This document shows, piece after piece, positions 1 through 64,000 of a DNA stretch of 64,000 nt (the stretch's first letter is position 1; each line of letters begins with the position of its first letter). Below the pieces are notes generated by a model. That model was not told the origin of the DNA. It saw only the letters and a list, made by a program, of their open reading frames with translations, and searched no databases. The DNA lies in assembly GCF_964204865.1 (NCBI RefSeq), contig NC_135263.1:9362001-9426000 (forward strand), given 5' to 3'. The position numbers were made by a program, and so were the translations under genes. Source of the DNA: Styela clava. Taxonomy: Eukaryota.

Positions 1-2634
1 TAAATTTTGTGCGGTGTAATTGAATGTGTTATGCGCTGATCCCAAACCAACTCAAACCTGAAAAACTGTTCTTTTGGGGCGGTCTCTAATAGATTCAAAA
101 GTAGAAATAACTTTGTGCAAATACTCGTAACCATCTTTGAATTAGTACCTGTATATATTGGCTCAATTTAAACGCAATCAATTACGAAACCGATCCGACC
201 TTGGCCTGTCTCGACTTAAAACGCTGAATCTATCGATTTTACACGAGTTCCAATGCAATGTTTTATTCTTTGCTCGTTATTTTCAAGAAAAAAGAGCATT
301 TAAAGCAACTTTATATTTTTCAATAAAAGATTAAGCTGAGGTACTATAATCACACGTTTAGATCAATGACTAGATATGTTATAGAAAATCTATCCAACGT
401 ATGAATTATTGCATATTCAGACTTTTAGGCTATCTCAAATTTGATGAACAAAACGTAAGTAATTTTATCAAAACTTCCAAATTAAAAAATGTCAGATGTG
501 CATTCTGTCTAAATCTATCGAGTTTTACTGGTTGAATATCGTAGAATTGCAATCAAGAGTATTTTATTTATGGAAAAATAAATAGTTCATATTGTATATG
601 TTTGGCTCACTTTATGTATGAAAAGGGATAAACTGAATATATACCTCTCAATTCTCACTGTTTTCAAACCAACTTGGTTTAACCCATATAAGTGACACGG
701 CCAGCTACCTTTACATTGCGTCGTCGTGGTGACAATGGTAACCTCTCATATGTCTAAAACTAATGTCTATTCAAGTTGTCAAAATTATAAACTCTGTCCC
801 TTTTACGAAACTTCAGCGACTTTCAAAGGCCGATTGATTGGCCAACTATAAATCTACCAATAAATTGTTCTGACTTCTCGATATTCTCATTTACCAAGCC
901 GGACATACGTTCATGCGATACGCTACAAAAAACTCATTTAGCTAAGCATATGGCGATAGCGTTTGCATATACATTTTAACTTCGAATTTTCCCTGGCCTC
1001 ATATAAAAAATATATTCTTTTTGAACTATCGTTTTCATGATACTCAAAAATATGCAAACGGTGAGAGTGTGGCAGAGCGAATCCACCAGAGACGATACAA
1101 AGTCTATGCAATGAGAAACTGTCTGTGCAGTTGATGTCTACAAAGTATATAAAGCGACAACATTCCGTACGACTATGCAAGCGCGCCATTGTTAATATTT
1201 TCGGCGTCGAGACTTATCTAAACAAAATATCAGAAAACGAGTTTTCCTAGATTTTTCTCTGACATTCGCTCCAATCGATATTTCATCATGTTAATGTATT
1301 GAAATGGACTTTTTATAAAAATTTTACTCGAACATTTTTTGCGTATACACTTGCAATAAGTCGCACCATTATAATATATATAATGCATGATATCGGAGGT
1401 AAATTCCCTACCATATTATGATGATATATCTGACAATTTTGCCGGAACAACATCAGATCTCTTGTATCACAGTCATCGGTGCTTACCGTGTACTTCTGAC
1501 CAAAGGCTTGATACATAATGAATACCAACAACAGCTATTTTGCAATGCTTTTATGATTGTTTATAAATTAACTGTATGTGATATTCACAAGATCAGAGAC
1601 CGTCATCATAGATCATACTGATGAAGAAATACAAAGAGAAAATAAACGTCTGAAATTCTGTTGGAAATATTAAACATTCACCGATAATAATTTGAGTTGG
1701 TTGTCAAACGTGATCAATGGATATCGTACTTAAATCATGCTCGATTAACCATTATTTTCTACAAAATTCATGACTGTAATTACTCTGTGCAATTTTAGTT
1801 CAAAACTATTGTTTCAGTTTAATAGTCATCGAACGACCTCGTTTAAGAAGTAGAAGCAGAATGTTAAAAAACAACAGAAAATACACTGCTACATTAATTA
1901 ATTTTGGCACCACCGTTCACACAAAGTGTGGGCAAAATAACCTCAAAATTGGACCAATGAGAACTAACACTTTCAAATAATGAAGTTATTTGTATTTCCG
2001 ATGAAGTTTTACAATGCTATTACGATAAAATGATAGTAAACTTTCTGTAATTGTTATTGTAGTCGCATGAACCTTCAAGGAAACTTTAAAATCGGTTATT
2101 CGAGTCTTAATGACGAAAGGAAGTGAGTGATCTTTGATAATATATGGCAGTATTTTATAAGAGCAGATTTTACCAGCACAAGCACATATTGCTTTAGTCT
2201 ATAAAATTGTTAAACGATTTAAAATTTCAGTAACATTACTGGCATTTACCAATTATTCGTAACTCATAGGCATCAGTGTCATATATAGTTTGTTCATTTA
2301 TTTATTTTTTTTTAAATAAAAAAGTAAAATGCTGCCATATTTTAACTTTCAATAGGTCAAAAGAAGCGTAAATACAAGTAGTCATTGGATAGCCATGAAA
2401 TTTCAAAATCTAGAAAAAGGAAATTAAGATATCATGGGCCAGCAACAAAATATTCACTCTTATCGGATACCTATATGACAAAGTCAATGAAACAACCTAT
2501 AAAAAGTAGATTTAGTTATTTAAGCTTCTACTATTTTATATGTATAACATGTTTTAATCAGCTATTCTTAGGATTTTAATTCGAGATTCAAATTCGCGAG
2601 GAAATTCAACATAGTTAGACACAATGATCTAAAT

Positions 2635-3266
2635 CAGGGGTGTGCAACCTTTTTTGCAGGCGGGCCAAATATCAATAACCGCGTGAAACTGCGGGCCGCA
2701 CTTTCATTTAAAGTGAAGGCACAGGTCCAAAATGGTGTCTTTTTGTTATTGATCTCATGTCATCATCGGGGGTTCTTGCAGAATTTATGAGTTAAAACGC
2801 ATAAATTTCTTAAAACTGTAATTCGAATATATTGTAACACCCAATTTTGTCACACCCAATTTAAACAAATTCAATGAGAATTTTGATGCTGGAGTCTTTT
2901 TCCGATTTCTTTTACTCAAATTTGCTTAAAAAGAAGTGCTAGCATTTCGATATGACGCCCATTTCAGAAAAATATAAGTTACCGAAAAGTGCCATATTTG
3001 TAACCATAACCTTTTTGAAATTTGGAAAGGTTGAGATGATTTCAGTAAAATACACCAGGATTCATTTCCAAACACTTTACTGTCAAATCTTATTCTAGGT
3101 TAAATTTAGACAAAATCAACTGATAGGCTGGAATCAAAACTCATTTAAATTTTGTATCTTTTTATGTTATTTTTTTAAACTGCTCTCCAATTGCCTACAC
3201 GGGCCGCATAATTTTCCTTTGCGGGGCGCATTTGGCACGCGGGCCAAACTTTGCTGCACACCTCTG
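2635..3266. mobile_element. Buster/Charlie-type hAT MITE, 632 bp
   Basis: TIRs CAGGGGTGTGCA and TGCACACCTCTG. 8-bp TSD ATCTAAAT (2627-2634 and 3267-3274, nnnTAnnn). Repeated (G/A)CGGGCC subterminal motifs at both ends. Confidence 0.9.
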
Positions 3267-6200
3267 ATCTAAATATTGAATCAATACGTTTGATATGTTA
3301 TAGACAAGGCGTTGTGATCTTGCATTTGTAATTTGTTGTTTATAAGAAATTGATTAATTAATTCCCTTTTATGCCTATTTTCGTCGTCATTCAATACTTC
3401 CTTCAGACGCCGTAAGAGGGAGACAAAGATCCATTTCACACGGAAAAAATCAAATAATACTCATTTATTCTCTTTAAAGTAGAGTGTGATTGAGGACTTT
3501 TTGTATTTACTTTTCTCACAATTAGTATAATACTTTTTGGCTACTACATTTTGTACTAGTGACGCTCTGTTGCGACTCAGATTTAATCCTAGAAACCGGT
3601 TGACGTCAATCACTTGTCATTTACTCTGCCACTCTTCTTGAGAACAATGGAAAACAAGCTATTGTTTTGAAGGATCAATTGATATCGTACTTTATAGAAT
3701 TTGTTCCGAATTTAGAGAAAATTCAAGAGGAATTCCTGATACAGCTAATTTCCCTGTAATCAACGGAACACAAGAACAATGGAATAGAAAAATATAGATG
3801 ATGTTTTGTTTATTATATCTTTAAATCATGAATTTTTTTAATCAATATTATATATATGTGAAAAGTGTTGAATTTCTGAAGCCCTGAATGTAAAAAATAT
3901 TTTAAAGCAATAAATCAAATCACATTGCTTTAGAAACCCTACCCAATTCTGTCAACTTATAAATAATAAAATTTGACCCTACTACGCCAATCAAGGAAGT
4001 TGAGATTAAAAATGGAAGAAAGTGGAACTGGAATCGAAACAACTGCAGATTATGCAAACCCTTCGAAAGAAATTTTTCGTTTTCACTTTTAGTGAATAGG
4101 AATGAGGAAATGAAGTCTGTGTCTTTCATAATATAATTACACTATAGCAAATGCAATCCACAAAATGTAGTTAATTTATTAGGAGCAAATGAATAGCTAA
4201 TTAAATTTTATACAAAATTTAATGATTAAGTCAGTCTTGCCATAAACGTTTATGCATTCCTCTAAATTGATGGCGAGGTTCGCAACACCATTCTTGTTAC
4301 CACTTCTTTATTTTGCGGTTCATAAAATCTAGAAAAAAATTATAAGATCTTCTGACATAACTCTGTACTCTGCCGGGACGGTAAATGTACCTTCAGTATA
4401 AAGTCCACAATTTTACCATGTGTAAATATGAGACACAATACCGATCCAAATGCCACGACGCATTGTCTATAGGAGGAATATGAACGACTTATTATTGTAT
4501 AGAATATAGATGCTTCAACAGTTGGCTCCTTGTGAAATTTTTGTGCATTGTGCATTGTGGAGTTCTAGTTCACGCAATATTTTCCTGGTCGTTTTGAGTC
4601 CCATCTATTTCAATTATATTTTGTGAAAATCTAACAAACACGTAAAACATGTAAAAACTGTATAAATGAAGTAAGAACAATCATAACAATTTTTAGAACA
4701 TAACGTCAAATATTTTCAAGAGATTACAGTCAGACATAATTGGCTTTCCGGCTACTAATCTTAGAACGTAAATTTTGCGCATTAAGTTAAGCATTCGTGC
4801 CTAAATAACCAAATAACGCAGCAAATACATGTATTTTAAAGTAAATGATTTTTTTTTAAATTTATTATCGTGCAATCAAAGTATGGTCCATATCTGCTGT
4901 AAGAACTAATTGCATTTACAATGGGTAACATAGCAAACAACTTTACTCTCTGATCTTTTCAACAGTTAAGTTTGTTCTCGAGATTATGGTAAGGCTATAA
5001 TTAAAATCTACTCAAACGTTCACTTAAACCCCTATAAGATTTTAAAAGTCGAAACAGAGGCGGTGAAATTAGATTTTGAGTAATTTGTTTAACTGCACGA
5101 ACAAATAATTGTGTTGTTGGATACTTAGATATTATGTTTTCTCAGAAAACATGACCTACGTATGCATACGTCTTGTGGTTAAAGTTTAAACAAACTCTAT
5201 TTTTAAATTAGTAACTTTAAGAAGGTATTTGCATCAAACAGCTTTAAAACTAAGCAGCTCAAATCGCATTATCGTGTTTGGAATAATACAGAGAATAATT
5301 GCAATATTACTTTGTTCGCGTTTTAGCTATGTATAATAATTGCCTAATCTGCTTTTATGCAAAAATATGTGTTTTTTTATTGTTTGTACCTTCACATACA
5401 ACGTCATGTACAGCTCTAATAGCATCGTAAATTTGTATGCTAATCTGTGCTTGCTTTTCAAGTTTGAAGGTTTAAAATATTAAGATGAGCAGACAAGAAT
5501 TTAATTCAATTTGAAGTGTCTCATTATGCAAAAGTTGGGACTAAATGCTGAAAAACCCCATTTGCTTTACCGAATATAGTAACTGTGTTCGATTAAAAAT
5601 TTGGCCGTGCTTACACCGACCTTCCATCCCCCTCAATCATTGAAGCTTATGTTGATGCAAAATTATTGAATAATGGTGCATACAAAAGTAATATACTTAG
5701 GCCCAATCTATTGCCATAACTTGCAGTATAGGCCTCATGAAACATTATTGAGAATTTAAGCAAATTTGATCGATTTTGCTTAAAACAATCTTTATTATTT
5801 CAGAATAAAACAGCGTATGCGTCTTTGTCACTTTTGTTTTAGTACAGTTTTTTGTATTTTTTTCATAGAAAGACTAAGTCATGAACTTTACACTTAATAG
5901 CGGCTTGAGGGTCAAAGGTTGTGAGAGAACGTTGCCCATTTTGGTCAGTTGAACTCTGATGCGGAAGTTACTGGCCTTTTTAAAGCTCATCAATCCTGTA
6001 TTAGCTTACAAATCGCCATATGTCAAATCAAGTTTATTAAGTTAAAAGACATTCACGATAAGATATGCTCCTGTAAATAAATGGTGGCATTTTTCAACAT
6101 AGGTGGCATTTTCAAAATGGGTTTGATCGAATAAATTTCCGATCTCTCATCTATAATCGCCAAATCTGTATTTGAATATGTTTTAACTAATAACAAGAAC

Positions 6201-9200
6201 TAGGAATACGTTTTCTTTGACATGAATATTGGACTTTGTATAGATTTTATTACAATGTCGCCGAATTTCGCGTCTGTGACATAAACAAGAATCGACCGAT
6301 GTACATTAGAAACAATACTGGAATTTTTATATAAAGTGTTGTAGCCCCAAATAAAGTATAGCATCAAAGTATTGTAGCATTGTCAAATCAATATATTTTG
6401 TTTTTGCTTCACACAAAAAATTGTTTCGGAATCACGACTGGTCCAAAATACATTACACACGTACAAACAGAACATTTTTATTTTAGATAGATCATGCATG
6501 ATAAAATAACGCAAACTTCAAATATTTCTGTTATTTAATCTCAAGGAAAGTAATGGAAACTGCTATTTCGCGAATGGGTTCAAATTTTATTTGTAAGATG
6601 TCAGCGAAATAAAATCTATTTTTTTGGTTCCAGTTTGGTACGAGATGTGCCCGATAAGATATATCTGTCCGAAGCAATGTCTACATTAAACTTTCTTTAA
6701 TGAGAAGATCATTTATGTATCGACCTTGCCAAATTTAAATGGATGACAATAGGGTGTATCATTATGAGCTCCAATATTATAATAACTGCAATATTTTTCT
6801 TCTTGAAAAACCTTTATTTTCATTAACGCTAACTCATGTAAAATTTATAAAATAGTCATTCCCCGTTAAAAAGATAGAGCTATGGCCAAAAGTAAAGCGT
6901 TTTCTCAAATCTCAAAAGGTTCTATTTCTATTTATACAGAGTGTTTAATATCGATCTCAACATAACTTTAAGATAGATTATTTTGAAAATTTTACAGTTG
7001 TTCTATCAGCTCACACCAGGGTAAACGTGCAAGACTATTTTTATCAGTTCAATCGTATATGCCTGCCAATTTATATCTTACTGGTAGCGTTGTGAGAGCA
7101 TCCAACTAGCATATTGTTCAACAGTAAAGCTTGCCATTGGTGGTGATACAACACAAAACAACTTTTTATTACGTTAATGCAATAATGGTGACTCTCGCTT
7201 TGATAAGTGGTTTATTATCTGATATCTGATTTGTTCTTGTCTACCGTACGCCTAAATTGACAGTGTTTTACCCTTGATAAATGGGTAATTCTCGTAAGGA
7301 AAGTTTCAATTTCCAATGAGTATCAATCACTAAATATTTAGAAATCAATGTCTTTTGGTGCCAGTCCTGTTAGGACTCGTTTTAATTTTCAGTTTTGTTA
7401 CATTTTACGAATTGATCATTTACATTTTATTTATTATTAGTCAGAATCTAACAAATGGAATTATGTCTTAACAAAGCTATTAAATAAACAAATTATCATC
7501 ACCCTTTAATTTGAGTAATTTTAGTCCGAACGCGCTTGGAGATTATGATAAAGTTACTAATATATGCATTAATTCATCCTTGATTATAGATAGTTTTACA
7601 ATAGGTTCAACTGGTGGATTATAATTTCAAAATCGTGTGCCATTGAATTTACATGCAATAAAAAAATATAAGTACATCGAAGTGTAATTGTGCGGTGATG
7701 AAGCTATTATTACAAAACAAAAAATTACATAAAAATCGAAAGTTTATGATTCAATGTTATGGGCGTATACAAATGAATTCAAAATATTTATACAAAGCGT
7801 TATGGGCGATATTTGGGTGGAATTTAGAAAGGTAAGTTTAAATAAAAATCTTAAGGATATATTTGCATATTTAAACTATCGGTAGCAGCTGGATTTTCTT
7901 GCGCGATCGACCCGTGTGACGAATTATACGAAGTTATTTCGCCTGACAATTTCAATCGCACGTCGGTAAGAATAGTGGCATCTGTTCCATGGGGAGTGTG
8001 TTCCGCCATAAGAATTTGCTTCGCTAATTTTTAAAGAAATGGTCGACACAATTAACCTTATTTGTTATGTGTTAATTCAATGTTTTTGACGATCAATTGA
8101 CGAGAGACTCAAGTTTTTATAACGTAAAGGGATGTCGATATTATGAAGCGGAATGCACTTGAAATGTATCCTACGAAATAAATAATGTATTCACAAAATT
8201 GACAAGCATCTGTATGGTTAAATTGTGTCTCGATAATGATACAATTGTTTAAATAAGACTGAAAAAGAAAATACATACGTGGAAACAGAGACTATTTCTA
8301 TTATTTTATTTAATTTATGTTACAGTTAACAATAAATTTTTTATTACTAAGGCTTGAACGTAAATTTTTATATCAAAATATTGCAATGTTCTACATCATG
8401 TAACTTCAATAACTAAACTCGTAAAAGGGTACAAAACATTCAAAAAAATTCTATTCACATTTGTTATTTATATCAACATAAAACGATACTAATCGATAAA
8501 TAATATAAATTTTAAATATTTTGTGCTATAATTCGCATTTATATAACTAATAGTTAAAAATATTTAGATTATCAAATATCACAAATGTAAATGCGGAAAA
8601 AGTGATTTAATTTGTTAACGTTCTAAAGTTACACTTACAGTAATGCTTAGTCAAACACGAGCCTGTTTGTATAGTGTTAAGTTAGAAATCTTTCATGATG
8701 AATACAAATGTTTTGTTTTGATTTGGATTACAAAATCGGTAAAATCGAAAGGATCGTTGTTGTAATAGCAGCGATAAAATGTAATTTATTTGCGTTTATA
8801 ATTGTTAATGGATTGTTTTTCTGCGCAATGTACGAAATCGGCCTACGACTACCAAATATGAATACAACAATTTTTATAGTTTTTATAATCCTACTAACAA
8901 ATCTTAACAAAATTAAATATTACTGCGTGAAGTATGACAATTTTAGGTACTTTCGAATATTACTTATTTGAGCTGTAGAATTATATTTAAGTGAGTATTG
9001 CTGCACACTTGCATATACATATCTGTAATGTTTTGTATTGGCAAGCATTACTACGGTTTTGTATTGAAAGATATATTACTCATCAAGCAATAAAAAGCTA
9101 ATTATCCACGCTAAAAATTGGGTATTTGAACATAAAACTAAATTTCGGTATTTCATTCGGCAGACTATTTTTCTTTTAGCGTATTCTTTACCGACTTATA

Positions 9201-12200
9201 CAAAATTTGAAACCAGAAGATGAGTAATTAGCAAACAGACTTTGCCCAGTGTTCAATCAACGTAAGCATATATCAAAGGAGGACTGGCAAACTTTCTGTA
9301 AAATGATTATATTTTTAATGGATAAAAGGGTTGTAATGTGATAGCGGGTGCTGTTGAAAAAATACAAAAACTTTCTTCAATTTCGTGACTATTTGGATAT
9401 GTTTTCAAAAATGGACTCTTAAATGAATGCAGTGAATACATCTGGTTATGAAATATTTGATATTTCTAAATAAAAAAATTTCTATTATTTAAGTGTAAAT
9501 GCTTTTCTATTGGTCCTCTTTTCAGTTTAAGATTTTGAATATTGATAAGCTGTGTTTTATGGCTTAGTAAGCTATTCGTATTATCGGGACAACATTATCG
9601 CCGATTTCCGACATCCATCAGACGACAATAATGGGAGAAAATCCAATGAAATCCGAAATTTGAGTTTACCATAACTACGTGATCATTTTATTGTTCATTA
9701 CTGTACATTTTCTGTAATATTTCTTCGATTTCAGACAAATCGACTTCCATCCTTGATTTTTCCTGACTTCCTTGATTGACAAATGAGATGGTTTTCAATC
9801 AACAATATGACAGCAGAATTGGCGTGCTTGAATCACATCCATAACTCATTATGAAACGCCTAAGAATTTTTTTCATTTTTTATTCGGGGGAGTTACAACC
9901 AACACTATTACAAAACAAAAAAATCAATTCATTTTTGATCGTTTAATAAATTTGCTATCGTATTTTTGACAAAAAATTATTATTATGATGTCCTAACTAT
10001 CTTAATTCTTTCAAAAACACCAATATATTGTAAGGACTGTAATTTTCAAGTATATTTACTGTAAATTTTGCTTACTTCTTTCCTCGTAAATACCTATAAA
10101 GTTCTATTTTATGTTTGAATAACAGCCATTGTTAAAACATATTGCTTCAGAGTGTTGACCATTAATCGAACTATTCTTAATCCGAACCCAATTATATGCG
10201 GCATTAAGTTGTCGCCATAACAATAGGCAGTCTTCCATTGTTTTGATGAATTCAAATTATTTGAGTGACAGGACCATGATCCGGTATGCAATTTCAAAAT
10301 GGGAGAGGGAATACTGCCGAGAGAATTAAAGAGAGTGAGGAGAAAAGTAGAAAATGAGAGAGTTATTGAATGATATGCTGAGGCTGGAAGAATCTTTGCG
10401 ATAAATGTAGGTAGAAATCGAGGGAAACCGGCAATGCGAATTATATCCATAGTGCAGTATAGAAAACATTTAGTACGAATCTCCAAACTTCATAGCAGAT
10501 TTTATCGTTTGAATAAAATATGTCAAAAATACCTAAATTTTATAACAAAATACAAGCCTGTTTTTGAATTCAGATAAATTGGTTACTATGACACCCCGAA
10601 CAAAGTATCATTGTAGTTTTACTAATTCCTCTAAATACGAAATTATTATTGCCATAAATTTTTTTACAATTTTCAAAAATTATTTTAGTTACAAGTCGGC
10701 AAATTTGCCACATGAACATATCACTAACAATTGTACCTTTGTGATTCTTTTTATGTGTTGTATATAATGTATCTATGTGTACAAAAACACATACAATAAT
10801 TAGGGTGCTCATTTGTTCATTGCGAGTTTTTACCATCTAAAATTTATGCCTCCGTTTTCGCATTCGATATACAACTACGTATTATTATTCCCTTAAACAA
10901 TATCTACAGTTGAAGTTATTCGTCTTGATAAGCGGGCTTTTACATTCTGTTTGCTGCACAAATTAATATTGCGGTATAGGACCTTCTCGGGTCATTCTTT
11001 CCGTCGCGTGAAAAGTCACCGTGGTTCAATTAGAAACATGCGTTACATAAACAATATTCAATGTAGACACAACTTATATACGCCTCAAGGTGAATTTTCT
11101 TCAAAATAAAATTTAGAAAAATACGAATTCTTTATCATTTTAAGTTAATTCAAGTTATTAGGTAGAGACAAACTTTATAACTCATTTTGGTGATATTGTG
11201 GAAAATAAAGTTTTGAAACGGTGGTTGCATAAGCCTATTTGGCTATATTGTATTGCAATTACTATGATGAGGAATAGAAAAAAATATTGCCATAGTATGG
11301 AGACATATGCGAACGCCGAAAACAACATTGATTTTATTATTAACCTTCGCAATGGAACCGTTGCTAAATAAACAAAATACAAATATTGTACTTTTTTGTA
11401 ATATTGTACTTTGTCTTATATTTATACTTGTGATTTTGCTATTTAGCTGTCGATTTTTATATCTGTTAATCTCTTGCAACAAAGCTTGACATTTATGAAA
11501 TATTTCTGAAAGTTTATATTAGATGTAAATGAACATTAAATCAAGGTATTAAATTAATATTACATGTTTAGATGGGCGTTCACCAAAACATACTGATATC
11601 ATCATTTTATTTTGCATATAATATTTGAACTCGAAAGTTTTACATAAAACTCGAACTTTTCACGATTCAGTTTTAAAATTCAAAGTATGCATATACATTT
11701 ACTTTGCATAAATACATGGTTAGTGCATTTCTGGTGAGAACAACATCTAAGTTAAGATAACATTGCCTTCAAAATATCTTTTCTAAATTAAAGTTTTAAT
11801 CTGTGGAATGTTTTTAAACTGGCTTCAGGATTCACCATATTTTTTATTTTGCAATTTGCACAGACGCTTAAAGTATTCATTATTCGTTTGATGGACAAGT
11901 TGTTAATTATTTGTAAGCTTACACCTTTATGAATTGTAAGTCTGCAATAATGCTCATTTGCATGCTAAATTAATATTTTCAATGCGGAATAATAATGAAA
12001 AAACGTTTAGTTTTCTGTGCACTATGCCATATTCCCATTAGAAGATTTGAGTAAACGTTCACGGTTAGCATTTTGATCAAGTTCAATCCTGAACATAAAA
12101 TAAGTTCTGAATAGAATATATTTTTCTTCGAACAGAAACGCTGTGGTTCTTAAGTGGCAGAAAGAGCACACGAATCACTTCAGCTTTGATAGATGACAAG

Positions 12201-15200
12201 ACTTATTTTGTAATAATAGCGAACACATGACAACAGCCTTCAATATGAAACACAAAACATCTTGCGCCAGTCATGTCCCTTGAGTCCATAAGTAAAAGTT
12301 AATGATACGTTCGTTGTACGACCATCGGTTGTCTCCAGGTTAACCGACAAATTACACAACACAAAGACAAACAGTGGTAAAATTTAAAACAGGGAATAAT
12401 ATAATTCATCAATATTTATTAGATATTAAAATTTAATGAGAATTTAACATAATTATTGAGTCGTCGGTATGCAACAATCGGTATTTCATTTATTGTTTAT
12501 TGCTTGGTAACGGGTGTCATTGGCTGAATAAATCAACGACGTAAAATTTAGGACTTTTATTTGCTCCGGCAATAAAATGACACAACAGATAAGTTTTTAT
12601 TGCTAAATAAAAGTGAACAAATTGCCAAAAGTCTGCTACGAGAACTATTGATATCACAATAAAGCAAACGAGGTATCTATTATAACCATTATAAATTCAG
12701 TTTCATCTATTTTATGTATAAGTAAATGGAACATGTAAGTAAACATGGTATGGATACTGTTGGCACGCTATGTGTATTAAACATCTTTATCTAATATGTG
12801 ATCTTTAGTTGCAATTAGTTATTGGTATTTTTCATTCTCATTTTTACTTTGAACAAATTTTAACAAATTTAACCAGGGATTTGGCAAATATCGTATGGTT
12901 GTATTTTAATCAAATTAACGACGGAGTTTGATGCAATTACATCATTTAAAGTTTAGAGATGAATAGACGATTAGGTGACTGAACAAGAGTGGATTACATA
13001 AAAAAGAATTGTATCGAACTAATGACACACGTTTGTTGAGTGATTACATTACATTTGTATGGAGAATGCAACGCGATACTTGGATTAATTTATCTGTAGA
13101 GTACACCATGACTGTTTATCAATTAGAGAAACAACTAAATAAACCACTTAGCACTCCTTGATTTGAAGTGAAGTTGTTTATAATTTACTAAATAACAGTC
13201 ATTTACAGTATTTCGTTTATCAAACAAATTCTTTAATAAAGCATATTAGCAATTAGGTGTTCTACTCATAAATTCTGTACAATAATAAATTTTATAACGA
13301 TAAAGCACGAAAATTTGTAAAAATATGTTGTGGTCACCACACCAAGCCACGTTTTTGTCGATTGCGATCAAATTCGATGCGGCTTTGAATATCATATGGT
13401 TTTAAAAGTTTAATAAGTTTTTTATTGTTACAGACTCTATTGTTACATATGCTAAGCATATTGGCAAATTTAATTGCCTTATATTTGACTTTTTTAAGTT
13501 ATTTCCGAGTATGGAGTGACGTGCAAATTAGTAAAGATGTCTAGCCATTGTTTACTACTTATTTAACTTCTGTATTATGTTATTTGAACAATTCTAGGTC
13601 AAATTTAAGCCTTAGTTCAATTCCAATAAATGAACCTTCAAAGTGGTTGTCGAAAATTAACACTTATTAAGAATTTACAGTAAACTTTGTTAACGTAATT
13701 TGGTAATCTACCATAAACGTCAGAGCAACTGAATGTTGGTTAAACCAATTTTACCATATTATGTTAAACAATGGAAATTGTTGTGCATCCGTTGTCAACA
13801 CATCTGTTTGTGCCTTCTCCGATTCTTCAAAAAACTGACGGGCAAAACTCAAATATAGACAAAAATATTTATTCGTTTTTGAAAAAACAACTTATACACA
13901 GTAACGCTTAACTATCAATATAATCCTTATAGTAAAAGAATTATAATTGAAATCTCGCGTAAATTTTTGATGATATGTATTTGCATATGATGGCCCGTGA
14001 TAAATTCTTTCAAAACAGGGTCAAGTTTGTTTTCAGTTTTGGAAATTGAAGGTTAATTAATAAGATTGTTTTGAAGATTAACAACATAATTTACACCAAA
14101 TTTGAGAAAGTCACAAAAATTTTATCTATATAATTATCAAAATTATATATTACAATTGTGTGGTTTTAATATTGGATTATTTACAATTTATTTTTCATAA
14201 AAGTATGTTCTGTTATTTATGAGTAATAAATAACAATTTGAACTGAAAATTGGATTTAAAATATTCTATTTGAATTTTTCACTTCCAAGTAGATCACTAT
14301 CTTTTATAAACTAAAGGTAAAATCAAGCGTTAGATCACGAATTCAATATAAAACACGAGAACGTACAAGTATTGAATACCAATTACAGTTATGGTATGAT
14401 AAGAATTTAATACTGTTACGGTTTATGTCCATAAAAAGGAGTTCGTTAGTCATTAAACCTCGCGTATGGTTATATTAAACTTAAATTGTGTTCTGTTCAA
14501 TTTTTTTTTGTATAGTTGAGGAAGGTATGCGATTAAATAAAAATGCCAATAAACTGTCTCGTTTATGTTCATATTATGTTTATTATTTAATCCGCCAGCG
14601 GGCGCTAGGAAGAACCAAAATCAATCAAAAATATTCTATGACAGCTATGGTTTTCAACGTTAACTGGCACTAATTACAACATACTTGAAGTTAAATTTTA
14701 TAAATTGTTTTCAAAAATACTTTTACTAAGTAAGCCAGGCGAAAACTGATTTAAAAAAAAAACGTTGTAAAATGCTTAATATTTCACACGACTAAACGAA
14801 ACTTTTAAATTTAAGGAATACATTATTTCATCCTCTGCTATAAGTGCTTTTATTTAAATTTTGATCACGTAGTTTTGATTGTTATTTATGTTGATAATTC
14901 ATCAATAACAAAATGAATCAATAACAACTGCTACCCACTCTACCTACTCTGTTGTCTTCAGTGAGGTGAAAGATGCAACACAAACAAACTTTATGTTCTA
15001 TTTATTCATTTTAGAATTCCACGGTACGTAATATGTTTCAAATTCTATAAATACTACACGACATACAGGGAAAGTGTATTGAAAATAGATTTGAAGGAAA
15101 TCTTAGATGAATTAAAACCAAAAATCACATCAAAATTTTCATTATTCAATGAATGAATGTATTCGTAAAATTTTTGTACCTATTTCACTTCTGTAGCAAA

Positions 15201-16449
15201 AAATTTCCTCGAAAGAAGCAACTGTGTTACAAAGTAGCAAAACACGACAACAATTTGAAGCTTTTTATTAAATTACATCATCTTCCACATTTTAAAATTT
15301 CATGTTTTTAAAAATATTTTGTTATTATCCTTTCTTTGAGCCTATAGTTTGAATTGTAAACCATTAAATCAACAGTCTGGTATATTATAGAGCTATATAC
15401 TATCCACATTCAAACGCTGATTATTTTTCTTATAATTTATTAATGTCTCATTAGCGTATGAATTCGATTTTTATATCGGCACGAAACGACCATTATAAAT
15501 CACTTGTAACATTGTGGGAGACTCACATTATCTTACTTTTCAATTGAAATCAAACTACGAGGATTATTATTATCTCATTTATTTATTCAGAGTTGTCTAA
15601 GTTGATGAAGGATATGATATAATCAACGGAAGAAATAATCCACGGCAAACTGAAATATATCACATTTGTTTGTCTTTCCCGCGACATAGATATTACACAA
15701 ATAAAACGAATTGACATTTAATACATTTTATCTGTCTCCTTTCAGACGCAACGTCACTCAAATAAATCAACAACAAGCAAAAAATTAACCTCGTTACCAT
15801 GTATGAGCAAGGTAATGAATAGAAATTATTTTATATTCTCCTGTAATTAATGAGAGTTGTTTTTTCCTAGAAAGATAATGGATGCACAGTTTTATATAAA
15901 AAACCACATCTTTCCCCCATTCACCAGTAACAAGCACTTCATATCTATTGTACAATCATACTTAATCAGTGAAATAATAAACTTTTAAATTGACATTTAA
16001 ACACATGTAACAAAGGCATGCTTTCATTAAATGATGTTTAGAAAAAAAAAAAATTTTTTAATATTTTACATTTTAGTGATAAAAATGGCGTTTCGATAGA
16101 ATGCTGTCAACCGATGTCGTCAATGTCAGGTCGAATTCAGAAACTTTAGAGTTGTTTAGCGTTCCTCCATACCAGACATCAAAAGCAAATTAGTTGCGAA
16201 AATTTACAGCAAAATCCATGGATTAGGTAGATTTTAAATTTAATAGTGCAATCAATAACCATCATTTGGGATCAACTGAAGAATCTCCACCTGTTGTCAA
16301 TTGTCATAATCACTAGGCATTTGTCTGGTAAATATGAAATGAACATAAATAAAAATTTAAAGTAAGCCTGCCCAAAAACAATCGATAATAATAAATGGTT
16401 CTCGGAAATGTTATTTCTTATAACTCAATAGCAATAAATAATTTTATAT

Positions 16450-17560
16450 TTTTTTCGAGGGAAATCCAAATGAAGATCAGCTCATTTCAATTACAAAAGT
16501 AACTAGTGCTACCCGTGTATCTGCCTCCAAGTTCTATTTAGACAAGGAATCGCGCATATACTTGGCTCAGTATTTGCAAAACATCTTCGGCAGTCTCTTA
16601 AATTTAACTCCGAATCATTAAGTTCCAGGAGATTTACGATACACATTTCAACTCATCCGGATGATAATAAAACTTTGATATTTCGACGTTAACACTTTAC
16701 TGAACAATGAGAATAAACTAACATTTTGTCGAAAAGGCAATATATGCCACTTTGCTTATTAACTTTACTTCTTTTTATTTGCGGGCACCCATTGCTGAAC
16801 ATGTGGAGGCAGCTGACATCTTTAATGTTATGAATTTTTCAGTTACAGACGGTGTGTTAACCAAAAACCAACAGAGAGTATCTCTGTCAATGAAGGATTG
16901 CATGTTTATTTTGCTCAGTACAAGATAATATTTTCACTTTGAAGAAGAAAACCGTAATTGGGGTGAATTTCTAAAAGATCGAGAAAATGGATCCATCCTT
17001 GCCCAGGAGTTGAAAAGATCATCGTGGCCCAGAGATTGATAATGTCCCGGAGACATATTTACTTATGATCAATAATTGGCCATTTGCAATTTTAGACCAA
17101 TCAAAATATACACGAAAATTTGAGCAATGCTATGACAAGACATAAACAAAAAAGAAATTATAGAAACAAAAAAGAAAGTATGTAGACACTCAAAGTTACC
17201 GAAACTAGATTGTCTTGTAAAATCAACAACAGCATATAATAGCCTGGATATTTGCCTACGCAAGTTAAGTACATAAGCCTATAATTAGTTATAGAAATTT
17301 TAAAATACTTTCGGATTTTACTACGAAATATCTGGTATATTAAAAATGGGAGGGGAAATATTATCTTCATTTCCTTCCTTCAGGTTTCAACAGTTGAAAC
17401 ACACTTTGAAATGTGTTTTGTTACAACTCAAAGCTGTCATAATGCAGCCAGATAAAACATTGCCACTGCCATATGACTGCACTTATATTAAAGTATAAAG
17501 TTGTAGAACAAAATTTAATATCGTGTTGATCACAGTTGCGAAACCAAGTAAAAATTCGAT
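16450..17560 (+). mobile_element. Highly decayed Penelope-like retroelement (RT remnant)
   Basis: One frame from 16559 reads YLAQYLQNIFGSLLNLTPNH*V...KL*YFDVNTLLNN, compared with the Penelope RT pattern YxLAKYLxxILxPL...SFDVxSLFTN at the expected ~40-aa spacing. At ~16930, IFT/EEENRN..EFL..RENGS resembles IKFTxExE...LPFLD. Boundaries approximate. Confidence 0.45.
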
Positions 17561-18159
17561 TAATCCATCTTGCTTGCTTATTTGATTAAACTCTACCGTT
17601 TTTCTTGCTGAATTACACTTAAAACAACAACGAAATTCAAGACATCGTTTCCGTAAACTTTCAACAGAATCAAATCAACAATGGAATGATGAGACTTCCT
17701 TTAACTATATGTACGTCGGCTTTTTGAAACAAATTTTCAATGCGGTATCAAACTGGGTTTCTCCCACTTTCGGTTTCGTGTGATAGACAAATAAACATGC
17801 AATTAAATTTCGAAATACAATCCCTATACTGATACGTTTTCCGGACGAAACAAGCTTCAATGACTTGTTCTGGGCGATGTAATGCAAAATGAATCCTTCC
17901 GGCCTCGGATATGATCAAATTTCATGTCTATTGAAAATTAGTCTTTAGCAGAGAATTACTGATCTAGTTTTTGTTTGTCATACAAATCCTTTTTCTTATA
18001 AGTTTCGTTTTGAATTATTATTTCTATGAAATTAATTATAAGCATGTAGGATATCAGTACTACATGTCAATGTAGTTCATCTTTCTTGAAGGATAGTATG
18101 TTTAACGACGATATCCAATATTTCATCACTATCCCCATAATTTTAGGTACATATGATAC

Positions 18160-18299
18160 GTGAGTCACTTCGCTAGTCCCCGAACTCGTAATAGAACTAA
18201 AATAAGAAATATTGGAATAAAATTATGGCCTAACCCTAACCTGTTACACATACTACGTTCCGGTGTCCGCCAACTTGGTTCACATACTTCGGGAGTACC
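18160..18299. mobile_element. One-ended relative of the palindromic MITE family
   Basis: Ends in CTTGGTTCACATACTTCGGGAGTACC, the same terminus as the other copies; contains CCTAACCCTAACC. Left boundary uncertain. Confidence 0.6.
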
Positions 18300-21200
18300 C
18301 TTTTCCCGCTTTGGTAGTATTGATAAGAAGCACTTATCGCAATTATAGTAGATGTTATGTTATCAAATCTAATAAGATTGACTTCGTAGTTTGTTCAACC
18401 CCAAAAATGTGCAAAATAACAATTGTTCATCATAATCATATGAAGCCAATCCTTTCATATTATATTCTGAAGAGGTATATTCAAGTTTAACGACATCATA
18501 TTCTTATTTAAACAATAAATTTTAATTTTTAAGTTTAAAACATAATTTTATGAAAAAAATAATTTTATTTTCCTTATCTCAAACATATAAACATAATTGA
18601 AGGACGCAAATTCGTCGCGCGTTTAGTATAAGAATTGTGCTTCTCGATTTTTAATTAAGCTATTTTACTATGGATTTGTTTCTAGTGCGACTAAAAATAT
18701 TTTAACCAATTAAACAAAAATAATTCGAAGTATTCATGCTCATTAACTCGTATATACATCAAATCTATGTTTACTTGACGGAGTTGGTAAAATAACTGAA
18801 TATTTTTAATACTATTGCTAGAACTTGTAAAGCTATATCTCATTTCTATTTAGTTAATAAATTACTACTAGAAACAACATTTCTGTGTGATGGATTCGTC
18901 GAAAAATATTTGATGATAACCTCTGATTAAACCACAATAAATGTGACGGTACATAATCTAATGTATAAATATTAGCATGAAACTTAACTTCCTTTTACAT
19001 TTGTAAATTGCTTCGGGTCTATTAACCCTTCTGTAGCAACTTACAAATTGGTGACATTCCATTCAATATAGACTTGAAACAGAGATAAAACTACTCTATA
19101 CACCGTATATTTTCGATATACCATGGTTGGGTGAGATAAATTAAAATTGAGATGAGAATTAACGGGTTAATTTTGATAGTTGTCACCTATCACTAACAGA
19201 GGCAGATACCAATGCACTCTTTGTCTACTTTATGTATTTGCGTTTTCAGATAATATGTTTGTCGCGGGAAAAACAAACGTTTATAGTTTAATGATAAACA
19301 GTAATATCAATATTATATATCATACTGTCACTATTTTATAATTTATCGAAGACAAAGAACAAATAGAGAGATAATAATGTCAGTTTTGTATAATTTGTCG
19401 TCTGTGTAATTTGTCATTTATGTATCAGAAAAAGAGTTTGAAAAAATGTTAAAATTAAGGAGTAATTTCTTAGTAAATCAAATGTTAGGTGCCTCCTACC
19501 TCGTCAAAAATATTTTACAGAAAAACATCAACTGAAACGTTCATGGTATAAAGAAAAAATAACATATTGCTAGCAAATTTTGAATTTAGTGTACCAGTAT
19601 AAAGTTTAGAATTAGAAAAAAATAATATAATTTATTTGCCAATAAAGACGGACAAAACCTTGAATAGCATAATGGTTCAGCCAAGCGGTGAATTCTATAA
19701 TAGTACAGTATGTTTCCTATAAAAAAAAATTATCCAATATACTGATTGCCTGTTATATTAGAAAGGTATGCTGATGTTTTCATGAAGGTTGCTCGTTCGC
19801 TTTGATGGACATAATCATTACATTACATTACATAAACAAAGCAGAGACAAACTTGAATGATTTTATCTATTGGAAAATCCAGATTTTTGTTATTGTATAA
19901 TATTATTGAAATTTATAACATATTTGTGAGTGTTACATGTTCATCATTTTAGATTCAATTTTTCTTTTAATTTTGAGGTAATCGTTTATGATAACACAAA
20001 TCGTATTAGTTTATGATTAAAGTTCTATGTCATTTTATTCTAAACTTACACCTAAATTGAGGTGTGTGTAAAACACTAAACAATCTGAAAGCTAGATGCT
20101 GTTACCACGACTTGATATATATACATTGTGTTTGACATTGTTAGAGCGCAATCGCAAGCATGGTCTAACAAGTGTTTACTATAAACTGCCATGACGTATG
20201 TTTATATTCCCACAAAGTTATGTCAGCAATATATATATAATAATTGCGTTGTATTTTTATATTCATATCTTTTTGTAAATTTGGTATTTTTGTTGTTTAA
20301 AGATATTTGATCGCGCGTAAATTAATATTATTACCACACAATATTTTTTCATGGAAAACGCACGTTTCATATTGTTATGTATATTTTGACGTATATAGCA
20401 AAATAATCTGGTTATTTTACTATATTCTATCAGTGCTTTTGTTAATTTTTTCACATATATAGAATAATTATGATCATGTTTGCACGACGAAAGCATAACA
20501 AACGAAACATAGATATACCAGTTTCTACTTCTACAATCATTGAATGAAATAAACTCGAGTAACTTTTACTGTGAAATTCAAATCTTTTTGCTTGTTATTG
20601 CATTTTGCTATGGATTGATATTTTTCAATATTTTTGTTTTGTTATTTTGTCAGTTTTTGATTTTATCTTCTGCGGGTTGTATCAGGTTGTTTAATTCATC
20701 ATACACCTTCACCATGAAATGTAATAATATTTGACACATAGGTATTATACATAAATACTACGAAAAGACTAACGATCACGTCTAGCAAAACACGAAAAAA
20801 TTCAAAACAACAAATAAATACATGTATCGGGAAATAGCTTCACCATTATGGAATGTTGAATACGTGACCCGTGTCATCCTTATGGCTAATCTTTATTAAG
20901 TTAACAATACGTGTTTAAAATTTCATTTCAGTTTGTACCAATACCAAATATAATAGGTAATTTTTTTAAAAGCCCTAATGCGACGAATTTTTATATACTC
21001 TTTTCATAGCTTTTGTTAACAAAGTTTCGTTCTCAATAATTTGCTTTGTTTTCAATTCTTTTATATTACCCAGTACATTTGCATTTCTGTACCTCACGAA
21101 CATCTAACTAACATGTTACACAATGAATACACAGAATAGTTTTTTATTTATTCACCATCGAAGCATGAAATATGGCAGAAATGAAATATATATTTTTGGC

Positions 21201-21308
21201 AATGTTTCATATTTCTATTACAAAGTCATTCCCATATCGAACAATTCCAAACTATAAGCGATGGTTTGTCATGGGTAATGAAGTAAACGTCGCATTTGAT
21301 TGAAAATT

Positions 21309-22891
21309 GTTCACCTGTAATTTGTTATTTGGATTGACCCAACTAAAGTCTCGTATTTACAACATATCAAAATATCAAAAGGTATTATTCTCTCTATATC
21401 GTACTATCCCTATCTATAATGATGATGGAAAGTGAATTAGATTGAAATTTGATGTCTATTTCAAATCTTAATATATAATTATATATTGTAAGTCTTAACA
21501 TTTATAAATTATCTAATATTGTCTTGAACTGGTATTGTATGTCGAAGAATCTCGAATTAGCAAGACAATATCTGCATTTTCATATATGCAAATTACCTTT
21601 ATACATAATCAAAAACTGGACATTAACTAATTCCGATTAATTCAATTAAATTTTTGTCTTATTCCACAATAACATTGCTCAGTTTCGTTGAATATTTCTG
21701 GGCTCTGAATTTTACAAACATACCAGTTCCTAAATAAATAGCGCATAAGAATAGTAAAATATATTCCTGTTTCAAGTTGAGGTTGACATAAATATACTCT
21801 AGGTGTTGAGTTTAAACAAAATTCAATCAACCAGAAATAAACATTTTAGCTACATATTACAGAATGACTGAAAAAGCCAATCGTGAAATTATGTTTTGCA
21901 CAACAAAAATATGAGTTAGGTGTTACATGATATCATGAAACCTCAGCAAGACAATTCTAGAAATAATCAAAGCTTGAGTTACAATTTGCTGTATACCTTG
22001 TTTGAATGAACTGTAGTTTGGTATGAAATATTTATTTAATTACCATATATAATTGGTGTTTACTTATTTGGTTTTGATTGTTACTTTGATTCTTTAATTC
22101 GGAACATCTTGAAATTACACAAATAAATCTTTACATTTACATACTTTTTATCAATGCTTCAGCGGAACATGGTAAATTGTGGCAACATAGGTAACAAAAT
22201 TGTGATGAGTTTTTGATGTAAGATGTAAAATATTATGACTAATTTTTTTTTTATCAAATTATTTGCATTGAAATAATGAATGACAGAAACGTAACAATTT
22301 ATCAGTCCATTGCAAAATAGACCAATCTTCAATTGTAAATTAAATTACCTATATTCTGAATAATTGTGTATCTGTATTCTCTACAGAATTTATGGTATGA
22401 TATTTTTTTGCACAGTTCTGTGGGACTTCCTGAAGTATGCGCACCAAGATGGCGCACAACCTGAACTCAGGTTGTGTACCAGGTCAGGGTTCAGGTTGTG
22501 CGACATCTTGGTGCGCATACTTCAGGAGTACCGTTCTGTGTATGTTCAATTTTTGGGCATGGCGTAGTTCGTTATAATTCGTTTACTTCAAGATGTGAAT
22601 AAATGTATTTATTTACCTCTTTAACTTTTTGTTGAAGCCTTTGCTTTATATTTTGTATTGCACATTAAAAGTATAATTGACTATTCCCCGCCAAACACCT
22701 TGCTGCCTTTTTGTTCTGATGGTCCCGAACTCTCACCTGTTATAGTCGGTGTATGTGCGACTTCTTTGGATAACCTCAGTTATGTCTATTAATTCCACAC
22801 CGCTGTACTGTTTCAATATTGGTCTGACATGCCGGCGTCTGTTGAAATATCAATAGTTCACCTGTAATTTGTTATTTGGATTGACCCAACT
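21309..22891 (+). repeat. Perfect 36-bp dispersed direct repeat (21309-21344 and 22856-22891)
   Basis: GTTCACCTGTAATTTGTTATTTGGATTGACCCAACT occurs twice, 1547 bp apart. Confidence 0.9.
22423..22532. mobile_element. 110-bp palindromic MITE, Merlin/IS1016-like
   Basis: ~43-bp near-perfect inverted arms (TCCTGAAGTATGCGCACCAAGATGGCGCACAACCTGAAC) with GG...CC termini. 8-bp TSD GTTCTGTG (22415-22422 and 22533-22540). Confidence 0.8.
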
Positions 22892-25800
22892 TAGGCCTCT
22901 TTTTAGAAGTGAAGTTTTCTTCATCCCCAATAGAGAAAATGTTGTTTTTGTAACACTTTATTGCGTATCAATTGCATAACAAAATCTACAACGGGAATCT
23001 AAAATTAACTATGTAACGAGTATGTGAGTTTTTCGAATGATTTCACGGTTGGTTGTAAAATTTTATATATCTACTGCGTAAAGGAATATATGTACGTATG
23101 AATATTTTGTACAATAGAACTATCAGTTGCTGCTTTAAGAAGGATTGATAATTACGCAATACAAAAATGTACTACGACTATTTTTTGTTTCCTAAATATG
23201 GATAGCAAGTTAAATGTTCAATAACATTTAACAAAATGTCTGCCCTGGCAAAAGTTAGATATCTATAAATACTTATGTTGTCACAAACTACTGCAAACTT
23301 ACGAATTGCACAATGCGTGAACAAACAGTAAATTTCCGAACAACCGTACAGTAATCGTCAATCAATATTTATTCAAGATTAAAACTAACGTCGTGTTTAA
23401 CAATTATGATGATTGTAAATTGCCATGTTGTGTTGTTATGCGACATTTCTGATTTATTTCTTTTCTTTTGTTATCTTATTTAAATTAAAGATAATTACAA
23501 CAAGCACTGCTGACAGGCGAATGTGATCGCAAATAAATGATAAACTAAATGACTTTATATGATAAAATAATGTAATGACAAGCGGGATCAAACGTTTATT
23601 ACCAGATAAATCAAAACACTACCGGAAGGTCGAACAAGAGACTGTCACGAGAATCACAAACAATGTTTATCTGCGTGGATAAATCTATTTTGCTATCATT
23701 ATAGGTCATGTAGTAAAGTTGTGGCCTTGAATTCCTTTGCTAATGACATCAATTTTACCGCAAGTCTTTCCACTGATTATTTTGTCTATAATGTCAAAAG
23801 ACAAAGTAAACTATTCTATTCGATTTAATTAGTTAATAACCTGAACATTATATAGGGTTCATATGTGCTAATTTCGAGAAAAAGGTTTTCTGAGTTTCTG
23901 CTGTGTTGTTTGGATATTCCTACAGTATATCTATCACACCTGACTAACCATCAAATTGTATAGACTTGAATTGATGTGGATAATATGAAATCTAATATTT
24001 GGCTACCTGGCTTGTTCGATTTTGAATTACTTTGGGGGAAAACATTGAAAAATAAGTTTTGAATTTGAACTACGTTTGACATGAACTTTTAACATCTATT
24101 TTTATCGTGAGAAACAACGAATTCAATGAATAATAGATTATTGCTGATTCGTTTTAAGAACTGTTGTTTAGTGAGACATCTAATCAAACAGAGACAATTT
24201 TTTCAATTTTCAAACGTGTCGTGCAAAATTAAAATTTTGACAAATACAACAAAAGCAATAAAAGTGCATCCACCAAATGAAATTTGGTTTTTATATTGTA
24301 AATAAGCGTCAGAATTATTCTTAGATGACATGGTATTTGTGTATAATTTTATTTAATGGGGTTTCACATGGACTCAAAATGTTAGATGAAAACCAAAAGA
24401 AACTGCAATGGTGCTAAAACTGACGTATTGTTCTTATCAACGTGACAACATACACCAAAAAAACTAGTGAAAATAACACAGAATTTTATTGAAATATGTC
24501 AAGTGGCAGACTTTTTCAAGTGGTATATTGGTGACATCATTTTTTTCCCAAAATTACCGTTTTGTTGCAGTTGAGATGTTTTATTTTTCACTAATAAACC
24601 TATGCAACATAGTGCCGCTATTTGCATAAAGAAGATGAAGAATTATTTTGCAGATATTTCCAAATGATTAATAAGCGCTTAAACATAACCCTTTTCTTTC
24701 TTACAAAAATAAGATGTGCATATTTATTAACGTAGTCACTTTAATGCAATTGGTTTAAATTACCATCTTACTCTCTTATAAGCGCCATTTGCTAACGCAT
24801 ATTCTTTATATTTCTCAGAATCGCTTATGTATATACAACATTCAAAAACGAATGAAGAACCAAAAAATAACGAAGTCATAATTAATTTTTGAACGTACGT
24901 TTAACTGCGCAACGAAATGATCTAAATTCAAGTATTCATTCATCGTGTAATGTAATATTTGAAAACAGAAAATTATTCTTAAACACGATCTATGTTAGGG
25001 TCAAAGTTTCATCCATCATGTGGACAGGTTGAAAACCAACTATTTATACAAACGAATGAAATAAATTTTTAATGACATTAGATATTGCCAATTTTAAGCT
25101 ACCTGAGATATGTTTACAAGATCCGAACGATGCATTTAGCGGCGAGACATCAATTTCAATTTTTGTCGACAACTGAATTTATTTTAACACATAATTTAAT
25201 TCAAATGAATTGGAATTCTTGTCAGCAAATAAAATCGAAATTGTAAAAAAGACTACGAAACATTTAAAAGAGTTCACTTAGTTTAGTACGTAAAATGAAT
25301 CGTCTGCGCCAAATTTAACAAATGCCGTCCTGAACGAATCGAGCCTTTTCAGGAAGGAACCTCGTAATCAGTTATATATATATATAATGGTAATAAAATG
25401 TTCCAATGCAGTGAGTTTTATATCCATCTTAAAGAAATTGATTTTTACCCATTTATTAGATGTGAATCTCTGTTATCATCAGATATCCACTTACTAGACT
25501 AGTAAAGAGCAAAGTTTGTATGCGGTAGATTGAAGTTGATTTAGTCAAGTGTAGCTTGCTTATTCACTTGGGTTTGTGATTCTAGTGGAAGTTGACACTT
25601 TTTATACTTAGCGTTTACAGGTATACGTTTTCTTATGTGGCACAAGATGACATTTTTCTAAATTGTCCACTCAGTACTTTTACCCGAATGTCTGATTTAT
25701 TTCTTACATGGCGACTATTCATTCCATTGACAAAAAAAAAAGCAGAGAAAAATTGAAATATGATGATTGTTCAATTTTTTCATATAACAAATTGAATGAG

Positions 25801-28800
25801 TCAATATGAGAAATTTCCATTTACGAGAAACAATATTTACGATCGATGAATTGGAAATTGCAAACCAATTCATATCAGATAGCAAAATGCGCATCCGAAA
25901 CTGAATGACACATCAAGAATCAAATATCTTATGCATTGTGCTATGATATTTGTCCGGCATTTCTTTGTGAACAATATTTTCGCTGTTGAATTTCCCAATT
26001 GTTGTCGAAACTGCGAAGGCGACTCATTTGAAGGTATTTGATACCAATGCTGAATCTCAAATATAGTATTGTGTCTTTGTATATCCGATTTTTGAAAATT
26101 TACATTTTAACATACTAACTAGGATAACTGAAATGTGTGAAGTATAGAAATCCAGAATTATAAATATCTAATTTGTAACACATAACGAGCAATGCGTCGC
26201 CATAATTTTATACATTTTCAATATACACTAATACTTGTCTTAGCGTATAGTTTTGCTCACTCAAATCAGTAACCTTTCTTCAGGCAAATATTCTTAAAAA
26301 ATAAAACTTGTATATTCGTATATGGCTGAAGACACGGGAATTTCTCACATTTTCATTTCCTATATAAATAAAATAAATGAATGGCAATTATACCAGTGTA
26401 AAAAGTGCATTAGTCTTTATTTAAATGATCTTTACTCCATGGTCTCCTCAAGTAATTAAATATCCGCATTCCATCGTTTCGTTCATCATCTAAAATAAGA
26501 ACGGGTGTCAGTTTGTTTAGATAAATAATACTTAATACCAGTAAATGTATAAATGACATGTATTACAAATAGCTCAACATTATTTATTTAAAAATTTATC
26601 TCACCTGGAGACAAATAATAGTATTACATACACGATATAAATAAAACTTCCGATTGCTCCACAAAATTGCAAACCGCCTAACATCAACACGTTTGTGAAA
26701 TGAATAAACAGAATTTCAACAACAAATCTAAAGAAAATTTGAGCTTGTATGCTTCATTTCGTCTGAAATATAATTCGACCATGGAAAACTTTACTATATC
26801 GTGAATGTAACCATTTCTGGTAGTATACGAAGACCAAAACATTACAATATGTTGGCAGAAATTTCTTTGCATACAAATCGAAAGAAATTTACAACAGCGA
26901 AAGTGATATCTAAAATGTACCACGTAAAAAGAGCCACAGCGTAGCCTATTTAAAATAAAATTTCCATATTTCATAAGTTGCAATGATAAGGAGACTACAA
27001 CAAGCTTTTATTTCATTATGCATTGTTGGGCACATATATATAATGCTAGTTTCTGATACATGATAAATTTGTTTATACTATGTTAATACTCATATTCACA
27101 AATGATTATTTATGTCACTGTCGAATTATATCTAATTGACATAATCGGGATCGACATAATATGATTTCGAAATACCCTCTATATTTTTGTAGTAGGCGAG
27201 TAGTAGTGTTTTGTAGTAGTATTTATGCCTTGATATCCCACCTCAAAAGAGCGCTTATTAAATCAATTTAGGATGATGCCACGAGTGCTTTCATGATTAT
27301 ATTGTGTGAAATGTATATTTGGAGATTGAGCTCTCAATTTCCGTTAGCAATCGATCAGTTAAACATACGAGAAAAATTATTGGATGATTTGGAATGAATG
27401 ATCGACAAATACTACGCTAGTGTTAATGTAAACTTAATTTTCTCATGTTCAATGTAACACAATGCGAGTTTTTCCATCCATCATACATACAACCCCTAGA
27501 AGCAAATAAAGCCTTTCAGATTTTCAATTTATGCTACTGTAAAAATAATATAGAAATTGTCAAAAATAGGATTCGAAAACGAGAAAAAATCACCACACAT
27601 TCCAATTTGTCAGTCGCATCTGTATGAGAAACAGGAGATTGAACAAATATCAACTGCACGCGATTTGCCTGATGTGAAATATTGAAAAACACAAAAATTT
27701 TATTGATTTGCAGGGTTAATAAATAGCTGTTTAAATGATGACATCCAGTAACAAAACATAAATAAAGTAAATATATACAATATAATTATGGCCCAGATAT
27801 TTTTCCAGTGTTGTCAAACTCATCTGAAGAGCCAACAAAGTTTTGTCAATTTGGAATTCAGGTTGAATTAACACGTTTTTAGTCAATTTATAACTGCGTG
27901 AAACTTTGAGGTTTTTTTTACTTTCTTACTCACTAAATGGTTGATTTTGAATTCCAACAATTCATCATTTACGCAAACAGATTTTGTATACGCCCCACAC
28001 ATTGAAACGGAACTAAATAAATCCATTTCAATTATTTTTATTGAAAATAATTGTATTATTTGAATCGGACAGGTGAGATTTTACCGCACAATGGTTGTGG
28101 GTTGGTCTTATTTAAATAACACATTCATTTATTTTCTAAATTGATAAAGAGTAAAATTCAGAAGCAAATACAAAAATTTGATCGATGTTCAAAACACGTG
28201 TCCGCGTCAAGTTTTTTTTACAGAATAGTATTTACTAATCGTTTAGCTTACTTTATAATAATTTATTGTTACTTTTAAGAATTCTATTATGTTTTTATTT
28301 CGTTCAGCTTCACGTATGGGTTGGATAAATGATTCTAAACAAACTATCAAAAAACAACAGTTTAAACGAGTTGCAATCTTCATTGAATTGGTTTATTAAT
28401 TTGCTAAAATATACGAGGGAAGCCTGAGAGTTTAAAAGCATCTGAAGAGACTTGCTTCACATAACGAATTAGCCAATAGCTTTTAAAAATAACTCTCTAA
28501 TAGATAACTACATATTCTTTCGACCAGTATTTAGAAAACGGATTATATACGGTCGGATTCACTAAATAGTACATGTGTCATCAATACTCTACTTGCCGCC
28601 ACAGAGTCATCTTAGCGCTAACAAATTAACTTGAGTTCGACTAGAGGTTTCAAGCTATCAATTCCCATTTCTATATTTTGAGTAACAGTGCTAAACGTCA
28701 TAATCCAGGCCAAAAATCCTTGTTTGTTTTTGCCGAAAAGTGGATAATGAATGAGATTTGTGTTTGCCACAACAGAGATGAATATCTCACGAAAAGTTGA

Positions 28801-31800
28801 AAAGAATTCCGGTATCTCGTAATGCCCCTAACAAGATTTCACGCGTTAGTAACGCCGTAATATCGCATACGTCTGTCAATGCAGACATGTTCGCCTTCAT
28901 GTCATCATCACCTATTCGTGACTGTTTACTTGTGTTAGAAAGCTTTTTTACAGAAGTTACCAATTACGCATGAATAAATTTAAATCTGTAAAATGTGCGC
29001 TTTGTTCTTGTTGTCATGGAAACAATTTAATTTCAATATTTGTAACGTCAGAGAAGATTTAATAACCGATTTCTGTACTAAAACCAAATAAAGTGGTTGG
29101 AATATGATAATGCGCCATGAACGTCATATTGCCCATACGTAACTGCCATATTTTGATATTTGAGATGAAAACATTTGTGGTAATTTATTATCACAATCAA
29201 CACTCTGCATTGTATAAAAAAACTCAATAATAACGAAAACTGCTTCATTTTCTATATGTGTCATTCAGCTAATAAACGATATAATTAAAAAACATCTTTA
29301 AATGTAAATTGAATTTGAGGAATATTTTCGTTTTTGTGCCATAGTGTGTTAGTTTTAAGGTCGAACAACAAGACATTAATTTGCGGAATTTGTGTTTAGA
29401 TATCAATAATTTTATCAAGATCAAACTTTCTCTTGTAGATAATAAACAGTCAGATTTAACAAGAGATGTCGTGATTGTTTGATTTTTTTTGGAGAAATAT
29501 TCGATTTTATCTTGTATTATATAAGTGCAAAATAAGTTGTCAGTAAACAAAAGAATTTTTGTTGAACGAAATTTATATGTCTAAAATCGAGATGATTAAT
29601 TTTGTAATTGTTTAATTTTAAACAAAAAATGAAAAGTTGTTTTTCAAGTAAAAAAATTTTGATAAAATCATTCTGTTCAGATTTCGTAAATCGTAGTTTT
29701 GATCAACTCAAAGGATCATGCAATAGCATAAGAATGTAAGCTTTAAATTATTGTTTAAATTTTATTTGACTCCGTTATGAGCATATTAATGTTTTGCATA
29801 TTAAAGTTAAACTTTTTTTTGTACAAGCTCCATAATACTAAATCAAACAAAATATGAATATAATTGCAGAATATTGTTGACGATTTGGTTTGTCAAAACC
29901 CATTGACTCGACGTCTAAAATGACGTCAACCTGGCATTTCAGCTCTAGGAGTGTTTCACCTCACAAAGCTATAATATATTGAATTTTTTATCATTGTATT
30001 GCCGTATCTAAAATTAATCATATATTGTTTTCAGACTAAAACCTTTTCGTACTAAAACTTCGTTTTATTGACTTTTCGCCAAATTTAATTAACGCTACTC
30101 ACTATAATTGAGCGAATAATTTATCTAAAACTAATTTATTACAATAATCATTGACATTTCCTACCAAATTAATCCAACTAACCTAAATAACAGTCATTTA
30201 TAATAATATCAAATAGCGATTACAAGAAAAAACATTAGTCCAATTTAATATGCATTTAAAGTAAATTAAGAAAGAGTTTAAGTTACATTATTTTTCTCTA
30301 TATAAATTCAAGCAAAACACCTATCGCAACGGATCGACAGTACAAAACGTCAATTTATCATCATTTATTCAGCCATTTCTGTAATAATCGAAACAGGAAA
30401 TTGGGCAATGGGTCATAAAACCGTATATATATTCATTCTCGGAGAAAGAAAGACCTGTTTCCGCAATATTATATGATTTCGTGGCTATTGAATTAATATG
30501 TATAAGGTATTCAATGGAGTTTCACCCTAGCAGCTTGTAGCATATTGGGAGATTAGTCGGTTTCCATGCATATAACGAAACGTGTTTCTAGAAATGGTCG
30601 AGCAATTATATTAGAATTACATAGACTAGACACCATTTCTGCCTACTATGCAGCATAGTGGTCGAGCACATATGTAGGTACTACAATTTCCTTTTATAAC
30701 TCCAGTTATGTATGTAAAAAGCGCACTGAAAATTGAATCCAGTAAACATCTTTTAAAGCAAATGTGTTTGTTACTGATCAGTTCGTTTTAGTTAAAATAA
30801 GAATTGGGAATATTTTTTTCATTCACGAACTGATTCAAACAGTTCAAAAAATTATAGTCATATTGCCTCTAAAAATCGGCGCACCGTCGGTATAATAAAT
30901 AGGCATGATTCGAAGCAATATTAATAAACCTATTTGTACTTTTGTTGCAAAAGAAACAGACTAAAGTAAAGATCATAAAATCATATTAGTAATGTCCGGA
31001 TGTATGCCTCAACCTGTCAAAGATATGGTTTCAAAAAGAGTATTGTTCACCATTTACTGCATTAAATATAGATTGAGTCTTAACATTTAATTCTTTGAAT
31101 CAGTATATTTTACATTGGACCTTTATATATTAGTAGGTTACTAGGAAGGACGTAGGTTCATTATCCGGTTAAGCGGTTGATTCACAAACACACAGCCTCT
31201 ACAAGAATGAAATTATTTTTTATTTTGCGGAAATACCATCTTACTTTCCCCTCATGACTTGATAATAACCCGTCATTCAATCGGTTCGTATTATTAAGAG
31301 TATTTAGGTACTGGTTCATTCTCAATTTAATTTCAATACATTCTCTCTCAATCTGAGAATAAAATAGATTGCTTATCAATGGGCATCACCTACAGCCGTT
31401 AAATCTTAAATAAAGGTATGTTTTTCACCTAGCGGCGATCGAAGTATTTCATACGCAAATATCTCACATTATATTGAAGATCTCTTCAGAAAGTTGAATG
31501 TTTCTATTCTTACATCTCGGAGTTGCAATGTATTGTATTTTCTTGCCACGCTTTCTTTTTTGGCTCATATCTGAGCGGCAATTCTCAATCATATCAATTA
31601 AGCTTAACTTTTGAAAGACCAGAATATTGCTTTTTAAATCTGTATCGTCACTACAAATGATCAGATACGCAATTTATTGTTGATATTAGCATACCCAGAT
31701 TTCTATTTTATTCTATTGCTTGACAATGGTTTCACTTAGATTACTTCAGTTTTATAGGTGCTAAATAATTGGAGTTTTGTCTATTTTACCCGCAGCTTTC

Positions 31801-34729
31801 ATTCAAATCATCGAGTCTTGTACAATGTAAAGAATATATGTTTGTGCCATATTTTTGTATTACTTGACATGAGATCCTTAAGCCCATGGGCTTTGTCGAT
31901 ATGTATATTTACAGGCAATCAGAAATAGATTTTCAACTATTTCTATGTGCTTTTCGCTTCCAACTCACATGTATATTTATTTAAAAAGCGTATCAAGCAT
32001 GTTACATGACGGCGTGACGAATAATTTTGCTCTATTTCATTTGCATTTTCAGTCTAGCAGAAAGGATCATGTCGACAGTGACGCTGGGGGAATTTCTATG
32101 TCAGCAAGGGGATTTTATTCGCTTGTAAATTAGCCAATTTGACGGGATTGATATTCGAGAATTATTTTCCTAAATTTTCCTTCATTTTGGATATTTACAA
32201 AGCTTTAAAATATCGCAAAACAGGATAAATTTATAGCATAACAAAATGGTGAAAAGGATGTCTTGTTAGGATATCAGATCAAATGACGTTTTTGTGCATT
32301 AAAAACTAGCATAAAGCAAGGCAGTTACAAATGTATATACACAATCTTGTAGAGAAAGTAAAACATTTTAATCGCTTGGAGGAAAACAGATATATTCACA
32401 TTGTATAGATCAGGCTTGTAAGAAAAGCAGAGAAAATGTGCTTGAGCTCACAGGAAATGACTTAAAACCATCATAGAGAAGGCTGAAAATATAAACAGTT
32501 CTTTTCAAAGTGTTGCTGCAAGTTGTCAAGAAATTTGTGCATACTAAAAGTGTTAACATAATGACAGCAGATCAACACGGTGTAGCTTTGTGGGTTCTTT
32601 TCTGGTTACCAAGTAAAACCAGGTAAAACCGCAGTATATGAAGAAAATACAAAGATATAATCAATGTTTTTACAATTTGATATAAAAAGATAATATCACG
32701 AACTAGCAATTAGATGACTACGTTGCATATTTACTGTATAAAAATCTCGCGCCAAATTCATCCTTTCGTGACATGTTGCATATGGAAGTCGAATGAATCA
32801 TTATAAAAAGTAAAAGTAATATTAAACTCCTTTAATCGCTAAACAATAGAGATATGTGAAAGGAAATGGGGCATGACTTGAAGAATCGCTCAAAAACGGG
32901 AAGCTTGACTTCTTGAGAGCCTATGTTATCCCAATCTATTGTTTGACTTGATGATCATTCCACGGATCTTTGTTTTAATGGATCCGCTCATCTTATGCAG
33001 GAAGTTCTAAAAAGAGTGTTAGGGTAATATTAATCACAAACATATTGTGTTGTCTTATTATTTTATATAAATCTCATATTATAATTTACCGGATATCCAC
33101 ATACCGTCTCATCTTCGAGCATATGACTCTGAATCGAATATCTTAAAATAATTAACAGATGCTCCTCACGTATGCACTTTTGACTGTTAATTTTTCACTT
33201 TGGTATTTCAGAATAATATTCAATAAATCTTCTACTTAATTAAAATCTAATTATTATTCAAAAATGTGATAGTGGACACTACTCGCCAAAAGAAGTTGCA
33301 TGCTTGTATGTTTTTAAAATTACCAATTACCCACTAGAATAGGCTTCCAATGACCAAATGGTCAATTTGATAAAAGGTTCAAATATCAGTTAAATATACT
33401 AACAAAACTATCTCATACGTTGCAACGTATATTGTTGATTCAATAGCTTTTTTATATATTAAAATTATATATTATTATCATTATTTGACATTATAACAAT
33501 AATATTCCAAAATTTTAGAAATATAACATTTTAAAAATACTGGGCATTTTGAATAAAATTGCAACTGAAGTGACGAAGATTCATTAAAAACTCTAAAAAC
33601 TGCTGAAAACATCTCATCTATTTTTTTCACGTATTCTAGAAAAATTAAACAGACATGTATCATTGTTCATTTGTTCATCATAAAAGGTCAGGACTACAAA
33701 ATTTATATTAATATATAATTAATATATATAAAAATAGTCTATATGTTTGATTTTGGACTTCTTCAAGTTGAATTGCGTATGTAAATTTTATGCCTAGATT
33801 CTAAAAATCTGTAAACGACCAAAAATTTATCTTTGTTGCCAACTGCGTCTGAAAGCTTTCTATAGAAATGTTTTTTCAACTATTGCATCTATAAAATAGG
33901 CAGTGAGTATGGAGTAATGAATGACAATTTAAACAATTTCCACTGTGAACTGTGAAAGCTTATTATATTAAGTTGTAGTAGGACTAACTAACTGACAATG
34001 ACTTCGGTCAGTTACTAAACGCTTTCAATATTCCTTCCAATATGATAGTGGTTTTGTTTTAGAGAAACATCGCAAAGTTACAAAACGACGTGATGCGAGA
34101 GAATAATTTATCCGAGAGAACAATACAACATCGACGATCAACCAACCACACGACTCCGTTCATTTCTCTTTTTATCTCTATTTTTGTTTTGTTGATAAAG
34201 GTCTCTCGTTCTTACAATCGTTTAGCGAACGGCATGATGTGTTTAGGATTAACAGGGATCGCATTTTAGTTTTCGGATACGATGCGGATAAGACGGGATG
34301 TAGAAAGGAATAGATTTAGATATAATTCCCCGATTTCAATAGAAGTGGGAGACTTGAAGATAACCTATTTAAATGCGTAGATGTCTTCAAGTGTGGTTAA
34401 ACGTTTCTAGCCCAGTACAAGCTGGGTCGTAAACTGTGCAAAGTTAATTGATATATGCGGATGTAATATCCTATCTATAAAAACATGAGGCAATGTGCAT
34501 GAGAAGGTATTTTTTAATGAGTTAGATAAAATGAGAAATTTGTTGTGGTTTGAAATTTTCATTATAGTTTTACGGAGATAAATGAGTTTTTGTGTGCGGT
34601 TTTAATGAAGCGACTTACGCGATTTGGTTTAAATACTACGGTTTTTTAACGAATATCCCAAATTATTATTTCCTCAACAATTTATTGCTATATTTGAATT
34701 GAACAGTTTGGTCAGAATAATAAATAATA

Positions 34730-34746
34730 TGTTCTTTGGTTTCAGA
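34730..34746 (+). promoter_or_regulatory. Candidate splice acceptor 74 nt upstream of the Dach ATG (5' UTR intron or SL trans-splice site)
   Basis: TGTTCTTTGGTTTCAG|A pyrimidine tract plus CAG. Confidence 0.45.
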
Positions 34747-34819
34747 TTCAATTAAGTGAAGTAGTAAAAAATATTTAAAAGTTTTCAAAGACAATTGTCC
34801 ACACCCTACAATTCTCAAA

Positions 34820-34894
34820 ATGTCTCTCGGTCTTATGATGAACAATAACTGGGATCGAATAAGCATGACTTCTCCACAGCTTCAAGCGTACAAG
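34820..34894 (+). CDS. Dach: Dach coding exon 1 (MSLGLMMNNNWDRISMTSPQLQAYK)
   Basis: ATG at 34820 with an in-frame upstream TGA (34757). Donor AAG|GTATGT is phase 0, matching exon 2. No homology support for this peptide. Confidence 0.7.
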
Positions 34895-37800
34895 GTATGT
34901 TTTCTATTTTTAAATTGGCATGTTCATCTTTTCCGACATTTCACCATTAAAGTTAAAAATAAAAGTTGGTATTCATCGGTATGTGTGATGCGTGTGTTTT
35001 TGGATCAAAAACTTGCTTTTGAAATCGCTAATGGTATCAATTACACTTTATGGTTTATTATTAATTTATAATATTAATCGAGCCGCGTTCGAGACATCGG
35101 AGTTAGAATAGCAGGTTGAGCGAAAAAAAGAGTTTCAAAACCTGCGGAATAAGCGCGTACACTTCGGAGTAATTGAAGGTGTGCTCTTGATATTTTCTAT
35201 AATATACACTTCATTGTCATGCTTACAGTTGCACAAAGTTATACATCGTTACTGTTATAGACTAGATAAAACACTCAGTTGTATAAATATGTAATATACT
35301 TTTTTTTGCTTTACCCATATGCTACCTTCCGTTTGCGATTATTTGCGCAAGGACGTCAGAACTTGGGACAAAACCATTCACTAACTATGCAGGATTACTA
35401 TAATAATACTAAAAGATTGTCTGAAATTTTTTTTTTTGCAAACATGCTTTTTGATGATATGAGTTTTACTTCCATAGAATTTGTACATTTCCATGTTACT
35501 TCTGGTAACATGAAAATGGCATTATTCCACACAATTACAAACATCAATTATAGATATATTTGCGGAATGATAGATTGGGGAAAAATAAATAAATGAGATT
35601 AAAATAAAAACTGTTTATGGATATATTTCGTACACATTTAGCATGATTTAAAAATTAATCGTACACTGATGAAAGCATAACATTCGAAATATTTATACTA
35701 TTTCTGTTCACTCCAACATATTTTGATAACAAATAGTTATATGAAAGTCAAAATTTCATATATGATAATCACGCCCATTAAACAAAATCAGCACGAGCAT
35801 CGAACGAGGATAAACGTATCCAATCAACATCCATCGCTAAATTTCGCGTCAGTCACAATTCGAAAAATGGCGGCCCGATTGTGGTTTCGTCAGCGTCGGG
35901 CTTACACGTAAAGTAAATTAATAATATTTTTGTCTTTCGATTTCCGTTGGAATTATTAGCAATCAGGCGACTATTAATCAAATTATATTCATCTGTCCAT
36001 ATTACCGAGAAACAAAATGAATCAACAACTAGTTGATACAAATTAGAATGTTAATAAATATCGTATATCCTAACTTAGAAAATATTAAAAGTCGGATGAT
36101 AAATCACCAATTTTCCCATTTCCTTCGCTACTTATTATTGCTCAATTCAATTCATGTATATCAAATGACTTAACAAAATGCAAATTGACTTCGATGGAGG
36201 GGAAACACAAATCTATGCGAGCTCTCATTACACTTCTTCCTTCGTCATTCAACTAACAAAACAATCCAACACGACAAAAGAAAACAAATCAAAATTATTG
36301 CATTTGTGCTATGAGTAAAAAATTCAGAAGTAAATGAATTTATAGGACAAAAGCTTCATAAAAAATGCAATTGTTTTCGTTTTGCCTATACTCTCATCCA
36401 TTTGGAGTTTGCAACATTTTTGATTGCAGAGAAGCGGTGAGTATAATTTAATAGTTAATGCATCTAAAACAACATTTTCTATCATAACTTTAAAATCTTA
36501 TTCATTTTCATCTATTTCTATTTTAGCGATAGTGGATCCGCTCTCGCACACGCCATTAGCATGTTTTAATATACTGCGGTTTGTACAGACACCTGATGTT
36601 GATATTAAAAAACCAAAATTAATATCCACACAATGATAGGGTGTCAAACACGTAATGAAATGGGTTTTGCATTGATATATGTTTTGTTTGACGCAGCCAA
36701 ATGGAATTCTATTTATGACTTGTTTTGTAAAAAGTTCTTGTAGTTTATATTATGTAAATATTAGAAGATAAACGACATAAAAAGTTTCTATATTTTGTGA
36801 CTTCAATGTATTCCATTGTATGTGAACATTCAATTTTGGCAAAAAAAAACAGGTCGAAACTGCATATCTGCAAATACATACTTTATTTTATTAATATAAT
36901 TTGTGAGTTTCATAAAAACAAATAGAAGAGCTATTTAGAGAGATCACGCCTATTTCAACAATAACCTGAAAAAGTAATGAAGATGAATGCTACTTGATAT
37001 CATATTAAGATTAATCTAAAAAGCCCTTGGCGCAAATGAAATCTTGTTGGTGCATGGCACCAATGGATTTGTTATGAATGAAGTTTATATTAATCCTACC
37101 GCTAATGTAAATCATCTAACAAATAATTGTCAATCAAACACCAAATCATATATCATTTAACTTGACTTTACGATTATACAAAATATACATTATACAAGAA
37201 TAAAATAAGTAAACTCAATCGACACAACCGCTTTTTGCTGTTCGAATATGCACCATATTATATTTTCATTTTATGTCACGCGTTGCTCAATAGGCCGTCA
37301 CAAACAAAAAGCTAAATACGCGTTAAGAGGATGACAAAATAACGACTCGGAATTTTGAACCCACAACTTGTCGAACAGATTTAGAAATTTTGGCGGTGAT
37401 CGCCATTTTAATGATATATGCAATGGTGTAGGGAAAGCCGACATTGGACCAAAGTTTAAAATATGGCAACTATCGGGGCTACCTGGGGAGTGATATATGT
37501 TTTTAAACACATAAGTTATTTTTTCCCAATATTCAAACTTATCTCTACAAGCACAATAAGATTAGCATACTGTTAATATTTCGAGATCCATGTTACCAAA
37601 CGTATTCAGTATAACTCCTATGAGTGACTAATTGACTGTGTTTCCGATAAACTATAATCCCCCATATTATTTCATATATTATATTTTATTATAACACCAT
37701 TGTCTTTTAATCCAGCAATTATTTTGTTGTAGTACAATAAATAGCAACCATGTTATTATAAAATTAGTTTAAATATAAAATAAATACTAATTAATATTGA

Positions 37801-40800
37801 AACTGTTATAATTGAGACGGATATCGACGTGACATATGAATTATATTTGTACAATCATGATTAGCCCGAGATACAGAATATTTATTTCATTTCTTTTTAT
37901 ATTGTCACGCATTTTGGTAAGCTTGGTTTACAAGGAATGTTACATATAACCAGCAAGCAAAATGCTTCGCTATTGGTAAGTCACTCCCACGTGTTTCAAT
38001 TTCTTTACTTATCCGAATATATTCACGATCGAGCAAGGTCCATTGATGGAATCTATCCGGTTTATATTCGGATCATGCTCGGGAAGTGGAAATATACATA
38101 CTGATTGAAACACGAAGTTGTGTAATAATATACAAAACATATGAAATGTTTTAATATTCGATATTTTTGCAAAAGATATTTTACATATGTCAATATTGAT
38201 GTTTTTACACGGTTTTCAATCTTCTTATACAAACCTGGCATTTTTTTCAAGTAGTTATTATTTTAAAAAGATAATCGTGTATGACTTCAAAATAAATAAA
38301 TAAAAAATTAATTTTTTTAATGTTAAAATAATTATTTCAATTTTAAATAATATTGTTATTGAATATAAATAAAACTGAAGAACAAAATTTTGCTGTGTTT
38401 GACTTGATATGAAAATGTAATGTTTTAATGTAAATGTCATAACATACGACGTGCCGCATTATTAACGACATAGTTAAGTAAATAGTACGGTTGAACGAGC
38501 CAAAAATCGTTTACGATGTGCATAGTTATAGAAGTATTTAATTTACGGCAAGGGAGATTAAAATCTTACCTTGTATTAATGAACATATTGTAATATGTCT
38601 TGCTTAGGTAACTGTTAAATAATGGAACATATTTTAGGTATGGTTTACAACAAAATGGAAGTATAATATTACCAGCTAATCATATTTATTGTTTTACTGT
38701 GCACAAGTCTATTCCATATATAAATATATAAAGAGTGAATATTTTCTATTTCAATAGAATGAGAGACCAGTGTACAGTACGCCACATCCAGTTCAGAGCA
38801 CTCCAGCCAACAACGAATGCAAACTGGTAGAACTGAGAGGAGTCAATATTGCAAGTTTTATGATCGGCGGCGAAGAGTTCATTTGCTTGCCACAGGTATA
38901 TATTCCATAACCACTCACATTCTCGATAACCAATATTGAAAAAAGCCTGATAGCTGTCACTTTCTGTCAAGTACTTGTGTCTGTCAGTAAACTAATGATG
39001 TTATATTTGCTCAGTAATGATGATAATGTAAACAAATTTTGCGCAGCGAACACTGTGTGTGTGATATTATATTATATACCATCATATTTCGCATGATATA
39101 TGTTTTTAAAAGTTACATAGATAATGAAGTATTTGATTCCCTTGTATTTCTATACTTTCATGCGGTTAAAATGTTACAGGTTTTTGACCGATTTCTCAAA
39201 CATCTCGTCGGAGGATTGCACACAGTTTATACCAAACTAAAAAGGCTAAATATCGCACCAGTTGTTTGCAATGTCGAACAGGTAAGACAGAGTCACATTA
39301 TACTCAAAAATTTACAAAATAATATTCTGAGCGTGAAACAGAAAAAGAAGCGAAAAAAAATAATAACCGAAAGAGTTTCGTTGGATAGATAATAATATAC
39401 TTCCGACAGGGTTTGATAATGAAAAATGGTATTATGGAATGATTATTTTTATTTATTTTGCGAAGTCTAATTTATGAAACATCTTCATCATAATTATATT
39501 AATATTATTATCACAGGTTCGTGTTTTGCGTGGACTTGGTGCCATTCAGCCGGGCGTCAACAGATGTAAACTCATTACACGAAAAGACTTCGAAACTTTG
39601 TATCAGGACTGCACCACTGCAAGGTAATCAAATCGGTAGCAAATGGATGGGCGGAAAATAATGATAAATGGAATCGAGTGTTGCATAAGAAAGAATTTTT
39701 CTTGTAGCTTCCACAATGTGGCTCGCGTGTCCTGCGAGTTCATTTCCTCTACCCTGCTGTGAATTTACATAGGGGGTGGTTTCATGACATTTCATTAACA
39801 AAGTAGATGGCAAATATGCCAAGTCCATCACCTGAAACAACACGACCATAATTAAGAATATTTTAATCTTATTGCAAGAATTTTGATGACACCTCAATTC
39901 AGAACGCGCGCCATTGCACCACGCCCCCGACGCGAATTTAAGTGGAAATTCGTGTATTTTTGTCAGGCATTTTTCGTCATAATTCGGTTTGCCCGCTGAT
40001 TTGACATAATACGCAGCGGCCGTTCAATTGCTTCGTTGGGACAATTCAATTATACTAATGTTTCAACTTGACATCACCAGCACAAAGAGGTTTAATATAG
40101 AGAAAACAGCGCCATATTGTTTGATTTAAGCCAATATTTCTCTGATTGAATGAGAAAATGAATCTTCTCCTAGCGTGAAAACTTTTACATGTTTGTGAGA
40201 TTACCCAAAGTGATAATCGACAAAGTTTTCAGACAATCGCTATCACTTTTCTATTGTCATGGTTATCGCTTTGAAATATGTTATTTTTTACCAATCAATA
40301 ACTATCTGTTTGGCACTCGAACTGTTTCTCTATTCCGCACTACTCGCATGTCTATTGTTTCTATATAAATATCCAAGATAAAAACATGTAATTTTCAAAA
40401 TATTCATTTTTAGTCGTCCAGGTCGTCCTCCGAAACGATATCCGATTCTTCCACCAACTGAACTTATGAATCACCACCCAGGAGCTCGATCAATAAATCC
40501 AGCTAGGGTAAGTAAGCTAAAGTATAGATATGTGGTCAACGTTTGTAGATTAACAGACTAATTAGAAATGGGGTTAAACCCATCTCTCCCTCTCTCATTT
40601 TATCACGCGTAATTTTGGGTTGATTGGAATAATAAGTTTCTTACTTGTATTGCACAATACCGGTGTGCTTTTATTGGTGCATATGATAAAAGAAAGTTTT
40701 TTATAAGAGTAACTTTCAAACATTGTTCAAAAACAGATCCACTTTTGTCTTTGTGTTTTTTATATAACAGTGAATGAATTAAATTTTTGGTAAACAAAAG

Positions 40801-43800
40801 TACAACTTAGGAAAACGGGAAATAACTGTCAGAATTCCACATAAATGCATTAGTTACTCTACCAAATTGAGAATATGAAATGGTTTCCATTTTTGAATGA
40901 TCAGGTGACAACATATTCTACACCGTTGAACTTGACTGGTTCCAATAGATCATCCTTCTATTAGAAAAAGTACAATCTTACTATATGGCATGTTAGAAGA
41001 AAACGCGATCGATTTCCATCTTGGTATCATATTTATCAAATAGTGGAGAAACAAACATCTATAACATATCACCAAGCTCTATTTTTCTACAATGCAAACT
41101 ATTATATAACCAAATATTTTCACCTCAATTCACAGGGCATCATGGGAGCGGCTGACCTCAGTAATTTCCATAAACGAATGAGATTAGATCACGAAGCAAA
41201 TTTTCACCAGCCTACACAGCCAGAAAGAAGAAGTATGTTTGCTTTGTGTTTGTTATTTGTTAAATTTCGTTACTAATTTGAGCATTGTTTTACGTCTGGC
41301 TAATATGTAAAGTCTGGCCCACACAATAGAGTAATTGTATGGCACGATACCACAAAAACTATACATCTATCTATCATCAGATCATACTTACGATTGATTT
41401 AGTTGCTACAAAACCATATCTAAATAAGTGCCTAAGTTAATATGTTGCTATGGAAATACCATAATTATTCTAATGCAAAAATAACTGCTTATAGTCAGAC
41501 TCTATATCCGCATACCGTGCTAATAAAGCATATTTGCATAAAGGTTAATTGAAATAACTGGTTTACATAAACAGATAAATAGTCCATTTTAGCGCTACGT
41601 AGCTTAATGTAATTCCTGATATATTTATTGTTATACTAAAAGCGAACAAAACTAACAGGAAATTACAAAGACAATAGAGATGTCGTTATTTAAGTGTTTT
41701 CTATCTAACTGTTCGAAGGAAGCCAACGTTTTTAATTGTTTGTGATTCAATGTACAATATATAAAATATTATTATAACAAAGTATTTAAATATTGAAATG
41801 ATTTTCCATCATATGAATATGCTTATAGAATTTTAAGTTGTTTTTAAATCCGTTTCCACAATTCTCTGAATACGTCAGAATTTTTTTTAAACGATTCGGT
41901 TCATACTTTCGGAAATAGAAAACGACCACATTTTCAATATGATATATGCACTTTCGAAGACATTTTTGCGCTTAATAAATATAGAGTTACCATAGTAAAA
42001 TTTACAAATTTCAAGAGATCCCTTCTTTTTTATAAAAGATAGGATTAATAAAAGCTTACCCAGCCTTGTGTTAACCATAATGAAATTACATACGTAATAG
42101 AAAGACTGGCTTACAGCAAAATCTGTAGTTATTTTTCTGAACACCGTAAGAACACAACGTTTATGAAATATAAGTAGAAGACCAGCATACACTGTTGAAA
42201 TATTTCGTAAATTTTGGCGATAAGCTAAAAACTCTTTTAAAAAGAGGCAGCATTGGTACTTGAACGCCACAGACATTGTATTAAGTTATATTTTAAGAGA
42301 CAATTTATTGACGCTTATACCTGGAAATTACGTCGGTTAACATCAGAATCGTAAATAAAAAATACATTATCCAGACTTGTTTTTCTACATACATTTATAA
42401 AAGACTATAAAATATCACTCATATTTACTAAATTTTGACGAAATAATTTTCTGGTTATCAGTGATACTACCGGATCATATGTTAGAAAATTATTAACTAT
42501 GATTTCGGAACCTCACACGAAGTTGCTGCTTTTTCGTCTTATTTTTTTTTGTATAACCTTCTCTTTTACAAATAAAACATTGAATCATTTGATTTTAGTG
42601 AGTACCAGCCCTACAAGAAGAAGTCCACCTACACCCAGAAAATATTCTTCAGGTCCAGGGGCAGATGATCTTTACACAAATGCTAACATTTACATACAGG
42701 TATAGTATTTTTGATCTTCGTATAAAAGTATTGAAAAAAACAAGAAATAACCACATTAGGAGTTTCTTATTTTATGACTAAAAGACAATATTTTGGGCTA
42801 AATCTGACATTGCATATCATTTTACAGCAAGCCATACGAAACCACTACCATCAGATTATTGCGAATGGAATTCACAATGGACTCAACCTACAGCATACTC
42901 AAATGAACGCAGCACTTGCACCCCTCATCGGAATGTCAAATCCAGCGTTGTTCAATGGTGCCATTCCGCCGAACATTCTGAGTCAATTCAACGAAGTACG
43001 CATATATTATTACTTGCATGTATTATTGAACACGGTTCACTTTTAAAAAAATCCATTTTTTTCCGAATATATTGGATGAAAAAGCTAATTTGGTCGCATT
43101 TGCCATTTTGAAAAAATATTTATCGAGAAATTAAAAAGTATCTACAGACAGAGCCCTAACTTCATTAACCTACTATATGGTAGGCAAATTCCTAACATTA
43201 AAAATAGTAAAAAAAATATGATTAACATTGATAGATGGCAAGGAATCCTTCAAATGAAGAGGCTGCAAGTTCGGGAACGAACTCGGGAGCTGATCGCGAC
43301 CAATCCTCACCAATACAGGTATTATTAGACTATATGTTATAATATATACAGGGTGTCCATAAAGTCCTGTAATAATATATTTCAACTCAAAAAAAGAAAG
43401 AGTGATTACATTTTTCGAATAAATTCCAACGTCAAAACCAATCAAAAGTTTTCATTTGGTAAAAAATATGCTTTGATTATAACAGAACAAAGATGACATG
43501 GATCATTCAGGAGGATCGCCATATCGTTCAGGAGGAAATAGAAACTCTCCATCGTACGAAGAATCAAAACTTCATCCATTTCATAAACCAAAAATTGTCG
43601 ACCGTGAAAGCTCGAATGAACGAAGGTACTTTTTTAATTTATTAACAATGTGGATTATTTGTATGGTTTTAGTCTTCAATTAATGAATAAATACGCTTTT
43701 TATTTATTGTTAAAAATTGTCGACCGTGAAAGCTCGAATGAACGAAGGTACTTTTTTAATTTATTAACAATGGGGATTATTTGTATGGTTTTAGTCTTCA

Positions 43801-46196
43801 ATTAATGAATAAATACGCTTTTTATTTATTCAAGACAATCAAGAAGTGATGTTGACCGCCATCTAGATATGTGCAAAAGAGAAGAATCGCCTCGTTCTAT
43901 TGGATCACCAATGGAACGCAGAAGTATTGGAAATATCAGTGTGTCTTCTTTCCATTCACACAAGATGCCATCTGATGCAGGTATTAAATATGATCGTTTT
44001 TAAGCTTTTGTCATAAAGATGAAATAAATCTATCATTGATTTGTACAAGTATACAAAATACCATAATTTTATGGCGTTATAAATTGTATTCAACGTTCAA
44101 CTCTTCTATAGGCCTTTCCCGCAACCAATTCTCCTAACTTGACTGTATAGATAAGACATACCAAACTGATTTGAGACCTCTCAAAATGTTTTGGTATGCT
44201 GGAAGTAATTGTCCAGAAGTCCGGCCGTACTTTTCAATTGATACATTTTTATAGGAAATACATTTACATAACGACAGATCTTCAACAGATGAAGGAAAGA
44301 AAATGTTACTCATTTAGTAAAGTTCACTGAATCATATATACCCGAGTATGATAAAGCTTAATTCTAGTCTGGGAATATAAATGTTATCTGGATTATGTTC
44401 ATACAACAACATAAATGTGGCAATCAAACGAAATTGTTTTATTTCAATGACCTCGCCCTAAACAATTGGTATTAGATTCGATGACATATTATATAAGATA
44501 AAAATCCCTTTCTAGTAAAAATCCTGTGAAATATATTTAAATTTGTTGATATATTCAACAGATAGAGATAACGACCGCCGCCAGTCCTACCCTGGTGATG
44601 ATATCGATGTCTTTGATTCTCAACACATAAACGGACAAGAATTCAACAAAACCAAAGAGGAATCCGATGCCCTTCCCGATTCGCCGGTCGAAAATGGGAG
44701 TGATTGGCGTCCAGAACATTCAGAAAATCCGATCAATGGTGCCGCCAGTATTTCTTCGATGCAGACTTTGCTGAACAACATTCAAGGATTGCTAAAAGTA
44801 GCAGCAGATAACGCAAAGCTACAAGATAAACAATTATCTTTTGAAATCGGTAAGTTACACAAATAAATTAAATTTTATTCTCAAATGCTGATGAATCGTT
44901 AGTTAGTATTCATCTAGATTTCTATACAGAGAATTTACATATTGTGTATAAATTACAGTTCTTTATTTGCTCATTTTGTATTTATTCGATATCGCTAAAT
45001 TACTATTTGACATATATTTGCAGCTGAACTGAAGAACAGAATAACCAAAGAACAAGAAATGAGAGCTGAGGTTCAAAGAAAACTCGAAGAGAGCGAAAGA
45101 ATACGAGGTAAAATTTCTAAATTACCTATTATTATGCGAACAAACCACTTATTGATTTAATTTAATATAAATAGACCCAAAACAGAATAAATAATTCTTG
45201 GTACACAAACGAAGATTTGTTTTTGAATTCTGTCTTTTGTTCTTTATCAGCCTCAATACAAAGAAAATTGACCCGTGAGAGAGAAGCCATAAAACATCTT
45301 CAAGAACAAAACTTAAACGCACAGGATAAATGGCAACGAGGAAATGGTAAGAAAAAGTATTATTACAAATTGGTAATAACATAGCTTGTAAAAAAGCAGT
45401 GCATTATCATAGATATCGTCTCGATTACTATTTTTCTTCACGATCGATAAGCAATCTCAAATTCAAAACATTTTTGTGGGGGTTACACATAAAATTTTTT
45501 AAGCTGAAGAAGATATGCATGCCTTTAATTTGACTTTATTTTAATTTCAACAGTAAAATCCCCAATGAATGATAATGATCGAACCTCATCAGTTGATGAA
45601 CAGCATTCTCCTGTTGCTCAGAGAGAATTATCGCCAGTACTTGCAGGCAGACATTTCACATCTGACAACACCAATGCTGCCAATATCCAAGCCTCAACAG
45701 CCATAACGCCGACAGGTGAGACCATTTCTGACTACTTATTTAAAAATGCATCCATCACATTTACTTTTATAACGTAGGTTTGTTGGTAATCGATTTTGCA
45801 ATGTGCTTGCATGATTGTCGAGTTTCATCATCTACTATTACAGCCCTTACATGTTGATCGTTCATTGATATAAAACTATAAAAGTAGAAAATATTTTTCT
45901 ATTTTTAATTAATAAACGTAAAATTACTATAGTCTATTTATAATTCAGAATTTTCTCCAATGTCATCATCACCATCTGTCGTATCACCAGGCAGTACAGG
46001 AGAATGCTCAGCAACATACTGGAATTCGTCTCGTTCGTTAGTTGCCGAACACACAAACACAGCAGCTGACATTACTAATAACAGCAACAGAACACCGTCT
46101 CCAAACCAACCTTCATCTCCTATAAATATGTCGACTACCGGTGAAAGAAATTGGATGCCACACGCCCTCGTCCAGTCGACTCCTTGCGCCAAGTGA
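34820..46196 (+). CDS. Dach: Dachshund homolog (Ski/Sno/Dac family transcriptional regulator), 16 coding exons, 709 aa
   Basis: Exons: 34820-34894, 38758-38895, 39180-39281, 39517-39623, 40414-40507, 41136-41232, 42599-42699, 42828-42995, 43235-43318, 43486-43625, 43835-43980, 44562-44849, 45024-45107, 45251-45346, 45554-45715, 45949-46196. All introns are GT-AG, phases are consistent, and the total is 2130 nt with no internal stop. DD1: PVYSTPHPVQSTPANNECKLVELRGVNIASFMIGGEEFICLPQVFDRFLKHLVGGLHTVYTKLKRLNIAPVVCNVEQVRVLRGLGAIQPGVNRCKLITRKDFETLYQDCTTASRPGRPPKR. DD2: SSMQTLLNNIQGLLKVAADNAKLQDKQ followed by a coiled coil. Confidence 0.96.
38758..38895 (+). CDS. Dach: Dach exon 2, start of DD1 (NERPVYSTP...ICLPQ)
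   Basis: TAG|AAT acceptor, CAG|GTATA donor; matches the Dach DD1 N-terminus. Not in the ORF track. Confidence 0.95.
39180..39281 (+). CDS. Dach: Dach exon 3 (VFDRFLKHLVGGLHTVYTKLKRLNIAPVVCNVEQ)
   Basis: Near-invariant DD1 sequence; CAG|G acceptor, |GTAAG donor. Confidence 0.97.
39517..39623 (+). CDS. Dach: Dach exon 4 (VRVLRGLGAIQPGVNRCKLITRKDFETLYQDCTTA)
   Basis: Near-invariant DD1 sequence; canonical splice sites, phase 2 end. Confidence 0.97.
40414..40507 (+). CDS. Dach: Dach exon 5 (SRPGRPPKRYPILPP...)
   Basis: Conserved SRPGRPPKR motif; TTTTTAG acceptor, GTAAGT donor. Confidence 0.95.
41136..41232 (+). CDS. Dach: Dach exon 6
   Basis: CACAG|GGC acceptor, |GTATGT donor; frame and phase consistent. 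Confidence 0.85.
42599..42699 (+). CDS. Dach: Dach exon 7
   Basis: TTTTAG|TG acceptor, CAG|GTATAG donor; phase 1 to 0; S/P/R-rich linker. Confidence 0.85.
42828..42995 (+). CDS. Dach: Dach exon 8
   Basis: TTTACAG|CAA acceptor, GAA|GTACG donor; 56 codons. Confidence 0.85.
43235..43318 (+). CDS. Dach: Dach exon 9 (MARNPSNEEAASSGTNSGADRDQSSPIQ); symmetric phase 0/0, potentially skippable
   Basis: ATAG|ATG acceptor, CAG|GTATT donor; GC-richer than the flanking introns; not in the ORF track. Confidence 0.75.
43486..43625 (+). CDS. Dach: Dach exon 10
   Basis: AACAG|AAC acceptor, AG|GTACT donor; phase 0 to 2. Confidence 0.85.
43590..43830 (+). repeat. Tandem duplication (2 x 119 bp, period 122) of the Dach exon 10 3' end plus intron 10
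   Basis: 43590-43708 and 43712-43830 are identical except for one base (ATGTGG vs ATGGGG), separated by GTT. Confidence 0.95.
43835..43980 (+). CDS. Dach: Dach exon 11
   Basis: TTCAAG|A acceptor, CAG|GTATT donor; phase 2 to 1, open frame. Confidence 0.85.
44562..44849 (+). CDS. Dach: Dach exon 12, start of DD2 (SSMQTLLNNIQGLLKVAADNA)
   Basis: Matches the DD2 consensus SSIETLLTNIQGLLKVAIDNA; canonical splice sites. Confidence 0.95.
45024..45107 (+). CDS. Dach: Dach exon 13, DD2 coiled coil (AELKNRITKEQEMRAEVQRKLEESERIR)
   Basis: TTGCAG acceptor, |GTAAA donor; resembles the DD2 segment ELKMxxxRERELRExLEKQL. Confidence 0.92.
45251..45346 (+). CDS. Dach: Dach exon 14, DD2 coiled coil (ASIQRKLTREREAIKHLQEQ)
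   Basis: ATCAG acceptor, |GTAAG donor; resembles AIxQKRLKKEKKAKRKLQE. Confidence 0.9.
45554..45715 (+). CDS. Dach: Dach exon 15
   Basis: AACAG acceptor, |GTGAG donor; phase 1 to 1. Confidence 0.85.
45949..46196 (+). CDS. Dach: Dach terminal coding exon 16
   Basis: TTCAG|AA acceptor; S/T/P-rich tail ending STPCAK-TGA. Confidence 0.85.
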
Positions 46197-47717
46197 AAAG
46201 ACAATTTCAACACAAGAATGATACTAGATTTGCCAGCCTGGGCCTTTAGTGTGAAGTAAATGCAAGTGTGCTGAAGTATAAATACTGTCAGATGACCAGT
46301 GCAGCGAAACAAAAGAGAGGGTTTGCGAAAGACAATACCGAATTCTCAGACTCTTATAGCACTGCGGTTCGTCGGATAATTTTGAGCACTCAACAAAAAA
46401 TCATTGTATACCCGAGAACGACACCGATTACTGTCTAGTGAGATTTTTCAAGTCACTGGTCTGTTTGCATCAAAAATATTGAGTTCTTTCTTTGAGATAG
46501 CGGAATAATATGGCTTGAACTGATTTTGTTTGATTTTTTTTTTGTTTGTGCAATAAAGAGATGAAAATAACCAATAATATAATAATTTGAACGCAGTATG
46601 CCAAGTTGAGAAATTTCGAAAGAGCAATTTTAGTATAACTTTCAGACAAATGATAAATTTAAACCAATAATTCAACCGTGCATTCCAGAGCAACTTATTT
46701 TATACGCAACAATTCCGGAGTTTTTATAATGAATGAATGTGAATACGACCAGATCAAATAAATGCCCTCACTTCAATTAATCGTTCAGCTTCCGAAACAT
46801 TGAAAAAAAATGATTTTAAATCACATGAAAACGTGTCTTTATGTATAGCTGTAAAATTTGAAAGTTTTTGTAATATATATCAACAAAACGTCTACTTATT
46901 TTCGAGCTATAAATGCAACAAATGACACCATATTGCGGAGGGAAATAGGACGCCATTTCCGAGCATTTTGTGATAGATTATATCATCACATTGGAGGTGG
47001 ATATTGGATCATAATAATAACGAAAGACGAGTGCGATTTCCGTTATTTTAATTGTGTATAACTGAATACAAAATCGATTTGAATTTAACTGGGTCAAAAT
47101 TCAAAGATTATCGGATCACGCATGAAACTTATATCTAGCTTGCCTTTCGTGAGAGCGTTTTTTTAATCCCATGCATAGTCGTAGATATTTTTACCACCCA
47201 GAAGTCAGGATGTATTTCATAATGTGATAAGTGGGTTGTATTTCCGCTGTTGACGTTTCATATGAATATAATCATCTGTGTATTGTTATTACTAATTCAT
47301 TTTATTGTTTTTGCAAATCATTCAACCCTCTTATTGCACAATGTAAACAGGGTTATGAATTGCTATAAGCCTGTTTTGGCGTCCGTCACAAATTACGAGG
47401 TTGTGAACAACAGATTTGAGGTAAAAATAATTAAGCGAATGACACTTATTTATGTGACACAGAATTATTCTTATTTTGCCCTTTGATCGGAAATTCCAAA
47501 ATAATATTGATATTCTTGTGTTTTACTGCTTTTATTAGCTTACCTTGAACTATGGTACACATACTAAATCACTCTACAAGGTAACAATTACAACTACAAT
47601 TATAACTGCCGATAACGTACTCTGATAAATGAAAGTAGTAACCCGATTGGGAAATGTTTTAGGGTCATTCAACTCCCAGCATGCTTAACATAGATAACCT
47701 TCAGTCAATATATATTT

Positions 47718-47723
47718 AATAAA
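47718..47723 (+). terminator. Candidate Dach polyadenylation signal (alternative AATAAA at 46552)
   Basis: AATAAA followed by GT/T-rich sequence; motif evidence only, in AT-rich DNA. Confidence 0.25.
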
Positions 47724-50700
47724 GTTTTATTGTGACGTTCTAACATAAATTTGGCCTATTTCTCGTGGTCATATAAACTTGAAAATCATTGTCATTGACC
47801 ACCAGTTTAAATTTTTTTCAATGAAAATTTTGAGTTCATCAATCAACAAGCTATAACTAGAAGTTATGGGCGAGCTTCAAATCACTAATCATCATAAGGT
47901 GTGGGACATATACTAATAAAACCGGAACAAAAAAGTAAAAATTCTAACAACGTCGATTTAAAGAAATTTTAATGATGTTCCCTGATAATATTAAACTTAA
48001 CAAATCACACGATGATCTTTATGATGTCGAGCAGCAATAGCAAATCAATATGACAAATCATTATTTAGTTAAGTCTTTTATTTACTAATCACATTCATTA
48101 AAATATTTCTTATACATCCATATTTACACAATGTCACAAATAGCCTTGTAAAATTTGAACACGTAATCGTAAACGTTGTGAAGATTTATGTGGGACATTC
48201 AGACATCATCCGGTAGACAATAAAATGAAATACGGTGATGTTAACGGGCAAGTAAAACAAATATACATTGACGTAATATTTATAATCATTATATGAAGAT
48301 ATGTCAATTTAAGAATATAAAAATTAGATTTCAAATGAACTAAACAAGAACTTGATTTCAGCAGTAACGCGACTATGATGCAAGCTCTGTATAAAGAGCA
48401 TTCGTAGTTATAAAAGATGACAATGTTATTTTGAATAAAAATATGGCAATATCCATGACCAAGTTAGACTATGGATTTTGGATTTGACGCAATTTAATTC
48501 ACATTTAGGAGTTCAAAGATTAAATGCAAGTGTACTTTTTTTAATTGATATATATCCTAAAATTTCAAAATAATGTGTACTGGTATTGCTGAAATATGAC
48601 AATGAAACATTTTATTCAGGTTTGGTGGATTGGTGATATATATTTATGAAGCTTTCTATATTCACTACAATTTTACTTGGCGCCGCCATTTTATTTTTGA
48701 CGTTAGTACTTAAATGCAACCTCGTAGTTATAAAACATTCTCACCACTAAAACGCTTTCTGGCGCAACTTAATTCCAACAAATCTATTTTCACGCTCATA
48801 TTCGTTTGGCGTGAAAATAAATTTGTGAAAACTTGCGAAAATATCTGTTTTGTTTCACTTATTTAAAATGTTTGATTCGGTCTAGTGAATTTCCATGAAT
48901 TTCGTAAAAAGTGCAAATTGCTTTGAACATACGTTTATTACGAAAATATTGTGTAGAACATGAAAATGTTATAATCGTTGTTGATTAAACTTGTACTTAA
49001 CAAAATCTTAGTCAATTCAATAATATTTGCAGTAATTAGATTGCACTGGTGTCTCATATATTAAGACCATTCATATAATTATTAGTTCATAAAATCGATG
49101 TAGCCTACCTATTTATAGTCACAGGCGTAATAAAAATAGTGAACAATTTTGAATATCAATGATATAAGCCCTATAATAGATATTTATTTCATTGATTCTT
49201 TCATACAATTTGCTTTGTGGTGCTTTTGTTTAGTTGAGTATTAAGAAAATAATCGAGTTTTACAGATCAAACCATGACAATACTCGGCGAAATTTTTTGT
49301 CATAAACATTTAAACTCTTCTATAACGTTCCATAAACAGTGCAAAGTTAGAAAATCGTCAATTCTGTTGAATTGAATGACATAATATTATAATGACATGA
49401 GAACTACATTATAAATAGATGGCTGAAATGAAATATATACTGAAAGTACAGTACTGAATAGTTATATAGAACACTGTTTTTATAAACTGTAATCATTGTT
49501 ATGAATAAAAACTTTTTATTCTTACTGGTGCCAGATGGCCATTGTAACGAAATAAATAAAATTGATTGTGATGGTATTCAATGGAAAGCAATTCGAGTAG
49601 TTAGAAAAATAAAATGCATGGATCCTAACCGAGCAATGTATTTGCACCAGAATTAGCAATTCTGCTGTAGTCCTCACAAGTTTAAAGGAAAATCCATAAA
49701 CTGAATGCAGGAGGCTAAAAATTTAGGCAATGAATAATATATACCCCAATGCTCGAATTACGTGCTGTGACAGATTTGAAATCGTAAATATAAAACTCAA
49801 AACATACTTTTTCATCAAACAGACCACAGTTCTTATTTACTTTTCGGTTCATATCAACGGAAATATATACAAAGTTATGAATTATGAAATATGAAACTTG
49901 ATATTCCGAATAATTACACTTGAGAATTTTTCAGTGAACTGTGTCTGTAAACAATTGCTATTGCTCTCATAAAGCGGAAAGTGAGCTCTTAACACGATTT
50001 GCCAATATCGTAGTCGCACTTCAAAGAAATAAGTTAATCTAAAAACACAAAACAAATGAAATTCTTCTGTTATTCCTATTATTGAAGACTAATATTTTTT
50101 ATATCAATTTGACTCCATTTTATCTCGCGGTTGAAGTAATTTGGCTTGGAGATTCAGTAGAGTTGGGTCAAAGTTTGGTTGATAGGCTTGTGTTTGATCA
50201 AAGTGGTCAAAAATTACAATATGTATTTGAATCCGATGTTTCCCTATTTTAGGCAACTTCTTGGAATTTAGTGGAAAGTTAATGAGACGGATGAGACTAC
50301 CCCTTGGTATAATGCATCACAAAATGCGCGATAAAGCGGTTTGTGTGCAAATTGAACCTAAAATATTTATTTTTTATTATTTTGTGTTTGTGTGTAGTAT
50401 GGAAATATATGGCGCTTTTAACAATTTCAGTCTTCTGCACCAGACAATTCGAAACCAACTTTTAATATTATCAACGTTCAGATTGACAAACTACTCTGGC
50501 GCTATTGCTATGGTGAGTTCTGAATCGTGGTGAGAGCCGTAATCTTTTCGATTTGGCTAAAGAAGAAATGAAAAAAAAACACGTTAAGCAGTTCAATTAT
50601 CGTGTCCACTGGGATCTCAAGATTCAAAGATATAATTCGAACTATACTGTGATGGAAAACTTTGGAGCATAATGCAACCGACTCCAAATTTATCTCAAGC

Positions 50701-51099
50701 TAACCAGCAATCTTGCAAAGGGTGTAGGGAGTAGAGGCTTAACCCGTTTTGGGTTAGCATTTCCCCCAGGGGCTAAGTCCTGTTGTCCCACATTTAATAA
50801 TAAATACTTGACACATGTGTTGGGGGAAGCCTGTGAAACCGAGCGGAAAAAAACCCGTCAATACCAGTAGGTCTGCCTGGTTTTAAGAAATTTTACAAAA
50901 AGTCATTTAAAAAAATCCCAAAAATTGATCTTAATATCGAACGGAAAAGAAATTCAAATATCCGTTAGCAAATATTCTCACATTTTAATCACCTACAGAA
51001 TTCAAACCTGATGAGATAACCTTTGAGAATAAAAGTAAAAAACAACCACAATAGTTTCGATGAAGGAGCACATTTTGAACTGCTCACGAGCCACGTACC

Positions 51100-51257
51100 A
51101 CGAACCCACGTACATTTGTACCCACGGCAATCGCACCTATGGAATTTATTTTGTTTTGCGGATATTTGAACCCATACTAACCCTAACCCATGGGTTTTAG
51201 CCCCCGTATATAGATTGAACACGCGGATATAAACATGGGTTTAAATGTACGGTCACC
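51100..51257. mobile_element. Degenerate MITE with a GGTGAC terminus and internal TAACCCTAACCC
   Basis: CGTACATTTGTACCCACGG (~51109) is an imperfect inverse of CATGGGTTTAAATGTACGGTCACC (51234-51257). Left end eroded. Confidence 0.5.
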
Positions 51258-53025
51258 GTTTTTATTACTTTCAACGTATAATTTGTCGTTTCAAATCATA
51301 AACCGCTAGAACAAAAATAATAATAAATTCATTTCATATTTCCACAAACTGTTTATTATAGGAAAAGCCAAGATAAGGTCAATTTTTAATGTAAATATAC
51401 AAGGAAATGGAGGCGGAAAACTATGTACGTTATGCTTGTTTTTATTTGCTGGTTATATGCTGTAGTAAAAACTACTTACCTTGAACGGATAACCTTTGCC
51501 ATATTTTTGTTTCAACGATCGTCCTGCAAACGAACAAGCCAAAGAGTCGGCGTTTAAGTCTTTAGTAGAGGCTTACGAACCGAACCGTTCATCTGCTTTC
51601 CTGATCTGTAGGACAAAACTGTTGTATAGGAAGGTGTATGTATTCATAGATTTTATTTCGGCAATTTAAAATTTCATGTAATCCCGGTATTCTTCGAAAA
51701 TTTCGTGTTATGTGTAGAATGAGATCACCTTGTTTTCATTAATGCAATTGGAATAATATAAATCTTTTGATAACATTGTGCTATACGGAGCATGATGTTG
51801 ATCGGGGGATATATATATATCTGAAGATATGGCCTAGATCTGCTTGCGGATTGATATATGAGTATTTAAGATTCGCATATTAATCTCGAAGTGGATGGTA
51901 TAAGCCAAAATAATTCCCGAACCAAGTATAGCAGTGTGTTAGAATTCAGACTGGAGTGGATGTGCCACCCTTTATGAAGTTAACTCATAACTTTAATGAT
52001 GACTCGCTGAAGTTGAATTACACTTGTGCCACGTGCTATTTCTATTGCAAATACAATAACCCAAAACTGTAAGAGCGCAACGTCATATTGTTTCGCTGAT
52101 TTTTTGCTCGATTTGACACGAAGCGGACCTACGGGTCGTTTTACTAAAATTTTGTTATATTATGCTAACTTTTGCCAGAAAGACAACAATTGTTAGTTAC
52201 AACTCATTCCTATATATCAGGGATGGCGAACCACTGACCCGCGGGTCACCAAGTCACCCACCGCGTTTTATTCGTGACCCGCGAAGGCACGAATAAAATA
52301 AAATGCTAACATTTTAGTGATATAATTTAAGAAAAACCGACTTTAAATTAATCTACCAATAACTAAACTATTATATTGTACCGTCATTCATGTTCAAATT
52401 GTTAATTTATCGTTCTCGGCCGGTTTGGTAATTTTAAAAACTCCTAATCTTGGACGTATGTATGCACCGCTGTGTACCTTTATTCAGCTATTGGCTCTGA
52501 CATAGTTTATGTCATAACAATGCATTTGATCTGTTCATTTCTCGCAACGTCTTGTCTCTTTCGGAAGTTCATCTGCAGACTGTTTAGGGGTTTATACGAG
52601 AACTAGATGCTACCGTACTTTGCATTTTATTAGTTTCTCACATACAATGCCGCTGAGAAAACAAAATCTTTGAGACTTGAAATGAAAACCTAGAAAATTA
52701 GAATGGAGAAGTGTGGAAGTGCCTTAACGGAGTCCTGAGGCTCCGTACGGAGCACTTTGAGAACCTAAAGTCTACGTAGTAGGATATAACAATGCGAACA
52801 ACTAAGCAACGAATGTTTCCCCGACGTTTGATCTCTTGAATTCTTCCTCTTTACACTCTACCATTGAAAAATTATTGGTACTTATTTCAAGAATGGTTTT
52901 GTGGGTTTAGGACTTATATTTAAAAAAAACTTAAAATCTTAAACTAAAATCTAACAAATAACACGCCAAAACCGACAAAACGAGGTAATATTCACAACCA
53001 TGAAAATCTGTCTGAATGACTAAAT

Positions 53026-53612
53026 CAGTGGTCGGCAACCACCGCCGCGGCCCATCGCCGTTCCGCGGAAAGGTGACGAAAAAGACGGACAATTTTCCTG
53101 ATAACATCTTTATTTGATTGAAATTTTAAACAATAATGAGTTGAAAAGAGTCTTTGCGATTTAAAGGGTAGCTACTTTGGAAATCTTTTGGGCAATACTG
53201 CTATCTGAATACCCCGGCATTGCGAAAAAAAGCTATTACAGGCATTTTTACATTTATGTCAGATCGGGTTTTCAAAATTGACAACTACAAAATCGCGGAA
53301 GGCTAAAAGTAAGAAACACGTTACTTGAATAACATCACTTTTATTTTTAAATTTAATATCAACCTAAATTTAAAACGTTTATTGTTACGTACGCACTTAT
53401 GCTGATTGGCCAATGTTACGGCAGTAAATAAGGAAGTCTAAACTCGGGGGAGATTCCATAAATATAATTAGGGTTTTATATAATTGTTATAGCTAAATTC
53501 GCTACACAGACGCGATGCTCATATTTATGGAAAATTTAAACTGTTTCGCGACCCAGAGCGGAGGGCTTCGCGACCCAAATTTGGGTCGCGACCCCGTAGT
53601 TGCGGACCCCTG
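53026..53612 (+). mobile_element. Buster-type hAT fragment(s) with a decayed transposase C-terminus
   Basis: Left end CAGTGGTCGGCAACC and right end GTTGCGGACCCCTG (12/14 complementary) with GGGTCGCGACCC subterminal motifs. 53114-53300 reads LIEILNNNELKRVF..TLEIFWAILLSEYPGIAKK/AI../HLCQIGFSKLTTTKSR across a stop and frameshifts. Flanking 8-mers differ (GACTAAAT vs CCGTACGG). Confidence 0.65.
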
Positions 53613-54588
53613 CCGTACGGTACCTCACCAGTACTGCAGTACCTGTTGCTGTATGTAGGCCTGCTATTCGATCGTGGAACGGTTCTTCTCTGGCATATAA
53701 AAACTCAATTCAATTTGCTCTTATCAAAATTAACAAATACAGTTGTAACCAATGAAAATTTCCGGGCAATTGGTCCAGTAATCAAAGAGAAAAGCCACTT
53801 TTCAGGTTTTTCACTAGGTGTCCAAAAGTGTCAAAGATCAACAACAACATAATATTGAAACAATCGCTATGTCCACTAGGTGTCCGACAACAAAACGATC
53901 GCTATGTCCACTATGTGTCCAATAATATTAACCTACTGTCTAGCATTAAAACATTCAATAAATCCCCATCCCGTAGTCGCAAAACCACGAACAAACATCC
54001 CTGGTAACCCACCGGAGACCGGAGGCACTCCCACAGACACTCATGACCAGAATCCAACCAAAAACCAACCACACTGTACCGGTACCAACCACAGCACACG
54101 CCAACAGGATACCTAAGGACAGATTGACAGTGTCACAGCGACCCAGTGTTGAAAATACAGAATACCAAATATCAGTGGCGGCGCGTGGTCATTTTGACAA
54201 CCGGGGCAAGCTACTGCGGGACCAAGTCACCCCCATCTACGGGGACAGGATGAGCGCTGTAAGTTCTCCCATCATTTTATGAGTATAAAGACCATTCCAT
54301 CGGTAACAACCAATCGGCAAAAGCGACAATTTTTAACGATAAGAAAGTGTCTTTAAAACCGGTCCAAGTCAAGGGATTAATAAATATAGACATAGTTTAT
54401 TTTGAAACCTCTTTCAAAAGGAAAGGCAATATTTACCCAGATAAATACAATGACATATTAACAGAAACTTCGGGAAAGCAGACAAAACCTGAAATAAGGT
54501 TTAAAACGTTACTATGAAGGAAGGAAAGTTAATGCAAAGATAAGGACATGCGTCGCTCACTCATAGATATATATATGCTGCTAGACTT

Positions 54589-56232
54589 CTACTGCTTGAA
54601 CCTCGTATATGCAACACGCCGCGGTTTCTTGGAACCAAAATGCTCAATAACGCACTGATTAAAGTCATGCATCCCAGAAATAACGTCTCTGTGAATGGAT
54701 AAAACAGCCAAGGAATTTAATCTATCTTGCTTCATTGTGTTTCTGAGATACGTTTTAATACGCTTCAGCGTGCTGAATGTTCGCTCTGCGTCGGCGGAAG
54801 AAATAGGCGTCGTCAAAATGATGTCCAGAAATTTTGCAGACGCCGCAAAGGTAGTTACTAGAGTGTTATCTATGAGGAACCCATAGAGCGCGCAAGTTGA
54901 TGTGATGTTCAAAAAAGTTTGATTGGTGTATATACATCGCAATTCATTTTCCAATTTACCCACGTTCATCATGGGGTAAAATTTGGAGACAGTAGCCAAC
55001 AAATGGATGGGAAATTGACGTGCAAATTTTGAAAAATTTTTGGGGTTCATCAAAGAGAGCGCGGCAAGGTGTTCAGTGCGCAGACGATCGCCTATTTGAT
55101 TCACCAGAATGTCACAGCATTCCTTTGCAGACAAAATCAAACGCTGCGTTGTTTGCCCGCGGCGTAAAGAGGCACTCCATGTGTCGTTGTATTTTATTGT
55201 TTCCCGGATACGAGATACAGCATCGCAAAAATCTGAAATACACGACTGCACAGACGCTCCATCCATTAGCCTTGACTGCAATGCGCCGTATAATACATCC
55301 ACGTGATAGAATATTGTGGAGAAAAAAGCGAGAAAAAATGAAAACTCACCATCTTCTAGCAGACGCTTTAGACCTGCCGCCTCCCTCACAGAGCGTTCGT
55401 CCCAAACCGGAGAGCTCTGAATGCCATTGAAACACTCAATGAGCTCAGACCTAATTTCGGACACGCCCTGCACCACGCGTGATTGGAAGTTCCAACGTGT
55501 TGGTGCACAAGCTGGGAGACGGCGGCTACATACCTGGCGAAGGAGGTCAGAGCGCTTCGGCAAAACGGAAAAAAATGAAGAAGACCCCGAAACATTTGCA
55601 AAAAATATACGGACGAGAGGGGTATCAAGACACCTATTTTTAATAACGAGGTTAAATTGGTGTGCATAACAATGTAAAAAATGCGCATGAGGAAAATCTT
55701 CTTTTATATAAACTTGAACACCATGTTTCGACCCACTCATGACTGCCGCGCCGTCATAAGTTTGAGCTATCAATTTTGACTTCGCGTTGTAAGGCTGTAA
55801 CACTTCTTTCAGTACAGCCGATATCCCGCAAGCCGTGCGATCAACGATTGGTACAAAGCTGTGAAATCTCTCGGTAGGTTTACCATCTTTCACAAACCGA
55901 AAAATCACAGCCAGTTGGAAAACGCACGTGATGTCAGTTGTCTCGTCAGACTGAATCGAAAGGAACTGGCAATTCTCAATTTCCAGAGCCAAATGTTGTA
56001 AATAAATTTTATACATTGAGTCGAGCAAATCATTTTGGATATTTTTAGATGTCCCTTTCGAAACAGTTGCGGCATCAAGATGATCTCTCAATACTGTATC
56101 TAGGGATGCGGTGTATTCCACCATATCCAAAAATACCCCTCTATTAGAAGAGCCAGCCCGTTCATCGTGCCCACGGAGGGACAGCTCGTGACAACGCGCG
56201 TCCTTCCTCCAACTGTGCTGCAATATTAACAT
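54589..56232 (-). CDS. hAT transposase core ORF, 547 aa (DUF4371-type region, DDE core, C-terminal dimerisation domain), lacking the native N-terminus
   Basis: Motifs LRGHDE, IQSDETTD, QTYDGAAVMSG, HCYAHQFNL (CxxH), TRW and SSADAERTFSTLKRIKTYLRNTMKQDRL. Confidence 0.9.
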   Translation of the reverse strand: MLILQHSWRKDARCHELSLRGHDERAGSSNRGVFLDMVEYTASLDTVLRDHLDAATVSKGTSKNIQNDLLDSMYKIYLQHLALEIENCQFLSIQSDETTDITCVFQLAVIFRFVKDGKPTERFHSFVPIVDRTACGISAVLKEVLQPYNAKSKLIAQTYDGAAVMSGSKHGVQVYIKEDFPHAHFLHCYAHQFNLVIKNRCLDTPLVRIFFANVSGSSSFFSVLPKRSDLLRQVCSRRLPACAPTRWNFQSRVVQGVSEIRSELIECFNGIQSSPVWDERSVREAAGLKRLLEDGEFSFFLAFFSTIFYHVDVLYGALQSRLMDGASVQSCISDFCDAVSRIRETIKYNDTWSASLRRGQTTQRLILSAKECCDILVNQIGDRLRTEHLAALSLMNPKNFSKFARQFPIHLLATVSKFYPMMNVGKLENELRCIYTNQTFLNITSTCALYGFLIDNTLVTTFAASAKFLDIILTTPISSADAERTFSTLKRIKTYLRNTMKQDRLNSLAVLSIHRDVISGMHDFNQCVIEHFGSKKPRRVAYTRFKQ

Positions 56233-56597
56233 TTCCGAATGTTCGGTATTTTACTGCATTGTCCAGATGCTCTATAGAAGATTGATGATCCCTGGCACGC
56301 TCGGAAAGATGTTTAAGATCTCTAAAACCAAATTTACACCAACGTCAGTCACGGGCGGTAGCAAAAAGTGGGCAATAAAAACAAAAAAAGTGCATTTTTG
56401 TCCTCGCTGTAACACAACCATTCGTGTTTTTTATACCAAGTTTCTGCGCAGAATGTACGCCGACGCTTTCCTCCGTCATGGGATTGTTCCAGTGAACAAT
56501 TTTTTGGTTGATAAGGCCCAAGACGTTGTACCTCTAATTTTTGTTCCAGCGGCAGCTGCGAAAATGGAGTGCGAAGTAGTGCATCAACCTTATTCAT
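56190..56597 (-). pseudogene. Disrupted N-terminal part of the hAT transposase (TTF-type zinc finger)
   Basis: MNKVDALL...GPYQP...WYKKHEWLCYSEDKNALF, then a +1 frameshift in a T7 run (56383-56389). The corrected frame reads CFYCPLFATARD*RWCKFGFRDLKHLSERARDHQSSIEHLDN...NIAAQLEEGRALS with a TGA at 56345-56347, then changes frame at ~56190. Confidence 0.85.
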
Positions 56598-57304
56598 TAT
56601 GACGTCTAAGGCTAAGAAATGCGAAGCCGGAAAGAAGTGAGGAGCTCAAAAGAAATGTGGAAAATCGAAAGCAAATGGACTAAAGGTCTCTAACTGATTC
56701 AAATAGCGAAAAGCGACAAAAACGAAGGCGAGGAAACTATCAACTCTTCAAGCAACCAACGAACGAGAAAGAATGCGTGAATAAGTCAACACGTTGTTGT
56801 AAGAAACGTCGGCATTGTGTCGTCATAATTTCGGGGCTAGCCCCGATCGGCCCCGATGATTTAGTAAAAGAAACAGAAAACAAACGAGACAAACGCGGCG
56901 AGTGGAAGATAAAAGAGAGAATACGATATACAATGAGCAACCGGGGCAAAATCGGCGTCGCCCCGTCGACGTTCGGCGAAGGCTTTGCGAGCGAAAAATG
57001 AACCATGTCGGGAGAATATGGCTAGTGTAGACAGTCTGTCCAACCGATATTGAGGTATTTTTCGAATATTTTTTATTATACCGAAAAAACAACCGGGGCA
57101 TTGTCCCGGTTGGCCCTATTGACGCGCCGCCACTGCCAAATATGGAAAAAATATCACATGACATCATTTAACAGATAAAACAAGGGCTTTCACAAAAATA
57201 TTATTCAACCTCCAATTTTTTTTTCTAAATTTTACTGATTTATGCTTTGCTTTACACAACTGAGCCCATAAGCAAGTCTAATAGGAATTTAATCCCAAAT
57301 CAAA

Positions 57305-58921
57305 TCCTTGCTCCACTGCCCTATCTCCCTCCACTTTCCTATTCTCGATCCGCTGCCCTGTCTCCCTCGCCTCGACCAAGTGCTCCACCTCCCTACCCTC
57401 AACCCACCGCCCTATCTACCTCAAGCTTCCTATCCTCGACCCACCGTACTACCTTCCTTTCCCCCTCAACCCTTTTATCCTCGACTCATTGCCCTATCTC
57501 CTTCAACTTTTCTATCCTCGATCCACTGCGTTATCTGCCTCAAACTTCCCACCCTCGACCCACTGTGCGACCTTCCTCAACTTGCTTATCTTCGACCCAC
57601 GACGCTATACCACTCAGTACCTAACCCAACGGCGCTACAATCACGACTCGGTCGTCAGAATGAACTCTACCATCTTGCGACCAACTTCCATGTGTTATAC
57701 TGGTCAAGTATGCCAATGAGATGATTTAATCGTACGTCGACAAAACATGATTGACGGCATTCGTAAATGTAGGCTGGAATCTCAATTGGTAATCAATAAC
57801 CATAATTAGTGGCTTAAAAATGTACTACTAATTAGGCTACTGATGGCATCGGGTTTGGAGTCACTGTTTTTAAAATTTTAACAGTTCATTCGATATCGAC
57901 ATATCTGAGTTCCTTTTCAGAAACTCATTTAATGTCGCCTGTATTTCCATGCAAGGCGAAACGACGAGAAAGTAATAAAATATTTGCACGCTTGGTCTTT
58001 TTCAACGAATGTTCTGCCATATCCTGTTCTATATACAACTTTTTTTACGTGACTGAGAAGGCTGAAAAGTCAAAAACAGTCAAAAATATAAGTCGCTCAG
58101 TGAGTGCAATCCCTTCCAAACTATTTTTAAGCCATGAAATGTTTTGTCGTAGCTAGCGTTTCCAACTGCACTTTAATTCAGCGTATAGTCCCAAAAATGA
58201 GCTTATCTTATTTGCAACTTAATGAAGTTGCAAAGGACGCAGTTCGTACGTAATCTTTTACTATAAAATGTTGAAGAAAAATACTTTATACGGACCAGAG
58301 CACTATTGCTTACTTCGGATCAGCATCATATTGTCACAAGACTCACGACATAGCCAATTATTAAGGGCATAAAACGGCTTTGTTAAATTTAGAAAACTGT
58401 CATTCGCAACAAGAGACCATCAGTAGCCCAATTAGTAACACATTTTTAAACTGCCAATTATGGTTATTGTTTACCATTTGAGATTCCAGCCTACATATAC
58501 AAATGCCGTCAATCATGTTTTGTCCCCCTACGATTGAATCTTCTCATTGGCATACACGACCAGTATAACCCATGGAAGTTGGTCGCAAGATGGTTAAGTT
58601 CAGTGTGGCGATCGGGTCGTGAATAAAGCGCCGTTAGGTCAGGTACTGAATAGTATGGCAGCGTAGGTCAAAAATAGGTAAGTTGTGGCAGATAGTGCGG
58701 TGGGTCGAGGATAGGTAAGTTGAGGAAGGTAGGGCAGTAGGTCGAGAAGAGAAAGGTTAAGAAAGATAGAGCGGTGGTTCGAGGATGCGGAAGTTGGGGA
58801 GATAGGTCAGTGGGTCGAGAATGGGAAAGCTGGGTAGATAGGGCAGTGGGTCGAGGATAGGGAGATAGCGTAGTGGGTCGAAAATAGGGAGGTTGGGGGA
58901 GATAGGGCATTGGGTCGAGGA
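57305..58921. repeat. Long imperfect inverted repeat (foldback-like): arms 57305-57846 and 58417-58921, 570-bp spacer, outer halves made of ~37-bp tandem modules
   Basis: 57600-57846 aligns with the reverse complement of 58417-58665, e.g. ACCATCTTGCGACCAACTTCCATG and GACAAAACATGATTGACGGCATT. About 8 TCCTCGACCCAC..CTATCT modules per arm. Confidence 0.88.
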
Positions 58922-59419
58922 CAGTTTTCAAGTAAACGAATAGCTCGCGGAGGCCCTAAGCGCCTTTAATGTGGTTGAAAGCTGATCGAAAAATATCACT
59001 ATTAGAGTGGAATTTTCTCCAAACTTTTTGTAACCCCAAAATAATTTGCCGCATCATCATAAACGTAATTCCTATGCGTGTTTTCGTACTCTAATTTCAT
59101 AAAATCGAGTGCCATAAAAGGTCCCTGATAGAAGTGCTGCATAAGTGAAGCCCAAAACTACACCAACACCGATAGAAGCTTATCAGACTTGTTTCAGTTT
59201 CTTATAGATACAAACATTGATTAAATATCTGTGACCCACTCTCCTCTCTTCCTCGAAAAAAATATAATTTTTGACCCATTCATTGAAAAAGGTTCGCCAT
59301 CCCTGCTATATATCATACATTCCTAATTATACAACATTTCGTTGGTCGACATTTTGTTTAACTGTCACATCAAACAACAACATTACAACAGAGCAGTTTA
59401 GCCATATTCTGGCACATTC

Positions 59420-59529
59420 GGACCTCCGGAAGTATGTGCACCAAGATGGCGCACAACCTGAACATAGTAGTTGTACCAGGTTAGGGTTCAGATTGTGCGC
59501 CGTCTTGGTGCACATACTTCGGGAGCGCC
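59420..59529. mobile_element. Second copy of the 110-bp palindromic MITE
   Basis: GAAGTATGTGCACCAAGATGGCGCACAACCTGAAC...GTTCAGATTGTGCGCCGTCTTGGTGCACATACTTC is clearly homologous to 22423-22532. No TSD seen. Confidence 0.8.
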
Positions 59530-60387
59530 CGGACGACTGCGTTGTCGTCATAGTCATATGCGAGGATATTGCGGTTTTCCTTGATCACTGTGTTGTCTCT
59601 GGCTAACGCAACTCAGACTTTTGGCTCCGGATTGTAAGAATCCTTTGACTCCGGAAGGTAAGAAACTTATAACTTTTATAACTTAGACGAGTTATAAAAC
59701 TGTTTTGATTTGTAAATACAACAGGTAAACGCGTCGAAAGTTGCGTTTACCGTCTATGGGACGTTTTAGCTAATCCAAATCGTTACGAAATTTATCTTGT
59801 TACCCAGAAGCCAGAGGGCAGAGACAACACAGCGGTAGTTGAAAGATAGGTAGCTTTTTTTGCTATTTGCTGAGTGCCTGAAAGCTCGATGTTTACGGTT
59901 AACGATTAGTCAGGATTTCATGTCCTACCGAGGCGAGGAACACAAATTTGGTGGTTCGCCAATTAGAGTCAATCCGTGGGAGATGATTATTTGAGTCGCA
60001 GTGACACGGAAGTGAGTTGTTTTTTGTCCCGGAGTGGAGTTATGAGTCGTTTGGTTATTATGTTGTTCTTCATCGTGTTATTTTTCTTCCTATATATAGT
60101 TGTGAAGAAAATCGGCTTTCTCTTTAATTACAGAACCAATTACTTCCAATTTTCAGTGGTTAAAGATTGTATTTTCCGCTAGGAGGCTATCACTTTTATT
60201 TATTTCAAACATTTTTGTGAGCTCTATGGCATTCGTTTTTTGTGTGAAATGACGTCACCAAAATATGCGCACCTTGTGGCGGTTCTGCGAACACATATCA
60301 GCCAATCTCGTTCCCAGCGAACGCCGAACGATCTCGTGATTAGCGAAAGTGGGAAGTTTTTAATGGGGAACGGACTGTGGACTGTTC

Positions 60388-60728
60388 GTATTTCAATTCA
60401 CGTTGAAACTGAATCAAGAAGAGGAGATCATTGACACAGGACCTGGAAAAGCTACGAAAGTTCCTGTACTTTTACTGATACCCCGATATACGGTAGGTAC
60501 CGATAAGTTACCGCATAGGATTTTGGGAAGTTTTTCACGGGGAATGTGGTACCTGATCTAGTAATACAGAAGTGACTCGAATCACTTGGTATTTCAATTT
60601 ACGTTGAAACTGAATTATGAAGAATGGATCATCGTCGCAGGACCGGAAAAGCTAAGACATTCCCTGTACCCGTCACGATACTCAGATACAGGTACAATAA
60701 GTTACGGAACCGCATATGATTTTCGGGG
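60388..60728 (+). repeat. Diverged direct duplication, period 201 bp
   Basis: GTATTTCAATTYACGTTGAAACTGAAT...CAGGACC(T)GGAAAAGCTA...CCTGTAC...ATAAGTTAC...CCGCATA at 60388 and 60589. Confidence 0.8.
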
Positions 60729-62183
60729 AATTGGTGATAAAATATTTCGTTTTGTCGTCCGTGTCAACATATTTGAGCGTAGCTCTCTGTCTTCGCAGTG
60801 TGGTTCGGGTGGCGTCCCCCGCCATCAAAGCACGCCCATGCCTATACTAGGGTTCTCGCACAGCGTGACGCACAAGTGTGGAATTTTTATCACAGTTTAT
60901 TCGGCTAGATAGCAAGCAGTACCTAACAAAATTGCTCACTCGTCACTGTCCCTAGTTTTCGTTGGCATATTAGGGTTTCTCCCAATATATGTTTGTCTGC
61001 GTAAATCCTGTAAACTTTGCAAACGACGCCGACGGACAAGACTCGCCACTTGCACGTCGGTGCCGGTTAAAAACCGCTGTAGCGTAGCCAACGAGCACTA
61101 CAGGTACGTTGGTCAGCAGCTCCGCCAAGAGGCTATTTGTCAAATCCCCAGAAATTCCGGGGTTGTTGAATGGAATCCTCGACATTTCGAAATCTCAACG
61201 CATCAACCATTTGATGAATTTTTTCCCGAACTTACATTTACATAAGCGTGCGCTTACAAGCCTTGTTAAATGCATGCGGGTACAGATGACAAAATCATTC
61301 ATGCATAACAAATTGTTATCTCAAACATACAAATAAAAAAAATCCTGGAACATAAATACAAAAACAAAGACGCAAAACTGAATGTTTCGAACCTTTCATA
61401 GATATCAGATGCACAATGATCTGCCTGAATTTGGGATAAAATAATAAAATAGGAATAAATGAGCAGCACCGATTCCAACCATTATTCAGAATTGAACTAA
61501 GGAGACATAAAAAAAATAGTTCACTAGTCCGGCACACCACCAGGCATAGCTGGCCAATATTCATTTTAAAAAATCTATCACACTAAAGAATTCATTTTCC
61601 ACACCTAAATTTTAAATACTTTTTTCAGACTAGAAGACAAAAGAATAACAATGTGCACCTGAACCAATAGCTTTCAAAATCTGTTCAGTCACACATAATG
61701 TTTTAAAGAAATAATTGCATGTTTACTAGGTCATGTGATACCCATAAGGTAACTGATACTAGCTTCAAACAACTGTTTATTACATTGAAAAAACTGAACA
61801 AATTACCTCTGATACCAAACAATACCTTACCGAATATGGCTGCATCACTTGTACTGAAATGATCACATTTGGGAAATGTTAAGGCGTGACCATTCAAAAT
61901 CAAGAATGAAGTTTGTTTCTGGAGAAGCACTCCATCATGCCAAAACATGTTGGTGTGTGTATGAAAGTATAATATTAACACATCAACTTGTATTTAGTTG
62001 TCTACAACTAATCCAAGACATAAATAAAAAAAAAATAAATAAATACAAACAAGAATGGTTGTCACTTGTCAAATAAGCTTGAGGGGCTGTGAGCCATGGA
62101 AAATACAATCAGTTCCCATGTCACCCAAAATACATCACTTCAAAAACACGTTGAAAATGAAAATAAGGTGGACAGAACTATTG

Positions 62184-64000
62184 TTACGAAGATCGTTCTT
62201 CTGCCTCAGGCGGAGTTTGTGTTTGATTCTGAAATGAAGCAGCAGGTGGTGCCAAACGAGATGAGAAACTGATAAGTTTGAAAACTGCTGATCTGAGGAT
62301 AGATGGGCAGTTCTGACTTGCACACATATTTTCAAGAGCCAGTCTCAGTTCATAGAATGATAGCCTTAAAATAAATTAATGATAAGACATTGGTAAAGGA
62401 AGATTTCAGTAAGAGAATACCATATAAATATGTATTACCTGCAGTATGGGTTTCTTCTCGATAAATATCTGTATGTCAAAAACTTGTAGTATAAAAATGG
62501 TGCCAATATTGTAGTTCTTCCTCTGTTAAATAAAAATCTTTTTTGTTACTCAAAAAACTATAGATATGGAAAAGCTCTATTTAGGGGCTGTTAGTTTTGG
62601 TAAGACATGTAAAGTATATACAACATGCTTTGATTAATAAAATACTGGAATTTGGAATACTCATGTTCACGTTTTTGCATAAAAAGGGAAAGACTGTAAA
62701 AAAAATTACATTTATTCTTTTAAAAAATCCAATGAGAAACTTCAGCCTGGCGTTATTTGCATAACTTTTTAGGATTGGGTCATCTTTCTGACAGACAAAC
62801 GAAAAATAGTAGAAACTACAAATATCTATATGAGAGTAAACCGAATACTGGCAAAAAATTTATCTTCAAGGTGGAGCAAGTTTAATAATAGTAACAACCT
62901 AACAAGTATTTGATATATTTGAACAATATATAATATAATAATATATACACTGGGATTGGTATGTGAACTTGCAGAACCCCTCAGTCTCAATAAATAAAAA
63001 TATATTTTACTTTCAACAGATGAAGGGCTTGAGACTTTAAAATTTTAGAAGTTGTGTCGCAACTACTTACATAAAGATCATAGCTATCGTTGTTGGCATG
63101 ATCAAAATTTCATTCAATGCTATGAAACGAAACAATGTAGCTTGATGTCGAGCAACGTGGTTGATAATTTTTCTTAGAGCAGGATATGAATTAGGTCCGT
63201 GAACATCTAACATTTGTCTTGTAAAACTACACGCATGAAGAAGAGCAAAAACCGTAACAGGTACCAGAGCAACTGAAAAAGTGATGTTGTAAAATGTAAT
63301 CATTCTTGACATGAAAAAAAGCATGAATAAAATGTTTAATATAGAGAATATTATGACAGCAAAACGAAATTCTAATACAACTCAAGGTGGGACTAAACAG
63401 CATAAAAATGAAGATTTGTATTCATTTCTATTTTCAAAAATTTGGCATCTAGCGTATTTAAAATTAGATGAGTAGTGCATAGGAAATAACAAAAACATGA
63501 TATAACTTCAAATTCACATACTTGTTATAGGGTGACTTGTCAAAAATATGAGAGAATACATAAGATAATGAGCACTGTCTTCTACCATCATCTGAGCAAA
63601 ATGTTGGCGAGTCATACGAAAATCTGGAATTCTTTGATGTAATCGCAATGCACATATTACACCATTAGAAAGCATCGCTCTTTGAAAATATTGTCCCATA
63701 TCGAATGCACTAAAAAACATAAAAATGTATTTAGGCTACCAGTACATACTATTTCAGAAAAATATACAAGAACTTTCAGTAATACCATTAGAATAAAAAA
63801 CACCATAGGTGTAACGTAATTAGTACATCTTAAAAATGTACCATTATTAGTTAGTAGGCCTATATATATTACCCTAATGAATGCAAACATTAACAGAAAC
63901 ATTAGCATATAAATATCATGTTACCTGCAGAAAAACATGTATTGAATACTGAGGAAAATTGTGTATAATCTCATCACCCACATTGCTGTGCCAATTTTTC
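62184..64000 (-). CDS. TMEM33: Transmembrane protein 33 / Kr-h2 (Pom33/Tts1 family ER-shaping membrane protein), 5' end outside window
   Basis: Minus-strand exons: beyond 64000-63925 (KIGTAMWVMRLYTIF...), 63709-63522 (YFQRAMLSNGVICALRLHQRIP...EDSAHYLMYSLIF), 63272-63071 (PVTVFALLHA...FIALNEILIMP), 62522-62439 (PFLYYKFLTYRYLSRRNPYC), 62364-62184 (FYELRLALE...CP...SRLAP...EERSS-TAA). These match the TMEM33 motifs ALRLHQRLP, EDSCHYL and RYSSRRNPY; phases are consistent. Confidence 0.95.

What the first reader, a model, noticed from the sequence alone, without database searches (positions are those of the whole stretch)
52218..59305. Russian-doll composite: a 7.1-kb Buster-ended unit carrying a second hAT, Buster debris and a foldback repeat
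Seen: perfect 15-bp TIRs and an intact 8-bp TSD bracket 7088 bp containing Buster-type end fragments (~52728-52765, 53026, 53612), a transposase relic, a complete Tip100-like hAT with its own TSD, and an inverted repeat whose arms differ at many positions. Known: hATs make 8-bp TSDs and Buster elements prefer nnnTAnnn. Inference: pristine outer ends around visibly older cargo suggest a Pack-type or composite element that captured repeat-rich DNA and moved it as one unit, possibly ferrying a hAT of a different clade. The alternative is serial insertion into a small MITE.
Basis: partly seen in the sequence, partly recalled or inferred. Interest (0 to 1): 0.7.

Follow-up and report, generated by a model that had tools for sequence, protein, structure and literature searches.

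The report
Transposon carrying a captured satellite unit
A small jumping DNA element holds one whole repeat unit from a tandem array on another chromosome-sized contig, likely taken up in one step at an 11-base match. The enlarged element sits at five unrelated sites, and the second transposon found inside only this copy likely landed there later rather than being carried around.

Summary
The structure is real, but it has three layers with a traceable history.

1. The outer ends are an ~850-bp Buster-type MITE with many plain copies.
2. Its 3.27-kb insert is not a stack of insertions. It is one circularly permuted unit of an 82-kb transposon-derived tandem array on contig C1. Both molecules were opened at a shared 11/12-bp core, with no MITE base lost. 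Halves of two repeats in the unit have their missing halves directly beside that array, so C1 is the source.
3. This 4.1-kb composite sits at 5 loci with unrelated flanks, 3 of them with perfect and different 8-bp TSDs, so it transposed as a unit.

The Tip-like hAT is a late, single insertion: 0 of 42 other copies of its site carry it, and it belongs to a young family of at least 40 copies. 'Ferrying a hAT' is not supported; 'moved as one unit' is.

It works like a multicopy Pack-TIR with a satellite monomer as cargo. A DNA circle and a double template switch would give the same product. The scan noted other composite or tandem transposon structures in this genome, but not this element.

The parts
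52210..52217 (+). Left 8-bp TSD CTATATAT (TA at positions 4-5)
52218..52727 (+). Left arm of MITE family A (15-bp TIR at 52218-52232)
   Evidence: plain copies join this arm directly to the right arm
52717..52727 (+). Left junction core, 11-bp MITE form AAGTGCCTTAA
52728..53612 (+). Right part of non-autonomous Buster-type family B: split Buster subterminal motif (52728-52769, minus strand), nested Buster derivative from 53026, B right TIR ending at 53612
53026..53330 (+). Deleted derivative of a 602-aa hAT transposase element (locus L100): 5' end 90% alike, C-terminal relic 44% aa
53613..53925 (+). Right half of repeat family D, starting with B's target site CCGTACGG; the left half abuts the C1 array
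53926..54172 (.). Part of an LTR whose other part and intact sister LTR lie beside the C1 array; ends in the left TSD (54165-54172) of the inner hAT
54173..57135 (-). Tip-like hAT, young family (at least 40 copies, about 98%); this copy is broken (about 80 bp missing at ~56195, frame split)
57136..57194 (.). Right TSD CCAAATAT (57136-57143) and the end of the LTR part
57195..57291 (.). 97 bp of flank that continues the flank on the far side of the C1 LTR element; ends at the unit-forming junction shared by the array and all composites
57292..58924 (.). Foldback segment of family B: inverted arms with 36/37-bp subrepeats and a ~500-bp centre
58925..58969 (+). B sequence that natively runs on into 52728; right junction core, 12-bp B form (58958-58969)
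58970..59305 (+). Right arm of MITE A (TIR at 59291-59305)
59306..59313 (+). Right 8-bp TSD CTATATAT

Best explanation
An ~850-bp Buster-type MITE holds one whole, circularly permuted 3.27-kb unit of a transposon-derived tandem array on contig C1, likely taken up as a DNA circle by a single crossover at a chance 11/12-bp match; the enlarged 4.1-kb element then likely transposed as one piece to five loci, and a young Tip-like hAT likely inserted afterwards into this copy alone. Shown: the permutation, the shared core with no MITE loss, the source locus, five loci with unrelated flanks, and the hAT's absence from all other copies of its site. Inferred: the order of events, and the mobilising transposase (the family of locus L171, which has the same 15-bp TIRs and is now broken). 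Circle versus double template switch is my judgement at about 55:40 and is not tested.
For: Plain MITE A copies join the two arms across one 11-bp core. Family B runs 57292-58969 then 52717-53612 without a break; the window has these parts in swapped order. The array has 26 such junctions, 21 of them with the 12-bp core AAGTGCCTTTAA. The composite's left junction has the MITE form of the core and its right junction the B form, as a crossover would give and a target duplication would not. Only 11 of 4.9 million breakpoint pairs share an 11-mer with at most one indel. Source: the unit's LTR part is the part missing from the LTR next to the array, and it is 91% identical to the intact sister LTR. 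Array units read ATAA after the LTR end, matching the far flank, and the two flanks align as one sequence. The two halves of repeat D are about 100 bp apart in intact D copies. The unit-forming junction is shared by 35 array positions and 6 composite positions. Tree: composites form one clade (99/95); composites plus array form one clade within B (96/91). The left junction occurs at 5 loci, control 0. TSDs CTATATAT, ATATAGTA and TACTATAG are perfect; flanks are unrelated. The hAT site is empty in 37 array positions and 4 composite positions plus one more by alignment. L171 has the same TIR and a perfect TSD TTATATAC.
Against: Sequence alone cannot separate a circle from a double template switch. 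Array monophyly is not rejected (AU p 0.26), so the tree does not show composites nested inside the array; the direction rests on flank continuity. The upstream edge of the array lacks B's left part, so a later deletion must be assumed. One of the five loci has an imperfect TSD (6/8) and one has lost its left end. MITE A resembles L171 only in the TIR and the 3' end (68-80%). DNA searches scored only the 40 best candidates, so those counts are lower bounds.
Confidence: 0.75

Rival explanations
1. Same source and same later history, but the unit was copied in by gap repair: a break in the MITE switched template to the C1 array at the core, copied one unit, and returned at the next unit's core (gap filling or FoSTeST, as in Pack-TIRs).
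For: It gives the identical product. Microhomology-guided template switching is the published model for Pack-TIRs (PMC8277862, passages). Foldback DNA is break-prone (general knowledge).
Against: It needs two switches at the same core with no MITE loss, whereas one crossover suffices for a circle. Published gaps have a median of 4.6% of element size and a median microhomology of 2 bp. This is parsimony only, not a test.
Confidence: 0.35
2. The composite came first, and the C1 array arose from a circle looped out of it between the two cores.
For: The tree leaves composites at the base of the array clade. The array starts (53238) and ends (53141) close together in unit coordinates, as a concatemer would.
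Against: The missing halves of the LTR and of repeat D lie beside the array, not beside any composite. There are no MITE A arms within the fetched 13 kb and 15 kb of array flank. The array core has T at position 4 where all composite right junctions have C.
Confidence: 0.07
3. Serial insertion of separate elements into a resident MITE at this locus, with nothing moving as a unit.
For: True for the inner hAT, which has its own TSD and empty sites elsewhere.
Against: B is permuted, has no left end and has no TSD pair here. The same cargo occurs at 5 loci with unrelated flanks.
Confidence: 0.02
4. The 7.1-kb unit moved with the Tip-like hAT on board, ferrying a hAT of another clade.
For: The outer TIRs and TSD are intact, so such a move is not physically excluded.
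Against: 0 of 42 other copies of the site are filled. The hAT is about 2% from its family while the nearest composite sister is 3-8% away. The hAT family moves by itself. This copy is broken.
Confidence: 0.04

Closest known systems
Multicopy Pack-TIRs of animals, e.g. Pack-hAT-N8_XT and Ssk-FB4 (PMC8277862; passages read)
   Same: A non-autonomous TIR element with internal captured DNA, microhomology at the breakpoints, a distant parent locus, and later transposition shown by distinct TSDs. Multicopy cases were rare in that survey (4, 1.4%).
   Different: The cargo here is wholly transposon-derived, so it falls outside the paper's definition (non-TE sequence). It is 3.27 kb and is one permuted repeat unit. 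Both breakpoints use the same 11/12-bp core and no element sequence is lost.
Rsp-like satellite insertions into 1.688 arrays in Drosophila (PMC7403614; passages read)
   Same: Microhomology-guided insertion of satellite DNA into another repeat. First and last parts together make a complete monomer, which the paper reads as possible eccDNA reintegration while leaving gene conversion open.
   Different: The host here is a mobile MITE, which then carried the unit to new contigs by transposition. The monomer is 3.3 kb and its birthplace can be traced.
TE-derived satellites and MITEs holding satellite monomers (Tetris, miDNA4; as reviewed in PMC12628747; passages read; primary papers not read)
   Same: [quoted passage not shown]
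   Different: Here the plain MITE, the donor array, the exact crossover core and the dispersed copies all survive in one genome.
Buster-family MITEs such as Mar (PMC3517528; passages read)
   Same: Short TIRs, 8-bp TSD with consensus nnnTAnnn, no coding capacity, sub-kilobase size.
   Different: A five-copy subfamily is enlarged to 4.1 kb by the captured unit.

Membership tests
hAT, Buster family (outer MITE A) | 8-bp TSD with consensus nnnTAnnn | tested here: met
   Of 13 plain-copy rows, 9 have a matched TSD (7/8 or 8/8), all 9 with TA at positions 4-5 (3 of these rows are tandem copies of one site); 4 rows are unmatched. All 5 composite right flanks have TA at 4-5. Consensus from PMC3517528.
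hAT, Buster family (outer MITE A) | Short TIRs shared with a transposase-coding element | tested here: met
   L171 has an identical 15-bp TIR at both ends, TSD TTATATAC and a broken transposase; 1 of 50 transposase loci screened.
hAT, Buster family (outer MITE A) | Partner transposase groups with reference Buster proteins in a tree | not tested
   No reference Buster sequence was fetched. The L171 frame is 27% identical over 389 aa to L100. The Buster label for these two proteins rests on TSDs and recalled likeness.
hAT, Tip family (inner element) | 8-bp TSD, short TIRs, DUF4371 plus hAT dimerisation domain as in BuT2 | tested here: met
   BuT2 domains in PMC3942097. The window and 5 of 8 fetched copies have matched TSDs; 1 of these 6 has central TA.
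hAT, Tip family (inner element) | Transposase falls in the Tip clade of a hAT phylogeny | not tested
   No tree with references was built. It is far from L100 (23% over 115 aa), so a different clade is shown; the name Tip is a lead.
Pack-TIR (Tan et al. 2021) | Internal sequence is non-TE host DNA | tested here: not met
   All cargo maps to repeat families B, D and an LTR, apart from 97 bp of flank that is itself repeated.
Pack-TIR (Tan et al. 2021) | TIR element on both sides with an identifiable parental copy | tested here: met
Pack-TIR (Tan et al. 2021) | Microhomology at breakpoints; distinct TSDs in multicopy cases | tested here: met
eccDNA reintegration product | The two ends of the insert together rebuild one complete monomer | tested here: met
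eccDNA reintegration product | Free circles of the unit exist | not testable with these tools
   In genomic reads the circle junction is identical to the array junction.
piggyBac-type TTAA insertion (considered for the cargo) | TIRs at the cargo ends | tested here: not met
   The junction overlap ends in TTAA, but the cargo ends are the two halves of a continuous family-B sequence, not TIRs.

The most novel reading that the evidence does not exclude
A full loop preserved in one genome: nested transposons became a satellite array, the array shed a one-unit DNA circle, the circle integrated into a MITE by a single crossover at an 11-bp chance match, and a Buster transposase then scattered the satellite unit to other contigs, where one copy began to duplicate in tandem again (C1:26.08 Mb). 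This would be direct sequence evidence that eccDNA and cut-and-paste elements act in series to spread satellites.
Probability: 0.45. Interest if true: 0.58.

Novelty: new variant of a known kind. Interest (0 to 1): 0.42.

Why it matters
How satellite DNA reaches new chromosomes is an open question. Transposon carriage and eccDNA reintegration are both proposed, mostly from associations (PMC7403614, PMC12628747). Here the empty carrier, the donor array, the crossover site to the base and the dispersed copies are all present, so the route can be read step by step. It also adds a five-copy case to the few multicopy cargo-carrying TIR elements reported in animals, of a type that Pack-TIR screens exclude by definition. 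No gene or host function is involved, and each step has a precedent, which limits the score.

Tried and rejected
Pfam scan of the Buster relic in 6 frames: no hit; it was identified through the genome's own transposase instead. Pfam did not recognise that 602-aa protein as hAT either (weak Transposase_mut hit only).

The three C16 right ends were dropped as independent insertions: they share at least 4.7 kb of flank with C1:10.22 Mb at 96-99%. The second right end at C1:26.08 Mb is a partial tandem duplicate.

A TSD reading of the 11-bp repeat was rejected because the right copy has B's form and is native to B. The foldback as an independently mobile element: of 12 further loci picked by its centre, 7 are in B context and 5 are foldback-only tandem arrays; no own TSD was seen.

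Tree on the 298-column LTR part: composites form one group at only 90/79. The AU test did not reject array monophyly.

Reads on 51200-57290: the hAT-free joint exists as DNA, but paralogues explain it. Contigs of two samples of one study reach only 23 bases into the left TIR, and the one run of another study barely covers the unique flank. Whether an empty CTATATAT site exists in other individuals is left open.

Literature: six searches listed no report of a permuted satellite unit inside a transposing MITE. The library lacks most subscription papers, and I opened no supplements. One search gave listings only and nothing from it was used.
Full report
Observation. The unit is as described: 7088 bp between identical 15-bp TIRs with TSD CTATATAT. 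Inside lie a hAT with its own TSD and with DUF4371 and dimerisation domains, Buster-type end fragments, a transposase relic and an inverted repeat of 402 nt at 80%. The window is G000:C18:9362001-9426000. Earlier scan notes call the genome a sea squirt; I did not test that.

Layer 1, the carrier. Each outer end gave 40 scored matches out of 626 and 873 first-look candidates. Fetched plain copies are mostly 770-860 bp and join window 52218-52727 directly to 58970-59305. Of 13 plain-copy rows, 9 have a matched 8-bp TSD, all with central TA, the Buster consensus given in PMC3517528. Among 50 transposase loci screened, one (L171) has the same 15-bp TIRs, a perfect TSD and a broken transposase. Only one other long remnant of it was found. 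It is the likely former partner (inference).

Layer 2, the cargo. Without the inner hAT the insert is 3271 bp. Most of it belongs to a second non-autonomous family, B, of 3.6-6.7 kb, with TSDs of the same type. In B the order is foldback (57292-58969) then 52717-53612, continuous across a Buster-like subterminal motif. The window has the two parts swapped, with about 710 bp of spacer between them, so the insert is a circular permutation. The same permuted unit forms an 82-kb head-to-tail array at C1:12.924-13.006 Mb with 26 junctions. The junction that closes the unit is shared by 35 array positions and 6 composite positions and differs from native B.

The crossover. Plain MITE copies carry the core AAGTGCCTTAA or a one-letter variant. 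Of 26 array junctions, 21 read AAGTGCCTTTAA. The composite has the MITE form on the left and the B form, with one derived change, on the right, and no MITE base is missing. A target duplication would give the MITE form twice. Only 11 of 4.9 million breakpoint pairs between a plain MITE and a unit share such a match. The breakpoints were therefore guided by the match, but such matches do arise by chance, so this is not a dedicated site.

The source. Directly upstream of the array lies an LTR retroelement with an aspartyl protease remnant. One LTR is whole; the other stops after about 320 bases. The spacer's 53926-54172 and 57144-57194 is the missing part, 91% identical to the whole LTR. Array units read ATAA after it, matching the far flank, and the two flanks align as one sequence. 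Likewise, the repeat D half that abuts the array and the spacer's 53613-53743 lie about 100 bp apart in intact D copies, with B's target CCGTACGG at the start of the right half. The unit was therefore born at C1 (inference from two independent continuities). In a 44-row tree of the foldback centre, the 5 composite rows form a clade (99/95), and composites plus 22 array rows form a clade within 17 B rows (96/91). Array monophyly is not rejected (p 0.26), so uptake probably happened early in the array's history. Against this reading, B's left part is gone from the array's edge.

Movement as a unit. The left junction occurs at exactly 5 loci with up to 2 mismatches allowed, control 0: C18 (this one), C1:26.09 Mb, C1:10.22 Mb, C6:8.11 Mb and C5:8.62 Mb. 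No flank pair is similar (0 of 20). TSDs are perfect and different at three loci, 6/8 at one, and one copy has lost its left end. Lengths are 4018, 4094 and 5497 bp (the last with a further insertion) against 4117 bp here. Three C16 right ends are segmental duplicates and are not counted. Copies are 94-98% alike in the foldback centre.

Layer 3, the inner hAT. It belongs to a family of at least 40 copies at about 98%, with varied TSDs and intact 711-aa frames in 4 of 8 fetched copies. This copy is broken. Its site is empty in 37 array positions and 5 other composite positions. It is a late, ordinary insertion, with no sign of ferrying. Its domains match the Tip element BuT2 and it is remote from the Buster-type protein, but no reference tree was built.

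Mechanism. One crossover between a one-unit circle and the MITE explains the product most simply. PMC7403614 reads the same signature as possible eccDNA reintegration and keeps gene conversion open. A double template switch, the published Pack-TIR route, gives the same sequence. I put the odds at about 55:40 and cannot separate the two.

Novelty. It works like a multicopy Pack-TIR but fails that definition, since the cargo is transposon-derived. Each step has a precedent. Six searches found no report of the steps chained like this, within a partial library. All five papers cited were read as passages only. Verdict: new variant of a known kind, interest 0.42.

Noticed in passing
G000:C4:24.732-24.771 Mb (L103-L105, L043): A second tandem array from family B, with a unit of about 3.2 kb, a different spacer and a different breakpoint (57631). 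B seeds satellites repeatedly.
   Followed up: partly
G000:C2:25.05-25.23 Mb, C19:7.33 and 8.48 Mb, C5:16.53 Mb (L112-L114, L118-L120): Head-to-tail arrays of the foldback alone, unit about 1.6-1.7 kb, so a palindromic monomer repeated in tandem.
   Followed up: partly
L021 (G000:C1:26.082-26.090 Mb): A full composite followed by a partial tandem duplicate with the same right flank.
   Followed up: partly
L026-L028, L079-L080 (C16:2.19-2.33 Mb): Tandem segmental duplicates of the C1:10.22 Mb region, including the composite's right end; unit about 8.9 kb.
   Followed up: partly
L035 (C13:0.51-0.79 Mb): A plain MITE A copy amplified inside a tandem repeat of about 4.1 kb, with the same TSD each time.
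   Followed up: no
L100 (C9:23.7055-23.7080 Mb) and L099, L102, L124: A young hAT family with a 602-aa open frame that Pfam does not recognise as hAT.
   Followed up: partly
window 59417-59530: Small hairpin repeat (40-nt arms, 93%) just right of the element; repeated in many fetched loci.
   Followed up: no
window 60350-60690 and 43590-43830: Local tandem duplications with periods of about 200 bp (73-82%) and 122 bp (99%).
   Followed up: no
window 1-52000: AT-rich (26-37% GC), with only 5 open frames of 120 aa or more (longest 135 aa); gene context was not worked out.
   Followed up: no
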